A DNA stretch of 61,774 bases, counting the filler. It is 6 parts of 6 records of this genome, joined end to end, with 100 filler letters (N's around TTAATTAATTAA, not from the genome) between each part and the next. Parts side by side here need not be neighbours in the genome. Positions count along the whole stretch, not along the records: positions 54,517 to 61,774 come from SRR31147125_3353; 5 more parts are not named here. The stretch is one strand, 5' to 3'. Position numbers and translations under genes: made by a program. The notes under the pieces are model-generated. The model was not told the origin of the DNA. It saw only the letters and a program-made list of their open reading frames with translations, and searched no databases. Within the stretch, counting starts at the first letter, position 1. Each line of letters begins with the position of its first letter. Below, one piece after another: positions 1 through 61,774 of the stretch.

Positions 1-2
1 AA

Positions 3-272
3 AAAAATGGTTCAAATGGGACTTATCAAATATTTAGATGTACAGAAGGACTCGGGCGTGCTAAAATATACTTAAATCTAGCAGAAGATATATCGTCAGA
101 AAAATCATATAAAAATTTTATAGAGAAACTGGCATCTATATTTAAGAAAAATTTAAATATTAATCAAAGAGAACCCAATATAAAATTATCTGCTATTTCA
201 AAATATCTAAATGAATTTATGGATGTTATTATCTGGTTTCAAGAAGCTGTAAAAAAAGAATCAGCGTCTTAA
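3..272 (+). CDS. C-terminal fragment of a hypothetical protein (5' end outside window)
   Basis: Manual translation: open frame KNGSNGTYQIFRCTEG...WFQEAVKKESAS ending in TAA at 270-272; no family recognised. Confidence 0.55.
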   Translation, partial: KNGSNGTYQIFRCTEGLGRAKIYLNLAEDISSEKSYKNFIEKLASIFKKNLNINQREPNIKLSAISKYLNEFMDVIIWFQEAVKKESAS

Positions 273-494
273 TCAAATATTTAGGTTTAAAACAAAGGGC
301 ATTCTTTTACATGATTTGTCCTGAGCAACGCATTGCCTAAACATATCATTAGTTCTGTGTCTGTTCAGATGTAAAAAGAATGTAAGAAATACAAATAATT
401 GTACTAGAGCTAGTGTCATTTCTTGATAAATATCAAGTCATTGAAACATCAGAGGCACAAGTTATGTGCCTCTGGTGGAACACTCTTTATTTTT

Positions 495-3400
495 CTAAAA
501 AAGTTTTACCGGCCCAAACAATCCGGCATCAAAACAGGAATCGGCTGGAGCGCCATGCCATCCCCAGTGGCGAAGTTGACCGATATCATCCTGAAGACCC
601 ATTTCATTGACCATTAAATTGCCAACCTGAATTCTCAATTTATTTTTTCCGGGCTGAATGGTATTCTTGAGTGAAAATGTAAAGGGAGGCCACAATCTTT
701 TACCCACATTTTTATCATTAACCCAGACTTCTGCCATATGTAACACATGACCAAGGTCGAGAACGGCATCGTCAACACCTTTTGGCACGTTAAATTGGGT
801 TTCGTAATCCACAAAGCCGGTAAATCGTCTTAATCCCATATCCAGCCAGGAACCGAGTTCTCTCTTGTCAGAACCTTCACAGTAAAAGATCGCAGGCGAC
901 GATAAACCATTTTCACCGGCCCGAACTTTGATAGCCAGCACACGGTTTTTTTCAGGCAGAGACATCTTGTTTTCTTTTACAACAGATGTTTTGCCGTCAA
1001 CGAAGATTTTCGCCTTTGTCGATAGTTCGGGTAATTCAACCGATTTAGCGGCTGGTGGGATATTCAAACGTAATAACAGGTCTGATTGTTTAAAGACGAC
1101 TTTTTTCGGATTTTTCATGCTGCCTTTTGAATCTTTTTCAATGTTCGGTGGTGCCACAACAGCGTTTTGCCAGGAAGCATCGTTAAAATCGATTTGCTGC
1201 CAGCCAGGTTTTTCGATGTTAGATTCTTTCCAGTTTTCTCCGGTACGGATCTCAAATAAATCGCCGTTTATTAGTTGGACAGTTCCTTGCACAATCAGGG
1301 TACCGAAACCTGGATTATTTTTTACCCGGACAGCCAGCAGATTATCTCCTTCTCTTAACAGATGGGCTATATCATGTAGATCAGCGCCGGTCAGGTTTTT
1401 AGCATTCGGGCCAGGTTCTACCGGAGCGCCATTGAGCCAAAATTGAACCTCATTATCGGCATTAATATTCAAAAGTGCTCCCTCGGGAACATCTTTCAGA
1501 GTAAATTTATACCGGTAATATCTTGTACTTTGAGGTTCGGGAATATATAATACAAAAGCTTTCCAGGTGTCGATCAGCTGAAAAGGTCCAACCATATTTT
1601 GCCAAGCCCACTGTGAGTCATCATATTGCGGCTGCAAAAAGGCCGTATTTGAATCAGAGTCCTCCTGAAAGAACGATTTGGCAGAAGAGACCTTTATGGT
1701 ATCTGTTTCCGGAAACGACACGTGCCATGGACCTGCGAGAGGGATTTGCTCCGGTTTTTTTATACGTTGTTTCTTTTTTATAGCCGGTTTGTTCGCATCA
1801 AAAACAAGCCAAAAGGCCTGGTAAGGTTGAAAGTCGATTTGAACGATACTGGTGTTATTTTGCTTTTTATAGTAAATGGGCCGGATGTCACCATTTTCAC
1901 AATCCCATATTTCCGCCAGACCTGTGCCCTCGCGAAAAGCAAGGGTGCATGTCTGTTTTCGATTTGTTTTATTTGCCAGCCAGTAAAAATCATCCTGTCC
2001 ATTCTTACGATGTGAAAAAAACAGTGGCAGATCACCGGTTAGCATTGTTATTTGTGGTTCAATTGTCCCCTTTATCTGCTTAATAAGACTGGCCATTTTA
2101 TTCTCGTTGTCCGTTAAATCAATGACGGACTTGCACTTTTTCAATTGTGTCATTGCATCCTGTACGACAGCGTCTGGCATGCCAAATTCCGGAGAGCCCT
2201 GAGGTACATCACCCAGTAGAATAACAGGACCACCTGCCAAAGCAAAATCGAGGATCTTTTGCGCGGTAGTCTGTGATATAATGTACATGGGTGGCAGGAC
2301 AATAACAGAAAATATATGTTTCCCAATTCGGAGTTGAGCAGGAGGATCTGATGATTTTTGAACTATTGATTTTGCCATATAAAAATCATCCGCAACAAGA
2401 TAATCCAGCATGGAATCGGAAAGCACCTTCATGGCTTTGGAATAGGTGTTGTTGATTTCAACCACGACTTCAGGCCAGTCATTACCATCTTTGCCTTTAA
2501 AAAAACCTTCGGATAGGGCCCAGGCGCTTTTTAAAGGATTAATCAGCAGAATATCCGCAATCAAATGCCCCTGGCGGTTTACGAACGAGGCGCGGCGGGC
2601 AAAATCGGTCCACAGATGCATATAGCGCCAGTATGGATTTTCAGTAAACCAGTCCGCCGGATAGGGGATGGTCTCCAGTTTTCTGTTCATATTGATGCCA
2701 TGTGGCACTGTATGGGTGACACCCCAGGCTGTCACTCCATTAAGAGTTTGTTTCATCTGCACCGGTGTTTGCTCCCAACCAGCTACACCCATGAGTTCGC
2801 TCATAAAAGGACGGTCTTCAAATTCGCACACCGATTGTGTTTCTTTAAAGTCATGTACGTCCTGGGATTTCATAATCAGACAGTCATTTCCCGGCATGGA
2901 GACGCTGCGCTGTGCCCGCATAAAATCTCCCACAGCCCGGGTCTGTAACATGATGGACTCTTCCCACAAGTTGGAAATGGTGTACATGCCACGGTCCTGC
3001 AGCCAGTTACTTAATCGTCCCAGGAATTGATTGCTATAAACATCTGATACCACATCAAACCAGTCACATCGGGCTTTGGCCCATAAACCCTGCTCATCCT
3101 TTTCAGTGAGTAAAGGCAGCCACAGTCGTATATCCCGATGTTTCAATTCCTGGTACCGCTCAGCCAGATAATCGGACCAGGCCATTTTCCAGCCATAATC
3201 TCCTTCATTATCGACAAACACGCCGGGGATGGTTTTACCCATGGCATTGGGGAAATTATTATCATATGGCTCATGCGCTATGGGTATAAAGGTGTCCATT
3301 AATCGGGAATCCAGATAATTCACCTTGCCACCATCCACACCCGGATGATGGTACAAATTATAGGAGTAGATAATCCATTTTCCTTCCGGAACAGTCCATT

Positions 3401-4031
3401 CAAAGGCAGAACCCTGACCAATGACTTTTAACGTGCTGGCCAACAAATGATTTCTTTCTGTTAATCTTCCGGCTACAGTAAATTTTGAAGGTTCACATTG
3501 AACTTTACCAGGCCCCTGGATTTCCTGTCTCGTCCACTCCAGGGATGTGGCTTTTAAAGTGGAATCCATTTCCAGTACCCGACCAGCAGCCTGACCGCTT
3601 GGCCACCAGTATTCATCGCAATATCCCAGTGTCATCCCGGCTGTTTCCGCTTTTTTGAGAGCAGCGCTGAAACTTTCAAACCAGAGAGGGGAGAGCCATT
3701 GTTCGTGCGGCAGGAAAGGAAAGGGTGACTCTATTGAGCCACTATGGCGTGGGTGGGCATAACCGGGATTCAGTCGTTGAGTGGTCATCTCGTGAGCCAT
3801 TTCAGCAGCCTGTGCCGGATCCAGGGGCGCATCCCAGAACCAGAACGTATGCGGCGCATACCAGAGCGGTGGTTCTTCAAAATGTTGCCTCACCTGAGTG
3901 ACATTGTATTTTTTCTGCCATTCGGCCGCTGAACATGGTGATAATATTAAAAAAAGCACAACACATACAAAAAGACACGCCAGGGTCTTTGCCCCTGAAA
4001 CAAAAAGCGCACGTTCACCATGCTGGTACAT
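495..4031 (-). CDS. Secreted GH106-like (alpha-L-rhamnosidase-like) glycoside hydrolase with C-terminal GH2-type sugar-binding/jelly-roll domains
   Basis: Signal peptide; motifs PHTFWFW, DEYWWPSG, FVDNEG, SELMG, and C-terminal LDLGHV..AEVWVN..G.RLWPPF...GLFGPV. GGAGG precedes the ATG at 4031 (ORF track starts at 4046). Confidence 0.75.
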   Translation of the reverse strand: MYQHGERALFVSGAKTLACLFVCVVLFLILSPCSAAEWQKKYNVTQVRQHFEEPPLWYAPHTFWFWDAPLDPAQAAEMAHEMTTQRLNPGYAHPRHSGSIESPFPFLPHEQWLSPLWFESFSAALKKAETAGMTLGYCDEYWWPSGQAAGRVLEMDSTLKATSLEWTRQEIQGPGKVQCEPSKFTVAGRLTERNHLLASTLKVIGQGSAFEWTVPEGKWIIYSYNLYHHPGVDGGKVNYLDSRLMDTFIPIAHEPYDNNFPNAMGKTIPGVFVDNEGDYGWKMAWSDYLAERYQELKHRDIRLWLPLLTEKDEQGLWAKARCDWFDVVSDVYSNQFLGRLSNWLQDRGMYTISNLWEESIMLQTRAVGDFMRAQRSVSMPGNDCLIMKSQDVHDFKETQSVCEFEDRPFMSELMGVAGWEQTPVQMKQTLNGVTAWGVTHTVPHGINMNRKLETIPYPADWFTENPYWRYMHLWTDFARRASFVNRQGHLIADILLINPLKSAWALSEGFFKGKDGNDWPEVVVEINNTYSKAMKVLSDSMLDYLVADDFYMAKSIVQKSSDPPAQLRIGKHIFSVIVLPPMYIISQTTAQKILDFALAGGPVILLGDVPQGSPEFGMPDAVVQDAMTQLKKCKSVIDLTDNENKMASLIKQIKGTIEPQITMLTGDLPLFFSHRKNGQDDFYWLANKTNRKQTCTLAFREGTGLAEIWDCENGDIRPIYYKKQNNTSIVQIDFQPYQAFWLVFDANKPAIKKKQRIKKPEQIPLAGPWHVSFPETDTIKVSSAKSFFQEDSDSNTAFLQPQYDDSQWAWQNMVGPFQLIDTWKAFVLYIPEPQSTRYYRYKFTLKDVPEGALLNINADNEVQFWLNGAPVEPGPNAKNLTGADLHDIAHLLREGDNLLAVRVKNNPGFGTLIVQGTVQLINGDLFEIRTGENWKESNIEKPGWQQIDFNDASWQNAVVAPPNIEKDSKGSMKNPKKVVFKQSDLLLRLNIPPAAKSVELPELSTKAKIFVDGKTSVVKENKMSLPEKNRVLAIKVRAGENGLSSPAIFYCEGSDKRELGSWLDMGLRRFTGFVDYETQFNVPKGVDDAVLDLGHVLHMAEVWVNDKNVGKRLWPPFTFSLKNTIQPGKNKLRIQVGNLMVNEMGLQDDIGQLRHWGWHGAPADSCFDAGLFGPVKLF

Positions 4032-4496
4032 GGGATGTTCCTCCATTATGTGGGAATTTTATATGTTAGATTATTCTACTATCCAGTGGGTTATTTTTTA
4101 AACGTATCATAATATTTTTATAAAACAAGAAAAATGACTTTTGTTTTAAACTTTATGGTGATGGTGATAGCCTTCATGCTCAACCTCCCGGAGGTTAGTC
4201 TGCATTGTGCTCTCTAATTTACCTTGATTTTTCACGAATAAACCGTTAATTTAGATTTTATTTATTTAAACAGTTTTGGCAGATATGTGACGATAATGGT
4301 TTTGTTTTGCTCCAAAAGAGACTTTTTTACTGGAGTAGACATCCGCAGTAACAGAAGATAAGACATTCCGGAACAGGGGACTGGCATTTTTATCCTTCCG
4401 TAAACAGGTTTGTATCAAATCGGATATATTATTTAATTGTTCGCAACATTATGCAACCGAATCATATTTTAAAGATAAATATCGATACTGTACCGT

Positions 4497-4513
4497 ATTG
4501 TCTGTCAGACAAT
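4497..4513. promoter_or_regulatory. Palindromic candidate operator ATTGTCTG-T-CAGACAAT (FadR/GntR type)
   Basis: Perfect 8-bp inverted repeat 50 bp upstream of the 4564 ATG; core TGTCAGACAA recurs at 6249-6258. Confidence 0.5.
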
Positions 4514-4563
4514 TCTTTAATGTGTAGTCATTTAGTAATCATGAAAAAACCGGAAATATACAT

Positions 4564-6081
4564 ATGATCTTACATCATCAGTTTATCAGAAATGCAAAAA
4601 AATACAGTAATAAATTCGCTTTTATAGATAAAACAATGGGGAAAAGGATCTCTTTTTCAAAGGCTTTAATTGCAGCACTTTTATTCTCCCGGCGTTATAT
4701 CAAATTTAAGGATAAATATGTTGGCGTCATGATTCCCAATTCCGCTGGTTCTTTTTTGAGTGTTTTGGGTTTATTAATGGCTGGCAAGGTGCCGGTTTTG
4801 ATAAATTATTCCACTGGAGCAGAGCAGAATTGTCTATATGCCCGGGAACGATGTGGATTCCATACTATTTTGACTTCAAAAGCGTTGCTGGAAAAGGTAA
4901 AATGTCCGAAATTATCCGGCATGATTTATATTGAGGACCTATCGCAGAAATTTCGTCTTGTTGAAAAGATAAAAGCGGTTTGTCTATCCATAATGCCTGT
5001 GCCCATACTTTTAAAGTTATTGCCAACCGCTCATGTCGATGATACATGTACCATTCTTTTTACCAGCGGCAGTGAGAGCGATCCAAAAGCTGTACAACTT
5101 TCGCACAGGAATATTGGCTCAAATGTAAAGGACATATTAAAAGTATTTAACCTGAAACAGGATGACCTGGTGCTTTCTATTCTGCCTCTTTTTCATGTTT
5201 TTGGGCTTACAACCGGATATTGGATGCCTTTGACGCTTGGAGTGCCTATTGTATCCTGTGCCAATCCGCTGGAGTTTAAAAAAATACCCACATATATACG
5301 GGAAGAAAAAGTGACATTGATTCCCGCGACACCTTCTTTTTTTGCCGCCTATCTCAGGGAATCCAAACCAGGTGATTTTGCTTCTGTACGAATTATGGTG
5401 CCTGGTGGTGACAAGACGCCAGAGTGGTTAAAGGAGGGATACCGGGAAAAACATCAGAGAGAGTTATATGAAGGTTATGGTACAACTGAAACCAGCCCGG
5501 TTATCGCTACGAATACTCCTGAGGCACACAAACCCGGAAGTGTGGGGCGAGTTCTTCCTAATGCCAGGGTAAGAATCGTTCATGTGGATACCGGTGAAAC
5601 GTTACCTGCCGGGCAAGAGGGAAAAATTTTGGTCAAAGGTGATCTGGTCATGAAAGGCTATTTTGATGATATTGAAGCCACATCGTTGCGGATTCAAAAT
5701 GGCTGGTACGAGACAGGAGACATGGGTGTTCTGGATGCGGATGGCTTTCTGTGGCATCGGGGACGGTTGCGACGATTTGTAAAAATCGGTGGCGAGATGA
5801 TCTCAATGGTCAAAACAGAATCGGTACTAGAGACGTTTCTACCTTCAGGTGTTGATTGTTGTGTTGTAGAGATCCCGGATCGTAAAAAAGGCGCAAGGCT
5901 GGTTGCCGTGACAACCGAACAGATTGAAAAAAGCAAAATTGTTAAAAAAATGGGTAAATTGCTGCCCAATCTGGCCATTCCAAAGACATTTCTTGTCATT
6001 CCGGACTTGCCCAAAATGGGAAGTGGTAAGGTGGATTTTAGAACAGTGACAAAGATGGTGCGTAAGGAAGTGAGCCACTGA
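4564..6081 (+). CDS. AMP-binding acyl-ACP/acyl-CoA synthetase (stand-alone Aas synthetase-like domain)
   Basis: LFTSGSESDPK, YEGYGTTETSP, WYETGD, RFVKIGGEMIS and LPKMGSGKVD motifs. Confidence 0.85.
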   Translation: MILHHQFIRNAKKYSNKFAFIDKTMGKRISFSKALIAALLFSRRYIKFKDKYVGVMIPNSAGSFLSVLGLLMAGKVPVLINYSTGAEQNCLYARERCGFHTILTSKALLEKVKCPKLSGMIYIEDLSQKFRLVEKIKAVCLSIMPVPILLKLLPTAHVDDTCTILFTSGSESDPKAVQLSHRNIGSNVKDILKVFNLKQDDLVLSILPLFHVFGLTTGYWMPLTLGVPIVSCANPLEFKKIPTYIREEKVTLIPATPSFFAAYLRESKPGDFASVRIMVPGGDKTPEWLKEGYREKHQRELYEGYGTTETSPVIATNTPEAHKPGSVGRVLPNARVRIVHVDTGETLPAGQEGKILVKGDLVMKGYFDDIEATSLRIQNGWYETGDMGVLDADGFLWHRGRLRRFVKIGGEMISMVKTESVLETFLPSGVDCCVVEIPDRKKGARLVAVTTEQIEKSKIVKKMGKLLPNLAIPKTFLVIPDLPKMGSGKVDFRTVTKMVRKEVSH

Positions 6082-6097
6082 TAAAGTCCATTCAAAA

Positions 6098-6153
6098 TTC
6101 CTCACGCACAAAGGCTTTCTACTTTACACATAACACGTTTTTTGCGTGAGGAA
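6098..6153. terminator. Long-armed hairpin after the acyl ligase gene
   Basis: TTCCTCACGCACAAA (6098-6112) pairs with TTTTTGCGTGAGGAA (6139-6153) with one mismatch; no clear U-tract follows. Confidence 0.4.
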
Positions 6154-6203
6154 GATACAAAAATAAACAGTATATCAATAGGGTGAAAAAAATGAAAAAA
6201 ATC

Positions 6204-6258
6204 TTGACATTAATATTCAAATAATTATATTAAAAAAGCGTGTCCAGTTGTCAGACAA
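6204..6258 (+). promoter_or_regulatory. Sigma70-like promoter plus palindromic operator of the GntR gene
   Basis: TTGACA 6204-6209, 16 bp spacer, TATATT 6226-6231; TTGTC-A-GACAA palindrome 6248-6258 just downstream. Confidence 0.55.
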
Positions 6259-6286
6259 GTATACAAGATATTTTGAAAGGCAATAG

Positions 6287-7069
6287 ATGGACAAAAAAGT
6301 CAAACAGTTTTCCCCACAAAGCCTGCATAGATCCCCCCGTTTGAGCGAGCAAGTTGAAGCTCAACTTAGAGAATCCATATATAAATATGTATATCAACAG
6401 GGTGAGTATTTACCCAGTGAAAATGAACTCGCCAGCATATTTGGTGTCAGCAGAAGTGTTATTCGTGAAGCCTTGTCCATGCTCTCCTCAAAAGGATTAA
6501 TAAAAATTGAAAAGGGCAAAGGGGCTTTTGTTTTAGAACCTTCTGTTAATAATGTTCTCGACTCTTTTTCACAGCTGGTCAATTTCAAGTGTGGTAATAA
6601 AAGTTTAAATAATATTTTAGAGATCAGAAACATTATAGAGCCATCGGTAGCAGCACTGGCTGCCCAAAATCGCACTGAAGCAGATATCCAAAAGTTGCAG
6701 GATGATCTGGAAAAAATGGAAAAAGACCAGAGTGACATCGTAAAACTAAGTCATTGGGACCTCAAATTTCATCTTGCAATAGCCAGTTCATGTGGTAATC
6801 CTGTCATGCCCATCGTATTGGAACCTCTCTTTCATATCCTTTCCAAGTACCATCCTCCCATTTTCTATGACGAACAAGTCATAAATATTACCATTCAATA
6901 TCATAAAAAGATTCTGCAAGCCATAATTGCTCAGATTAAAAGAGACGCATTTGTCGCAATGGAGAATCATCTCAAAGTGACGGCGATGCATAATACACGA
7001 CTTTATTCTCAGATAGAAAATGAAACATTAACAAAGGACAAAAAAATATTAGGAGGTGATGTCTTTTAA
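6287..7069 (+). CDS. FadR/GntR-family transcriptional regulator (wHTH + FCD)
   Basis: LPSENELASIFGVSRSVIREAL HTH; DLKFHLAIASSCGNPV FCD motif. Confidence 0.9.
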   Translation: MDKKVKQFSPQSLHRSPRLSEQVEAQLRESIYKYVYQQGEYLPSENELASIFGVSRSVIREALSMLSSKGLIKIEKGKGAFVLEPSVNNVLDSFSQLVNFKCGNKSLNNILEIRNIIEPSVAALAAQNRTEADIQKLQDDLEKMEKDQSDIVKLSHWDLKFHLAIASSCGNPVMPIVLEPLFHILSKYHPPIFYDEQVINITIQYHKKILQAIIAQIKRDAFVAMENHLKVTAMHNTRLYSQIENETLTKDKKILGGDVF

Positions 7070-7199
7070 ACTCTAATAACAAAATGATGTAATTCCAGCG
7101 GAGCGGACCAGATATAAGGCATGAATGGTAGAATTCATTGGAAAAGATGTACCTCGCTTTAATCTAACTAGTATGGGAATTGGATAATGGAGGTAAATA

Positions 7200-8183
7200 A
7201 TGAAAAAGAAACTTTTTGTTTCATTTCTTTTTTTATGTTGTCTTTTCTCAGGCGCTCTTGCCGGAACAACCGGTAAAATATCAGGGCGTGTGACTGATGC
7301 AACGTCCGGGGAAGCGCTTCCCGGGGTCAATGTTGTCATTGAAAATTCAACAATGGGGGCTGCAACGGATACCGAAGGCTACTATTATATCCTCAACATT
7401 CCACCCGGGCAATATATCCTGGTTGCCTCGATGATTGGCTACAAATCGATGCGACAGATAAATGTCCAGGTCGATGTTGATCGTACGAAAAAAGTTGAGT
7501 TCACCATGTCTCTCACAACAATCGAAGGGGAAGAAGTCACAGTTGTTGCTGAACGGGACATTGTTCCAATGGATGTATCTTCAAGTCAGCTCATCACTCA
7601 GGCCGAACAAGTGATTGAAATTCCGGCTGTGCAGGATGTCGAACAATTTTTAAACATGCAGGCTGGTATTGAGGATATGGTTATCCGTGGTGGCGGACAA
7701 AACCAGACTGGTATGATGATTGATGGTACAATTATGGTGGATGAACGTGTCAATAAACCAACATTGGCGAGTGTTAATCTCAGTGCTATTAAAGAGATCT
7801 CTTTGCTTACTGGTGGTTTTAATGCGGAATACGGAAACGTTCGATCCGGCATGATTAGTGTTGTCACCAAAGATGGTGGAAAGGATTTTCATGGATCTGT
7901 CGATTATCGCTACAGTCCACCTGATGAAAAACATTTTGGTCCTTCCTTTTATAATGTGGACAGCTATTACCTCAGACCTTACATGGACCCGGCAGTGTGT
8001 TGGGAGGGAACAGGTAATTGGGATGAAACTACACAACTACAATATCCCTCTTTTGGTGGTTGGAATGAATATTCAGCACGACTTTTAGCAGATGATGATC
8101 CCACCAATGATCGTACCCCGGAAGAATGCCGGGATTTATTCATGTTTAGAAAATTCGCTGAAGGCAGCAGTCGTGAACGAAAA
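7200..8183 (+). CDS. TonB-dependent receptor, N-terminal part (carboxypeptidase-regulatory-like + plug), truncated by contig end
   Basis: Signal peptide, AGTTGKISGRVTD..GEALPGVNV, IRGG, TGGFNAEYG..RSG.I.VVTKDG. Confidence 0.85.
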
Positions 8184-8283
8184 NNNNNNNNNNNNNNNNN
8201 NNNNNNNNNNNNNNNNNNNNNNNNNNNTTAATTAATTAANNNNNNNNNNNNNNNNNNNNNNNNNNNNNNNNNNNNNNNNNNNN
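8184..8283. other. Artificial contig spacer (N-run, TTAATTAATTAA, N-run)
   Basis: Same 100-nt linker with stops in all frames occurs five times. Confidence 0.97.
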
Positions 8284-8403
8284 AGTGAGTTAATCTGGTA
8301 TATGCTGACCAGAAAAGAACAATTTGACGAGATGAGGATGATAGATTCTTCGTTGCAGATAAAGTCGATGGATATGTGGAATAGAACCAGCATTGCTGGA
8401 TAG
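8284..8403 (+). mobile_element. Possible C-terminal tail of an IS110-family transposase
   Basis: Manual translation SELIWYMLTRKEQFDEMRMIDSSLQ...AG* resembles the IWxMLT..E.F end of IS110 transposases; contig breaks here. Confidence 0.3.
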
Positions 8404-8461
8404 CTATATATCGTGAGGTTTTGAATTGTATCACTATTTACTTTTTTGTAGGAGATAGATA

Positions 8462-10068
8462 ATGATGTATTCTAATTTTAAAATTGGGCATTTTGATGAT
8501 ATCGAGCAACCAATTGCTAGTGTAACTGCAGGAATCCAACAGCTAAATAGAGAACTTCAAATACAAGGATTTAATAAACAGATCAAATATAAAGGTTACC
8601 AAGATATTAATGAATTTTGGGATGATATAAAAGATGGATTGACTCAGTTTGATATTATAATTTTAGATATGTATGAAAAAAATCAGATTGATTTTAAAGA
8701 AAGGCTTGTTGGGGTTGAATTCTTACGCAAATTAGCTACTCTAGATGTTATACCATATATAATTATTTGCTCTAGAGGCGCAATAAATGAGGATTTTATA
8801 TTACAAGAATTGTTTAATAAATATTCTTTTATACATCCCGATATTGTCATTAAACCTAATTATGTAAAACTTGGTAGCATTATAGAAAATATTGTCGTTA
8901 ATAGATTCATACACTATAACGATTTTATTTTCTGGGATAAAGATAACTTTTCTTTACAAGCAGATATTGAGCATATAGGAGTAATGAATTTAAAATCTAT
9001 TCTTTATAAGTTAAAACAAAAAAAGAAGTAGAAAATTTTGAGATAAGCAAATTAGCTACAGGATTCAGTGGAGCTTTTGTTTTTCTCATAAAAAGTAATA
9101 ATAACAAGAAATTTATTTTAAAAATATCTAAAGATAAACAAAAGCTACATGATGAACACCAAAAATCTATAGAAAAGTATAGGCAATTCCCTTCTCAATT
9201 CATAATTGATATTGGAGAAGAAATTAAAGATCATGAAGTTTGTGCCTTTATTATTGAATTCATAGACCACGGAAAAACCTTATTTGAAACCATACAAAAT
9301 GAGTCTGTTAATGGTATTAATAACATACTTAAGGATTTATTCTATGGGTATGGGTTAAAAGAGCATTATTCCGAGAATCAGTCTCAGAATACAGCTGAAA
9401 AGAAATATTTTAGTATTTTCAAAAATTTCAACATTGCTAAGATAAATTTAGTAAGAAATGCAATATTTGAGTATATTCCATTATTAGATTATTTAAGCGA
9501 TAAACTAACATTTGATAAAGCAAATTTGATAAATTTTATAGAATATGGAATTTATAATAACTTAAATTATCATAATGTAGAAATAAAATCCGATAATAAA
9601 CTAACTCTAAGTCATGGTGATTTTCATTCTAAAAATATTATAATAAAAGGTAAAAGACCATTTATAATTGATACTGGAAGTATTGGAATGACATCTTGGT
9701 GCAGTGATATTTGTCGGTTAATAGTTGATCTCTTTGTTAATGGCTATCTATTAAGAGATATAGACAACTATTTAATTGATAAAATCCCGAATAAGTTCTC
9801 AATAGGTGAAAAAATAATAAATCTTAAAAATATAGAAACAAATGGAAACAACTTCTTGTATGCAATTAATTGGATAATAATGAATATAAAAGATATTTTT
9901 AAAACTCAATTTTGCCTTTATGAATATCAATTAGGCCTGTTAAAGGAATTTTTGCAGATATCTTATAGAATTTCTTCTATTCCACAAAGTCAAAAAGTAT
10001 TATCCTTGTTTTTAGCATCTGAATGCCTACACAAAGCAAATGAGAATTGCTTAAAAATAAGTGATTAA
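8462..10068 (+). CDS. Receiver domain fused to an APH/choline-kinase-like phosphotransferase (one frameshift near 9018-9025)
   Basis: REC motifs HFDD, IIILDM, GVEFL, IIICS, IKP. Second frame is open 9025-10068 with GFSGAFVF, FILK, HGDFHSKN, IIDTG. Confidence 0.7.
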
Positions 10069-11038
10069 ATATTTTTCTGATACCAGGCAATAGCCGCGTT
10101 GATTCCTCGCTCAAAGCTCCACTGGGGATCATATCCCAATAGTTCTTTGGCTTTGGATATATCGGCATTGCTGTGTTTGATATCACCGGCCCGGTCGAGC
10201 CCAAAGATAGGTTCTATCTCTTTCCCCAGTGCTTTGCAGAGGAAGTTATATACATCGATCAGATATTCCTGTCCGCCATACGCGATATTATACCCCTCCC
10301 CGGCAGATTCAGAAGGTGCAGCACAGGCTTTCAGGTTGGCTTCAATCACATTTTCAATATAGGTAAAGTCGCGGCTCTGTTTTCCATCACCATTAATAGT
10401 TGGCTGTTCATCGGCAAGTAGCTGCTTTATGAACTTTGGGATTACTGCGGCATAGGCTCCATCTGGATCCTGTCTGCGACCAAATACATTGAAATAACGT
10501 AAGCCATAGGTATCAAGACCATAGAGTTCTTTATAGAGGCGTCCATACTCTTCATTTACTTTTTTCGTCAGGGCATAGGGAGAGAGCACTTTACCTTCCC
10601 TGCCCTCTTTCTTGGGCAATGTGGGTTCATCCCCATAGACCGATGAGCTGACAGCATAGACAAACTTCTTCACGCCATTCTGACGGGAGGCTTCCATCAT
10701 ATTCAGGGTGCCGCGGATATTTATCTCTTCATACAGCAGCGGATACTCAATACTGCGGGGAACACTGCCCCAAGCGGCCTGATTCAAGACATAGTCCACA
10801 CCTTCAGTTGCCTGCAGGCAGGTATCCAGATTCCTGATATCACCTTTGATAAAGGTGAAGAGCGGGTTAGGTAAGAATAGTTCGATATTGTATGTATGGC
10901 CGTTAGACAGATCATCAAGACAGCGAACTTGATACCCAAGATTCAAGAGTGCTTCACAGAGGTTTGAACCGATGAATCCTGCTCCACCAGTTACGAGAAA
11001 TACTGAGTCTTTGGGAAATTCAATTCGCTGTAATGCAT
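10065..11038 (-). CDS. UDP-GlcNAc(A) C4-epimerase, WbpP/TviC-like SDR (frameshift close to the start)
   Basis: VTGGAGFIGSN upstream of the tracked ORF, QAAWGSVPRS, SPYALTK, LRYFNVFG; probable ATG at 11038 is one base out of frame. Confidence 0.85.
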
Positions 11039-11048
11039 TTTTTCAACC

Positions 11049-12356
11049 TTATAATCGCCAATAGGTATAGCCAAGTTTCTGGTACTGTTCTTTATCCAGA
11101 ATGCCTTTTATATCTACCAGTATTTTCTGACTTGATTCTCGAATATTGAACATATTGCCTACCTGATCAGCAGTAAGTTGTATAAATTCCTCATGAGCTA
11201 CTGCGATAATTACTGCATCCTCATTTTTTATCTCATCACAACCACAAAAAGAAATTCCGTACAGCCGCATGGCTTCTTCAGCATCTGCGACAGGGTCACA
11301 AACCTTTGGTGTGATTTCATACTCTTTCAATTCATTATAGATATCGATAACACGTGTATTACGAGTATCTGGACAGTTTTCTTTAAAAGTAAAACCCAAT
11401 ATTGCTACTTTTGCCTGCTTCACCTGCACATCGGCCTGGATTAATAATTTTACAGTATTTTCTGCTACCAGTTTTCCCATCGAGTCATTAATTTTTCTTC
11501 CTGCCAATATTATTTGGGATTTATAACCTAACTGTTCTGCTTTATAGGTAAGATAATAGGGATCCACACCAATACAGTGACCACCAACAAGTCCTGGAGT
11601 AAAGGGGAGAAAATTCCATTTTGTTCCTGCTGCTTTAAGAACGGCTTTTGTATCTATACCCATTCTGTTGAAGATGATAGAAAGCTCATTCATAAACGCA
11701 ATATTTATATCGCGTTGTGAGTTCTCAATTACCTTTGCTGCTTCGGCCACTTGAATGCTCTCAGCACGATAAATGCCAGCATCCACCACCATCTCATAGA
11801 CTTCGGCAATGGTATTCAAAGATTCTTCATCCATACCAGCAACTATTTTCACGATGGAGTTCAGACGATGGTCTGTGTCACCGGGATTAATTCGTTCTGG
11901 AGAATACCCTACCTTGAAATCTTTACCGCAAACCAGCCCTGATTCCTTTTCAAGAATTGGTACACAGATATCTTCAGTAACCCCGGGATAAACTGTAGAT
12001 TCATAAACTACGATCGATCCTTTCCGCAGGTTTTTACCCAATGTTCTGCTGGCATCTATAATAGGATCCAAATTGGGGGTGTGGTCGGAATTTACAGGAG
12101 TTGGCACTGCTATTATATGAAAGTTAGCTTTACGTAATTGGTTTTCTTCCGATGTGAATTCAACGGCTGTTTGGCTGATTACATCATTGCCGACTTCATT
12201 TGTTGGATCAATGCCAGACCTATAAAGATCAACTTTCTCTTTGTTGATATCAAAGCCGATTACATCTGTTTTTTCTGCAAAAGCAATTGCAATCGGCAAC
12301 CCAACATAACCCAGTCCGATTAGAGAAATCTTGATTCGATTATCTGAAATTTTCAA
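11049..12356 (-). CDS. UDP-N-acetylhexosamine 6-dehydrogenase (WbpO/TviB-like)
   Basis: GLGYVGLP, YESTVYPG, YSPERINPGD, GGHCIGVDP, FKENCPD. Confidence 0.9.
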   Translation of the reverse strand: MKISDNRIKISLIGLGYVGLPIAIAFAEKTDVIGFDINKEKVDLYRSGIDPTNEVGNDVISQTAVEFTSEENQLRKANFHIIAVPTPVNSDHTPNLDPIIDASRTLGKNLRKGSIVVYESTVYPGVTEDICVPILEKESGLVCGKDFKVGYSPERINPGDTDHRLNSIVKIVAGMDEESLNTIAEVYEMVVDAGIYRAESIQVAEAAKVIENSQRDINIAFMNELSIIFNRMGIDTKAVLKAAGTKWNFLPFTPGLVGGHCIGVDPYYLTYKAEQLGYKSQIILAGRKINDSMGKLVAENTVKLLIQADVQVKQAKVAILGFTFKENCPDTRNTRVIDIYNELKEYEITPKVCDPVADAEEAMRLYGISFCGCDEIKNEDAVIIAVAHEEFIQLTADQVGNMFNIRESSQKILVDIKGILDKEQYQKLGYTYWRL

Positions 12357-12444
12357 TATAAACTCTCATTAATACAATAATTATAATTTCATGGAATCTA
12401 TTAGTATCACTAAATTATAAAAAATATATTTGACTTACTTTTAT

Positions 12445-13337
12445 TTAACTTCTATTTTTATAATCATTAATCAGACTATTCTTTGCTATAACTTTCTTAG
12501 CGGCAATAACCATTGGCGGGCCAATGAATTTATTATTAAGTATTGCCACACCTTTATTGTCTAATTGAGCTTGTTCAAATAATCTCAACATCTCTTTTGC
12601 TTCATTGACTTCTTCTTCTGATGGTGTGAAATATTTATGGACCAAAGGTATTTCCTTTGGATGCAAAACAAGCATCCCTTCAAATCCCAAAGTTTTTGCT
12701 AATTCAAGGTTTTTTTCTAAATCATCCAAATCATGAATATTGATATGTACTGTATCAATCGGAATAATATTATTTGCTCTAGCTGCCATAGCAATTATAG
12801 CTCGAGGTGTAAATAAACTAACATGATCTTTATCATGGATTCCTTCCAAATCAGAAATAAAATCTTCACAACCATATGCAATAGCTATAACACGTTTTGA
12901 CGCCTGACATATATCTTGAGCATTCAATACAGCCCCAGCTGTTTCAATCAGGGGAATTATTTTATAAGTACCAGGTTGAATACCTTTTTCATATTCAATA
13001 GTTTCTAACAACTTATCAAAGAAATAGATATCATTTCCTGATTGTGATTTTGGATACATAAATCCCTCTATACCTTCGATTGTCAATTGATAGATATCCT
13101 TTAGGAGCTCCCGCTTTCCCTATCATTTATCCTTGGTATTATAATCTTATCTTTGAAAATTCCATCTTTAACCATCTTTACTATCTGATCTCTTGCTTTT
13201 TGCTTATTAGATACTGGTTGAACAGAATCCTCAATATCAATAAGGAGCACATCTGCTGTTGACCTGCTAGCACTATTCATAAGTCTCTCATTATGTCCGG
13301 GTACAAACATTAAACTTCTTAATAAATAATCTTTCAT
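12445..13337 (-). CDS. CitE/malyl-CoA lyase-like (HpcH/HpaI aldolase) protein, split by a frameshift near 13105
   Basis: RSLMFVPG, DIEDSV and PRIN in the 5' ORF; IETAGAV, GCEDF and LHPKEI in the 3' ORF; one extra G in a G-run rejoins them. Confidence 0.8.
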
Positions 13338-13418
13338 TTAACTCCCCTCCTAATATAAATACATTAACTATTTGATATTCAAAACAAAAATAAGTTTAAA
13401 TATTACATAATTAGAATA

Positions 13419-13868
13419 CTATCTCTCTTTTGGAATTAGTACATGCCTTCGAAATGTTAATACTTTAATATTTTCTTGATTATAAACTCTTGATTCAACA
13501 TATACAATTCCACGATCATTTTTTGATTTTGATTCTCGTTTATCTAGTATTTCTGTTTCTACTTTAATAGTATCACCAATAAAAACAGGAGCATTATGAG
13601 TCACCGTTTCATAATCTAAATTAGCTATCGCCTTTCCACTTATATCAGATACAGTTATTCCAACTGCCAGGCTAAAAACTAAAGTTCCAACAACTAAGAT
13701 TTGTTCATGTTGATGGTTTTTACAATATTCAACATCTAAATGCACTGGATGATGATTCATAGTTATTAATGAGAATATATTATTATCACTTTCAAGTATT
13801 GTTTTAGTCTTATCGTGATGTATTGTTTGACCGATTATAAAATCTTCAAAGAATCTACCAAATGACAT
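13419..13868 (-). CDS. MaoC-family (R)-specific enoyl-CoA hydratase/dehydratase
   Basis: MSFGRFFEDF, TMNHHPVHLD, PVFIGDT; own RBS GAGGTG before ATG 13868, in frame with the upstream acyltransferase. Confidence 0.8.
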   Translation of the reverse strand: MSFGRFFEDFIIGQTIHHDKTKTILESDNNIFSLITMNHHPVHLDVEYCKNHQHEQILVVGTLVFSLAVGITVSDISGKAIANLDYETVTHNAPVFIGDTIKVETEILDKRESKSKNDRGIVYVESRVYNQENIKVLTFRRHVLIPKER

Positions 13869-14531
13869 ATCACACCTCTTTTTAGTCTTTAATACTCTTG
13901 CAGGGTTACCAACTACAATACATTTTTCTGAAACATCCTTTAAGACTACAGAACCAGCCCCAATCAATGAAAAATCTCCAATGATAACTTTTTCACGAAT
14001 TGTTGAGTTACTACCGACATGGCAAGCTTTACCAACCTTTACATTAGCTCCTACTACACTATTTGTTGCCAAATGTGCAAACTCATCTAAAAAACTATCA
14101 TGTCCCAAAAATGAATTTCCTAACATTATACAGTGATTGGATATTGTTGTATCTGGTGATAATTGGCAATAAGGAGCCATCATAACCCCATATCCTATTT
14201 TTGAAAAATTATACGGAACTACCGCAGTTGGATGAATAAGGGAAGCAATCCGATCTTCAGGAATACTAAGTGATTTAATTTTTCTGTAAGTTTCTTCTTC
14301 TTTCTGCATGCCTACATACCCTATAAAGAAACTTACATCCTTATCTTTTGCAAAATCTATATATTTCTCTGATTTACCTAGAATAGGAAATTTCCTAAAT
14401 TTTCCTATTAAGGTCCCTTTCTTCTCAAAATCATTTAAAAAACCTAATACTTCGATATTGCCAATATCTGTTGCCACAGAGGCCGCAATCATTCCGATTC
14501 CAGTTCCTCCTAAAATAATTAATTTTTTCAT
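13869..14531 (-). CDS. NeuD/PglD-like hexapeptide-repeat sugar N/O-acyltransferase (reads through into MaoC as assembled)
   Basis: LIILGG.G, GFLND, IHPTA, hexapeptide repeats, GAGSVV, VVGNPAR. Confidence 0.8.
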
Positions 14532-14721
14532 ACTGCCCTTCTTTCCAATAGATTATTAATCACTTGAAAAATAACAAAAATGATGAATTCTACACATATA
14601 AGAAATAATCTACAATTAAATAAAATTAATTCATGTATTAATTAGAATAAACCTATTTTTGTGTAATTAATACAATAACATATCCTAAAGATTGTTCTTC
14701 AGTATTGATTCAAAACTTAAA

Positions 14722-15852
14722 TTATCTCTCTTTTTGCCAAACGATTCTTTTCACGTAATCAACATAAGACAGAATGATTCTTAATACTTTATCAGAAACA
14801 TTTGGCATAGAATAATCTGCTACAGTCCTTAAAATGTTATTGTCTTGTGATTCAAGTATCTTTAAGCCTTGTAGTATTCTTTCTTTTTCAAGACCAACCA
14901 TCATTACCACACCTTCTTCCATGGCTTCTGGTCGTTCATGTGTTTGTCTAATGTTCAATGCATTAAACCCAAGAATTGATGATTCTTCACTTATTGTCCC
15001 ACTATCACTTAGAACAAACCTAGCATTTTTCTGTAATTTTATATAATCAATGAATCCAATAGGCTTTAAAGTTTGAATCAATTTATTAAACTTCACTCCT
15101 TTTTTATCAATCATTTTTCTAGTTCGAGGGTGTGTACTGATAATTATTGGCAACTTATAGATTTCTGCAATTGTATTTAAGCTTTCGACCAGTTCAAAAA
15201 AATTTTTTTCTGAGTTAATATTTTCTTCTCTATGAGTAGATACTACTAAATACTCACGAACATTTATTTTTAATTCATGTAAAATCTTAGAGTTCTCAAT
15301 GGCTTCATTCATAGAATTAATAACTTCAAACATAGGACTACCTGTTTTTATTATTCGATCAGCTGGCAACCCTTCATGCAATAAGTATTCTCGAGCTATA
15401 TCGCTATAAGGCATATTTATATCTGCTATATGATCAACTATTTTTCGATTAACTTCTTCTGGAACCCTTTGGTCAAAACACCTGTTACCCGCTTCCATAT
15501 GGAAAACTGGTATATGTTTTCTTTTGGCGGCAACTGCACATAAGCAACTGTTAGTATCCCCTAGAACCAAAAAAGCATCAGGGTTAACAGACTCTAATAC
15601 TGGATCAATACTGATAAATATATTACCGATTGTCGCTATAGCTGAACCGGTAGCAGAATTTAAAAAGTAATCGGGTTTTCTTAAATCTAAATCATTGAAA
15701 AACACTTCATTCAATTCATAATCATAATTCTGCCCTGTGTGTACTAATATATGTTCAATAGCTTCAGAGTTTTCCAGCTTATGGATTACAGCTGATAATC
15801 GTATTATTTCGGGGCGTGTTCCAACCACTGTCATTACTTTCAATCGTTTCAT
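14722..15852 (-). CDS. fnlC: UDP-N-acetyl-L-talosamine 2-epimerase (FnlC/CapG)
   Basis: VGTRPEIIRL, HTGQNYD, HMEAGNRCFD, SDSGT; third gene of the FnlABC block. Confidence 0.85.
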   Translation of the reverse strand: MKRLKVMTVVGTRPEIIRLSAVIHKLENSEAIEHILVHTGQNYDYELNEVFFNDLDLRKPDYFLNSATGSAIATIGNIFISIDPVLESVNPDAFLVLGDTNSCLCAVAAKRKHIPVFHMEAGNRCFDQRVPEEVNRKIVDHIADINMPYSDIAREYLLHEGLPADRIIKTGSPMFEVINSMNEAIENSKILHELKINVREYLVVSTHREENINSEKNFFELVESLNTIAEIYKLPIIISTHPRTRKMIDKKGVKFNKLIQTLKPIGFIDYIKLQKNARFVLSDSGTISEESSILGFNALNIRQTHERPEAMEEGVVMMVGLEKERILQGLKILESQDNNILRTVADYSMPNVSDKVLRIILSYVDYVKRIVWQKER

Positions 15853-15855
15853 GAA

Positions 15856-16966
15856 TTACACCTCTTCAAAATAAGTGTCAGGATGATTTGGATTAAATAC
15901 TTCATTTGCCCACATTACCGTGACCATATCAGTATCACCAGTATTCTCTATTGAATGTGAATAACCTATTGGAATATCAACAACTTGAAGCTTCTTACCA
16001 CTAACAAGGTATTCAATAATTTCCCCTCCATTAATTTGTCTAAATCTTATAACCCCCACCACTAACAACTAAAAACTTTTCATTTTTGGTGTGATGCCAA
16101 TGATTTCCCTTCGTAATACCAGACTTGGAGATATTAATTGAGATTTGCCCTCTTTCTGGAGTTCTTATAAATTCAGTAAACGAACCACGTAAATCTTCAT
16201 GCATAGTCAAATCATATGAAAATTCATGCTCAGGAATAAAACTTAAATATGTACTATATAATTTCTTTATTAATGGATTACTATTATCTGGAACTGACAA
16301 CTCAGTTCTACTACTCTTAAAGGACTTCAGAATCTCAGCTAAATCCCCCATTGAGATAGAATGCTCTACAGGAACTGAGCAGAATCCATTCATATCAAAT
16401 GTTGGAAAATTATTTAATGCCCGTTTAAATTCATCAAGTACATCATCAATATAGCATAATCTTAAAATTGTGTTTGGGTTATTTATTTGTATATCAATTC
16501 CTCTTGAGATATTATAACAAAAGGTTGCTATTACTGTATTATAATTCGGCCTACTCCACTTTCCAAATAAATTGGGTAGGCGATAGATATATACAGGAAC
16601 ATTATGAGCTTGACTATATGAGAAAAGCAAATCTTCTCCTGCCTTTTTACTTAATCCATAAGGATTATTTTTTGATGCTTGTATCGAAGATGTAACCAAT
16701 ACTGGAGCTTTATTATTATTAAATTTAAGATACTCTATTAATAAGGAAGTGAATCCTACGTTACCATCTATGAATTCCTTATTTTGCTTAGGTCGGTTTA
16801 CCCCAGCCAGATGAAAAACAAAGTCACATTTTCTTGTATAGTTTTTAAGAAGATCTTTTTCTGTATCAATATCGAATTCATACAGATCAAAATTGTTTTG
16901 TGCTTTTAGTTCAGCAATAAGATTTCTTCCAACAAATCCTTTAGCACCAGTTATAAGTATTTTCAT
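15856..16966 (-). CDS. fnlB: FnlB/CapF reductase with C-terminal cupin, frameshifted near 16050
   Basis: ITGAKGFVG, HLAGVNRP, NLFGKWSRPNYN, GNHWHHTKNEKF; C-terminus continues in ORF 15856-16068. Confidence 0.85.
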
Positions 16967-17985
16967 ACAATATTCCACGAAGCTAATTCATTTCTTATAT
17001 ATTCTAGAGTTAATAACTTACTTTTAATTTTCTCTACACTCATTCGTTCAGTATTATCTGAATTATATTCTTTTTCTGTTGATAATTCTTGATCTCCTTC
17101 AATAAAGAATTTATCATAATTTAAATCCCTAGTATCTGCAGGGACTCTAAAAAAATTACCCATATCCTCAGCAACAAGATATTCCTCTCTGGTCAGTAGT
17201 GTTTCATACCGTTTCTCACCATGCCTAGTCCCAATAATTTTTATTCCATTTGAAACATTGAATAATTCTTGTAAAGCTAGAGCAAGATCTTTAATAGTTG
17301 AAGCTGGGGATTTTTGCACCATAATATCTCCTGCATCAGCATGTTTAAATGCGAAAAGAACTAATTCTACTGCTTCTTCCAAACTCATGAGAAATCTTGT
17401 CATCTTGGGATCTGTAATAGTAAGTGGTTGCTTGTTTTTAATTTGGTCTATGAAGTGAGGAATTACTGATCCTCTAGAAGCCATTACATTACCATATCTT
17501 GTTCCACATATTAATGTTTTATCTGATGAAACTATTTTTGATTTAGCAACAAATACTTTCTCCATCATAGCTTTTGATATACCCATTGCATTTATGGGAT
17601 AGGCAGCCTTATCAGTTGATAAACAAACAACTTTTTTTACTCCACAAGATATTGCAGTATTTAAAACATTTTCAGTCCCAAGAATATTTGTTTTAACAGC
17701 TTCCATAGGGAAAAACTCACATGATGGAACTTGCTTCAGAGCTGCTGCATGGAATACAAAATCAATTCCATACATTGCATCTCTTAAACTTTCAGAATTT
17801 CTAACATTACCTATATAAAATTTAATTTTGGGATTATTATAAGTTGTCCGCATATCATGCTGTTTCTTTTCATCTCTAGAAAAAATCCTTATTTCTTTGA
17901 TTTCAGTATTTAGGAAACGATTCAAAACAGCATTCCCAAACGAACCGGTTCCTCCTATAATTAAAATTGATTTTCCATTAAACAT
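16963..17985 (-). CDS. fnlA: UDP-GlcNAc 4,6-dehydratase/5-epimerase (FnlA/CapE)
   Basis: GGTGSFG, SRDEKKQ, HAAALKQVPSCE, TRYGNVMASRGSV; likely start MFNGK. Confidence 0.88.
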   Translation of the reverse strand: MFNGKSILIIGGTGSFGNAVLNRFLNTEIKEIRIFSRDEKKQHDMRTTYNNPKIKFYIGNVRNSESLRDAMYGIDFVFHAAALKQVPSCEFFPMEAVKTNILGTENVLNTAISCGVKKVVCLSTDKAAYPINAMGISKAMMEKVFVAKSKIVSSDKTLICGTRYGNVMASRGSVIPHFIDQIKNKQPLTITDPKMTRFLMSLEEAVELVLFAFKHADAGDIMVQKSPASTIKDLALALQELFNVSNGIKIIGTRHGEKRYETLLTREEYLVAEDMGNFFRVPADTRDLNYDKFFIEGDQELSTEKEYNSDNTERMSVEKIKSKLLTLEYIRNELASWNIV

Positions 17986-18056
17986 ACGATATCTCCAAAA
18001 TCTATTCTCCAATACATATCATAATACAATTCTTGAAATAGTCCATGTATACGCTC

Positions 18057-19142
18057 TTACTTTAGAATTTGATCACAAATATAATTGATATCATCACTAG
18101 TCAATTCTGTATATAAAGGTAAGCATAAAACATTTTGCGCAATATTTTTTGCTATCGGAGTATTACCAGGGCTAAATAAATTTTCATAACATTTGAATGT
18201 ATTTGTTAGTGGATAAAAATATTTCCTTGCTAACACACCTATTGAAGCGAGTTCCTCACATACTTGATTTCTTGTTTTCTTGTATCCATCCAAAACAATT
18301 GGAAAATAGGCATAATTAGATTTAACCATTTTCTGCTTTTTATTAATATTTAGACCTTTAACACCAAACAGTCTATTATTATAGGTATTAACAAGTTCTT
18401 TTCTTATCTTTATTTCATTGTCTATGTATTTGAGATTACATAACCCCATCGCTGCATTCATTTCAGTCATTTTCGCATTTGTACCAATTATTGGCACACT
18501 CTCTTGTCCATTCATACCAAATTGTCTTAATTGAGCTAATAATGATTTCCGATTATCATCATTATATGTTAAACAACCACCTTCAATAGTGTTAAATACC
18601 TTTGTTGCATGAAAACTGAACATGGAGATATCACCAAAAGATCCTATTGATTTATCAAACACTTTTTCACCAAAAGCATGAGCCGCATCATATATTATTT
18701 TAAGATTATACTTTTTAGCTAATATATCAATTTCCTCTACATCACATACATTACCATAGACATGAACAGGAAGAATAGCCGATGTATCAGGTGTGATCAA
18801 CTCCTCTATCTTTGATACATCAATAGTATAAAAGTCATCTCGTATATCACAAAAAACTGGTTTCAGATGGTTACGAACAATAGCTTGTGTAGTTGAAGAA
18901 AATGTAAAGGGAGTTGTAATAATCTCTCCCGTTAATTTGAGTGATTCTATTGCTAGTTCTAATGCAAGATGACCATTTGCAAAAAGAGAAACATTATTAA
19001 CATCTAAGTAGGTTTCAAGTTTTTTTTCCAATAGTTGATGTTTGGGACCTGAATGAGTAAGTATTTTAGTATCCCACATATCCTTTATTTCTTCAAAAAA
19101 TTCATCCATAGGGGGCATGGAAGGTTTAACTACCGGAATCAT
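18057..19142 (-). CDS. DegT/DnrJ/EryC1/StrS sugar aminotransferase (VioA-like)
   Basis: YDAAHAFG, SFHATKVFNTIEGG, YFYP. Confidence 0.88.
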   Translation of the reverse strand: MIPVVKPSMPPMDEFFEEIKDMWDTKILTHSGPKHQLLEKKLETYLDVNNVSLFANGHLALELAIESLKLTGEIITTPFTFSSTTQAIVRNHLKPVFCDIRDDFYTIDVSKIEELITPDTSAILPVHVYGNVCDVEEIDILAKKYNLKIIYDAAHAFGEKVFDKSIGSFGDISMFSFHATKVFNTIEGGCLTYNDDNRKSLLAQLRQFGMNGQESVPIIGTNAKMTEMNAAMGLCNLKYIDNEIKIRKELVNTYNNRLFGVKGLNINKKQKMVKSNYAYFPIVLDGYKKTRNQVCEELASIGVLARKYFYPLTNTFKCYENLFSPGNTPIAKNIAQNVLCLPLYTELTSDDINYICDQILK

Positions 19143-19170
19143 TTTGTTCCTCCATATAAACCAATTTCGG

Positions 19171-19844
19171 CTATTTAGCTTTATTGAAAATATCTTCTAT
19201 AAGTTTGCTTTGCAGACTGATTTCATTCATTGCCGCATTTCTTGCATTTTTATTTTCCATACTAGTATAAAACCGTTCTATCGAATGTACAAATTGATCA
19301 TCTGCATCAATCTCAATGGTTTTATCACCATTTTTATTATTGAGTATTAGACACGTTTTTAAATCGGCTGGTGGTGTAAATATTCTCGGTGCGAATAGAG
19401 AGCCATAACTACCCCATATTTCTAAATCACATTTATAAGAATTATCCATCCCAAAAGAAATATGAGCACTAACATTTTCTTTATTGGTTAACATAGCACT
19501 TCCATAAACATCTACATCATGATTTTTTGCTTGATTTAAAATAGATGCCTTAACATAAGTTGTTTCTCCAAGAAGAATTGAAACTAACTTAGTTGGATAT
19601 CCTCCACAATCATAAAGAGCACCGCCTCCACTTTTCGCATAATACCTAAAATCTCCAATCCCACGATATGGGAATCCAAATTCAGCCCTAATTCTTCTAA
19701 TATCTCCAATTTCATTTGAATTTATAAGGTGTATTATTTTAGTTAGTTGTTTATGATAAGGGAACGCATAATTCTCATGTACAGCCAGATTATCTTTGCT
19801 TGCATATTTCAACATAGATAATGTGCTTTTAAAGTGGGTAGAAA
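19171..19844 (-). CDS. Gfo/Idh/MocA oxidoreductase, NDP-sugar 3-ketoreductase-like (5' truncated)
   Basis: ENYAFPYH, AEFGFP, GGGALYDCGGYP, FGMDNSY. Confidence 0.7.
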
Positions 19845-19944
19845 NNNNNNNNNNNNNNNNNNNNNNNNNNNNNNNNNNNNNNNNNNNNTTAATTAATTAA
19901 NNNNNNNNNNNNNNNNNNNNNNNNNNNNNNNNNNNNNNNNNNNN
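19845..19944. other. Artificial contig spacer
   Basis: N-run, TTAATTAATTAA, N-run. Confidence 0.97.
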
Positions 19945-20000
19945 AATTTCCTCTTCTTTTTCAAAATCATTTCGATAAATGGATGCCGAAGAAAGCTTTT

Positions 20001-20642
20001 TCATTTTTTTAATCCGTACACCCACATAAAAATAATAAAAGGTATAAAAATGAAAAGGACAAAAGGATGACCTGCCATTAGTATAAAATCGTAAACGCCA
20101 TGAAGAAGTACCGGGTAGATTAAGGCTGCCCGGATCAACTTTATTTTTCGATCGGGATAAAATTTAGCTAGACCAAGAAAGAAGCCCATGGTTACCCCAA
20201 ATAGAAAATGTGCGGGAACTGCTGTAAATGCTCTGGTAAAAGCAACACTACTGCCGTAGTCAAAAACATACATGATATTTTCTACAGCTGCAAATCCGAG
20301 CGAAATATAAACGGCATATACAATGCCATCAAACTTTTCGTTAAACTCAGGACTTTTCCACACCAAAAAATATAAAAACAGAAACTTGAAAAATTCTTCA
20401 GTAAATGCTGCTACAACAAAAGCATGCCAGAAGGCTTTGGTAGTTCCGGTAAACAAATCCAAAAACTGCATGAAAAATTCTTCAACAAAAAGAATGGGAA
20501 GAACTGAGATTGCACCGAACAACAAGGCAGTAAAAAGCATTCGGAAAGGTTCTTTTTCGTACTTATCACGAAACCAAATGTATGCTAAAAGAATAGCTAC
20601 AGGTGCCAGTGCCAGTATAATCAGTTCTGTTTGCATGGGCAT
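20001..20642 (-). CDS. prsW: PrsW-family intramembrane protease
   Basis: DKYEKEP, EEFFK, DGIVY, LGFAAVEN, VPAH, HGVYD. Confidence 0.85.
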   Translation of the reverse strand: MPMQTELIILALAPVAILLAYIWFRDKYEKEPFRMLFTALLFGAISVLPILFVEEFFMQFLDLFTGTTKAFWHAFVVAAFTEEFFKFLFLYFLVWKSPEFNEKFDGIVYAVYISLGFAAVENIMYVFDYGSSVAFTRAFTAVPAHFLFGVTMGFFLGLAKFYPDRKIKLIRAALIYPVLLHGVYDFILMAGHPFVLFIFIPFIIFMWVYGLKK

Positions 20643-21454
20643 TAAATTTCAGCAATCAGTTTCTTTAAAATAAGGGTCATTTTGGGTTCTGATTTCATGG
20701 CAACTTCCTGAACTTCTTCATGTGAAATTTCAACAATCTCACCAGGAACACCGCTATCAGTAACAATGGAAATGCCGAATACCTTCATTCCCATGTGCTT
20801 GGCAACAATCACCTCCGGCACGGTTGACATGCCCACAACATCGCCGCCAAGAATTCGGAACATCTTATATTCGGCTGGGGTTTCGAAGGTTGGACCTTGT
20901 ACGCCAATATATACACCTTCTTTAATGTCGATATTATTTTTGAGGGCGATTAATCGTGCCTTGTGCCGAAGTTCTTTCGTGTAAACCTGGCTCATGTCTG
21001 GGAAGCGTGGTCCTAGTTCATCAATATTTTCACCATGCAGCGGATGTTCCGGGAACATGTTAATATGGTCGTTAATAATCATCAAATCACCAATATTGTA
21101 ATCTGGATTAAGACCTCCGGTGGCATTTGAAACAAACAGGTAGTTAATGCCCATTTTTTTCATTACCCGAACCGGGAAGGTTACATCTTTCATCTCATAA
21201 CCTTCATAATAATGAAAGCGGCCTTGCATGGCCAGCACCTTTTTCCCGCCAAGTGAACCAAAAATTAGTTGACCGTTATGACCGTCAACGGTAGATACAG
21301 GGAAGTTCGGGATTTCCTTGTAAGGGATGGTTGCACTTATTTCGATTTCATTAACCAGACCTCCAAGTCCTGAGCCAAGAATTATTCCGATCTCAGCTTG
21401 ATCTGCTATTCGTTCGCTTATGAAGTTCGCGGTTGCTTCTATTGTCTTTAACAT
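20642..21454 (-). CDS. punA: Purine-nucleoside phosphorylase
   Basis: IILGSGLG, QGRFHYYEG, GPTFETPAE, VGMSTVPE. Confidence 0.93.
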   Translation of the reverse strand: MLKTIEATANFISERIADQAEIGIILGSGLGGLVNEIEISATIPYKEIPNFPVSTVDGHNGQLIFGSLGGKKVLAMQGRFHYYEGYEMKDVTFPVRVMKKMGINYLFVSNATGGLNPDYNIGDLMIINDHINMFPEHPLHGENIDELGPRFPDMSQVYTKELRHKARLIALKNNIDIKEGVYIGVQGPTFETPAEYKMFRILGGDVVGMSTVPEVIVAKHMGMKVFGISIVTDSGVPGEIVEISHEEVQEVAMKSEPKMTLILKKLIAEI

Positions 21455-22496
21455 AGCTTACAATTAATTTGTCAAAACTTTTCCCCTCGTGATCCAGGAA
21501 CTTTATTTCAAGTGGGATATAAAACATTCTGGACTGAATATCCAAAGGTAATTTACCTTCTTCGCGAAGTCGCATAGCATCCTTTTCAGTCGTGAAAATA
21601 GTTGGTTTTTTTGTTTCGTACTTTTGAAAGGTATCAATGATTTTTTGCCAGTCTTTATTTGTAAAATTGTGATGATCGCTAAAAATCAATTCATCAATTA
21701 AGTTGGTTTTGGACGAAATATAATCTTGAAATGATTTTGGATTGGCGACCCCTGATATGAGCATCGCTGGAATCCGTTTTTCTTTTAGATCAATGGTTTC
21801 AGATGCTTCATCCGGGAAAACGGGTTTCGGTTTGCCATAAACCATTGTTGTGAAATAGAGTGTCTGATATGGACGTAGATTTACATCTTTCATAATAATG
21901 CGGCGGGTGATTGGTGTAATTTCATCCGGGCATTTGGTGTAAATAATAACATTTGCCCGCCTGCGCTGATACTTTCGTTCACGCAATCTTCCAAGTGGCA
22001 GTAATTTATCCTTGTCAATGGGGCGGTTATAATCGATTAATAATATATTAATTCCCGGAGTAACTCTACGGTGTTGAAAGGCATCGTCAAGTAATACAAC
22101 ATCTGGTGCATTTTCAGAATCTTTAATTAATTCGTTAATCCCATGCACTCTGTTTTCATCAACGGCAACGGTAACATTCTGGAATTTCTGCTTTACCTGA
22201 AGTGACTCATCACCTACCTCAAGTGCCGTTGAGCTGGTTTCTACCAATTTAAAGCCTTTGGTTTTACGTTTATATCCTCGGCTTAATGTGGCAACTTTTG
22301 CGTGTTTCTCTAGTAATTTGGTGAGATACTCAGTATGTGGAGTTTTCCCTGTTCCTCCAACGGTAATATTTCCAATTGAAATAACGGGGATTTCAAATTC
22401 GGTTGATTTGAAAATATTATAATCATAGAAATTGTTGCGGATGTATATAACAATTCCGTAGATGATAGAAAGCGGGTAAAACAGGATTTTTAGCAT
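21393..22496 (-). CDS. lpxK: Tetraacyldisaccharide 4'-kinase
   Basis: GNITVGGTGKTP, SRGY, LDDAFQH, LLPLGRLRE, TTEKDA. Confidence 0.93.
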   Translation of the reverse strand: MLKILFYPLSIIYGIVIYIRNNFYDYNIFKSTEFEIPVISIGNITVGGTGKTPHTEYLTKLLEKHAKVATLSRGYKRKTKGFKLVETSSTALEVGDESLQVKQKFQNVTVAVDENRVHGINELIKDSENAPDVVLLDDAFQHRRVTPGINILLIDYNRPIDKDKLLPLGRLRERKYQRRRANVIIYTKCPDEITPITRRIIMKDVNLRPYQTLYFTTMVYGKPKPVFPDEASETIDLKEKRIPAMLISGVANPKSFQDYISSKTNLIDELIFSDHHNFTNKDWQKIIDTFQKYETKKPTIFTTEKDAMRLREEGKLPLDIQSRMFYIPLEIKFLDHEGKSFDKLIVSYVKDNRSNRELHKRTNSRSS

Positions 22497-22518
22497 GTGT
22501 GAATTTTAGAATGCAAAG

Positions 22519-24291
22519 TTAGTCAATTTGAATATCGAATGGAACTCTTGCCAAAACTCCTCGTGTTTCTTTAACTTCTTTTAGTTGTTGATATATTGAA
22601 GCATATTCACCCAATTCCTGTTCAAGCACCCACATACGTGCCGAACCCGAAAGTTCTTTCAATAATTCTTCCAACGGATCTTTTAGTACAGGAAGTGCAG
22701 TGGTTCTGTATTCTTCAATTCCAGCCATTTCTGCGGCTAGTTTTATCGCATCATTCACACCTCCATAAAGATCAACCAACCCAATTTCTTTAGCATTTTC
22801 TGCAGCCCAAACCCGGCCTTCTCCTATGTTTTCAAAACCTTCTTTTTGCATATCTCTGCCTTCAATAACCCGATTAACAAAGGTGTCGTATCCTTTTTCA
22901 ATAAAATTCTGAAGAAGATTTCTTTCGAAACTGCTCATGGGGCGGGTTAAGGAAAGAATATCTGAATGTTCGTTGGTGTTGACCACATCGGTTGTAATTC
23001 CCAACTTGTCGTTTAGAAGTTCTCCTGCATTGGGGATCACCCCAAAAATACCGATAGAGCCTGTGATGGTTGTTTTGTCAGCCATAATTGTGTCGGCTGA
23101 AGCGGCAATGTAGTAACCACCCGAAGCAGCAACATCACTCATTGATGCGATAACGGGTTTACTTTCCGAAGCTAATTTTACTTCTCTCCAGATAACTTCA
23201 GAACCATAGGCGCTACCTCCCGGAGAATTAATTCGCAAAACGATGGCTTTAATTGAACTGTCCCTTCTTGCTTTTCGTATGGCTTTTGATAGTTTCTCTG
23301 ATTGAATCGACTGATCATCAGTGCCGCCCATGTCAATACCACCAGAAGCATAAATAACTGCAATTTTTTCACGAATAAATCCTTTGCCCTTTTTCACAAC
23401 AGGAACTTTTATATAATCGGTAATATCAATGGCTGGAATGTCACGACTTTCTTTTATGCCCATCATTCCTTTTAGCTCATTAATCACCTGATCTTTATAT
23501 TTCAGCGTATCAACTAAGCCTTTTTCAAGTAAAAATTCGGCCTCCTGAAATGTTGTTACACCATCAGCAAGCACATTTAATTCATCAAAACTTAATTCTC
23601 TTGAAGCTGATATTTCCAATAACATTTGTTGCCATAAACTACCCACATATGTTTCAGTTTGAAGTCTGTTTTCCGGGCTCATTTTATCAAATAAGTAGGG
23701 TTCAACAGCTGCTTTAAACTTCCCATGACGAATAACCTGCATTTCAACACCAACTTTTTCTAGTGCATTTTTGTAGAAAGTACGTTGAGCACTTAGGCCT
23801 TTAAATTCAATCATGCCTTTGGGATTTAGTACAAGCTTGTCGGCAACTGAAGTTAAGTAGTATGCTTTTTGTGAAAGTGCTTCACCATAAGCGTATATGA
23901 ATTTATTGGATTCTTTAAAATCGATCAGTGCATTTCTAATTTCCTCAATGCTAGCTAATCCAGCATTAATCATTGACGGATTCAGATAGATTCCCTTAAT
24001 TTTATCATCGGTTTTTGCTTTTTCAATGGAAGCCAGAATGTCATTCAATCCAATCGATTTTGTTGCACTTAATCCGGGCATTGCCAGGTCGCTAAACGGA
24101 CTTTTATTGGTGCGTTCAACCACTTTCCCCTGCAAACGGATAATGAGCATCGAGTTATCTTTTACCTGAACAGGCTGATCGGACATAGAAATAATTGCAG
24201 AGAATATGATTACACTAAATATCGAAATTAGAAAACTCGCAAGGATTATTCCTACTATTGTAGCTAAGGTGTACTTTAAAAAATCTCTCAT
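22519..24291 (-). CDS. sppA: Signal peptide peptidase SppA (67K type)
   Basis: HGKFKAAVEP, LRINSPGGS, AASGGYY, TITGSIG. Confidence 0.93.
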   Translation of the reverse strand: MRDFLKYTLATIVGIILASFLISIFSVIIFSAIISMSDQPVQVKDNSMLIIRLQGKVVERTNKSPFSDLAMPGLSATKSIGLNDILASIEKAKTDDKIKGIYLNPSMINAGLASIEEIRNALIDFKESNKFIYAYGEALSQKAYYLTSVADKLVLNPKGMIEFKGLSAQRTFYKNALEKVGVEMQVIRHGKFKAAVEPYLFDKMSPENRLQTETYVGSLWQQMLLEISASRELSFDELNVLADGVTTFQEAEFLLEKGLVDTLKYKDQVINELKGMMGIKESRDIPAIDITDYIKVPVVKKGKGFIREKIAVIYASGGIDMGGTDDQSIQSEKLSKAIRKARRDSSIKAIVLRINSPGGSAYGSEVIWREVKLASESKPVIASMSDVAASGGYYIAASADTIMADKTTITGSIGIFGVIPNAGELLNDKLGITTDVVNTNEHSDILSLTRPMSSFERNLLQNFIEKGYDTFVNRVIEGRDMQKEGFENIGEGRVWAAENAKEIGLVDLYGGVNDAIKLAAEMAGIEEYRTTALPVLKDPLEELLKELSGSARMWVLEQELGEYASIYQQLKEVKETRGVLARVPFDIQID

Positions 24292-24381
24292 AATAATGAA
24301 TTATTCAAAGGTGTTTGTAGTTTTGCATTTGTAAATGAATCAGTACGAATTTACAGAATTCGTTACAATATTGATCTAAAC

Positions 24382-24885
24382 ATGGCAAAGCTTTTTTTAT
24401 TGTTAGGTGGAAATTTAGGGGATAAAGCAAAAATATTTGAAGATACTCGGCAATTGCTTGAAAAATCACTTGGTAAGATAACAGTAAAATCGTCAATTTA
24501 TGAAACAGAACCATGGGGATTTGAATCGTCTGATTTATTCTGGAATCAGCTTTTAATAATTGAAACAGAGCTTCAGCCTATTGAAATATTAAAAAATACG
24601 AAAGAGATTGAAAATCAAATTGGGCGTAAACGAAAACCCGAACGCTATATTTCCCGGTTAATTGATATCGACCTTCTTTTTTATGATGATTTGGTTTTGA
24701 ATGCTGAAGATCTTGAGATTCCACACCCACGAATGATTGACCGACGTTTTGTGCTTGAACCACTAGCCGAAATTGCATTAACCAAAATTCATCCTGTATT
24801 TAAAAAATCAATCTCTGTTTTATTGGACGAATGCCCCGATAAACTCAAAGTGAAAAAGCTTGTTAATGCTTCGAGTCAACCTTAG
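24382..24885 (+). CDS. folK: HPPK (folate pathway pyrophosphokinase)
   Basis: LGGNLGD, YETEPWG, RLIDIDLL, IPHPR. Confidence 0.93.
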   Translation: MAKLFLLLGGNLGDKAKIFEDTRQLLEKSLGKITVKSSIYETEPWGFESSDLFWNQLLIIETELQPIEILKNTKEIENQIGRKRKPERYISRLIDIDLLFYDDLVLNAEDLEIPHPRMIDRRFVLEPLAEIALTKIHPVFKKSISVLLDECPDKLKVKKLVNASSQP

Positions 24886-25528
24886 GGCCGAAAGCTAAAT
24901 CACCCGCATCACCTAGGCCTGGAACAATGTAGGATTTAACGGTCATTTCTTCATCAATTGCACCGACCCAAAGTGTTACATTTTTAGCTTTAATCTTATC
25001 AACCACATATTCTACTCCTTTGCGGCTTGCAATAATTGCGACTAAATGCACGTGCTCTGGTTCCCCTTTTTTAAGCAATGCTTTATATCCAATCTCCATA
25101 GAAGCGCCTGATGCCAACATTGGATCCGAAAGAATTGCCACTTTATCATTCAAATCAGGAGATGCCAGATATTCAAATTCAATATGAAATTCTCCCTGAT
25201 CATCATATTTACGATATGCAGATATAAAAGCATTCTCGGCCTGATCGAATATGTTAAGTAAGCCTTGCTGAACCGGTAACCCTGCACGAAGAATGGTTGC
25301 CAAAACGGGTTGTTGCTTAAGCATTGGAACTTTTGCCACACCAAGTGGAGTCTGTACATCATTTACTTTGTAATCTAATGTTTTGCTAATTTCATAAGCA
25401 AATATTTCTCCAAATCGTTGTAAATTTCTGCGAAAACGTAAGGGGTCTTTTTGAATTTTCTCATCGCGTATTTCCGCAAGATATTGGTTGAAAACAGACT
25501 GCTGTTCACTTAAATTGATAATTTGCAT
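24863..25528 (-). CDS. upp: Uracil phosphoribosyltransferase
   Basis: ILRAGL, DPMLASG, IVPGLGDAGD. Confidence 0.93.
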   Translation of the reverse strand: MQIINLSEQQSVFNQYLAEIRDEKIQKDPLRFRRNLQRFGEIFAYEISKTLDYKVNDVQTPLGVAKVPMLKQQPVLATILRAGLPVQQGLLNIFDQAENAFISAYRKYDDQGEFHIEFEYLASPDLNDKVAILSDPMLASGASMEIGYKALLKKGEPEHVHLVAIIASRKGVEYVVDKIKAKNVTLWVGAIDEEMTVKSYIVPGLGDAGDLAFGPKVDSKH

Positions 25529-25574
25529 GACAAATTTTTTGCCGAAAATAGTGATTTTTATTCTTCAAGAACAA

Positions 25575-26642
25575 TTAACTAAAGATAAAATCGCCATCTC
25601 CAGATTGAATCTCACCAGATAAATTTTTAATCTCGAAGCTTGAATAAATCTGATGTTCAATATCTTTTTGGTGAATGAAAGGGTGTTTGCAACTTTTAAC
25701 GGCATTGGCTAATTCTGGATCAAGAATTGTCATGAGCTCAAATTTTTCTGAAACTGCCAGGTTAGATAGATACTTTCCTATTATTTTTTTAGATTCATTT
25801 GTTAATAAATGGTACAATGTTTTAAGATGCCTATCGCGTATTGAGTAAAACAAAAAACCACTAAGTTTGTGATTGGAGTAGACCTTAAGTGTTTCATACC
25901 GAAATGACTTAGAGAATGATGAAAATGGATAGTTTTTCTGAAACCGTTTATCATGAGTCGATATCCAGGGATTACTAAAAATCCATTTGAAGTTTTTCTT
26001 ATTTCTTCTGAATATTGAATAATCCTGATTTGACTTTATAAGTTCGTAACACTCTTCATCAATTTGTTCTATCGTTTCTATTTGCTGCTCTGTAATTTGC
26101 TCTGGTTTGTATAATGCAGTTTTAATTGATGCACGGATTGAAATCAAGAAATCAAATATGAAGAGCACGAATTTCCATCCTGGCATTCTTTCGTTTAAAA
26201 GTTTTGAGGGTTTTGCAAATAAATAGAACCGAGTTCCTTTTGCTGAATATATCGGATTAAATTTATTGGTTTTCAGATATAACTGTAATGATGCCGGAGC
26301 ATAATTCGTAAACATCAATCTGCCTTTTTGGTCGTTGTAAATTTCATCCAGTAGTTTCTCCGAATGTCCTTTTCTCCTATGCTCAGGGTGCACCCAATTG
26401 CCGCTTAGCCATACAAAAGGTTCATCATGCTTGGTTAGCTTGTCGGCAAATATGGTTCGGAATGCAATTAATTCATAACGGTTGAGCATCATGTATAAAA
26501 CATTGTCTCCTGGCTTCGCATTTGGGTTTCGTAAATATGAGGCAGCCCGTAAAGGAGTAATTGGTTTCGTTTCAAACTGGTTGTACAGATCACTCTTTAC
26601 AAACTCATCCAATTCATGCAGTGCTACTTTTACAATCTTCAT
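25575..26642 (-). CDS. GNAT-like hypothetical protein
   Basis: WVHPEHRRKGHS resembles the acetyl-CoA-binding motif. Confidence 0.55.
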   Translation of the reverse strand: MKIVKVALHELDEFVKSDLYNQFETKPITPLRAASYLRNPNAKPGDNVLYMMLNRYELIAFRTIFADKLTKHDEPFVWLSGNWVHPEHRRKGHSEKLLDEIYNDQKGRLMFTNYAPASLQLYLKTNKFNPIYSAKGTRFYLFAKPSKLLNERMPGWKFVLFIFDFLISIRASIKTALYKPEQITEQQIETIEQIDEECYELIKSNQDYSIFRRNKKNFKWIFSNPWISTHDKRFQKNYPFSSFSKSFRYETLKVYSNHKLSGFLFYSIRDRHLKTLYHLLTNESKKIIGKYLSNLAVSEKFELMTILDPELANAVKSCKHPFIHQKDIEHQIYSSFEIKNLSGEIQSGDGDFIFS

Positions 26643-27556
26643 CTTTTTGCAATGTGTTGATTCAACAATCGTTTCAGGTGGTATGAGAGATATTCTGTTT
26701 TAAGTCGTTCTTTTGCATTTTTACCTTGTGGGGCATCCATTGCAATTCGCTGAAAATGAGATGTGATTAGTTCATTTTTAATGCCAGCTGTACCAAAGGT
26801 AATATCACATATTTGTTCGTTTACAATGGTTTCAAAAACTTCATTTTTTACACCTATATCACTAAAAGGGAAAGCAAAAGCTTTAATCGATGGAGAAATT
26901 TTTTCAATAATCCAGTTCATGCTATCCTTAATTTCATCGAGTTGTCTTTCTGTGTCGAGTAACCAAAATTCAGGATGATCCAAGCTATGAGCACCAATGC
27001 TAAAACCATCATTCTGTAATGAATTTATTTGGTCAAGGCTCATGTATGGTTTTTCTGTTTGTAAATATTCTTGCCAGTTAATTCCAACTTCTTCAGCTGT
27101 TTTATCTAGCGAATGAATATCGGCATATGTATTTTGTAATTGAACGGTTAAATTTTTCTTTTCAAAGAAATCATGTAGAATCGAAGCTTTGTAGCGATGA
27201 AAAAGATCTTTGTTATCAACAAATGCCGGATTAATAAAGAAGCTGGCTGGTATACTTTTTTCTTTCAAAATAGGGGCAATTGTATCATAACAAGAGCTCA
27301 ATCCATCATCGAATGTAAGGTGAAATGTATTTTTTTTGTTCTCCCCCTTATGCAATTCTTCTAATGAAATGGGCTTGAAATGAGTTAACAGAAAATCAAG
27401 ATCTTCTTTAAAACGGGTAAGATTGGGATAGTTATAATTTAACTGATAGGGAAGTTGAGCATCGCTTACCGTATGATAAAAGGGTAGTAGGACAGGCGTA
27501 TTTTTGCCTTTCGATAGAATTGAGATGGGAATTATTGAAGCAATGAATGAAATCAT
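26639..27556 (-). CDS. Polysaccharide deacetylase (NodB/CE4)
   Basis: FYH, LTFDDG, GAHSLDHP, FAFPF. Confidence 0.85.
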   Translation of the reverse strand: MISFIASIIPISILSKGKNTPVLLPFYHTVSDAQLPYQLNYNYPNLTRFKEDLDFLLTHFKPISLEELHKGENKKNTFHLTFDDGLSSCYDTIAPILKEKSIPASFFINPAFVDNKDLFHRYKASILHDFFEKKNLTVQLQNTYADIHSLDKTAEEVGINWQEYLQTEKPYMSLDQINSLQNDGFSIGAHSLDHPEFWLLDTERQLDEIKDSMNWIIEKISPSIKAFAFPFSDIGVKNEVFETIVNEQICDITFGTAGIKNELITSHFQRIAMDAPQGKNAKERLKTEYLSYHLKRLLNQHIAKR

Positions 27557-27572
27557 TTTTGTTGTTCTATGT

Positions 27573-28488
27573 TTACTTTTTAAACCACTTTAGCCAAACC
27601 GGGAGTTTATTCCATCGGAGATGATGATATATTTCCGGACTTGCTCCAAACCCTTTGTAAAGCCGGGCAATACCCGGAATATTTGAACCTTCAAAATCAA
27701 TCATGAATTCACTGTTGGCATTTTCTAAAACAAACTGGTCGATAAGAAAGAACATGGCATTTAATTCACGTCCTTCATTATTTGTTGCTGCATTTAAATA
27801 GCTTATTCTTTTTTTAAAACGTAAGAAAAATACCGCTGCACATAATTCATTTTGGTTTGAGTAAACACCATAAATTTGACCCATACTTTTTGCGAGTGCA
27901 AATGATATTATGTTTCGTAAACTCATGTAGTTCTTTTCTAAAATCTTGATTTTTTGATTTTGTTTTTTGAATTGAATGTAGTCTTCAACCGAAACACCTT
28001 TGATTAAACTAAGTTTATTGGAACTGGCTTTTTTAGTTTCCGTTTCGTATGCTTGGAATAATTCTGAACGATTTCAGGATAGGATAGGTGAAGTTGCAGT
28101 AAATAATTTTTCCGGGGATGAAAGAGCCAGAAACTCCAGTTACGGGTAGGTTCATCGAATTTAGATTAATCTCGGCAAACCCATAATTTTTTTCTGCTTC
28201 ATTAATAAATAGCCTAAGAATCTCTTTTGTTGGTGTAGGGAAAACTCCGAGTTGCTGACCGAATAATGGTTGAAAAAGATATGATACCCTTATTTTTTTA
28301 CGAAAAGTTAAAGGCATTACGTATTGATAATTTCCAAAGATAAGAGCATCCCATTGGTCGCAAATTCTGTCGAGATACCACGACTGGGCATACACAAGAG
28401 CATTAGGAGACTTAGCAATACATGCATCCCATTTGTCGGCATCAATATTTTCAAACCGAACAAGTTTTATTTGCTCATTATTTATCAT
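27573..28488 (-). CDS. GNAT/FemAB-like protein, split by a frameshift near 28110
   Basis: IDADKWD, QPLFGQQLG in the 5' ORF; IDFEGSNIPGIARLYKGFGA in the 3' ORF; the intervening frame is open. Confidence 0.7.
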
Positions 28489-29794
28489 TTAACTCAATTG
28501 CCCAATTTGTCATTTCTGTAAAAACAGACTTCCAACCTTTCCAATTCTCCATATCGTTTAAGCTTTCGTTATGCCATAAGCTTATAAAGGTTCCACCGTA
28601 TTTTTTAACTTCCTCCATCATTTTTTTAATCCGATTTAAGGCCTCCTCCGGACTCAGTTTTAAATATCTATTCATGGTCACATCCATAACTTGAAATGGG
28701 TGAACTAACAATTTTGTTTTCTTCTCTTTCTTTAAATCGTAAAAAAAGAAAGGCGTTGCTGTTCCTGCCCTAAACCCAATTTCTTCAGCATATCCAAGGG
28801 TGTAATCGTCGGAAATACCGGCTTTTATTAACCTGCGGAATGTTTTCGGAAGTTCGAGCTTTAAGAAATGCTGCCGACTTGAATTAACTGGTTTTTGAAT
28901 GATGTATTCAAGAGTTAAAATTTCGTTACTCAATTTCTTCTTTCTTCTTACTGAACCATAGGATGGGTGGATGCCAACTTCAAAGTTTATGGAAAGCTTT
29001 TTAATAAGTTCTCTAAATTCCTTATTTTTTGGAGATACATTTCGATCATATTTGCCAGGCTTTCCTGCAAGAACAAAAAAACGAAGCTTGTTACTCATCT
29101 TCTGATAAGTTTCTATAATGAAATTATAAGTATCGTATGGGTCTGGTTCTTTACCTGAAATTACATTTAAACGATCTTTTATTTGCCTGAAGTTTCCTTT
29201 AATAATTGCCTTTATGCAAGCACCAAATGTACGAGGAAGACTTTTGTTTTTATAAGCCCAGGCATTATCAATATCTACTGTTGTTAAAAAGCAGAAAGAA
29301 GGTTTCTTATAATTGAAATCAGGGAAAACAGGTTTGATTTTTTTTGCAACAATGTATGCCCATTTGTTTACGACAGGAAAATGCAATAACTCATTTCGTT
29401 TAAGAATACTATGCTTAGATGGGAACCGACGATGTTTCCCTAGGTCACGCTCTAAATATTCTTCATAACGGGAGATCAGAAAAAAAGTAGCTGCAAATGG
29501 ATCAAAAGGAAGAAATGAGTCTTTTGATGATTCAAAGAAATAAGTTTCATCGTTGTAAAATACAGGATCCAGATTTTGGTATGTAAGTCCCTTCTCAAAA
29601 AGTAATGAGTGCGGTGTTAAGGAGAGTGCTGATTTTATTGATGAATTTGAATAATTTAATTTTGGACCTTGGTGATTTTCAAAATCGTTCAGGTCGCTCA
29701 TAAATGAAAATGGAGTGTTCAGGATGTCTTTAAAAATGAATTCGAAGACATACAAAAGACGGCTGTTTATTTCTTTGGTATAAATGGCAAGCAT
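28478..29794 (-). CDS. Polysaccharide-deacetylase-like protein (CE4 superfamily, Bacteroidota type)
   Basis: SRYEEY, TVDID, GIHPSY, RQHFL, GFRAGT, SLWHN. Confidence 0.7.
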   Translation of the reverse strand: MLAIYTKEINSRLLYVFEFIFKDILNTPFSFMSDLNDFENHQGPKLNYSNSSIKSALSLTPHSLLFEKGLTYQNLDPVFYNDETYFFESSKDSFLPFDPFAATFFLISRYEEYLERDLGKHRRFPSKHSILKRNELLHFPVVNKWAYIVAKKIKPVFPDFNYKKPSFCFLTTVDIDNAWAYKNKSLPRTFGACIKAIIKGNFRQIKDRLNVISGKEPDPYDTYNFIIETYQKMSNKLRFFVLAGKPGKYDRNVSPKNKEFRELIKKLSINFEVGIHPSYGSVRRKKKLSNEILTLEYIIQKPVNSSRQHFLKLELPKTFRRLIKAGISDDYTLGYAEEIGFRAGTATPFFFYDLKKEKKTKLLVHPFQVMDVTMNRYLKLSPEEALNRIKKMMEEVKKYGGTFISLWHNESLNDMENWKGWKSVFTEMTNWAIELNDK

Positions 29795-29804
29795 ACTTTT
29801 GGCT

Positions 29805-30494
29805 TTAAATCAATCCTTCATCCGCAAAGCTAATATACTCATCATGTGCGATAATTAAATGATCAAGCACGGAAATTTCCATAATTCGTGCTGCATCTTT
29901 AATTTTTTGAGTGATTTTAAGGTCAGAATCGCTGGGTTTTAAATTACCTGAAGGGTGGTTATGACAAAGAATAATTGAGCTTGCAAGTTTTTCAAGAGCA
30001 GTATGTAGAATGATTTTAATATCAATTACTGTTCCGGTTATTCCGCCTTGGCTAACCATAAACTTATCGATAACCGTATTTGAGCGATTTAGGAATAGTA
30101 CCCAGAATTCTTCATGGTTCAAATCTTCTAAAATGGGATTGAAAATTTGAGCAGCATGTTTGCTCTCAGTAATAATTATTTTTTGAGCTGATTGATTTTC
30201 TTTGCGTCGTCTTCCAAGCTCAAGAGCCGCAAGAATGTTGACTGCTTTTGCATCACCAATTCCATTAAATTTCATAAGGTAGGCTGCATCTTTTTTTGAA
30301 AGTTCTGATAGATCATTTTTTACCGATGAGAGTATTCTTCTGGAAAGTTCAACTGCTGATTCGTTTAGATTTCCCGAGCCAATCAGAATTGCAAGTAATT
30401 CAGCATCAGATAATGTTCTCGTTCCTTTTTTGAGTAGCTTTTCTCGAGGACGATCCTCAACAGCCCAATCTTTAATACTTAGTTTTTTGTACAT
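29805..30494 (-). CDS. radC: RadC-family JAB protein
   Basis: DRPREKL, LSDAELLAIL, HNHPSG..PSDSD, LDHLII. Confidence 0.93.
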   Translation of the reverse strand: MYKKLSIKDWAVEDRPREKLLKKGTRTLSDAELLAILIGSGNLNESAVELSRRILSSVKNDLSELSKKDAAYLMKFNGIGDAKAVNILAALELGRRRKENQSAQKIIITESKHAAQIFNPILEDLNHEEFWVLFLNRSNTVIDKFMVSQGGITGTVIDIKIILHTALEKLASSIILCHNHPSGNLKPSDSDLKITQKIKDAARIMEISVLDHLIIAHDEYISFADEGLI

Positions 30495-30559
30495 GAGGTG
30501 GATTTTTAAAATACGAAGTTATGAAAAATAGTTAATTGGAGGAACAAATTGAAGGGCAT

Positions 30560-30584
30560 AAAAAAACCCGGCAATAACCGGGTT
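30560..30584 (-). terminator. Intrinsic terminator of pgk
   Basis: AACCCGG/CCGGGTT stem with 6-nt loop, followed by a U-run on the minus strand. Confidence 0.75.
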
Positions 30585-30607
30585 CTTCAATATGATGTGT
30601 GATTGTA

Positions 30608-31804
30608 TTATTCACCACGAACAGCTGCAACACCTGGAAGGGTTTTTCCTTCAAGGTACTCTAATAATGCACCACCTGCAGTTGAGATATAAGAAACTCC
30701 ATCAGCCATGCCAAATTTATTAATACATGCTACAGAGTCGCCACCTCCAATTAATGAAAATGCACCATTTTTAGTTGCTTCAACAATAGCTTCAGCTACA
30801 GCACGAGAGCCTGCTTCAAATGTTTCCATTTCAAATACGCCTGTTGGCCCATTCCATAGTATTGTGCCAGATTCCTTAATTACTTTTGAGAATGTTTTGA
30901 TCGTTTCTTTTCCGGTATCTAATCCCATCCAACCATCAGGGATTTCATCAACCTTACATTCCAATGTATTCGCATCGTTTGCAAATTTATCAGCTGCTAA
31001 AACATCTGAGGCAATATATAAATTAACTCCTTTTTCTTTTGCAATTTTTTCAATTCTTAAGGCAGTTTCTATGAATTCATCTTCGCAAATTGAATTTCCA
31101 ATTTTACCTCCATGTGCTTTAACAAACGTAAATTTCATTCCACCACCTAAAATGAGGTTGTCTACTTTGTCAAGTAGATTTTCAATAATCGTAATTTTAG
31201 ATGAAACTTTAGCTCCACCCATAATTGCAGTTACCGGACGAGTTGGGCTAGCCAAAACTTTATCAAGGCTTTCCAATTCACTGCCAATTACGTAACCAAA
31301 CATTTTGTCATTTGGGAAAAATTTAGCGATAACAGCAGTTGAAGCGTGAGCACGGTGTGCAGTACCAAATGCATCATTAATCCAGCAATCTCCATTTTCA
31401 GCTAATTTGCCTGCAAACCCTTCATCACCTTTGGTTTCTTCTTTGTAGAAACGTAGGTTCTCTAAAATCAAAACTTCACCAGCAGCAAGTTCATCAGCCA
31501 TCTTTTTAGCTTCTTCACCAATACAATCTGGCGCAATTTTCACAGTAGCTCCATCAAGCAATGTTGATAGGTGATTAACCAAGTGTTTTAATGAAAATTT
31601 ATCTTCTGGTCCTTCTTTTGGACGACCCAAGTGGGACATAATAATAGGAGAACCACCTTTTTCAATTACTTTTTTAATTGTTGGCAAGGCAGCACGCATG
31701 CGGGTATCATCAGTAATTTCAAAATTTTCGTTTAAAGGAACATTAAAATCAACACGGATCAATGCTTTCTTTCCAGCGAAGTCATATGTTTCAATAGTTT
31801 GCAT
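30608..31804 (-). CDS. pgk: Phosphoglycerate kinase
   Basis: [40 protein letters not shown]; start MQTIET favoured because the promoter motif overlaps the longer start. Confidence 0.96.
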
Positions 31805-31837
31805 AATGGTATTTTTTTGGTTCTTAAAAATCGATCT

Positions 31838-31845
31838 CAAATATA
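31838..31845 (-). promoter_or_regulatory. Bacteroidota -7 promoter element (TAnnTTTG) for pgk
   Basis: TATATTTG on the minus strand 33 bp upstream of the ATG; a similar TAAATTTG at 31988-31995 precedes holB. Confidence 0.55.
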
Positions 31846-32014
31846 AGAAAAAGATTAGTCCGAAGTTAGCTCAAATTTGTTTCGAAGGATTTATTAATGA
31901 ATCGGTAAAATAGAATTTTAATGTTGAATAAATAGACTTCGTTAATAACTTATTTTATCTAATGAATGGAATGGAAGTCGGTTTTATTAAATTTGCTCTT
32001 CACAAATTTAGCCT

Positions 32015-33138
32015 ATGTTTTTTAAGGATGTAATTGGTCAGCAAGAAACAAAAGAACGATTAGTAAAATCGGTTGATGAACAACGGGTAAGTCATGCTCA
32101 ACTTTATTCCAGCCCTGAGGGGTCTGGCAATTTAGCACTTGCACTTGCGTATGCTCAATATGTTTCATGTTTAAATAAACAAAATGGTGATTCTTGTGGG
32201 AATTGTACGTCTTGCATAAAGTATCAGAAATTAATTCATCCTGATTTACATTTTGTATTCCCAGTAATAAAGACTCCAAAATTTAAGGAACCGGTAAGTG
32301 ATAACTTTATTGAAGAATGGCGGAAGTTGGTTCTTCAAAATGCATATTTTAACCTTGAAGATTGGTTTAATTCCATTGGTGTTGAAAATGCACAGGGATT
32401 GATTTATGCGCATCAAAGCGAAGAGATTATCCGGAAGCTGAGTTTAAAATCATTTGAATCGGAGTATAAGGTCATGATCATTTGGATGCCTGAGAAAATG
32501 CATATTGCCTGTGCGAACAAACTCTTGAAGATGATTGAAGAACCTCCGGTAAAGACTTTGTTTTTGTTGGTGACTGAAAATGAAGAGGCTATTATTTCAA
32601 CCATCCGTTCTCGTTGTCAGTTGGTGAAAATCCCATCGATTGCTTCAGAAGATATGCAGATTGCCTTAGGTAAAATGCCCGAAGCTGAAGGACATGATCT
32701 TCAGAACTTAGTGCATTTGAGTAGGGGAGTTATCGAAAAGCAAGCAATTTGTTAGAACCCAATGAAAGCAGTAAGTATAATTTGGAACGATTTAAAGAAT
32801 TGATGAGATTTACTTACGGTCGAAAGTTTCTGGATTTATTCCAATGGGTTAACGAAATATCCGGAGTTGGAAGAGAACGGCAGAAAATATTTTTGCAATA
32901 TTCCCTTGGGTTGGTTCGAGAAAATTTTGTGAATAACCTGAATAATAAAGATCTGGTTTTTATGGATCAAGAAGAGCAGGCATTTTCTTCCCGGTTTTCA
33001 CCATTTATAAATGAACGAAATATTATTTCCATTTCGGAGGAATTTGAAAAAGCTTTTCAGCACATTTCGATGAATGGCAATCCTCGAATTATCTTCACCG
33101 ATTTATCTTTAAAAGTTGTAAAACTTATTCGGAAGTGA
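32015..33138 (+). CDS. holB: DNA polymerase III delta' subunit, frameshifted near 32725
   Basis: CGNCTSC, HPDLHF, NKLLKMIEEPP, TIRSRCQ; ORF 32749-33138 supplies the C-terminus. Confidence 0.88.
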
Positions 33139-35952
33139 TTAATCTAGATAGTTGTAAACTAGTTCCAGAATTTGTTTGATGTTGATTGGTTTGGAAATAT
33201 AGTTGTCGCATTTTGCATCTAAACACCTTTGTTTCTCTTCAAGCATAGCATACGCTGTTTGTGCAATAATTGGTCCTTCAAATCCCATTTCCCTAATTTT
33301 AAATGTTGCGTCAATCCCATTCAAAACTGGCATGTTAATGTCGATCAAGATTAAGTCAGGAGTTTTTGACTTGATAGCTTCAACCAGCAATTGTCCATTT
33401 TCAAAATGCTCAATTTTTGCGTCTGTATGCCTTAATACTTCATTTAGAAATAAGAAAGAAGGATAATCATCTTCAGCAATGAAAATTAATTTATTAGTTA
33501 GTTTTTTGTTTTGATTAAAAACGGAGTCTTTTTCTAATCCATTAGTTGGCAGGTTTGCATCCCATGGAATTTTGAGGAAGAACGATGAGCCTTTCCCTTC
33601 TACAGAATCAAACCATACCTCGCCTCCCAGTAAATTTGCAATTCCTTTTGTAATGCTTAGACCTAATCCTGTTCCTCCATGTTTTTGCTGATTCCCAATT
33701 TGCATGAATCGACCAAAGATTTGTTCCTTGAATTTTTCAGGAATACCAACACCACTATCTTTCACATAAAAAACCAAAAACTCATTCTTCTCATCAATTT
33801 TGTGAATCCCAAATTCGATTTTACCTGAAGATGTGTTTTTAAATGCATTTGTAATTAAATTGTCAAAGAGTTGTTTAAGTCGGATTGGATCAGTGTGTAT
33901 GTTCATCTTGGAGTTGATCGTTTTCATGTTTAACGAAAAATCCAGTTTTGGTTTATTGATCCTTAGAATGCTTTTATCGTGGTAGTTGTGTGTTTTGTTT
34001 AAAAATTCAGAGACATTTACAATTGATTTTTTAATTTGTAATTGGTTGGATTCGATTTTGGCGATATCAATAATGTCATCAATGATTCGCAAAAGGTGTT
34101 CACCTGCAGTTTGAATAAGGCCACTGAATTTAGTTCTTTTTGAATATTCAAGATCTTCATAGGTGAGTAAGTTCGAGAATCCAATAATGCTATTCATTGG
34201 AGTTCTTATTTCATGAGACATATTTGCTAAAAAGGCAGACTTGAGATGATCACTCTCTTCAGCTTGTTGTTTTGCATCTTTTAATTCAGTATTGAGTTTT
34301 CTTAATTTGCTTAGTATTGATTTAAGCTCCAGATTGCTTTCAATGAGTTGATTTTGAAGTGTTTTTTGATCAGTAATATTGCTTAGAATGTACATCGTTT
34401 TATTTCCAATATGAGACCATCTAAATTGAACAAATTTTTTTAAATTATTTTTACAGCTAATTGTTGCGTCAAAGGGTGTGTTTGAATTGTTCCCAATATT
34501 ATTGGTATTTACATCATTCCACATTTGTCTAATTTCTTCGCGGTAGCCAGCATCGGGGTATGCTTCTTTCCACCAATCATCAATATGTTTGATTTCGTTT
34601 ATAGTGTATCCAAAAACACGAGTAAATTCTTTATTCAGATATTCAACATTTCCTTCTTCATTAAGAATGGCGATAGATACCGGAGAGTTGTCAATTAGGT
34701 TTCGTAATCCTTTTTGGCTTATGCTGAGTTGTTTTGCAATTCGGGTTTGTTTCGTGATGTCTGTTAGAGAGCCAACAATCGAAACCGTTTTGCCATCTTT
34801 AACAACTGGTGTTTCCCTAACTTCTACACGAACCAATGACCCATTTTTATGTACCAGTTCTACTTCATATGCTTCTTGGGTTTCACCAGTTTCAATGGCT
34901 CTGTTAGTAATCTCAAGAGCTTTTTTATTAATTGGATCATTAGAGGCTAGTTGTGTCCATTTAATCATTATCTCCTCTGGGGTGTAACCAACCATTTTCT
35001 CTATTTGTGGGCTAAAATAGGTAAGCATATGATCTGGAGTATGAGCATAAAATGCATTTGTACTATGATTAATAATGTTGCTCAGTTGTTCTTCTCTTTT
35101 TTGAATAATTTCTCTACTCTCTTTTCGTTCGGTAATATCTAAAGAAGAACAGATCATTCCATCAAATTTGTTTTTTTTGACTATCGGAATTAACCAGCCG
35201 GTTTGTGTTATATAACGGTTTCCCAGGTTTTTAACTTTGGCTTCATACTCGGTCGCTTGAAGTTCTTTTTTAGCTTTCAAGTAGAATTTTTTAAGTTCTG
35301 AAATGTATTCATTAGGATAATCGGTTAATATATTGTTCCCGATCAGGTCTGCCTTGGTTCCACCCATAATTTTGGTCATCCCAATATTTGTGTAGTAAAT
35401 GGTATCATTTTTATCGGATACCCAAACGCCTTCTTTAACTGTCTCCAGAAGGTTTTCGTAAAAATCTTTGGTTTTGGTGAGTTCTTCTTTTGATTGATGA
35501 AATATCGTTGAATCAACGAATGTTACTGCAAAATGATCTTTTTTACAGGAAAACGCATTTACTTGATAGTATCGGTTAAGTTCTGAGGAATAATTTTCAA
35601 ATCGAATTGGTTGTCCTGATTTTGCGACATGCCCATATCTTTTAATCCATGAATCCTCCAGATCAGGTAGAACATCTAATGCAGATTTACCAATAATATT
35701 TTCTCGCTTTAAACCAGTAAGTGTTTCAAATGCACGGTTTGCCTCGAGAAATACATAGTCAACAGGATTTTCATTTTCATCATACACCATCTTATGAAAA
35801 GCATAACCCGCAGCCATTTCGTTGGATAGTACATTTAGTTGATGTTTGGTAGCATTAAGCTCCTTTTTAAGTTCTTCAAGCTCAGATATCTCATTTTCAT
35901 GAGATACACGTTCACTCTTTTTACTAGGCATTTTCAGGTTTTTAAAAATCAA
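33139..35952 (-). CDS. Cytoplasmic multi-PAS hybrid histidine kinase/response regulator
   Basis: About four PAS repeats, FLANMSHEIRTPMN, NLITNAFK, GTGLGLSI, C-terminal LIDINMP receiver. Confidence 0.92.
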   Translation of the reverse strand: MIFKNLKMPSKKSERVSHENEISELEELKKELNATKHQLNVLSNEMAAGYAFHKMVYDENENPVDYVFLEANRAFETLTGLKRENIIGKSALDVLPDLEDSWIKRYGHVAKSGQPIRFENYSSELNRYYQVNAFSCKKDHFAVTFVDSTIFHQSKEELTKTKDFYENLLETVKEGVWVSDKNDTIYYTNIGMTKIMGGTKADLIGNNILTDYPNEYISELKKFYLKAKKELQATEYEAKVKNLGNRYITQTGWLIPIVKKNKFDGMICSSLDITERKESREIIQKREEQLSNIINHSTNAFYAHTPDHMLTYFSPQIEKMVGYTPEEIMIKWTQLASNDPINKKALEITNRAIETGETQEAYEVELVHKNGSLVRVEVRETPVVKDGKTVSIVGSLTDITKQTRIAKQLSISQKGLRNLIDNSPVSIAILNEEGNVEYLNKEFTRVFGYTINEIKHIDDWWKEAYPDAGYREEIRQMWNDVNTNNIGNNSNTPFDATISCKNNLKKFVQFRWSHIGNKTMYILSNITDQKTLQNQLIESNLELKSILSKLRKLNTELKDAKQQAEESDHLKSAFLANMSHEIRTPMNSIIGFSNLLTYEDLEYSKRTKFSGLIQTAGEHLLRIIDDIIDIAKIESNQLQIKKSIVNVSEFLNKTHNYHDKSILRINKPKLDFSLNMKTINSKMNIHTDPIRLKQLFDNLITNAFKNTSSGKIEFGIHKIDEKNEFLVFYVKDSGVGIPEKFKEQIFGRFMQIGNQQKHGGTGLGLSITKGIANLLGGEVWFDSVEGKGSSFFLKIPWDANLPTNGLEKDSVFNQNKKLTNKLIFIAEDDYPSFLFLNEVLRHTDAKIEHFENGQLLVEAIKSKTPDLILIDINMPVLNGIDATFKIREMGFEGPIIAQTAYAMLEEKQRCLDAKCDNYISKPINIKQILELVYNYLD

Positions 35953-36164
35953 TTTAATTTATTTTTCTCTAATTAGCGATAGATAGGCATGTGTTTAACA
36001 AAAGGTTCAATCTGTGATGGCAAGTTGCAGTATGTTGGAATCAGTATGTGTTGTAGAAACCTTTCCATCCTTTACAGCTTGCTTTGTATGTCGGTATTAA
36101 TGTGTATTTTTGTACACATTTCTTACTGTTTTGGAATTTATAGACAGTATTTTGATACTTTATT

Positions 36165-36739
36165 ATGGATGAAAATTTATCGATTGACCGAGGATGTTGT
36201 AAGAGACAGGCTGGAACTTGCTCTAAGCTTGAAGTTTATGATTGGTTGGGTGATGTAATCAATCTTTCCAATCAGGATGACATTGTTGAGGTTAGGTTTA
36301 AAAATACACGTAAAGATTTTTTCAGGAATGTAAATAACCTGAAACTTAAATCAGGTGATATCGTAGCTGTAGAGTCAAGCCCTGGACATGACATTGGGAT
36401 TGTTACTCTCGTAGGTGATTTGGTTAAGTCGCAAATGAAAAAACATAAGGCTACGCTGGTAAATGGTGAACTTCGAAAAATATACCGAAAGGCTAAACAA
36501 GTTGATATAGATAAGTGGAAAGAGGCAATGAGCCTTGAACACAATACCATGATTAAGTCGAGGCAGATTACTGCCGATCTAGAACTTAATATGAAGATTG
36601 GTGATGTTGAATATCAGGGAGATCGAACTAAAGCTATTTTTTATTATATCGCCGATGAACGAGTAGATTTTAGGCAGCTGATTAAAGTGCTGGCTGAGAC
36701 TTTTCGTATTCGTATTGAAATGAAACAGATTGGTGCCCG
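36165..36739 (+). CDS. ricT: RicT/YaaT (PSP1) family protein, 3' truncated
   Basis: VEVRFKNTRK, YYIADERVDFRQLIK, RIEMKQIG. Confidence 0.85.
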
Positions 36740-36839
36740 NNNNNNNNNNNNNNNNNNNNNNNNNNNNNNNNNNNNNNNNNNNNTTAATTAATTAANNNNN
36801 NNNNNNNNNNNNNNNNNNNNNNNNNNNNNNNNNNNNNNN
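36740..36839. other. Artificial contig spacer
   Basis: N-run, TTAATTAATTAA, N-run. Confidence 0.97.
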
Positions 36840-36926
36840 CCGACACCTTAAACTTGAAGCAACACTAGTTCATTGGATTTGATCTTCGATTGAATTCGCT
36901 TTGAAAACGTCGTGTATCTGCACTCG

Positions 36927-38283
36927 TCAGGATTGTGGAACAGCCACCAGTGTGGATGCCGGTACCAGTTTGGCCGATTTTTTCAAGGCCGCGGCTTCTT
37001 GTTCCAGCGCAAGCACCGTGGCGGGATAAGGATGGCCGATGCCGATGGCTGTACGGTGTCTTTCTGCCCGCTTCACCAGCTTTTTCAATTGCTTTCGGAT
37101 GTAGGAAACGTCCTGGATATTATCCAGAAATACATCCCTTCGTGCAAACGGGAGCTGAAACAGATGGGCCGCTTCACTGCATCGCGAGTGTTTGGTGGTG
37201 TAGCTGTCGATAAAAAAGAGATTCCGTCTTTTCAAAAGCGTGAAAATTTGATGCATCTGAGGGGATAGGGGGGTGATGGCCGATCCCATGTGGTTGTTCA
37301 CTCCCGTGATGTAGGGAACACTATCCAGATTTTTCCGGAGGGTGTTCAGCAACTCATCCGGTGTCATGGATGATAAAATGGCCCCCGGACCGGGATCCAC
37401 TTCCGGATATTCCGCAGGCTCCATGGGAAGATGGAGCATCAGCTCAGCCCCTTTGCTATGAAGGACCCGGGCGGTTTTCACGGCAAAGGGGGCGGCCGGA
37501 AGAATGGACATGGTGATATTCAGATCGAGATTTGCCAGTCGGCTTGCCGTTTTTGTGTCAAAGCCGATGTCGTCAATGATGATGGCAATCTGTGGGCCGT
37601 CGGGATTGCTTTCCGCGCTTTTCTTTGTCTGCGTCGGTTTTATATTTTGGGATGTCGATGATGGGGTGGATGGTTTTGGTTTGTCCGGGACAGCCGGCGT
37701 TGGGGGATGCGCCGGCGCATCATCAAACACTTCGAAGATGGGAAATGGGTGATGGGTCATTCCGGCATGTTTGCTCAGTTTTTTTCTGCTGCTTTTTTTT
37801 TGAGATGCGGTTGGGGGGTGTCGGTTGTTGAAAAATAGTGTGTCGATTCCTGCTGATCCTGTTTTGTCCGGTTTTCGGGGCCTGACGTGGTCTGGTCCGA
37901 AATCTCCGGGAGCCGGGTTAAGTAGATATCAATGCCCATGGCAACCATGCCCACAATGCAAAGCAGCAGGAAGATGGCGATGAAGCCCTTTTTAAACTCA
38001 TGACGTATGGATGGAGAAGATGTCGAGGGGCTTTTTTTCCTCGACCGGATTTGGATGCGGAAGATGACCGGCGACTCTTCTTAGTCGATGACTTTCCGGG
38101 CGATGTTGATTTCGGTTTCGGTTTTGACGGAGATGCGTCAGATGATTTGGCGTTGGTGCTGCGTTTCCGTTTCCGGGGAGAAGAGGGGGCCTTCTCCCCT
38201 TTCGTATCAGTGGATGTTTTTCTTTTTTTGGAAGCGGGCTCTTTTTTTGATGAGCCCTCTGATTTTTTTTTCGAAGCTGCCAT
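36927..38283 (-). CDS. Divergent polysaccharide deacetylase (YibQ-like) with a Lys/Ser-rich N-terminus and a TM helix; frameshifted
   Basis: IAIIIDDIG, MLHLPMEP, GVNNHMGS, RDVFLD, IGIGHP; ORF 37918-38283 is the probable N-terminus, 5 bp after ctpA. Confidence 0.8.
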
Positions 38284-38288
38284 TCGTG

Positions 38289-39683
38289 TTATTTCAGTTC
38301 TTGAAACAGATCATATCCGATCAAAAGATCAAGAGCGCGTTGCACCTGGGAATCTTTTTTCATTTTTTCGATATCCACAAGGCCGGAACTGGAGGCCTCT
38401 TCTCCTTGTTTCTTTTTCTTTTCAGTACTCTGAGGCGCTTTTTTCTTCCCGGATGCTTTGCGATTCGGTGTGATCTCCGGCTCAAGATGGTTTTTCAGAT
38501 CTTTTTCCCGCATCATTCGAGCCATGGGAGAGAGGAGGGCGTCTTCATCCTCTTCCGCATCTTCCAGCAGGTAGTAAGGGACCTCGATGTCCGGCCGGAT
38601 ACCTTGGGCCTGAATGGAGCGATCATTGGGGGTGTAATATCTGGCAATGGTATATTTCAATCCGAACCCGTCCCGAAGCGGTCGCACACTTTGAACCGAG
38701 CCTTTTCCAAATGAGGTGGTTCCCAGGATCAGACCGCGTTTGTGATCCTGAAGCGCACCTGCCACGATCTCAGACGCACTGGCACTCCCACTGTTGATCA
38801 ACACCACCAGGGGATAGGTCCGATCATCATGGGTGCGATGGGCCTCAAAGATTTCCGTATGTGTGTCAAAGCGCCCCTTGATGGAGACAATCACCCCTTT
38901 TTCAAGGAAAATATCCGAGATTTCCACGGCTTGGCTCAGAAGACCACCGGGGTTGTTTCTCAGGTCAAGAATCAGCCCTTTTAAGGATTTCTTTTCCCCT
39001 TCCAGCTTTGCCAGGGTCTCCTTGATTTCATCTGCGGTATTGTTTCTGAAGTTGGTGACCCACAGATAGCCGTATCCCGGGGCAATGGTCGCACTTCTGA
39101 CGCTGTTCATGGGGATGATGTCCCGGATCAGTTTATATTCCAACGGATCGGTCTCCCCTTCCCGGATAATGGTGATCTCGACGGGGTCGCCCCTTGGGCC
39201 CCGCATGCGTTTGACGCTTTCCCACAGGGCCAGGTCGGTGGTGGATTCGCCATCGATTTTGATGATGACGTCTCCGGCCTGAATTCCTGCTTTGTACGCC
39301 GGGGTCCCTTCGATGGGGGAGATGACGGTCAAAAGTCCTTTTTTCATTGAGATGACAATGCCGATGCCGCCGAATTCCCCTTTGGTGTCATCCTGGAGTT
39401 CGTCAAATGCTTCCGGCGGCATGAACGTGGAGTGGGGGTCGAGATTGCCCACCATCCCCTTGATGGCATTTCGGATCAGCTCCTCACCATCCACCTCATC
39501 CACATAATTCTCTTCAAGCTCATCAAGAACATCGGCGAAGAGTTTCAGAGCCTCGTAGGTCTTTTCCGTCCGGGTGCCTGCAAGGCCGGGTTTACAATGC
39601 CCACCAACGGCGATCAGCATCACCACCATCGCTAAAAGCGTCAGTCGGCAGTAACGCGCCATTCGCCAGAATTTCTTTTTCAT
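38289..39683 (-). CDS. ctpA: S41 carboxyl-terminal protease
   Basis: LDPHS, PDZ GGIGI, DLRNNPGG, SASASEI, SFGKGSVQ. Confidence 0.92.
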   Translation of the reverse strand: MKKKFWRMARYCRLTLLAMVVMLIAVGGHCKPGLAGTRTEKTYEALKLFADVLDELEENYVDEVDGEELIRNAIKGMVGNLDPHSTFMPPEAFDELQDDTKGEFGGIGIVISMKKGLLTVISPIEGTPAYKAGIQAGDVIIKIDGESTTDLALWESVKRMRGPRGDPVEITIIREGETDPLEYKLIRDIIPMNSVRSATIAPGYGYLWVTNFRNNTADEIKETLAKLEGEKKSLKGLILDLRNNPGGLLSQAVEISDIFLEKGVIVSIKGRFDTHTEIFEAHRTHDDRTYPLVVLINSGSASASEIVAGALQDHKRGLILGTTSFGKGSVQSVRPLRDGFGLKYTIARYYTPNDRSIQAQGIRPDIEVPYYLLEDAEEDEDALLSPMARMMREKDLKNHLEPEITPNRKASGKKKAPQSTEKKKKQGEEASSSGLVDIEKMKKDSQVQRALDLLIGYDLFQELK

Positions 39684-39684
39684 G

Positions 39685-40950
39685 TTACGCTCCTTTTTTC
39701 AGCCATTTCATGGGATCCACAGGGGTGCCGTGATGCCTGACTTCAAAGTGAAGATGAACCCCCTTCATCGATCCGGTATCTCCGGCTGTGGCAATCACCT
39801 CACGAGTCGCCACCCGTGATCCTTTTTGTTTAAACCGCTCTTCAAGATGGGCATACAATGTATAATAGCTGTTTCCATGGTCAATGATTATTACGTTTCC
39901 ATAGCCTCTCAGCCATTGAGAGTAGACCACCGTTCCTTTGAAAATCGATTTGACCGGTTCTCCTCTATCCGTACTTATATCAATTCCGCTTTGAAATGTG
40001 AAGGTACTGTAGTCATTGTTCTTTTCCGGCCCGAACTTAGATATGATGCGTCCATTTACCGGCATGTCAAGCGTGCCTGCAATGGCATCGAATGGAGAGG
40101 ATGGGCGCTTGATTTGACCTAGAGTCTTTTTTTCAATGTTTTGCCGGCTCAGATTCTTATGAGCCATGGCACGCAATCTTCTGTTTAGATCGGCTGCCGC
40201 CTTTTTCAGTGCCGCCATGGCAGCCAGGTGCAATGTTTTCTCTTTTTTTATTTTTTCAAGCAGTTTTTGCTGTTTTTTCCCTTCCCTTTTCAGGGCATGC
40301 ATTTCCGCTGTGAACGCCTTTTCAAGACGTTTTTTTTCCTCGGCTTCGATCTGTAATGCCGCTTCAAGGGCTTGCAGCTCGGATAATTGGGTTTGCCGGA
40401 TCTCCAACAGATCCACATCTTTGTTGATGATGGTGGACAAGGCACGATGTCTTGCCACCTGTTCAATCAGTCGTTTGGGGGGCGGAAAAGGGGTGTGTTG
40501 CTTCATCAGCTTGACTCGATACAGGGCATTGAGTCGCAGCTTTAAATACCCCTCATTCTCCTTTAACGCCTTTTTCAACACCTCTTTTCGCCCATGAAGC
40601 TGATGGAGCTTCCCGGCTTGATCATCCAATTCTTGACCGATGGCCGATGTTTTCAAACGGGTTTCGTTTAACCGGCGCTCGATGGCTTCCAGTTCTTCCA
40701 GCACACTGTCTGTCTGATAGTCCGTCCGTTTGATGACAAGCGCTTTGGCTTTGATTTTTTCTTGGAGGGACTTTGCCTCCTTCGCGTTCCTCTCAAAGGC
40801 CGTGGCAATTGAACTTTCACCCATCGGCCAAGGAGAGTCCGATGCGGAGATTGGGAAATGAAAGAAGAAAACGATAAAAAAGAAAAAGATCAATGATGCC
40901 TGCATTACGGTTTCAAGTGTTTGCTTAATGAGAGAAAACAGCCGGTCCAC
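39685..40950 (-). CDS. envC: EnvC-like murein hydrolase activator (coiled coil + M23)
   Basis: Long coiled coil, GYGNVIIIDHG, LHFEVR; follows ftsEX. Confidence 0.85.
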   Translation of the reverse strand: MDRLFSLIKQTLETVMQASLIFFFFIVFFFHFPISASDSPWPMGESSIATAFERNAKEAKSLQEKIKAKALVIKRTDYQTDSVLEELEAIERRLNETRLKTSAIGQELDDQAGKLHQLHGRKEVLKKALKENEGYLKLRLNALYRVKLMKQHTPFPPPKRLIEQVARHRALSTIINKDVDLLEIRQTQLSELQALEAALQIEAEEKKRLEKAFTAEMHALKREGKKQQKLLEKIKKEKTLHLAAMAALKKAAADLNRRLRAMAHKNLSRQNIEKKTLGQIKRPSSPFDAIAGTLDMPVNGRIISKFGPEKNNDYSTFTFQSGIDISTDRGEPVKSIFKGTVVYSQWLRGYGNVIIIDHGNSYYTLYAHLEERFKQKGSRVATREVIATAGDTGSMKGVHLHFEVRHHGTPVDPMKWLKKGA

Positions 40951-40951
40951 C

Positions 40952-41868
40952 CTAAAAAAATCCCACTTGCAATGATGGCTGGAATGGATAGGGGGAGAGA
41001 AACGTTATCTGAGTGGCAATCAATGATGGGGATGAGGTGACGGCCTGTACGACATGGGATGCAGTGATACTCTTTAAAAGCGCTGCATCGATGGTGGTTG
41101 TGGAGAGCCGGAAGAAGAGCCCCAGCGTGAGAAGACCGATGAGTGCCCCAACGCCTCCCTGGATCATGGATGCAATATAAAAAGGAATGGCCATGAAACG
41201 TTCCGTGGCTCCCACAAGGCGCATGATGGTAAACTCCTCATGTCGCGCAAAAAGAGTGAGTTTGACCGTGTTCCCCACAACAAAAAGAATCACTAGGAAA
41301 AAGAGGCTCATGACGACGTACCCGGAGAGAGCAAACATGGATTGGATATTGGTTAAGCTGTTCAGCCAGGTTTCCCCATAGGCCACCGATTCCACATATT
41401 CGAATTGAGAAAGATAGTCTGCAAAGTCCTTGATATCCCTTATGTTTGGGGACGAAGCCGTATCTTCATTTTTAAGATCTTCAACCGCCATGGTCACGAT
41501 GAATGCATCGGGTAGGGGATTCCCTTCAAGGTGATTCAAGTAAGTTGTTCCCGGCGGGAGGTCCTTTTTCAGGTCTGCCAGAGCCTCTGATTTTGAGATA
41601 AAGCGCACCTGATGGGTCAACGTCGCTTCAGTGAGTCGCGTTCGGACAAGTTCGATCTCATTTTTTTCCAGACCGGCATTGAGATAGACGATGACTTCTC
41701 CCCCCGGCTCCATGAATGGATCAATCGGCTGCCGTTTTCATAAAAGAGTATCAACGTTCCCATCATGAGGGTACATAGGGAAATGGTGAGAATGGTCATC
41801 AGATTGAGCAGTCGATTGGCAGCCATATCCTGAAGCGCTTTTTCCGTATAAAAAATGAGGGATTCCAT
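40952..41868 (-). CDS. ftsX: Cell division permease FtsX, frameshifted near 41705
   Basis: TM N-terminus in ORF 41617-41868; NPLP, NTVKLT..RHEE..IMRLVGAT. Confidence 0.85.
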
Positions 41869-41880
41869 GATTTGAGCGTG

Positions 41881-42642
41881 TTACCCTTGATCTTTCCGAT
41901 GGTGTCGCTGTTGTTTACTTTGAGAACGCTTTGATTCCTTTTGCCCGCCGGATGGTATCGAAGCGGCGGACTCCCGGACAATCCGGCCATTGTCCAAATG
42001 GATCCGTCGCCCACGTCCCGTGGTGTTGATGAGATGCAGGTTATGGCTGGCGATGAGGATGGTGACCCCTTTGTCATTGTATGATGTCAGCAGGTTGAAA
42101 ATGACTTTGGCAGAGTCGTAATCAAGACTTCCTGTCGGCTCGTCGGCAATAATAATGGAGGGGTCGCCGACCACGGCACGGGCAAATGCCACCCGTTGTT
42201 GTTCTCCCCCGGAAAGAGAGGGAGGGAAGGCATGGATTTTTCGAACCATGCCTGTGGTGCGAAGCACTTGAAGGACTCTCTGGCGAATGTCGGCTTTTTT
42301 TACGCCTGCCACCTCCAGCACCAGTGCGACATTGTCGAAAACGGTACGGGTCGGGATTAATTTAAAATCCTGGAATACCACGCCAAGCCGTCTTCGCAAA
42401 TAGGGCATGCGATCGGGGGAGATCCTGGCAAGGTTCATTCCATTCACCACAATCTGCCCTTCGGTTGCGGTTTCATCCAGGTAGAGAAGCCTTAACAGGG
42501 TTGATTTTCCTGCCCCGGAGGCTCCTGTGATGAATAGGAACTCCCCAGCCTCGATGTCTAAGCTCACCTGTTTTAATGCATGGAGATTTCCATACTGTTT
42601 CGTGACATTGAAGCATCGGATGATGGGAGTCTTTTTTTCCAT
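41881..42642 (-). CDS. ftsE: Cell division ATPase FtsE
   Basis: [32 protein letters not shown]. Confidence 0.92.
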
Positions 42643-42755
42643 AATTTGGGTGATCTATTTGGGTGGGAGTCAACCGATATAAAACCGGAAGGGCGATCGT
42701 GTGAAACTATGCGTATCCACAGCCAATTTCTCTTGATACATATTGTTTGTCCGGT

Positions 42756-42784
42756 TTGACTCCCCCGGCATTTACTGTTATATT
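42756..42784 (+). promoter_or_regulatory. Sigma70-like promoter upstream of pyrE
   Basis: TTGACT, 17 bp spacer, TATATT with extended -10 TG at 42776-42777. Confidence 0.55.
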
Positions 42785-42830
42785 CGCCCCGTTGTCAAGG
42801 AGTGCCGAAAAACGGTTTTCCTTACACAGG

Positions 42831-42879
42831 GCCTTCACTGAATCCCGCATCACGGCTTCTTCCATCAGTGAAGGCTTTT
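42831..42879 (+). terminator. Terminator-like hairpin in the pyrE leader
   Basis: GCCTTCACTGA / TCAGTGAAGGC 11-bp arms followed by TTTT. Confidence 0.45.
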
Positions 42880-42947
42880 AAGTAAAAAATGTTCATTTGG
42901 CAGTCATCAGTCATCTGGACTTATACCGAAACTAAGGATAAAATCAA

Positions 42948-43511
42948 ATGAAAAAACAATTGATTGAACTTCTGTGCCAAAAGGCCTTTAAATATAGTGA
43001 ACAGGCTGAGTTCAAGCTGGCATCCGGAGCCATGAGTCATTTCTATGTCAACTGCAAACCGGTGACCCTGAGTCCTGAAGGGATGTTTCTGGTGGGCCAT
43101 CTGATGTTCCGGGCCATCCGTGAGAGCAACGTGACCGGTGTGGGCGGTTTGACGTTTGGCGCCGATCCCATTGCGGTGGCTACGGCGTTTGCATCTCAGC
43201 TTGAAAACGCGCCGATTAAGGCCTTCTCCATCCGTAAAGAGCAAAAAGATCACGGGATGATCAAGTGGGTGGAGGGAGACATGGAAGCGGGTGAAAAGGT
43301 GACCATTATCGATGATGTCGTGACCACTGGGGGATCCACGGTCAAAGCCGTTGAACGGGCGCGTTTGCAGGGGCTTGACGTGGTGCAGGTCGTCACATTG
43401 GTCGATCGGCAGGAAGGGGGGATGTCGACGATCCGGGAGCATGTGGATAATGTGTCCGCCATCGTACTCAGGGATGAACTCATGGACACCATGAAATCGC
43501 GTAAAGTATAA
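42948..43511 (+). CDS. pyrE: Orotate phosphoribosyltransferase
   Basis: [31 protein letters not shown]. Confidence 0.92.
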
Positions 43512-43618
43512 GGATAATGAACGGTATCATATAATTCGTCTTGACTTTTTTTTCATGACGATAAAAATACGTTTGACATTGAATTTTATTGATTTATCGG
43601 TCCGCAAGGAGGAAAAAC

Positions 43619-43945
43619 GTGACCATCACAAAGCGATACTTAAAGACAAAACCCATTTGCAAAACAAAATTTACCATTCCCAAAAGCGAAGCGGGAAATG
43701 CCCAAAAAGCCTACCTTGTCGGTGATTTCAACAGCTGGGATATTAAATCTCTTCCCATGCAGCAGTTGAAAAACGGAGATTTTACCATCTCCATCGATCT
43801 ACCTTGCGGAAGAGCGTATCATTTCAAATATTTGATGGATGGAATCACTTGGCGGAACGATCCCAAAGCCGATGATCATGTGCCCTCTCCCTACCTTGAT
43901 TCCGACAACTGTGTGGTTCAAATTGACAGCTATTCAAATGCGTGA
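43619..43945 (+). CDS. Isoamylase early-set/CBM48-like glycogen-binding domain protein
   Basis: LVGDFNSW, YHFKYLMDG..W.NDPKAD; GGAGG then GTG at 43619. Confidence 0.8.
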   Translation: MTITKRYLKTKPICKTKFTIPKSEAGNAQKAYLVGDFNSWDIKSLPMQQLKNGDFTISIDLPCGRAYHFKYLMDGITWRNDPKADDHVPSPYLDSDNCVVQIDSYSNA

Positions 43946-44077
43946 GGTTTTTCCCTGGTGTTGAGCCTCTTTTTTGCCGAAGCATTTTGAAGTGATTCGA
44001 CAGGATCTGGCAGGCTTATGGGAATGCGTGACGTATAATCGAAAATACCCTATTTTCAGCGAAGCAGGAGATATTCA

Positions 44078-44928
44078 ATGGACACCCTGTATAAAAAGAC
44101 AATACGCCTTTTCCCTCTGTTTCTCATGCTTGTATTAACCGGATGCGGATATCAGCAATTCAAAACCGATCTGTTCTCATCCTTTGAGCATGAGTCTCAG
44201 GTCGGGCCCACCGGACTGGCATGGGATGGTAAAAACCTGGTCATGGCAAGCGGGGATCAGATTTTGTTTGCCCGGAACATTTCAACGGATCCTTATTACA
44301 CATTTTCCAAAGATTCACTGATCAACGGCGGAGCATATACATCCGGTCGATTCCCCGGACCCGAGCGTCGGCCCATGGATATCTGCGGGATGACATGGGA
44401 AGGCGAGTGCTGCGGTGAAGGCTTCTTATGGCTTGTGGATATGAAAAGGGATCAGATTCTCAAGTTGAAGCCGAACCGGGAATTGGTTCTGAAGATGGAC
44501 TCGCCGGTGAAAAACCCAACGGCATTGCGTTTGACGGCCATGGATTGTGGCTTGTCTCCAAGTCCAGCCGGAAGATCGTCCATTTTAATCCGGAGCTGCA
44601 GGCCATTGTGAATGTCTATTTCTCTCCCGTTGCGCGTCCCGCAGGATTGGCCTGGGAGCGGGGCGGCTATATCTGGGTTGTGGGTGTGGATGATTGCAGA
44701 TCCGCTGCAGGCGAATGTACGGACGCGCGTTTGGTGAGATTGAATATTGAAACCGGCCGGTTTACCCATGAAATGAAATTACCGCCCATGTTGTCAACCC
44801 CATCCTCGGTGGCATTGACCGATGATCATTTCTGGGTCGGAGATTTCAATTTGAACAGAGTTTTCAAAATTCCCTTCAAAGAGAGAAAAATGAAGGAATT
44901 GACCATAAAGCCCAACGATTTCAGCTAA
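44078..44928 (+). CDS. Lipoprotein with beta-propeller-type repeats, frameshifted near 44512
   Basis: Lipobox LTGC; repeated P.GLAWDG..LW units across both ORFs. Confidence 0.65.
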
Positions 44929-44991
44929 TAAAAATGGGTTATTTGAAGTTGACTGTAGGCTTTTTCATCTAATAAAAAGGAATTACAGATC

Positions 44992-45978
44992 ATGTCACAA
45001 AAACAATCCCTTTCATTGGAAATGCAGGCACCTGTCGTTGGAGCAAGAGACGGTTATTGCCGACTGAAAACTGGTGGGAAGATGATTCAGTCGGTTCTTT
45101 TAATTTTTATCTTTACCATGATGTCGACCTTGATGTCTTCTGTTCCAATTTTTGCAGAAGAGATTCTTTTCGAACCTCAGCCCATGGAAGTCGGTATAAC
45201 GGAAGATGCGGATGCCGTTTCGGATACTGAAGTAATATTCAAGAATCCCCCATACCATTTTTATTATCCGCTGATGGATTGTGTGGGATACATCAAACCT
45301 GAAAAAGATCCGGCGATTGGGAAGATCGGTGAAACATTGCCGTTGTGTCAAAAGAAGATTCAAGAAGGTTCCAAGGTCTATCTTGAAATTGAAGACGAGT
45401 CCATGGTCACCCTTGGGGATCGGTTTCAGCTGCTCAGGATATTACCCCTTTCAAAAACGCGCTATCCTTCGCTATCCGGACATCAGCACGTCATCACCGG
45501 AATTGTCGAAGTCATCAAATTAAAAAAAGACCCCTGTAAATATCCTGATCAACACCCCCGACCCCAAGGAAAAATCGTGACAGCGTATCGGGAGATTCTC
45601 CTTAATGACATTCTGGTGCCGTACAACAAGCAGAATTCCAGAATTTTGGTGGTTGCTCCCAATGATCAGGTGCGCGGTAAAATTTTGTTTTCCGAAGAAC
45701 ACGCAACATCCATTACGGAAGATGCCGTGGTCTTCATTGATAAAGGGAAAATCCACGGATTGAAAATCGGTCAACTATACGATATCTACAATCAGCAAAA
45801 AGGGGATGCGGCATTTCCGACCCCTTACATGGAAAAGAGAGAGTACCTTGGGGCACTCATGGTCATCCGCATGGAAGATGAGACCGCTGCGGCGTTGATC
45901 ACCTATGCCGATAAGCCCATTACACCGGGGGATCTTTCTTTCCCTCATCTGAGATTAAGTTATAACGTAAGAGGCTAG
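44992..45978 (+). CDS. Exported hypothetical protein resembling the C-terminal beta domains of LysM/FlgT-C-type proteins
   Basis: Hydrophobic N-terminal segment; VVFIDKGKIHGLKIG..YDIY, I.PGD. Confidence 0.55.
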   Translation: MSQKQSLSLEMQAPVVGARDGYCRLKTGGKMIQSVLLIFIFTMMSTLMSSVPIFAEEILFEPQPMEVGITEDADAVSDTEVIFKNPPYHFYYPLMDCVGYIKPEKDPAIGKIGETLPLCQKKIQEGSKVYLEIEDESMVTLGDRFQLLRILPLSKTRYPSLSGHQHVITGIVEVIKLKKDPCKYPDQHPRPQGKIVTAYREILLNDILVPYNKQNSRILVVAPNDQVRGKILFSEEHATSITEDAVVFIDKGKIHGLKIGQLYDIYNQQKGDAAFPTPYMEKREYLGALMVIRMEDETAAALITYADKPITPGDLSFPHLRLSYNVRG

Positions 45979-46100
45979 AGACGAAGTCAATCCATCCGAT
46001 TCCGGTACAATCCGTTTGGATAAAAGAGAATACAAACGATTGGCCTTACGTGTTAAACTACTAGAATTTTAACGATTTTAGCCATATGTCATGATGACTT

Positions 46101-46144
46101 AACCGTCACATTTGTCGTTGCCCGGCGTAATGTGGCGGTTTTTT
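46101..46144 (+). terminator. Intrinsic terminator
   Basis: AACCGTCACATT / AATGTGGCGGTT stem followed by a T-run. Confidence 0.55.
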
Positions 46145-46308
46145 ATTGTGCAACCAAGTTTAAAACGCGAATGGGATTTGACCAGTTTTGGCGAAAAGAG
46201 ACCACAAATCTTGTTGACACACTCGACGCGATGTGATTTTTATACCCCGATTAAGTCATTCAAATGCTGAAACAATTTCGAATCCACCGAACTGATAGGT
46301 AATCGCCA

Positions 46309-46440
46309 TTGAGTACACTAAAATCTGTTTTTTCATGCTTGCGCGTTAACTGTTTCAATCGTTTGTTTCTTTTGTTCTTTCTTTTACTAATTTTTTTATC
46401 CCAAAGCACTTCTGCCACGGTCGTCCGTAAAATAACCCCC
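46309..46440 (+). CDS. N-terminal signal peptide of a truncated exported protein
   Basis: TTG start, LSTLKSV...LFLLFFLLLIFLSQSTSATVVRKITP, open to contig end. Confidence 0.4.
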
Positions 46441-46540
46441 NNNNNNNNNNNNNNNNNNNNNNNNNNNNNNNNNNNNNNNNNNNNTTAATTAATTAANNNN
46501 NNNNNNNNNNNNNNNNNNNNNNNNNNNNNNNNNNNNNNNN
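46441..46540. other. Artificial contig spacer
   Basis: N-run, TTAATTAATTAA, N-run. Confidence 0.97.
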
Positions 46541-47210
46541 CCGGGGAAGCACTGCATTGCACGAGGCTATCAGGAACCATAATCAGCATACCTGTCTGCT
46601 GCTGCTGGAACAGGGAGCGGAAATCTTTGCAGAAAACCGCTACGGAGATACCCCTATAAGTATCGCTTTTGCTGCTGGGGTAGAGATCGTTGACTGGTTC
46701 ATACAGGAATCCTCAATTGCGGATCGTGACGACAAAGGCAACACCCCGCTGCATGCCGCAATTCAGCAGAATGCTGCCGGAGATATTATACGGCTGCTTA
46801 TTAACAAAGGAGCGGATATTAACAGCCGCAATAATTTGATCAATACCCCGCTGCATACGGCGTTCCTGGCATTGAATAAGAATGCTGTAACCATACTGGT
46901 TGAAGCAAATGCCGACATCTTTTCACGAAATGGTGATGGAAGTTCTCCATTAACACTTACCTTTTCCATGGGAACAGATGCCCTGTCGTGGATTATTACA
47001 GCCGCAAACATCAATACGCTTGATCAATATGGGAATACCCCGCTGCATATTGCCGCTTCAGCAGGAAATTCTGATGCGGTGAACTATCTGCTTTCCATAG
47101 GCATTGCGGTAGAGACGAAAAACCTTGCCGGGGACACACCTGCTGATACGGCTGCAAAGCATGGATACGATGAGATTGCGGCATTGCTTGAAGAACTTCA
47201 GGGACAGTAA
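46541..47210 (+). CDS. Ankyrin-repeat protein, 5' truncated
   Basis: Repeated GNTPLH.A...LL..GAD.N units. Confidence 0.9.
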
Positions 47211-47249
47211 AGCCAGCAAACGTAAGCCGGAAAGGAGCTTTCGTACTTG

Positions 47250-47882
47250 TCATACTGCCAGGAAAAAGAACCGGGCTAAATTGATTCCGCTTTTAATGAT
47301 TATATAGTAGATGACCATACGAGGTAATCTGGACAGACTTGCCAGAAATACCTTGCCCGCGGACACCTTCAGCAGCCCCGCTATCCAGCAGATTGTAGAG
47401 AATGGAATCGGGGTCAGCCCGCCTATCACCACAGCCCAAGCCCCGTAGCGGTTTATCATGGCTTCACCGCGCTGACGATACGATTGCGTCATACGCTGAA
47501 CCGGACCAAAGTGATTCAGTCCGCGTGCAATCCAATAGCCGGAAAATCCGCCCAGGATTGAGGCCATCGACATAACGAAAAGCAGTAAGGGGGCATTCCA
47601 TTCCATGGCGAACGGGAAGACAACATCTGCTGTTGTCGGTACGATAATGGTATCAACAAGATAGACATATATCCCGACTCCGGTATACCCGAGATGCTCT
47701 CCCATCCAGATTCCGATCTGCATGAGTTGTTTACGGAACAGTATAGAGGCAATGCCGTAAACGGTCAGAACAGTAATCATAATCAGCAGCGTTCGCAGCA
47801 GCAGCACACGCCAGTTAATGGGGTTTTCTTCAATATCGCTCTTCTGTTCATCAAAAGGCTGATCGCCCTTTTTACTGCTCAT
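47250..47882 (-). CDS. YqaA/VTT (DedA-like) membrane protein
   Basis: ASILGGFSGYWI, YGAWAV, LTPIPF, SRLPR. Confidence 0.75.
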   Translation of the reverse strand: MSSKKGDQPFDEQKSDIEENPINWRVLLLRTLLIMITVLTVYGIASILFRKQLMQIGIWMGEHLGYTGVGIYVYLVDTIIVPTTADVVFPFAMEWNAPLLLFVMSMASILGGFSGYWIARGLNHFGPVQRMTQSYRQRGEAMINRYGAWAVVIGGLTPIPFSTICWIAGLLKVSAGKVFLASLSRLPRMVIYYIIIKSGINLARFFFLAV

Positions 47883-47929
47883 TTATTATCCTTCATACAC
47901 CCCGCGGCATGATAAAAACTTGTTTGGAA

Positions 47930-48655
47930 TCAAATCTCACCTTTAAGATATGCCTGTCGTTCCGGTTCCGGAAACTTCTCAATGGCATAGCGAAGCATGG
48001 TTCTCGGCATTGTTTTATAGCGTCCGTCCAGAAACTCACGCTCTGCCTGCGGGTCACGGTTGCCCACCTCTCGCAGCATCCATCCCACTGCCTTGTGTAT
48101 CAAATCGTGCGGATGATCCAGAAGCATGTCGGAAATCTCAAAGGTTGTCGTGTAATCTTCAAGACGAATAAAATACATGGTTGTTATGATGGAAATTCTC
48201 TGATGCCAGAGGTTCTCGCTTAACGCCATCTCAACGAGCGGCTGGCGATCCCGTTCCATGAACCATGGCCCAAGGATTTTGTAGCTCGTGACATCAACCA
48301 AATCCCAATTATTAATATAATCCAGATGGGTCAGATAAAAATTCACGTAGGGTTCGGGATGCTCACGGCCTTTCCTGCTCCCGGCTCCATATACCAGCAT
48401 GAGCAGTCCAGTCATTCGATAGTCATGTATTTTGCCACGGACCAGAATACTTAATTCATCAAAAGAACAAAACCGATAGTGCAGGCGTGCGATTTTACGC
48501 TGTTCGGGTATGCTGACTCCCAGAAACATATCACCCTCACCATATTCTCCCGGACCGGTTTTAAAGAAACGCTGTAGCTGTACTGCCTTTTGCGGATCCC
48601 CAAGTCTTTCGAGTTCTTCTATTATGTCGCCGGCAGAAGTTTGCTTTTCATCCAT
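47930..48655 (-). CDS. AlkD-like DNA alkylation repair protein
   Basis: FFKTGPGEYGEGD, NNWDLVD, DLIHKAVGWMLRE, RTMLRYAIE. Confidence 0.88.
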   Translation of the reverse strand: MDEKQTSAGDIIEELERLGDPQKAVQLQRFFKTGPGEYGEGDMFLGVSIPEQRKIARLHYRFCSFDELSILVRGKIHDYRMTGLLMLVYGAGSRKGREHPEPYVNFYLTHLDYINNWDLVDVTSYKILGPWFMERDRQPLVEMALSENLWHQRISIITTMYFIRLEDYTTTFEISDMLLDHPHDLIHKAVGWMLREVGNRDPQAEREFLDGRYKTMPRTMLRYAIEKFPEPERQAYLKGEI

Positions 48656-48682
48656 ACTCCACCTCCCATCGATATACTCCGT

Positions 48683-49888
48683 CTATGAAAATATCTCTTC
48701 AAACGCTTGCAGAAAATCAGGAATCCCGGCAGTATTCTCCCCTTTGCCCTGCCAAACCGGAGGCCGGCCGCCGCCTTTTGCTCCGATAATGGGAAACAGC
48801 TTCTCTTTCACGATCGAGAAATTAATTAATCCTTCACGATTTGACGCAATTGACCAGATTAATCCTTCCGCTGCCGATGAACCGGCCTGCACCCCGCAAA
48901 AGACAATATCTTTATCCTGCGGCAAGTTCTTTACCGCAAGCTTGAGAAATCCCCGGGCTTCCTGGCTGAAGTCGCCGCTTACGAGCAGGATTCCATGGCT
49001 CTTTTCCGCTGATTGAAATATCTGATCCATACGCAGTTCCGCAATACGGTTTTCAAGTTCGTTCACCCTCTGTGTCAACTCTCTCTGCCTGTCGTTTCTG
49101 GTCTCAGCCTGCGGAACAATTTCCTCAAGCGGAACCGAATAGAGCTCTCCCAGTCGAGAAGTTACCTCTGTTTTTATACGATAGTCGATCAAGGCCCGCT
49201 TACCCACTTTCCAGTAGAGACGAACATGACCCCTGATTTTTTCCGTTCCGATCCAGGCCGCCAGACGAACTTCACTGCTGTCCCTGGTATGCATACCGCC
49301 GCAGGCAACGATATCGTACTCACCCACCCGTACCAGTCTGATATCACCAGACACCTTGGGGGGACGACGTAATTTCATCTCAGAAGCCTTGCTGTCATCA
49401 ACAATAAAGGATTCCACCGCTATCTTTTCCGAAATAATACGGTTGGTTATTTCCTCGATCGTGTGAATTTCATCTTCCCCAACACTGTCACGGTCGGTCT
49501 CGATTGTCAGGTAATCAACACCCTGATGAACCGAAACGGTGCCAATTCCCAATTCGGAATGCATTACCCCGGAGATAATATGCTGACCGGTATGCTGCTG
49601 CATGAAATCATAGCGCCAATCCCAGTCCAAAGCAGCCTCAACGCTGTCTCCAACCGAAAATTGCGGTTTTTCCTCTATCAGGTGCATGATGGTTCCATCT
49701 TTTTTTCGAGTATCAGTAACTTTCTGTCCATTCAGCAAACCCCGGTCTCCCGGCTGTCCGCCGCCTTCAGGGTAGAAAATCGTTCGATCCAGTTCCACCA
49801 TCCAGGTATCATGTTTTTCCGTTATGTCAGTTACCACGGATGTGATGCTTTTTTTGTATTGGTCTGTATAATGTATCTGTTCAGTCAT
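48683..49888 (-). CDS. AlaX-type alanyl-tRNA editing protein with DHHA1 domain
   Basis: FYPEGGGQPGD, QQHTGQH, CGGMH, GAKGGG; likely start MTEQ at 49888. Confidence 0.85.
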   Translation of the reverse strand: MTEQIHYTDQYKKSITSVVTDITEKHDTWMVELDRTIFYPEGGGQPGDRGLLNGQKVTDTRKKDGTIMHLIEEKPQFSVGDSVEAALDWDWRYDFMQQHTGQHIISGVMHSELGIGTVSVHQGVDYLTIETDRDSVGEDEIHTIEEITNRIISEKIAVESFIVDDSKASEMKLRRPPKVSGDIRLVRVGEYDIVACGGMHTRDSSEVRLAAWIGTEKIRGHVRLYWKVGKRALIDYRIKTEVTSRLGELYSVPLEEIVPQAETRNDRQRELTQRVNELENRIAELRMDQIFQSAEKSHGILLVSGDFSQEARGFLKLAVKNLPQDKDIVFCGVQAGSSAAEGLIWSIASNREGLINFSIVKEKLFPIIGAKGGGRPPVWQGKGENTAGIPDFLQAFEEIFS

Positions 49889-50079
49889 GACAAACATTGT
49901 AAGCAGAATCATTCCCGGGGACAAGCTCCTGTGCCCTTTCGTGTCACATTCCTTCCCCGGCAGCAGGATATGAAGAAAAGAGGATTGATCATGCACTTTT
50001 TCTTGATATCAATCGAATTCTTCTATATCTTCTAATTGATATGTGATCTCATCGGTCACCAATAAGGAGAATCTGTATC

Positions 50080-50682
50080 ATGAGAATTAAATCAGCTTTG
50101 GAAATAGCCCTGGAGAGAACCGAATCCGTTGAAGGCGATCCGGAGAAAATCAGGATCAGCGAACTGGTAAAAAAAGGCAAAAGGTTGATGGGTTCTTTTA
50201 TTCTTAACCATGATGCAACTATTGAAACCCTGAAGAAAGAGTTCGATCAGGTTCCCGAAAATGATAAAGAGATTATCCGTACCAATATGGTAGAAACACT
50301 TCTTGCTAATGTTGTCCTGCCCCAGGATGAACTGTATGTACAGCATCTTGGGAAACTGAAGCAGGGACTTGAGTATTTAGCGGGAGATATCAATAGAGGC
50401 GAAGATGTTACCGCACTTTTCGGCCAGGTGGACCAACTGTTCCAGCAGTATCTGCAGTCCCGTGATCAGCTGTTAGAGATGGCAAAACAGCAATATGAAC
50501 CGCAGCTGAAGCAGAAGGAAGAGCAGCTGTCCCGGCAGACGGGTCGTCAGGTAACTCTGCAGCCCGAACAGGACCCCGATTTTCTGAAATTCCTTGAAGC
50601 CAATTACAAGCGGCTGGAAGAAGGATACCAGGAAGCGATTGTGAATATCAGAGGTCAGATAGGACAGTTGATAGCGGGTTAA
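50080..50682 (+). CDS. Conserved helical hypothetical protein (DUF6657-like)
   Basis: IKSALEIALERT N-terminus and PEQDPDF near the C-terminus; RBS AAGGAG. Confidence 0.6.
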   Translation: MRIKSALEIALERTESVEGDPEKIRISELVKKGKRLMGSFILNHDATIETLKKEFDQVPENDKEIIRTNMVETLLANVVLPQDELYVQHLGKLKQGLEYLAGDINRGEDVTALFGQVDQLFQQYLQSRDQLLEMAKQQYEPQLKQKEEQLSRQTGRQVTLQPEQDPDFLKFLEANYKRLEEGYQEAIVNIRGQIGQLIAG

Positions 50683-50876
50683 ATACCTATATCCACATCT
50701 GTTTTTTGTTTTCAAACGTGCATTATTACTCGAATTTTTATAGATATATCAATCTTACCTCTTGATCCCTAACTCAGGTGTAGTTTCTAATTTGTTATTA
50801 TAAAACTATTTACGTGGCGCATTCGAAAAATAGATCAGATTCAGGAAATATTTTTAACTTTTTTCATTTTATTATC

Positions 50877-50933
50877 TTGACAAATCAGCATACCTGATCT
50901 ACTCTACTAGTGTATTAGTTACTTAGTACACTA
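50877..50933 (+). promoter_or_regulatory. Sigma70 promoter and YtrA-type operator
   Basis: TTGACA 50877-50882, 17 bp spacer, TACTCT 50900-50905; TAGTGTA-N12-TACACTA inverted repeat 50908-50933. Confidence 0.7.
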
Positions 50934-50966
50934 AACCATTAAGAGTATCATAATAAGGAGTACCAT

Positions 50967-51800
50967 ATGATAACACTGAAAGATATTTCATTTCATTACA
51001 GCAAAGCACAGCTGTTCAATGGACTGACACTTGATATACCCGGAGGAAATATTTACGGCCTGCTGGGTATGAACGGTGCCGGTAAAACCACACTGTTGAA
51101 AATTATATCCGGTCAGCTCTACTGTAAAACAGGAGACGCTGAAGTACTTGGATATGATCCGCAAAAAAGAAATCCGGAAATGCTTGAAAAGATTTTCTAC
51201 CTGCCGGAGGAATTCTATCTCCCCAACATAAAACTGAACGAGTATCTGAAAATCAACGCACCATTTTACCCGAAATTCGACAAACCGGCATTTTTCTCGT
51301 ACACCGATTCCTTCGGGCTTGATTTCGACAAGAAACTGAACGAATTGTCATACGGGCAGAAAAAGAAATTCCTGCTTTCATTCGGGCTGGCATCCAACAC
51401 ATCACTGCTGATTCTGGATGAACCTACTAATGGACTGGACATTCCGTCGAAAAGCCAGTTCAGGCGAACCGTTGCCGCGGCAATGACCGATGACCGGACC
51501 TTCATCATCTCCACACATCAGGTGCGGGACATGGAGAACCTCATTGATCCTATTATCATCCTGCATGAGGGACGGGTAGTTTTCCACAGTGCTCTTGCAA
51601 GCGTGGCAGAACATGTATCACTGCAGGTAATGCCGACCGAACCGACCGATAGTGATTGTCTCTATAAGGAAAAAGTTCCCGGTGGCTGGTCTGTGATTAC
51701 CGCACGCGGTGAAAACGATCCGGAAACAAATATCGACCTTGAAACTCTTTTCAATGCCGTCGTTTCAACCCCAGAATCAATTGCAAAATTCATTCAGTAA
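50967..51800 (+). CDS. ABC-2 type ATP-binding protein
   Basis: GMNGAGKTT, LSYGQ, LDEPTNGLD, ISTH. Confidence 0.9.
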   Translation: MITLKDISFHYSKAQLFNGLTLDIPGGNIYGLLGMNGAGKTTLLKIISGQLYCKTGDAEVLGYDPQKRNPEMLEKIFYLPEEFYLPNIKLNEYLKINAPFYPKFDKPAFFSYTDSFGLDFDKKLNELSYGQKKKFLLSFGLASNTSLLILDEPTNGLDIPSKSQFRRTVAAAMTDDRTFIISTHQVRDMENLIDPIIILHEGRVVFHSALASVAEHVSLQVMPTEPTDSDCLYKEKVPGGWSVITARGENDPETNIDLETLFNAVVSTPESIAKFIQ

Positions 51801-51810
51801 GGAGTACATA

Positions 51811-52599
51811 ATGAAACTTATACACCTTTTACGAAAAGAATTACTGGAAAGCAGAAAAGGGATGCTGATTTATGGCCTTACCATGTTTGTCGTCATGCTG
51901 CTCCCCAGTGTTCTGACAGCCATATTCACTAATCCTGTGTCACAATATCAGGAAGGATCTTATGAACCATTCTTCTTTGGATTCCTGTTTGTTGGCGGAT
52001 TCATCATAACAAGTCTGGCATTTACCGAGGAGATGTACGGAAAATCAACCCAGCATAACTGGATGATGCTGCCGGCCTCACCGCTGGAAAAACTTACCGT
52101 TAAATTTCTGGTAACTGCTATCATTTACCCGATCGTACTGCTGGCTTTCATCTCGGTATCATCACTGGTAATCGAAGGTTTCAATCAGCTTATTTTCAGA
52201 CAGCATATACCGGTTCTGAACTTTTTCAATGGCTATTACTGGAAGACTCTTCTGTACTACATAGTCGCACAGTCTATCTTCCTTATGGGATCAGCCTATT
52301 TTCGGAAAGCGGCATTTATTAAAACCGTGCTGATGATCGGACTCGTGGGTTTCGCGATTGGTCTGGTATCTCTCATTGCGGGACGATTTTTATTCGGAAG
52401 CTATTTCCAGGGAATGCAGTTCGATGAAAACCTCTTCATCAACAACTATGTGATTCGTTTCGATTCTCCAGATCAGATTGTGGAATTCAGAACTTTTGAA
52501 GTTATCGGAAAAGTACTGTTCTGGGTTTGTGTAGCTCCGTTCAGCTGGATTGTCAGCTATGTAAGAATACGGGAGGTACAGGCGTATGATGCAGTTTAA
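51811..52599 (+). CDS. ABC-2 type membrane protein
   Basis: About six TM helices, MLPASPLEK; AAGGAG RBS before ATG 51811. Confidence 0.75.
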   Translation: MKLIHLLRKELLESRKGMLIYGLTMFVVMLLPSVLTAIFTNPVSQYQEGSYEPFFFGFLFVGGFIITSLAFTEEMYGKSTQHNWMMLPASPLEKLTVKFLVTAIIYPIVLLAFISVSSLVIEGFNQLIFRQHIPVLNFFNGYYWKTLLYYIVAQSIFLMGSAYFRKAAFIKTVLMIGLVGFAIGLVSLIAGRFLFGSYFQGMQFDENLFINNYVIRFDSPDQIVEFRTFEVIGKVLFWVCVAPFSWIVSYVRIREVQAYDAV

Positions 52600-52969
52600 G
52601 GAACAGAAATCAATCTATCTGCAGATAGCGGAATATATGGAGGACAATATACTTATGGGAGTATGGAAAAACGGTGAACGGATACCATCAATCCGGGAAA
52701 CAGCAGTTCAGATGGAGGTCAATCCCAATACGGTGATGCGGACCTACAATTCACTGCAGGAGAAGGGAATTATCTTCAACAAACGGGGAATCGGTTATTT
52801 TATCGCAACCGACGCGCAGGAAGCGGTGCTGGGCGAGAAACGTCAGCTGTTTATTAACGAATTGCTGCCGGATCTATTCAAGACAATGCGGACATTGAAG
52901 ATTTCACCCGATGAAATCATCGCCCTCTACGAAAAATCCAATAAGGAGCTGCAACATGAAGACAAGTAA
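52586..52969 (+). CDS. GntR-family regulator, YtrA subfamily
   Basis: IYLQIA, PSIRE.A...VNPNTV.RTY, RGIG; short C-terminus. Confidence 0.9.
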   Translation: MMQFKEQKSIYLQIAEYMEDNILMGVWKNGERIPSIRETAVQMEVNPNTVMRTYNSLQEKGIIFNKRGIGYFIATDAQEAVLGEKRQLFINELLPDLFKTMRTLKISPDEIIALYEKSNKELQHEDK

Positions 52970-53111
52970 TAAATTGCTGCTGGGAGCATTCGGCGTTCTG
53001 GTAATAATTACCATAGCATTCCTGATTACAGGAAAAACGGTTCTGGACAGAAGACTGGACAGAAGACATGCTGAACTTCCGCCTGCCGTAGTCTTGGTTG
53101 AGGAGGTTTAA
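52956..53111 (+). CDS. Small single-TM protein
   Basis: AAGGAG RBS; MKTSNKLLLG then a hydrophobic helix; overlaps the GntR stop. Confidence 0.55.
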   Translation: MKTSNKLLLGAFGVLVIITIAFLITGKTVLDRRLDRRHAELPPAVVLVEEV

Positions 53112-53219
53112 TCACCCTTCTGAGACACGCTACCCCCTGCAGGGGAATATATACCTAGCGGTGGATGTATGACTTGAATGAAAGTCAATTTTCCCACCGA
53201 TAATAAACATATATAATAT

Positions 53220-53268
53220 GAGGGCTGCAAAGTTGGTTTACTATTTCGAACCAACAGATGCAGCCCTC
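53220..53268. terminator. Two-part hairpin between convergent genes
   Basis: GAGGGCTGCA/TGCAGCCCTC outer stem and GTTGGTT/AACCAAC inner stem. Confidence 0.5.
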
Positions 53269-53314
53269 TTCATTTACGTTCTTTTGTGATAATTGGTTTG
53301 TGGAAAAAATCAGC

Positions 53315-54416
53315 CTACCAGAATTTCTCCATGCGCGCTTTCAGCTCAGCTGTGTAGGCATCCCAATCTTCGATCGGGTATTTAGCCAGACCTTCTTCAC
53401 AGGCGGCCTTTGCAACCGCAACAGCTTCCCATTCGATTACACGGGGATCAAAAGGTTTGGGGACGATGTAATTAGGACCGAAAGAAAAATCTGTTCCACC
53501 GTATGCTTCTTTTACTGACTGGGGAACCGGTTCCTTGGCCAGTGCCGCAAGAGCTTTTGCTGCCGCCATCTTCATACCCTCGGAAATCTTGGTAGCCCGC
53601 ACATCCATCGCGCCGCGAAAGATAAAAGGGAATCCTAGTACGTTGTTAATCTGGTTCGGATAATCTGATCGACCGGTAGCCATAATCAGATCATCTCTGG
53701 TTGCTGTTGCCAGTTCATAGGTAATTTCAGGATTTGGATTACTCATGGCAAATACGATTGGTTTTGCGGCCATGGAGAGCAGCATTTCGGGTGTTACACA
53801 GTCAGCAACCGAGAGCCCGATAAACACATCGGCACCGTTTATTGCATCTGCAAGAGTTCGCGCATCGGTTTCAACAGCCAATTCTTCCTTTTCAGGAGTC
53901 ATGCGCTCAGTTCGATCTTTGTAGATTACACCGCGACTGTCGCACATGATGATGTTCTCTTTTTTTACGCCTGCATCGGCAAACATCTTAGAGCAGGATA
54001 CACCCGCAGCGCCGGCACCGTTGAAGACTACTTTCAAGTCTGCAAGTTTTTTCCCGACAATTTCGGCTGCATTCATCACACCAGCGGTAGAGATGATTGC
54101 TGTACCGTGCTGGTCATCGTGAAAGATGGGGATTTCGCATGCTTCAATCAGGGTCTGTTCAATTTCAAAACATTCAGGAGCCTTGATATCTTCAAGGTTC
54201 ACACCGCCGAAGGTGGGTTCCATCATCTTTACGACTTCAATGATCTTTTGGGGATCTTTGGTATCGAGTTCGATATCGAATACATCAATGTCGGCAAATC
54301 TTTTAAAGAGGACGCCTTTTCCTTCCATAACCGGTTTCGAAGCAAGTGCCCCTCGGTCTCCCAGACCAAGAATAGCGGTACCATTGGATACTACTGCAAC
54401 AAGGTTGCCTTTAGCA
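53315..54416 (-). CDS. NAD(P)-dependent malic enzyme (no PTA fusion), 5' truncated
   Basis: [47 protein letters not shown]. Confidence 0.92.
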
Positions 54417-54516
54417 NNNNNNNNNNNNNNNNNNNNNNNNNNNNNNNNNNNNNNNNNNNNTTAATTAATTAANNNNNNNNNNNNNNNNNNNNNNNNNNNN
54501 NNNNNNNNNNNNNNNN
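54417..54516. other. Artificial contig spacer
   Basis: N-run, TTAATTAATTAA, N-run. Confidence 0.97.
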
Positions 54517-54575
54517 ACCCAACAAGTGGCTTTAGCCACTTGCTGCTTATAGCACACCAGGCATTCCCAAGCCAT
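54517..54575. repeat. REP-like repeat, copy 1 (palindrome CAAGTGGCT-TT-AGCCACTTG plus tail)
   Basis: 53/59 identical to 56759-56817; sits at the contig edge. Confidence 0.8.
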
Positions 54576-54702
54576 GACAACCTATGAATAACGGTCCTCT
54601 ACCCCAACCAGATCGACAACGACCTCGGACCTGCGGCTGTCATAAAACTCCTGAATATCTCTTTAAAAGTCTCATTTGGGATAGACCGACCTTTTCAATT
54701 TC

Positions 54703-56322
54703 TCACGGCTCAATATTTATTTCGACATATTCGATCGATATTTCCTGTGCACTTTTGTTTTTGAATTGAATTGTCTGAGAATTGGGAAATGTTTTGTTTT
54801 TTTTGACGACATACTCGTACAATACATTCTCGTCACGAGTATAACCATTCGGTACAGGCGAACCATCAGCCCCGGAAACAGCGTATGAGATAGTCTCGCC
54901 CCTGAAAGTGCAGGGACGGGAGTTGAGCGTTAAATCAAGTTTGGCAATTTCTTCTTTTTTATCTTTTTTTATGCCTATAACGATGTTGACGTTTCTGCCT
55001 TTTGGAATAAAACCTGTATCAACTTCCAGTGTTCGCTTTCCGGAAGGTCGAATCTTTATAGGAAGCGGTTTGTATCTGTCATATCCTTTGGGAACCATAT
55101 CCTGGTAAGAGACAATATGCTTTCTCGTACCCGCAAGAGCGGTTTGCAGCGAACCGCAGGTGTTATGGACTTCTCTGTTCCGTCTATTCTGAACGGCAGG
55201 ATCGCCGTAATAGTTGAACACGTAAAATTTGTCCGCACCTGCCGAAAAATACTGAACAGCCAGCGCTCTTGCTCCGTCTGCACCGAGTACTGCATAATCA
55301 TTGTAACGACTGTCATTGTTGAGCGTTTCGATGCCCGCCCAGATTTCCACTCCGTCACAGCGTTTCACCCAGTCGGCTATTGGCATGGCGCTGTCGCAGG
55401 TTTCCCAGCGTGGAGTTACTGTAATGACATCAACCAGTTTTTCTTTTGTCCATGTCAACGCATCAAAGCCGAAAACAAGATTTTGATCGAGATCACGCAT
55501 CAGCCTGACGGCGATTTTAATATCGTGTCCCCATTTTTCTTCTGCTTTTTCTACGATCTTATTGAATTTTCGCATAAAGTCATTCATTATTTTAACTTTG
55601 TCAGGACAGTTTGGATAATCAAAACAATAAATTTCCCGCATAAAATCAAGTTCGACGCCATAGACGTCGTACCGTAGCAGTTGCTCCTGCAAATATACGT
55701 GCATTCGTTCTCTTATTTCCTTAACAGAGTAATCAAAGCAGTAACGATAATATCCATATTCTTTGCCAATGGTCCAACCATTTGTAACAGCTTCGTAGAA
55801 CAGATGACCTCGCAGGAGGGAAGTTGTTTTATCAGGATCATGGCAGTCGTTCATACGGACCGAAATCCATGGATTGATACCGACCTCACGGCATCTGTCG
55901 AACCATTTTGCAAAGATATCAATGCCTCTGTTTTCATACAGATCATATAGCCCGTGATAAAATTCCGTATAATCAACCGCAACGCCGTTCTCAATTTTTT
56001 GCACATTTTTTTCCATGCGTGTTGTCATAATTTCTGTAGGAGTATCAGATGTTTGGGCAAAGACATTAAACATAATGTCGGTAATCTGTGTGTTTGTGTA
56101 TTGATCAACATATTCATTTATATCGCTATCTGTTATTCTTTCTTTTTCTGACAGACGATTAAAAAATCCCCACCAATGAGAATCGTCGGCATTGAGTACA
56201 AGCCCGCCTGCTTTACCGCTCACAGCTTTATTTTTGCTTTCACACCCGACAATCAATGATAATAGCATTATGCCGATAATCATCACCCTTGACAATGTTT
56301 TTAGATTTTTCCTGTGTAACAT
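54703..56322 (-). CDS. Lipoprotein, TIM-barrel glycoside hydrolase-like (GHL10/DUF187-like)
   Basis: Lipobox LIVGC; SVRMND.H, FDYSVKEIR, YDVYGVELDFMR, GADKFYVFNY. Confidence 0.65.
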   Translation of the reverse strand: MLHRKNLKTLSRVMIIGIMLLSLIVGCESKNKAVSGKAGGLVLNADDSHWWGFFNRLSEKERITDSDINEYVDQYTNTQITDIMFNVFAQTSDTPTEIMTTRMEKNVQKIENGVAVDYTEFYHGLYDLYENRGIDIFAKWFDRCREVGINPWISVRMNDCHDPDKTTSLLRGHLFYEAVTNGWTIGKEYGYYRYCFDYSVKEIRERMHVYLQEQLLRYDVYGVELDFMREIYCFDYPNCPDKVKIMNDFMRKFNKIVEKAEEKWGHDIKIAVRLMRDLDQNLVFGFDALTWTKEKLVDVITVTPRWETCDSAMPIADWVKRCDGVEIWAGIETLNNDSRYNDYAVLGADGARALAVQYFSAGADKFYVFNYYGDPAVQNRRNREVHNTCGSLQTALAGTRKHIVSYQDMVPKGYDRYKPLPIKIRPSGKRTLEVDTGFIPKGRNVNIVIGIKKDKKEEIAKLDLTLNSRPCTFRGETISYAVSGADGSPVPNGYTRDENVLYEYVVKKNKTFPNSQTIQFKNKSAQEISIEYVEINIEP

Positions 56323-56601
56323 TTCCTCTGTCCTTTTTTGCTTATTTTCAAATTATCAGATAGGTACTGTTTATCTCATTACTGCATGACCGCCATTACG
56401 ATAGTCACTCATTTTACGTTCCTATTCTTTTTATATATAGTAGAAAATAATAAATTTACAATCCAACTGCAAGTCCTGGACTGAAATTCCATAGTTTTAG
56501 AATAGCGAACTGGAACAATAAAAAAGGAATTCTAATTTGCAGAACGAATCACTTTGGTAAATATCTGTTTACAGCCGGGTGTATAGTATATAAGGTTGGT
56601 T

Positions 56602-56684
56602 CCCCACCATTGCTCGCAAGGGATTTACCTGGAAAAAAGTATGTGGGGCTAGATCCCTTGTGAGCGAAGTTGTTCCCAGGTAAA
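56602..56684. other. Intergenic element with three interleaved inverted repeats (pseudoknot-like)
   Basis: CCCCAC/GTGGGG, GCTCGCAAGGGAT/ATCCCTTGTGAGC, TTTACCTGG/CCAGGTAAA in order 1-2-3-1'-2'-3'. Confidence 0.4.
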
Positions 56685-56758
56685 CCTCATTTGGGACGGA
56701 AGTTCCGGTCCATCCAAGACCCGGGACGCGCAGAGGCCGTTATAGTGACAGCCGTGCA

Positions 56759-56817
56759 ACCTAACAAGTGGCTTTAGCCACTTGCTACTTTTAGCGCACC
56801 AGGCATTCTCAATCCAT
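56759..56817. repeat. REP-like repeat, copy 2
   Basis: Direct repeat of 54517-54575 with 6 mismatches, none inside the palindrome. Confidence 0.8.
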
Positions 56818-56852
56818 ATCAGCAAATGAATACGGGCCACTCCCCATATATC

Positions 56853-56883
56853 GTCCGCCATGGCTTTAGAATCCATGGCGGAC
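56853..56883 (-). terminator. Hairpin directly downstream of the FG-GAP gene
   Basis: GTCCGCCATGG / CCATGGCGGAC 11-bp stem, 9-nt loop, 8 bp from the stop codon. Confidence 0.5.
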
Positions 56884-56891
56884 AATTTTCT

Positions 56892-58682
56892 TTATTTGAT
56901 CAGCGTCATCTTTTGTATTTTAATATACTCTCCTGCTACAATCCGATAGATATACATACCGCTGAGAACAGAAATACCGGCACTGTTTTTCCCATCCCAT
57001 TTCACTTCCTGAAATCCTGCGGTTTGCTGTTCGTTCACCAGTTTTCGCACGTGCTGCCCTAGCATATTATAGATATTCAGACTGACAAAAGTATCCGTTG
57101 GCAGCGCATATCGAATGGTTGTTGTTGGATTAAAAGGATTGGGATAGTTTTGATACAGGTTGAATTCCGTGGGAACACTCTTATCTACCACAAGCGGATC
57201 AGCATTCTTATCCTTCTGCAAAGGTAAAACCATGGTGGGCAATCCAAAGGGGGAACCGGTCACAACTGCCAGAAATTGTCCGCCCGGCTCCACAGTAAAA
57301 CCGGGCTGAAGGGATATGACGTTTCCGGCAGTAAACGTGACATCTCCGCCAGTACTCCCATCTCCTTCGATTCTGAAAAAATGGTCTGATCCGGCAGCAG
57401 TGATAGAGTTTTCAGCACACCAGCTTTCAACCTGGTCAATTTCAACCACCACGTCTGAAAGGACCAGATCCATTGGACAGGCTTCATCATAAATATAAGC
57501 TGAACCGGCATCTAATCCGGCATCATCATCCAGGGGTGCTCCAACCAGATAAGAATTCCCGGATAATGCCACTGCATGTCCATAGGCATCATGTGGACTG
57601 CCATCACTGGCAGTGAGCTTGGGTTTTTCTATCCAGCCTGCTGCGGTGCGCTTAAAGATATAAGCAGAACCGGAACCTGATCCTGATCCCTCGATCTGAG
57701 GCGCTCCTACAATAACCTTATCACCGTCTATTCCAACGGATTTTCCGAAATTGTCGAACGGGGCCCCGTCACTAGGTTTGATTTTGGCTACCTGTATCCA
57801 TTCTCTTCTGGATTGTCGTCTAAATATATAGACCGAACCGGCATTCTCGCCATTATCATCATCTCCATATGCGCCTACAACTACATACTCCTCTGAAATG
57901 GCGACAGACATGCCAAAGTAATCCATGGCCGCTCCATCACTGGCAGTGAGTTTGGCCAATTGAGGTATTCCTTCCTCTCCATCAAAACCAAATATATAAA
58001 CAGAACCGGAATTAGTTCCATTATCATCATCTGTTGGAGCGCCAACAATGTATAATGGCATTCCGCCACCATCGTCCTCCTCAACCACATCAACGCAATA
58101 ACCAAAACCATCTGAATCAGCTCCATCATCGGCTCTGTGGAAATAATGACTTATCCAATCACTCGCTCTCCTGCGAAACAAATATACCTTCCCTTCCTCC
58201 CCAACGGCCAGGTCGCCATCGCCGACAACCGCCCAACCATCTGTTAAGGCTACTGACCATCCAAATCCACGATTACCATCAGCAGGGAGAAGTAAAAAGT
58301 CCGCTTCCCAGGAAACACCGTTAAACCTGTGAACAAGTGCACGGCCCACATCCCCTGTAATGGCCATCTCGCCGGCGATATCCACTGCAGCACTGGAATT
58401 GAGACCAAGGTCAAGATGGGCGGATTCCAGCCAATCTGTTCCATGTCGTTTATAAATATAGGCACCTCCCACAGGACCAGCGTCACCAAGATGATTATCA
58501 AATGGTACCCCAATAATGGCATAATCACCATCAATAGAAACCGAATGACCAAATTCAGCCTCTTCGATTAAAAAACTTCCCTGCAGTTTGGATTCAGTCA
58601 AAACAGCAAAGGCTACCTGTGCTCCACACACCCACAGAAAAAAACAGGCATATAATGTATTTGTTTTCTTATAACCTTTCAT
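56892..58682 (-). CDS. Secreted FG-GAP-repeat beta-propeller protein with C-terminal FlgD-Ig/T9SS-type sorting domain
   Basis: Signal peptide; repeats KLTASDG...D.FG.SVA....VVGA..DD.....GSVYIF; AGNVISLQPGF module; QNYPNPFNP...KMTLIK C-terminus. Confidence 0.85.
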   Translation of the reverse strand: MKGYKKTNTLYACFFLWVCGAQVAFAVLTESKLQGSFLIEEAEFGHSVSIDGDYAIIGVPFDNHLGDAGPVGGAYIYKRHGTDWLESAHLDLGLNSSAAVDIAGEMAITGDVGRALVHRFNGVSWEADFLLLPADGNRGFGWSVALTDGWAVVGDGDLAVGEEGKVYLFRRRASDWISHYFHRADDGADSDGFGYCVDVVEEDDGGGMPLYIVGAPTDDDNGTNSGSVYIFGFDGEEGIPQLAKLTASDGAAMDYFGMSVAISEEYVVVGAYGDDDNGENAGSVYIFRRQSRREWIQVAKIKPSDGAPFDNFGKSVGIDGDKVIVGAPQIEGSGSGSGSAYIFKRTAAGWIEKPKLTASDGSPHDAYGHAVALSGNSYLVGAPLDDDAGLDAGSAYIYDEACPMDLVLSDVVVEIDQVESWCAENSITAAGSDHFFRIEGDGSTGGDVTFTAGNVISLQPGFTVEPGGQFLAVVTGSPFGLPTMVLPLQKDKNADPLVVDKSVPTEFNLYQNYPNPFNPTTTIRYALPTDTFVSLNIYNMLGQHVRKLVNEQQTAGFQEVKWDGKNSAGISVLSGMYIYRIVAGEYIKIQKMTLIK

Positions 58683-58745
58683 GAGAATCTCCTTTCAGTG
58701 AAACGAGAAAAATCCAATATTGCATTTCTTACAGTTCGTAATAGA

Positions 58746-58779
58746 GGCTATTAGTTTTTTATCGTTCGTACTAATAGCC
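58746..58779. terminator. Hairpin between the two secreted-protein genes
   Basis: GGCTATTAGT / ACTAATAGCC 10-bp arms. Confidence 0.45.
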
Positions 58780-58797
58780 CCTGAATTAAGGCAGAAC

Positions 58798-59801
58798 CTA
58801 TTCCAAAAGAGACACTCGTTCCTTTAATAATTTATTTTCTTTCTTTAATTCAATCATATACAGGGTTAGTTCTTCCACCTTTTGCAGCAATTTAACCTGT
58901 ATATCTCCCACATTAACGCCATTTTCCAGAACTTCTTTTTCAGAGGGTATATCCGGCAGGTGCTTGTTTTTTTGAATGTGCTGTTCCACTTTTTCCAGAG
59001 GCATTAACTGGTAATTATCAGCAAATACAAAATCCGCCCAGCCATCCAGGGTTACTTCAACCTCTTTGCAGGTTACTTTTCCGTCCACGGCCAGCCTGGA
59101 TTGAGGATTTATCGTTCCGACACCAACATTACCTTGCTTTATGACAAGACCGACCGTCGCCCACCCAGATGAATAATCCTCTATTTCCAGATATCCATTG
59201 TGATATTCGCCTTCATGATGAATGTAAGCGGAATTACTCCCCGCTTCATTCAAAAGCAGTCCAACAGAGCCTGCATTAGTTGGCGTATTTACTGTGACAT
59301 TTCCGTTCACTTCCAATTTATTCGTTGGATTCGTTGTGCCGATACCAACCTTGCCATTCTTGTCTATTGCCATACCAAAAGATGTTATGCCTGAAGCATA
59401 GTGATCTGAGGTACCAAAGATCAGCTTTGATCCACTACCGTCATGATAAGCTGCAATACGAGCCGTGGGATTGGCAACATCCCTGTAAAGAAAATCAATG
59501 GCTGTATAATACCCGACCTCATAATCACCGCTAAGTGAGAGCATCCCACGTGTGGTACCAGTAAAGTCCGGGATTTGAAGACCTCTTACATGTAATGGTG
59601 TAAGCGGACTTGTTATGCCAGCACCGACACTTCCGGTTGTCCAGGTTTGAGGATTGGAAGCATTATCCTCCCAATTGCCTTGTGCAATAACCAGGTTATT
59701 TACAAAAAATATCGCTGAAATGGCAACCAATAAAGCCAATCCTCTTAATGGCATTCCGCCCTTCATTTGAATTTTTCTGCTGATTTTTTTGATCTTAACA
59801 T
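58798..59801 (-). CDS. Secreted fibre-like protein with G.VGIGT repeats and C-terminal S74-like chaperone/coiled-coil domain
   Basis: Signal peptide; GKVGIGTTNP, GNVGVGTINP; WADFVF..YQLMPL..VE..I..NKHLP.IPS, LLQKVEELTLY. GAGGTG RBS precedes ATG 59801, one base out of frame in an A-run; in-frame ATG at 59766. Confidence 0.8.
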
Positions 59802-59881
59802 GATATCACCTCTCTAATAAATTATTGTTTGGTGAACGGTACATTTTACAATCATTTTATTTTTACGCGCGCTTCAAAAGG

Positions 59882-59913
59882 GTAATAGATTTAGCTGTGA
59901 AAATATTGACAAC
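59882..59913 (-). promoter_or_regulatory. Candidate ECF promoter, copy 1: GTTGTCAATATTT-N11-TCTATTAC
   Basis: Both boxes and the spacing are identical to 60672-60703; points at the fibre gene, 80 bp upstream of ATG 59801. Confidence 0.65.
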
Positions 59914-60117
59914 TTTTTTTATTTTCTATTTTCACAGTACAAAATTGCTTGCTTGACTCTTGTATTAAACCGCTATTACCTCGGAAGGAAATAGACATTG
60001 AAGGAGATTCTGGCAGGATAGTTTGTTGAAAAAGAATAACTTTGAGTGACAAAGTGTTAGAGTTTTTATGTATTTGCCATTTCTAGAGGTAAGATCAACT
60101 TACACCGGATATAATTT

Positions 60118-60723
60118 ATGAAGGATGCACATCAAATCAGTCTGGTACAACGGATACAATCCGGTGATACAACGGCTGAGGAAGAATTGTTTGAGAAATA
60201 TAAGGATCCCATTCGCTGGAAGATCTCCAGGCAAATAATGGCTGATAACGAACAGCGAAAAGATATTGCCAGTGATGTTTATATAGCAATACTGGAAGGA
60301 TTACGGAAAACAAGCTTTCAACCGGAAAAATGGGCTTCTTTGGAAGCGTTTATTTGGGGAATTACCAATAATAAAATTAAAGATTGGTTTAAAAAAAACA
60401 AAGCGGGGATTGAAACAACACCAATTGATTCAACTCCGGATTATGGTGAAGATGATCCTGATGTAATTGGTAATGAGGAACTCTACTCACTTTTAAGATC
60501 GCTTTTAAAAAACTTACCGCCAAAATATAAAAACGTCCTGGATTTGAGGTATTTTGCAGAATTGTCTGTATCAGACATAAGTCAGAAATTAGGTGAGGAA
60601 CCACGCAGAATCAGTGAGCGGATCAATTATGCCTTGAAGCTGATCCGAAAAGAATGTAAAAAAAGAAAAATGTTGTCAATATTTAATGTCATACCTCTAT
60701 TACTATTATGTAGTGTGAATTAG
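60118..60723 (+). CDS. ECF-type RNA polymerase sigma factor
   Basis: Region 2 (GD..AEEELF.KY, DIASDVY, FIWGITNNKIKDWFKK) and region 4 (LPPKY..VL.LRYF.ELS..DIS..LG). Confidence 0.88.
   Translation: MKDAHQISLVQRIQSGDTTAEEELFEKYKDPIRWKISRQIMADNEQRKDIASDVYIAILEGLRKTSFQPEKWASLEAFIWGITNNKIKDWFKKNKAGIETTPIDSTPDYGEDDPDVIGNEELYSLLRSLLKNLPPKYKNVLDLRYFAELSVSDISQKLGEEPRRISERINYALKLIRKECKKRKMLSIFNVIPLLLLCSVN
60672..60703 (+). promoter_or_regulatory. Candidate ECF promoter, copy 2, within the sigma gene 3' end
   Basis: GTTGTCAATATTT-N11-TCTATTAC preceded by an A-tract; points at the anti-sigma gene. Confidence 0.65.
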
Positions 60724-60819
60724 GATTGGATCAAAGGTAAACGGTGTATGCTCAAGCGGCCTTTGAACGGATTATGGGTAGGGAAAAAGCATTTAACGTT
60801 TAAAATTTTCGGTGTCATT

Positions 60820-61497
60820 ATGAATAAAAAGGATCAGAAAAAAATAAATAAAATAGATGATTATTTGTTGGGAAAACTTTCTGCAAAGGAGACTGAAGAG
60901 TTTGAAATATTTCTGTTTGCCAATCCGGAATTGTTGGAAGAGGTAAAAATGAGAGAACAAATGATAAAACTTATCAAAAAAGAAAGAGTAACGCTCGTAT
61001 CAGAATCTCAAGATGCCAGGTTGTCTCCTTCCATCATGGAAACTCTTAAAAACTTTTTTCTACAGCCCCGACCGGGCTGGGTTTATGCCGGTGCTATGGC
61101 CGCTATTTTATTAGTAATCGTTTTTATACCATCGCTTATTAATAATAATATCTCTCCGGCTTTTATGGGTAATGAGTCTATGGAGCCCTATTTAGGGGAA
61201 ACGCACCGGTCGGTAGGGAATTTGAACGTCTCGGTCCAATCACCGGAAATAGGAGAGAAATTTAGCAGAAATATTGTCTTTAAATGGGAGACTCAAAAAG
61301 AAGACCAGACATTTGCTGGAGCATTGGATTTAAAAATTATGAATAATAAAGAAGACATCATGCAAAACCTGCAAGTGAAAGCAAATGATGTTTTAACGAT
61401 AGCCCTGGCACAACCCGGGTTATATTATTGGATCCTTGAATACGAAGGAGAAATGCTCTATTTAGGGAAATTTATTGTATCGGGATCACAAGATTAA
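60820..61497 (+). CDS. Putative single-pass anti-sigma factor (ASD-like N-terminus, TM, extracytoplasmic beta domain)
   Basis: IDDYLLGKLS..E.EEFE..L..NPEL.EEV; TM WVYAGAMAAILLVIVFIPSLI; SP..G...IVFKW...PGLYYW; follows the ECF gene. Confidence 0.7.
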   Translation: MNKKDQKKINKIDDYLLGKLSAKETEEFEIFLFANPELLEEVKMREQMIKLIKKERVTLVSESQDARLSPSIMETLKNFFLQPRPGWVYAGAMAAILLVIVFIPSLINNNISPAFMGNESMEPYLGETHRSVGNLNVSVQSPEIGEKFSRNIVFKWETQKEDQTFAGALDLKIMNNKEDIMQNLQVKANDVLTIALAQPGLYYWILEYEGEMLYLGKFIVSGSQD

Positions 61498-61564
61498 AAG
61501 TAGCTACATTTTAACTCTTTACTCTTACAAAAAATGACCTCGTTTTCCAGGCATTAGAGTGTAT

Positions 61565-61774
61565 TTAACTCCCGATCAACACAAAACTGGCCCATGATTG
61601 CGGCATGGCAGTCGTTTTATTGTTAATCATGAAAAGTTTAGCCCCCTGCAATGCCGCAGAATAACTCTTTCCTGCCAAAATTTGTTTATACAGTTCCACC
61701 ATCATCAGGCTTGTGTGTTCGTCAAGCACACGCCACAGAGAGGCAATTATGTTATTAGCGCCGGAATATAAAAA
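61565..61774 (-). CDS. C-terminal 69 aa of a CHAT-domain (caspase-like, clan CD) protease; absent from the ORF track
   Basis: Manual translation FLYSGANNIIASLWRVLDEHTSLMMVELYKQILAGKSYSAALQGAKLFMINNKTTAMPQSWASFVLIGS* matches the CHAT C-terminal pattern GA..V..SLW.V.D...LM..FY...AL..AKL...P..WA.F.L.G. Confidence 0.85.
   Translation of the reverse strand, partial: FLYSGANNIIASLWRVLDEHTSLMMVELYKQILAGKSYSAALQGAKLFMINNKTTAMPQSWASFVLIGS

Follow-up and report, generated by a model that had tools for sequence, protein, structure and literature searches.

A TPR-CHAT protease gene beside an ECF sigma factor and a membrane-spanning anti-sigma-like protein: a candidate envelope signalling switch

Genes and features of the locus

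The stretch of DNA that was analysed (the window, 61,774 nucleotides) consists of contigs strung together with N spacers, and the contig under study occupies its last 7.3 kb (54517-61774). An earlier note on this DNA had placed there an ECF sigma gene, a single-pass anti-sigma-like gene, two genes for secreted proteins divergent from the sigma gene, and the C-terminus of a CHAT domain in the last 210 nt of the minus strand; all of these were borne out (Table 1). The CHAT fragment is an open 69-codon frame that aligns to positions 218-289 of the 289 in PF12770 (64.4 bits, cut-off 24), and its catalytic His and Cys lie beyond the window end, as the note had said. The CHAT gene does converge on the sigma/anti-sigma pair, but it faces the anti-sigma gene across a 68-bp gap and not, as had been claimed, the sigma gene directly. 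An overlapping contig of 11,079 bp spans the entire stretch and continues for 3,818 bases beyond 61774, enough to hold a CHAT gene encoding some 1,100 aa.

Table 1. Features of the locus, positions counted along the window
Feature	Position	Strand	Basis or remark
TPR-CHAT (clan CD) protease, C-terminal 69 aa	61565..61774	-	Pfam PF12770, E 1.6e-17; remainder past window end
ECF sigma factor, 201 aa	60118..60723	+	Pfam Sigma70_r2/r4, TIGR02937
Anti-sigma-like protein, 225 aa	60820..61497	+	zf-HC2 family, AlphaFold model, Ig-like fold
R130-S131, candidate CHAT cleavage site	61207..61212	+	Conserved Arg/Ser in alignment; HetF precedent; predicted
Periplasmic Ig domain of anti-sigma	61222..61479	+	hhalign likeness to T9SS C-terminal sorting domains
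Promoter-like motif GTTGTCAATATTT-N13-TATTAC	59882..59913	-	Oriented to the two secreted-protein genes
Promoter-like motif, second copy	60672..60703	+	Within sigma 3' end, oriented to anti-sigma gene
Secreted 322-aa protein, tail-fibre-like repeats	58798..59766	-	PHROG; first predicted target gene
Secreted 596-aa FG-GAP repeat protein	56892..58682	-	GCX_COOH, T9SS-type C-terminal sorting domain; second predicted target gene

The sigma factor contains sigma2 and sigma4 domains and scores 78.7 bits against TIGR02937 (cut-off 42.9), and no NCBIfam subfamily lay above its cut-off among the 25 matches listed. Profile matches of the anti-sigma-like protein are weak (E 4.7e-5 and 2.9e-4, both far below their cut-offs). 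Its AlphaFold model (pLDDT 89.6) contains a three-helix N-domain (helices 3-16, 22-34 and 36-64), then a further helix (86-107) and, over residues 135-220, a beta-sandwich; such an arrangement, three helices and then a single membrane helix, is that of ZAS / class I anti-sigmas. The order is thus an N-domain of a zinc-binding family, a transmembrane helix at about 86-107, a linker and an Ig-like periplasmic domain. Within the anti-sigma family, zf-HC2 matches 65 of 82 members at E<=0.1. The HxxxCxxC zinc ligands are absent from the window protein, which has F31, N35 and L38 instead, at columns where H, C and C stand in 61, 63 and 65 of 82 aligned rows. A Foldseek search with the model returned generic beta-sandwiches only, and a suspected resemblance to DUF928 found no support in Pfam. 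The protein is predicted to bind the sigma factor.

The closest homologues of the CHAT fragment, P0008 and P0009 (87-88% identity over the 69-aa piece), are proteins of 1122 and 1130 aa with a hydrophobic N-terminus, a TPR array and the His/Cys motifs. Inspection of the dyad in relatives, a check that bears on the catalytic role given to the protein in the earlier note, showed that 81 of the 84 related CHATs have it intact; two others are truncated and a single one, at locus L082, has lost the His. The N-termini of the relatives are hydrophobic and signal-peptide-like (by hydropathy and by eye), and the protease is predicted to be exported to the periplasm. Fold searches with P0009 are led by separase, DdvA and Csx29, with PDB 8rw5/8rot (DdvA) and 8eey (Csx29) among the top matches, and a sequence search of solved structures returned TPR proteins only (best 60 of 160).

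Both divergent gene products have N-termini that appear signal-peptide-like by eye. The 322-aa protein matches PHROG tail-fibre families (E 3.6e-12 and 3e-8) and nothing in Pfam. One extra base behind 59783 in the overlapping contig would shift the start of its gene to 59801, and the protein is probably 334 aa long, with a good ribosome-binding site at that start. The 596-aa protein comprises six FG-GAP_2 stretches, a GCX_COOH domain and a FlgD/T9SS-type tail, its C-terminal sorting domain scoring 39.7 bits against TIGR04183 (cut-off 23). SprA and PorV are present in all five of the five related genomes, and a T9SS-tail gene lies within 6 kb at only 21 of 36 loci.

A repeated promoter-like motif and the proposed switch

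The motif, with TCAATATT and TATTAC as its elements, occurs twice at the locus, once toward the secreted-protein genes and once toward the anti-sigma gene, the latter copy overlapping the last 17 codons of the sigma gene. All 21 sigma tails of the window sigma's clade contain it; the codon TCA is found there in 18/21 and ATA in 21/21, against backgrounds of 20/220 and 38/271. Across 18 loci, the motif in non-coding DNA points away from sigma in 6 cases and never toward it, so that no copy placed for sigma autoregulation was seen among them. Four loci (L030, L040, L041 and L043) have a divergent gene with no motif upstream. The strict pattern has two hits genome-wide in G136 and two in G049, all four inside the locus; it was derived post hoc from these sites, and only the lack of hits elsewhere and the result of the codon test are independent of that derivation. 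An unconstrained search upstream of the anti-sigmas had returned a coding motif of sigma region 4 and no upstream recurrence (0/26), and the search was then confined to DNA past that motif in a single sigma clade. Sigma-70 promoter-like sites were not in excess (9, against a shuffle mean of 13.7), and an Rfam scan gave nothing at gathering level. The motif ties the sigma factor to the divergent genes in the way the earlier note had envisaged, and both copies may be used as promoters.

Together these genes could form a three-gene envelope signalling switch, with the exported TPR-CHAT as site-1 protease. A signal read by its TPR array would trigger the protease, which would cut the membrane-spanning anti-sigma at R130|S131 and remove the Ig domain. 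An intramembrane site-2 protease, assumed by analogy to be of the RseP type, would then act on the stub, cytoplasmic proteases would finish its destruction and the ECF sigma would be freed. The sigma would fire the promoter of the divergent, T9SS-sorted surface proteins, an output that differs between genomes, and also the second promoter in its own 3' end, making more anti-sigma and resetting the switch. That the CHAT protein is a periplasmic site-1 protease, the two-gene counterpart of DdvA/DdvS and not of Craspase, is considered fairly probable.

Candidate cut site, periplasmic domain and genomic linkage

In an alignment of anti-sigma relatives (A2), position 130 is Arg in 70 of 82 rows and position 131 is Ser in 63 of 82; conservation at each of the seven positions before R130 reaches 27/82 at most. 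R130-S131 is the likely CHAT cleavage site. HetF, a CRISPR-free CHAT protease, also has an Arg-Ser dipeptide as its cut site, R117|S118 of PatU3 (PMC9457339). A hydrophobic-x-Arg-small motif, recognised by eye, also precedes the unrelated TPR-type outer domain of about 28 CHAT-linked anti-sigmas, as well as the Ig module that recurs in two secreted CHAT neighbours lacking a sigma (L092 and L122). At L082 the only CHAT to have lost its His adjoins the only CHAT-linked Ig-type anti-sigma without Arg-Ser. Co-loss of the Arg and the adjacent CHAT is not tight: seven of the eight anti-sigmas without a CHAT in the fetched DNA retain the Arg, and their genomes carry CHATs elsewhere. One clade of TPR-type anti-sigmas is devoid of the Arg motif, and six of its members (L078, L081, L083, L105, L108 and L110) lie 1.2-2.1 kb from an intact divergent CHAT; L109 and L124 likewise lack the motif. 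Arg specificity is not general to CHATs, since Craspase Csx29 cleaves after Met or Leu (PMC11506125, PMC10028731). When the substrate Arg was compared for co-variation with the Asp residues presumed, from the position in separase, to belong to the S1 pocket, the first Asp varied (often to His) among Arg-type loci, and loci without the Arg motif mostly retained both. Complex prediction for P0009 (255-1130) with the periplasmic part of P0003 (106-225) scored 0.00 twice, with alignments unused.

The TPR-CHAT might instead be a partner of the anti-sigma and not its site-1 protease, either binding and shielding it or maturing or clearing the secreted cargo, with Arg-Ser as a docking or structural motif. 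A structural Arg would fit the model, in which the linker around R130 is ordered and of high confidence (pLDDT about 92), and the anti-sigmas that sit beside intact CHATs without the motif are consistent with such a role. The DdvA precedent points the same way, its TPR-CHAT blocking RseP and repression persisting in dyad mutants (PMC11506125). However, the dyad is retained in nearly all relatives, the Arg-small motif recurs ahead of unrelated folds, and His and Arg were lost together in the one case of L082, which makes a partner-only role unlikely.

The preferred reading, cleavage by CHAT, has a variant in which the tethered Ig domain imitates the signal that sorts cargo for T9SS. The domain would be read by the secretion machine, or by the CHAT TPR array in competition with unsecreted cargo, and R130 cutting and cargo expression would be coupled to secretion capacity, in the manner of FlgM, whose export gates FliA. 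In hhalign comparisons the Ig domain resembles the sorting domains of T9SS cargo with a probability of 93.7%, and the modules of L122 and L092 with 95.8% and 97.6%, against <=1.3% for 12 other Ig/beta-sandwich families, most of which hold fewer sequences than the sorting-domain set; at a depth of 10-20 sequences the probability for the sorting domains is 41-93%. The sorting-domain profile matches 60 of 82 family members at E<0.05 (2/82 when reversed), and at a Pfam threshold of E<=0.1, 12 of the 82 match CHU_C and 6 match Por_Secre_tail. One Atlas cluster, 34% of whose members carry Por_Secre_tail, was matched with a score of 0.94, and searches with the periplasmic part alone scored under 0.8 throughout. 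Against the mimic, structural matches of the domain are generic, macroglobulin domains (Z 10.1, the best) ranking above T9SS sorting domains (Z 7.5), and TPR-type anti-sigmas share the gene layout without any such domain; the Ig domain may simply be borrowed. Such a checkpoint is rather improbable. If true, CHAT would report secretion capacity or unsecreted cargo, and the sigma would make more cargo and anti-sigma. Its broadest form, in which widespread periplasmic Arg-specific TPR-CHATs recognise a portable 'Arg-small + Ig/TPR' tag and the Ig domain of this locus mimics the T9SS signal as a secretion checkpoint, is equally doubtful.

Conservation of the trio, on which the earlier note's proposal depended, goes far beyond chance. 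Across a phylum of 167 genomes, a CHAT gene lies <=1.5 kb from 25 of 36 Ig-type anti-sigma loci, against an expectation of 0.8-4% from 601 CHAT matches in 796 Mb, the related genomes not being independent samples; of the other 11 loci, 3 are at a contig edge and 8 have no CHAT. Seen from the protease, a sigma/anti-sigma pair adjoins 22 of 33 CHAT-centred loci (tallied by eye), and the nearest homologues of the anti-sigma and the CHAT sit on same-sized contigs in two cases (8187 and 5416 bp). The CRISPR independence proposed earlier is likewise supported: in a simple exact-repeat test none of 125 stretches contained a CRISPR-like array, and core cas genes were missing from the 139 neighbours scanned (of 171 candidate ORFs), 6 of these 139 matching PADLOC at 1e-10 in a scattered manner. 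On the visible contig the absence of CRISPR rests on 7.3 kb, since the window is made of N-joined contigs. That sigma/anti-sigma, CHAT and T9SS cargo merely share variable islands, with no direct functional link, fits genomes with up to 13 or more CHATs each, the eight loci without an adjacent CHAT, and the IS-sized insertions and varied orientations of the loci, but is very unlikely given gaps that mostly stay below 100 bp whichever of three orientations the genes take and that recur with two anti-sigma architectures in at least two phyla, a binomial p of about 1e-28 even when 4 CHATs per Mb are assumed (with relatedness disregarded), and a promoter motif common to both targets, which argues that the trio is a unit.

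These genomes are rich in TPR-CHAT proteases that are probably exported, with the 601 CHAT matches spread over 154 of 167, and the DdvA paper describes the family as one of which little is known (PMC11506125). A candidate substrate, a candidate cut site defined to a single residue, for which an Arg|Ser precedent is on record, and a predicted two-promoter readout make the role of this large orphan family directly testable. If the proposed switch is correct, the logic of caspase-family protease and anti-sigma would extend beyond phage defence to the everyday regulation of surface proteins.

Comparison with known systems

Precedents for the logic of the locus exist in DdvA, HetF-PatU3-HetZ and ECF54. 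A separate exported TPR-CHAT with a sigma/anti-sigma pair in these bacteria was not described in the literature covered, which takes in little of the subscription literature and of later ECF-group descriptions. DegS is a serine protease, whereas the site-1 enzyme proposed here would belong to the cysteine proteases of clan CD. In RseA (cut by DegS) and RsiW, as predicted here, a site-1 cut of the periplasmic anti-sigma domain releases an ECF sigma (PMC10028731, PMC11506125). The earlier note had expected that CHAT genes beside ECF genes might already be on record, and they are: ECF54 sigmas of Actinobacteria occur near TPR-CHAT genes, for which a regulatory role was suggested. ECF54 is described as being without an anti-sigma, is confined to Actinobacteria and has the predicted promoter GTATCAG / CTCC (PMC7826278 supplement), unlike the locus described here.

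CRISPR-independent CHAT control of a transcription regulator, as proposed for the present locus, has already been shown in Anabaena PCC 7120, where cleavage of PatU3 is modelled to free the regulator HetZ (PMC9457339). The two systems have in common a CRISPR-independent CHAT, an inhibitor as substrate and an Arg|Ser cut, predicted here. The paper on that system calls neither HetZ a sigma nor PatU3 an anti-sigma, and HetF, unlike the protease here, is a divisome protein controlling development (PMC9457339).

Type III-E Craspase also resembles the locus in its TPR-CHAT, cleaved inhibitor, ECF-like sigma and promoter motifs within its own locus (PMC10028731). Craspase (Csx29/Csx30/CASP-sigma) is cytoplasmic and is activated by Cas7-11 with target RNA; its cut in a soluble substrate falls between residues 427 and 429, without any residue being essential (PMC10028731). 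Here the protease is predicted to be exported, and the candidate substrate, a membrane protein, carries a conserved Arg. Cas7-11, a CRISPR array and Csx30/Csx31 were absent from the locus over the 7.3 kb of the visible contig. The framing of the system as a Craspase analogue, put forward in the earlier note, is thus replaced: with a protease predicted to be exported and a cut that is likely periplasmic, the locus is better compared with regulated intramembrane proteolysis and with DdvA/DdvS.

In Myxococcus xanthus, DdvA/DdvS combines an ECF sigma, a single-pass anti-sigma of the ZAS class and a periplasmic TPR-CHAT with His/Cys (for the gene studied here, the dyad lies outside the window), and a CHAT cut in the linker past the membrane helix, followed by RseP, was proposed (PMC11506125). 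In DdvA the anti-sigma and the TPR-CHAT form one polypeptide; the CHAT gene studied here stands alone on the opposite strand, and the 225-aa anti-sigma carries a small Ig domain at its C-terminal end. A CBASS-CRISPR island is under DdvS control, whereas the predicted targets here are secreted surface proteins and the anti-sigma. Self-cleavage of DdvA has reportedly never been observed (PMC11506125). Since enzyme and substrate are encoded here by separate genes, a CHAT protein as site-1 protease of an ECF system becomes testable in a way that it is not yet with DdvA.

Layout and conservation of the module

The spacers of the window start at 8184, 19845, 36740, 46441 and 54417, and in GC and gene content the six contigs appear to derive from different organisms. 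The window strings these contigs together, and the genes before 54517 are no neighbours of the module (see table). The frame at the window's edge confirms the CHAT C-terminus that the earlier note had read there. A contig of 11,079 bp from a sequencing run (X1) that may be the source of this DNA spans the whole 54517-61774 stretch and continues 3,818 bases past the window, leaving room for a full TPR-CHAT gene. It carries one extra base at each of three homopolymer runs (window 59783, 59913 and 56632), the first of which would lengthen the 322-aa gene to 334 aa, with ATG at 59801.

Features of the last contig
Feature	Position	Strand	Remark
539-aa gene	54703-56322	-	ORF; lipoprotein-like
Structured non-coding element	56570-56800	+	between 539-aa gene and FG-GAP gene end
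Secreted FG-GAP gene	56892-58682	-	ORF
Inverted repeat	58744-58782		between both secreted-protein genes, by eye
Second secreted-protein gene	58798-59766	-	ORF, 322 aa
Promoter-like motif, copy 1	59882-59913	-	aimed at secreted genes
ECF sigma gene	60118-60723	+	ORF
Promoter-like motif, copy 2	60672-60703	+	in sigma 3' end, aimed at anti-sigma gene
Membrane protein (anti-sigma)	60820-61497	+	ORF, 225 aa
CHAT C-terminal quarter	61565-61774	-	open frame of 69 codons at window edge; Pfam E 1.6e-17

Three neighbouring elements were also noted. The 539-aa protein looks by eye like a TIM barrel of glycoside-hydrolase type, and no family in Pfam, NCBIfam or PHROG scored above cut-off. The non-coding element is strongly structured (z -3.9, 0/200 shuffles) with no credible match in Rfam; part of it (56720-56786) recurs on another contig with 5 differences, and it may be akin to the non-coding ends of IS110/IS1111 elements, with no transposase present in this case. 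The inverted repeat, absent from the terminator listing, is possibly an mRNA stability or processing element.

The anti-sigma is a member of a large family without a name (374 clusters at E<=1e-10), whose profile matched 52 of 167 genomes in the phylum of genome G001, which we take, as a guess, to be KSB1. DNA around the matches was fetched and annotated with home-made profiles. Conservation of the trio, which the earlier note had proposed to check, holds: a CHAT gene lies within 1.5 kb in 25 of the phylum's 36 loci with an Ig-type anti-sigma (three more end at a contig edge, eight have none), versus a chance expectation, kinship ignored, of 0.8%, rising to 4% if the richest genomes set the CHAT density. 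Overall CHAT density was 601 matches in 796 Mb. The 25 CHAT genes are mostly convergent, as in the window, others being co-directional and one divergent. A CHAT-centred set of 33 genes (frames of roughly 900-1,300 aa among 150 matches listed, with CHATs of the 2,700-aa class and most of the truncated ones set aside) gave 22 that adjoin both a sigma gene and a gene for a ZAS-membrane anti-sigma, whose outer domain is mostly of TPR type; the tally was made by eye, and two of the sigmas were recognised by eye only. Bacteroidota-type loci (L010, L013 twice, L014) share the layout, with T9SS cargo, and in two cases the closest homologues of the anti-sigma and of the CHAT in the window lie on contigs of matching size. 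The sigma/anti-sigma/CHAT module is real and conserved. Very long CHAT frames of ~2,700-2,880 aa are also widespread in the phylum's genomes (e.g. G043:C44, G042:C76, G024:C52).

The protease and a candidate cut site

Searched against longer proteins, the CHAT fragment gave 11 matches among 17 candidates, the best two being P0008 (1122 aa) and P0009 (1130 aa), with 88% and 87% identity over the fragment. Each starts with a hydrophobic N-terminus and has, besides a long TPR array, a CHAT domain bearing His and Cys motifs. The folds nearest to an AlphaFold model of P0009 (pLDDT 82.5) are those of separase, DdvA and Csx29. Catalytic His and Cys are both kept in 81 of 84 CHAT domains of the fetched loci, two others being truncated and one, in locus L082, lacking the His. 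Judged by hydropathy and eye, nearly all of 36 complete CHATs (38 examined) begin with a signal-peptide-like segment, and those of Bacteroidota type or linked to TPR-type anti-sigmas have an additional C-terminal hydrophobic segment. These N-termini suggest that the enzyme most likely acts outside the inner membrane.

In its model, the anti-sigma begins with a three-helix N-domain, followed by a membrane helix (86-107); a linker then leads to an Ig-like sandwich (135-220). In an alignment of 82 members picked from the best matches, zf-HC2 is recognised in 65, and the zinc ligands are missing from the window's own protein. The linker carries a conserved motif, N-F-x3-P-x-L-E-x7-R-S, ending in the window at R130-S131. 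Arg is present in 70/82 and Ser in 63/82, versus at most 27 at each of the seven preceding positions; among Ig-type rows Arg is aligned in 37/43, with one more offset by a column. Gln replaces it in the near-identical L001 and L011 and in L002, where the DNA examined, short upstream, holds no CHAT. The only CHAT-linked Ig-type anti-sigma of the phylum set that lacks the Arg adjoins the only CHAT that has lost its His. This locus (L082:6128-10318) is a natural co-loss, His being replaced by Thr beside an anti-sigma without Arg-Ser.

In about 28 anti-sigmas linked to a CHAT gene, a hydrophobic-x-Arg-small motif directly precedes a TPR outer domain of unrelated fold. The motif also stands ahead of an Ig domain in secreted CHAT neighbours of L092 and L122, a domain homologous to that of the anti-sigma (probability 96-98%). 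Its occurrence ahead of unrelated domains suggests that the motif travels with CHAT genes, not with one fold. Secreted or membrane proteins with an Arg-Gly/Ser motif lie directly upstream of CHAT, with no sigma nearby, at L092:6722-7714, L122:6628-7614 and L097:7428-8408; these are candidate non-anti-sigma substrates. For a CHAT protease, HetF, the available text of PMC9457339 reports cleavage of PatU3 between R117 and S118, with R117 essential.

Against the cut-site reading, seven of the eight loci that have no CHAT close by keep the Arg, the linker is ordered in the model, and Csx29 is described as not Arg-specific in the parts consulted of PMC11506125 and PMC10028731. Motif-less anti-sigmas also count against it: a clade with six cases having an intact CHAT 1.2-2.1 kb away, and two further cases. 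The clade is TPR-type (L078, L081, L083, L105, L108, L110), with the CHAT divergent upstream of the sigma, and may rely on a different cut site or a different mechanism.

Promoter-like motif, predicted regulon and secretion

A promoter-like motif, TCAATATT-N13/14-TA(A/T)TA, was spotted in DNA between sigmas and divergent genes, the pattern being post hoc. The window's two copies share 19 identical bases and identical spacing. The motif occurs at the gene end in 21/21 sigmas of the window sigma's clade; upstream, by leave-one-out matrix, it leads away from the sigma in 6/18 loci and towards it in 0/18. Because TCA (18/21) and ATA (21/21) at the sigma-end sites exceed codon use in the same genes (9% and 14%), and one of these sites falls out of frame, the constraint acts on DNA. 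A strict pattern gave 14 matches in five genomes versus 1 for the control; G136 and G049 each hold only two, the locus pair.

Output genes differ between loci (LVIVD propellers, beta-helices, GEVED, subtilase, S74 chaperone proteins and others). In 21/36 loci a gene with a T9SS-type tail is found no more than 6 kb away, in 12 of them upstream and divergent, and SprA and PorV were found in 5/5 related genomes tested. Outer domains of the anti-sigmas align with sorting domains of cargo proteins (probability 93.7%), versus at most 1.3% for 12 other beta-sandwich families, whose control sets are smaller; 60/82 members align at E<0.05 versus 2/82 reversed. Structural matches of the domain are generic. 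A checkpoint reading, in which the Ig domain ties the switch to secretion, is possible though unlikely; PorA and PorXY-SigP, as far as the excerpted PMC7712824 goes, follow a different route.

We infer every biochemical step of the switch itself. The exported TPR-CHAT would most likely be the site-1 protease, cutting the anti-sigma at R130|S131, and an RseP-type enzyme would complete its breakdown. The freed sigma would then transcribe the secreted-protein operon and also its own inhibitor. With one cut site and two promoters predicted, the module is now sharply testable.

Relation to known systems

The CRISPR independence proposed in the earlier note is supported, no CRISPR-like array having been found in 125 stretches (1.57 Mb in total). 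PADLOC matches were scattered (6/139 neighbour proteins), so that nothing around the loci points to a defence role. The analogy with Craspase is not supported in the form drawn in that note: Craspase is cytoplasmic, and the likely location outside the inner membrane, read from the N-termini of CHAT relatives, sets the module apart (compared with PMC10028731, in part). It also differs from the SAVED-CHAT/PCaspase cascade, as partially consulted (10.1101/2023.06.23.546230). The module would work like DdvA/DdvS but falls outside that system, as portrayed in sections of PMC11506125, because its protease is unfused to the anti-sigma and its loci lack a defence island. HetF-PatU3-HetZ is a demonstrated CRISPR-free precedent (PMC9457339, portion available), and CHAT genes near ECF sigmas, which the earlier note suspected of being already surveyed, are indeed published as ECF54 (PMC7826278, extract). 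The literature searched yielded no description of a split CHAT and sigma/anti-sigma module. We regard the module as a novel form of anti-sigma control by regulated proteolysis, less surprising than the earlier note held, given the precedents of DdvA and HetF.
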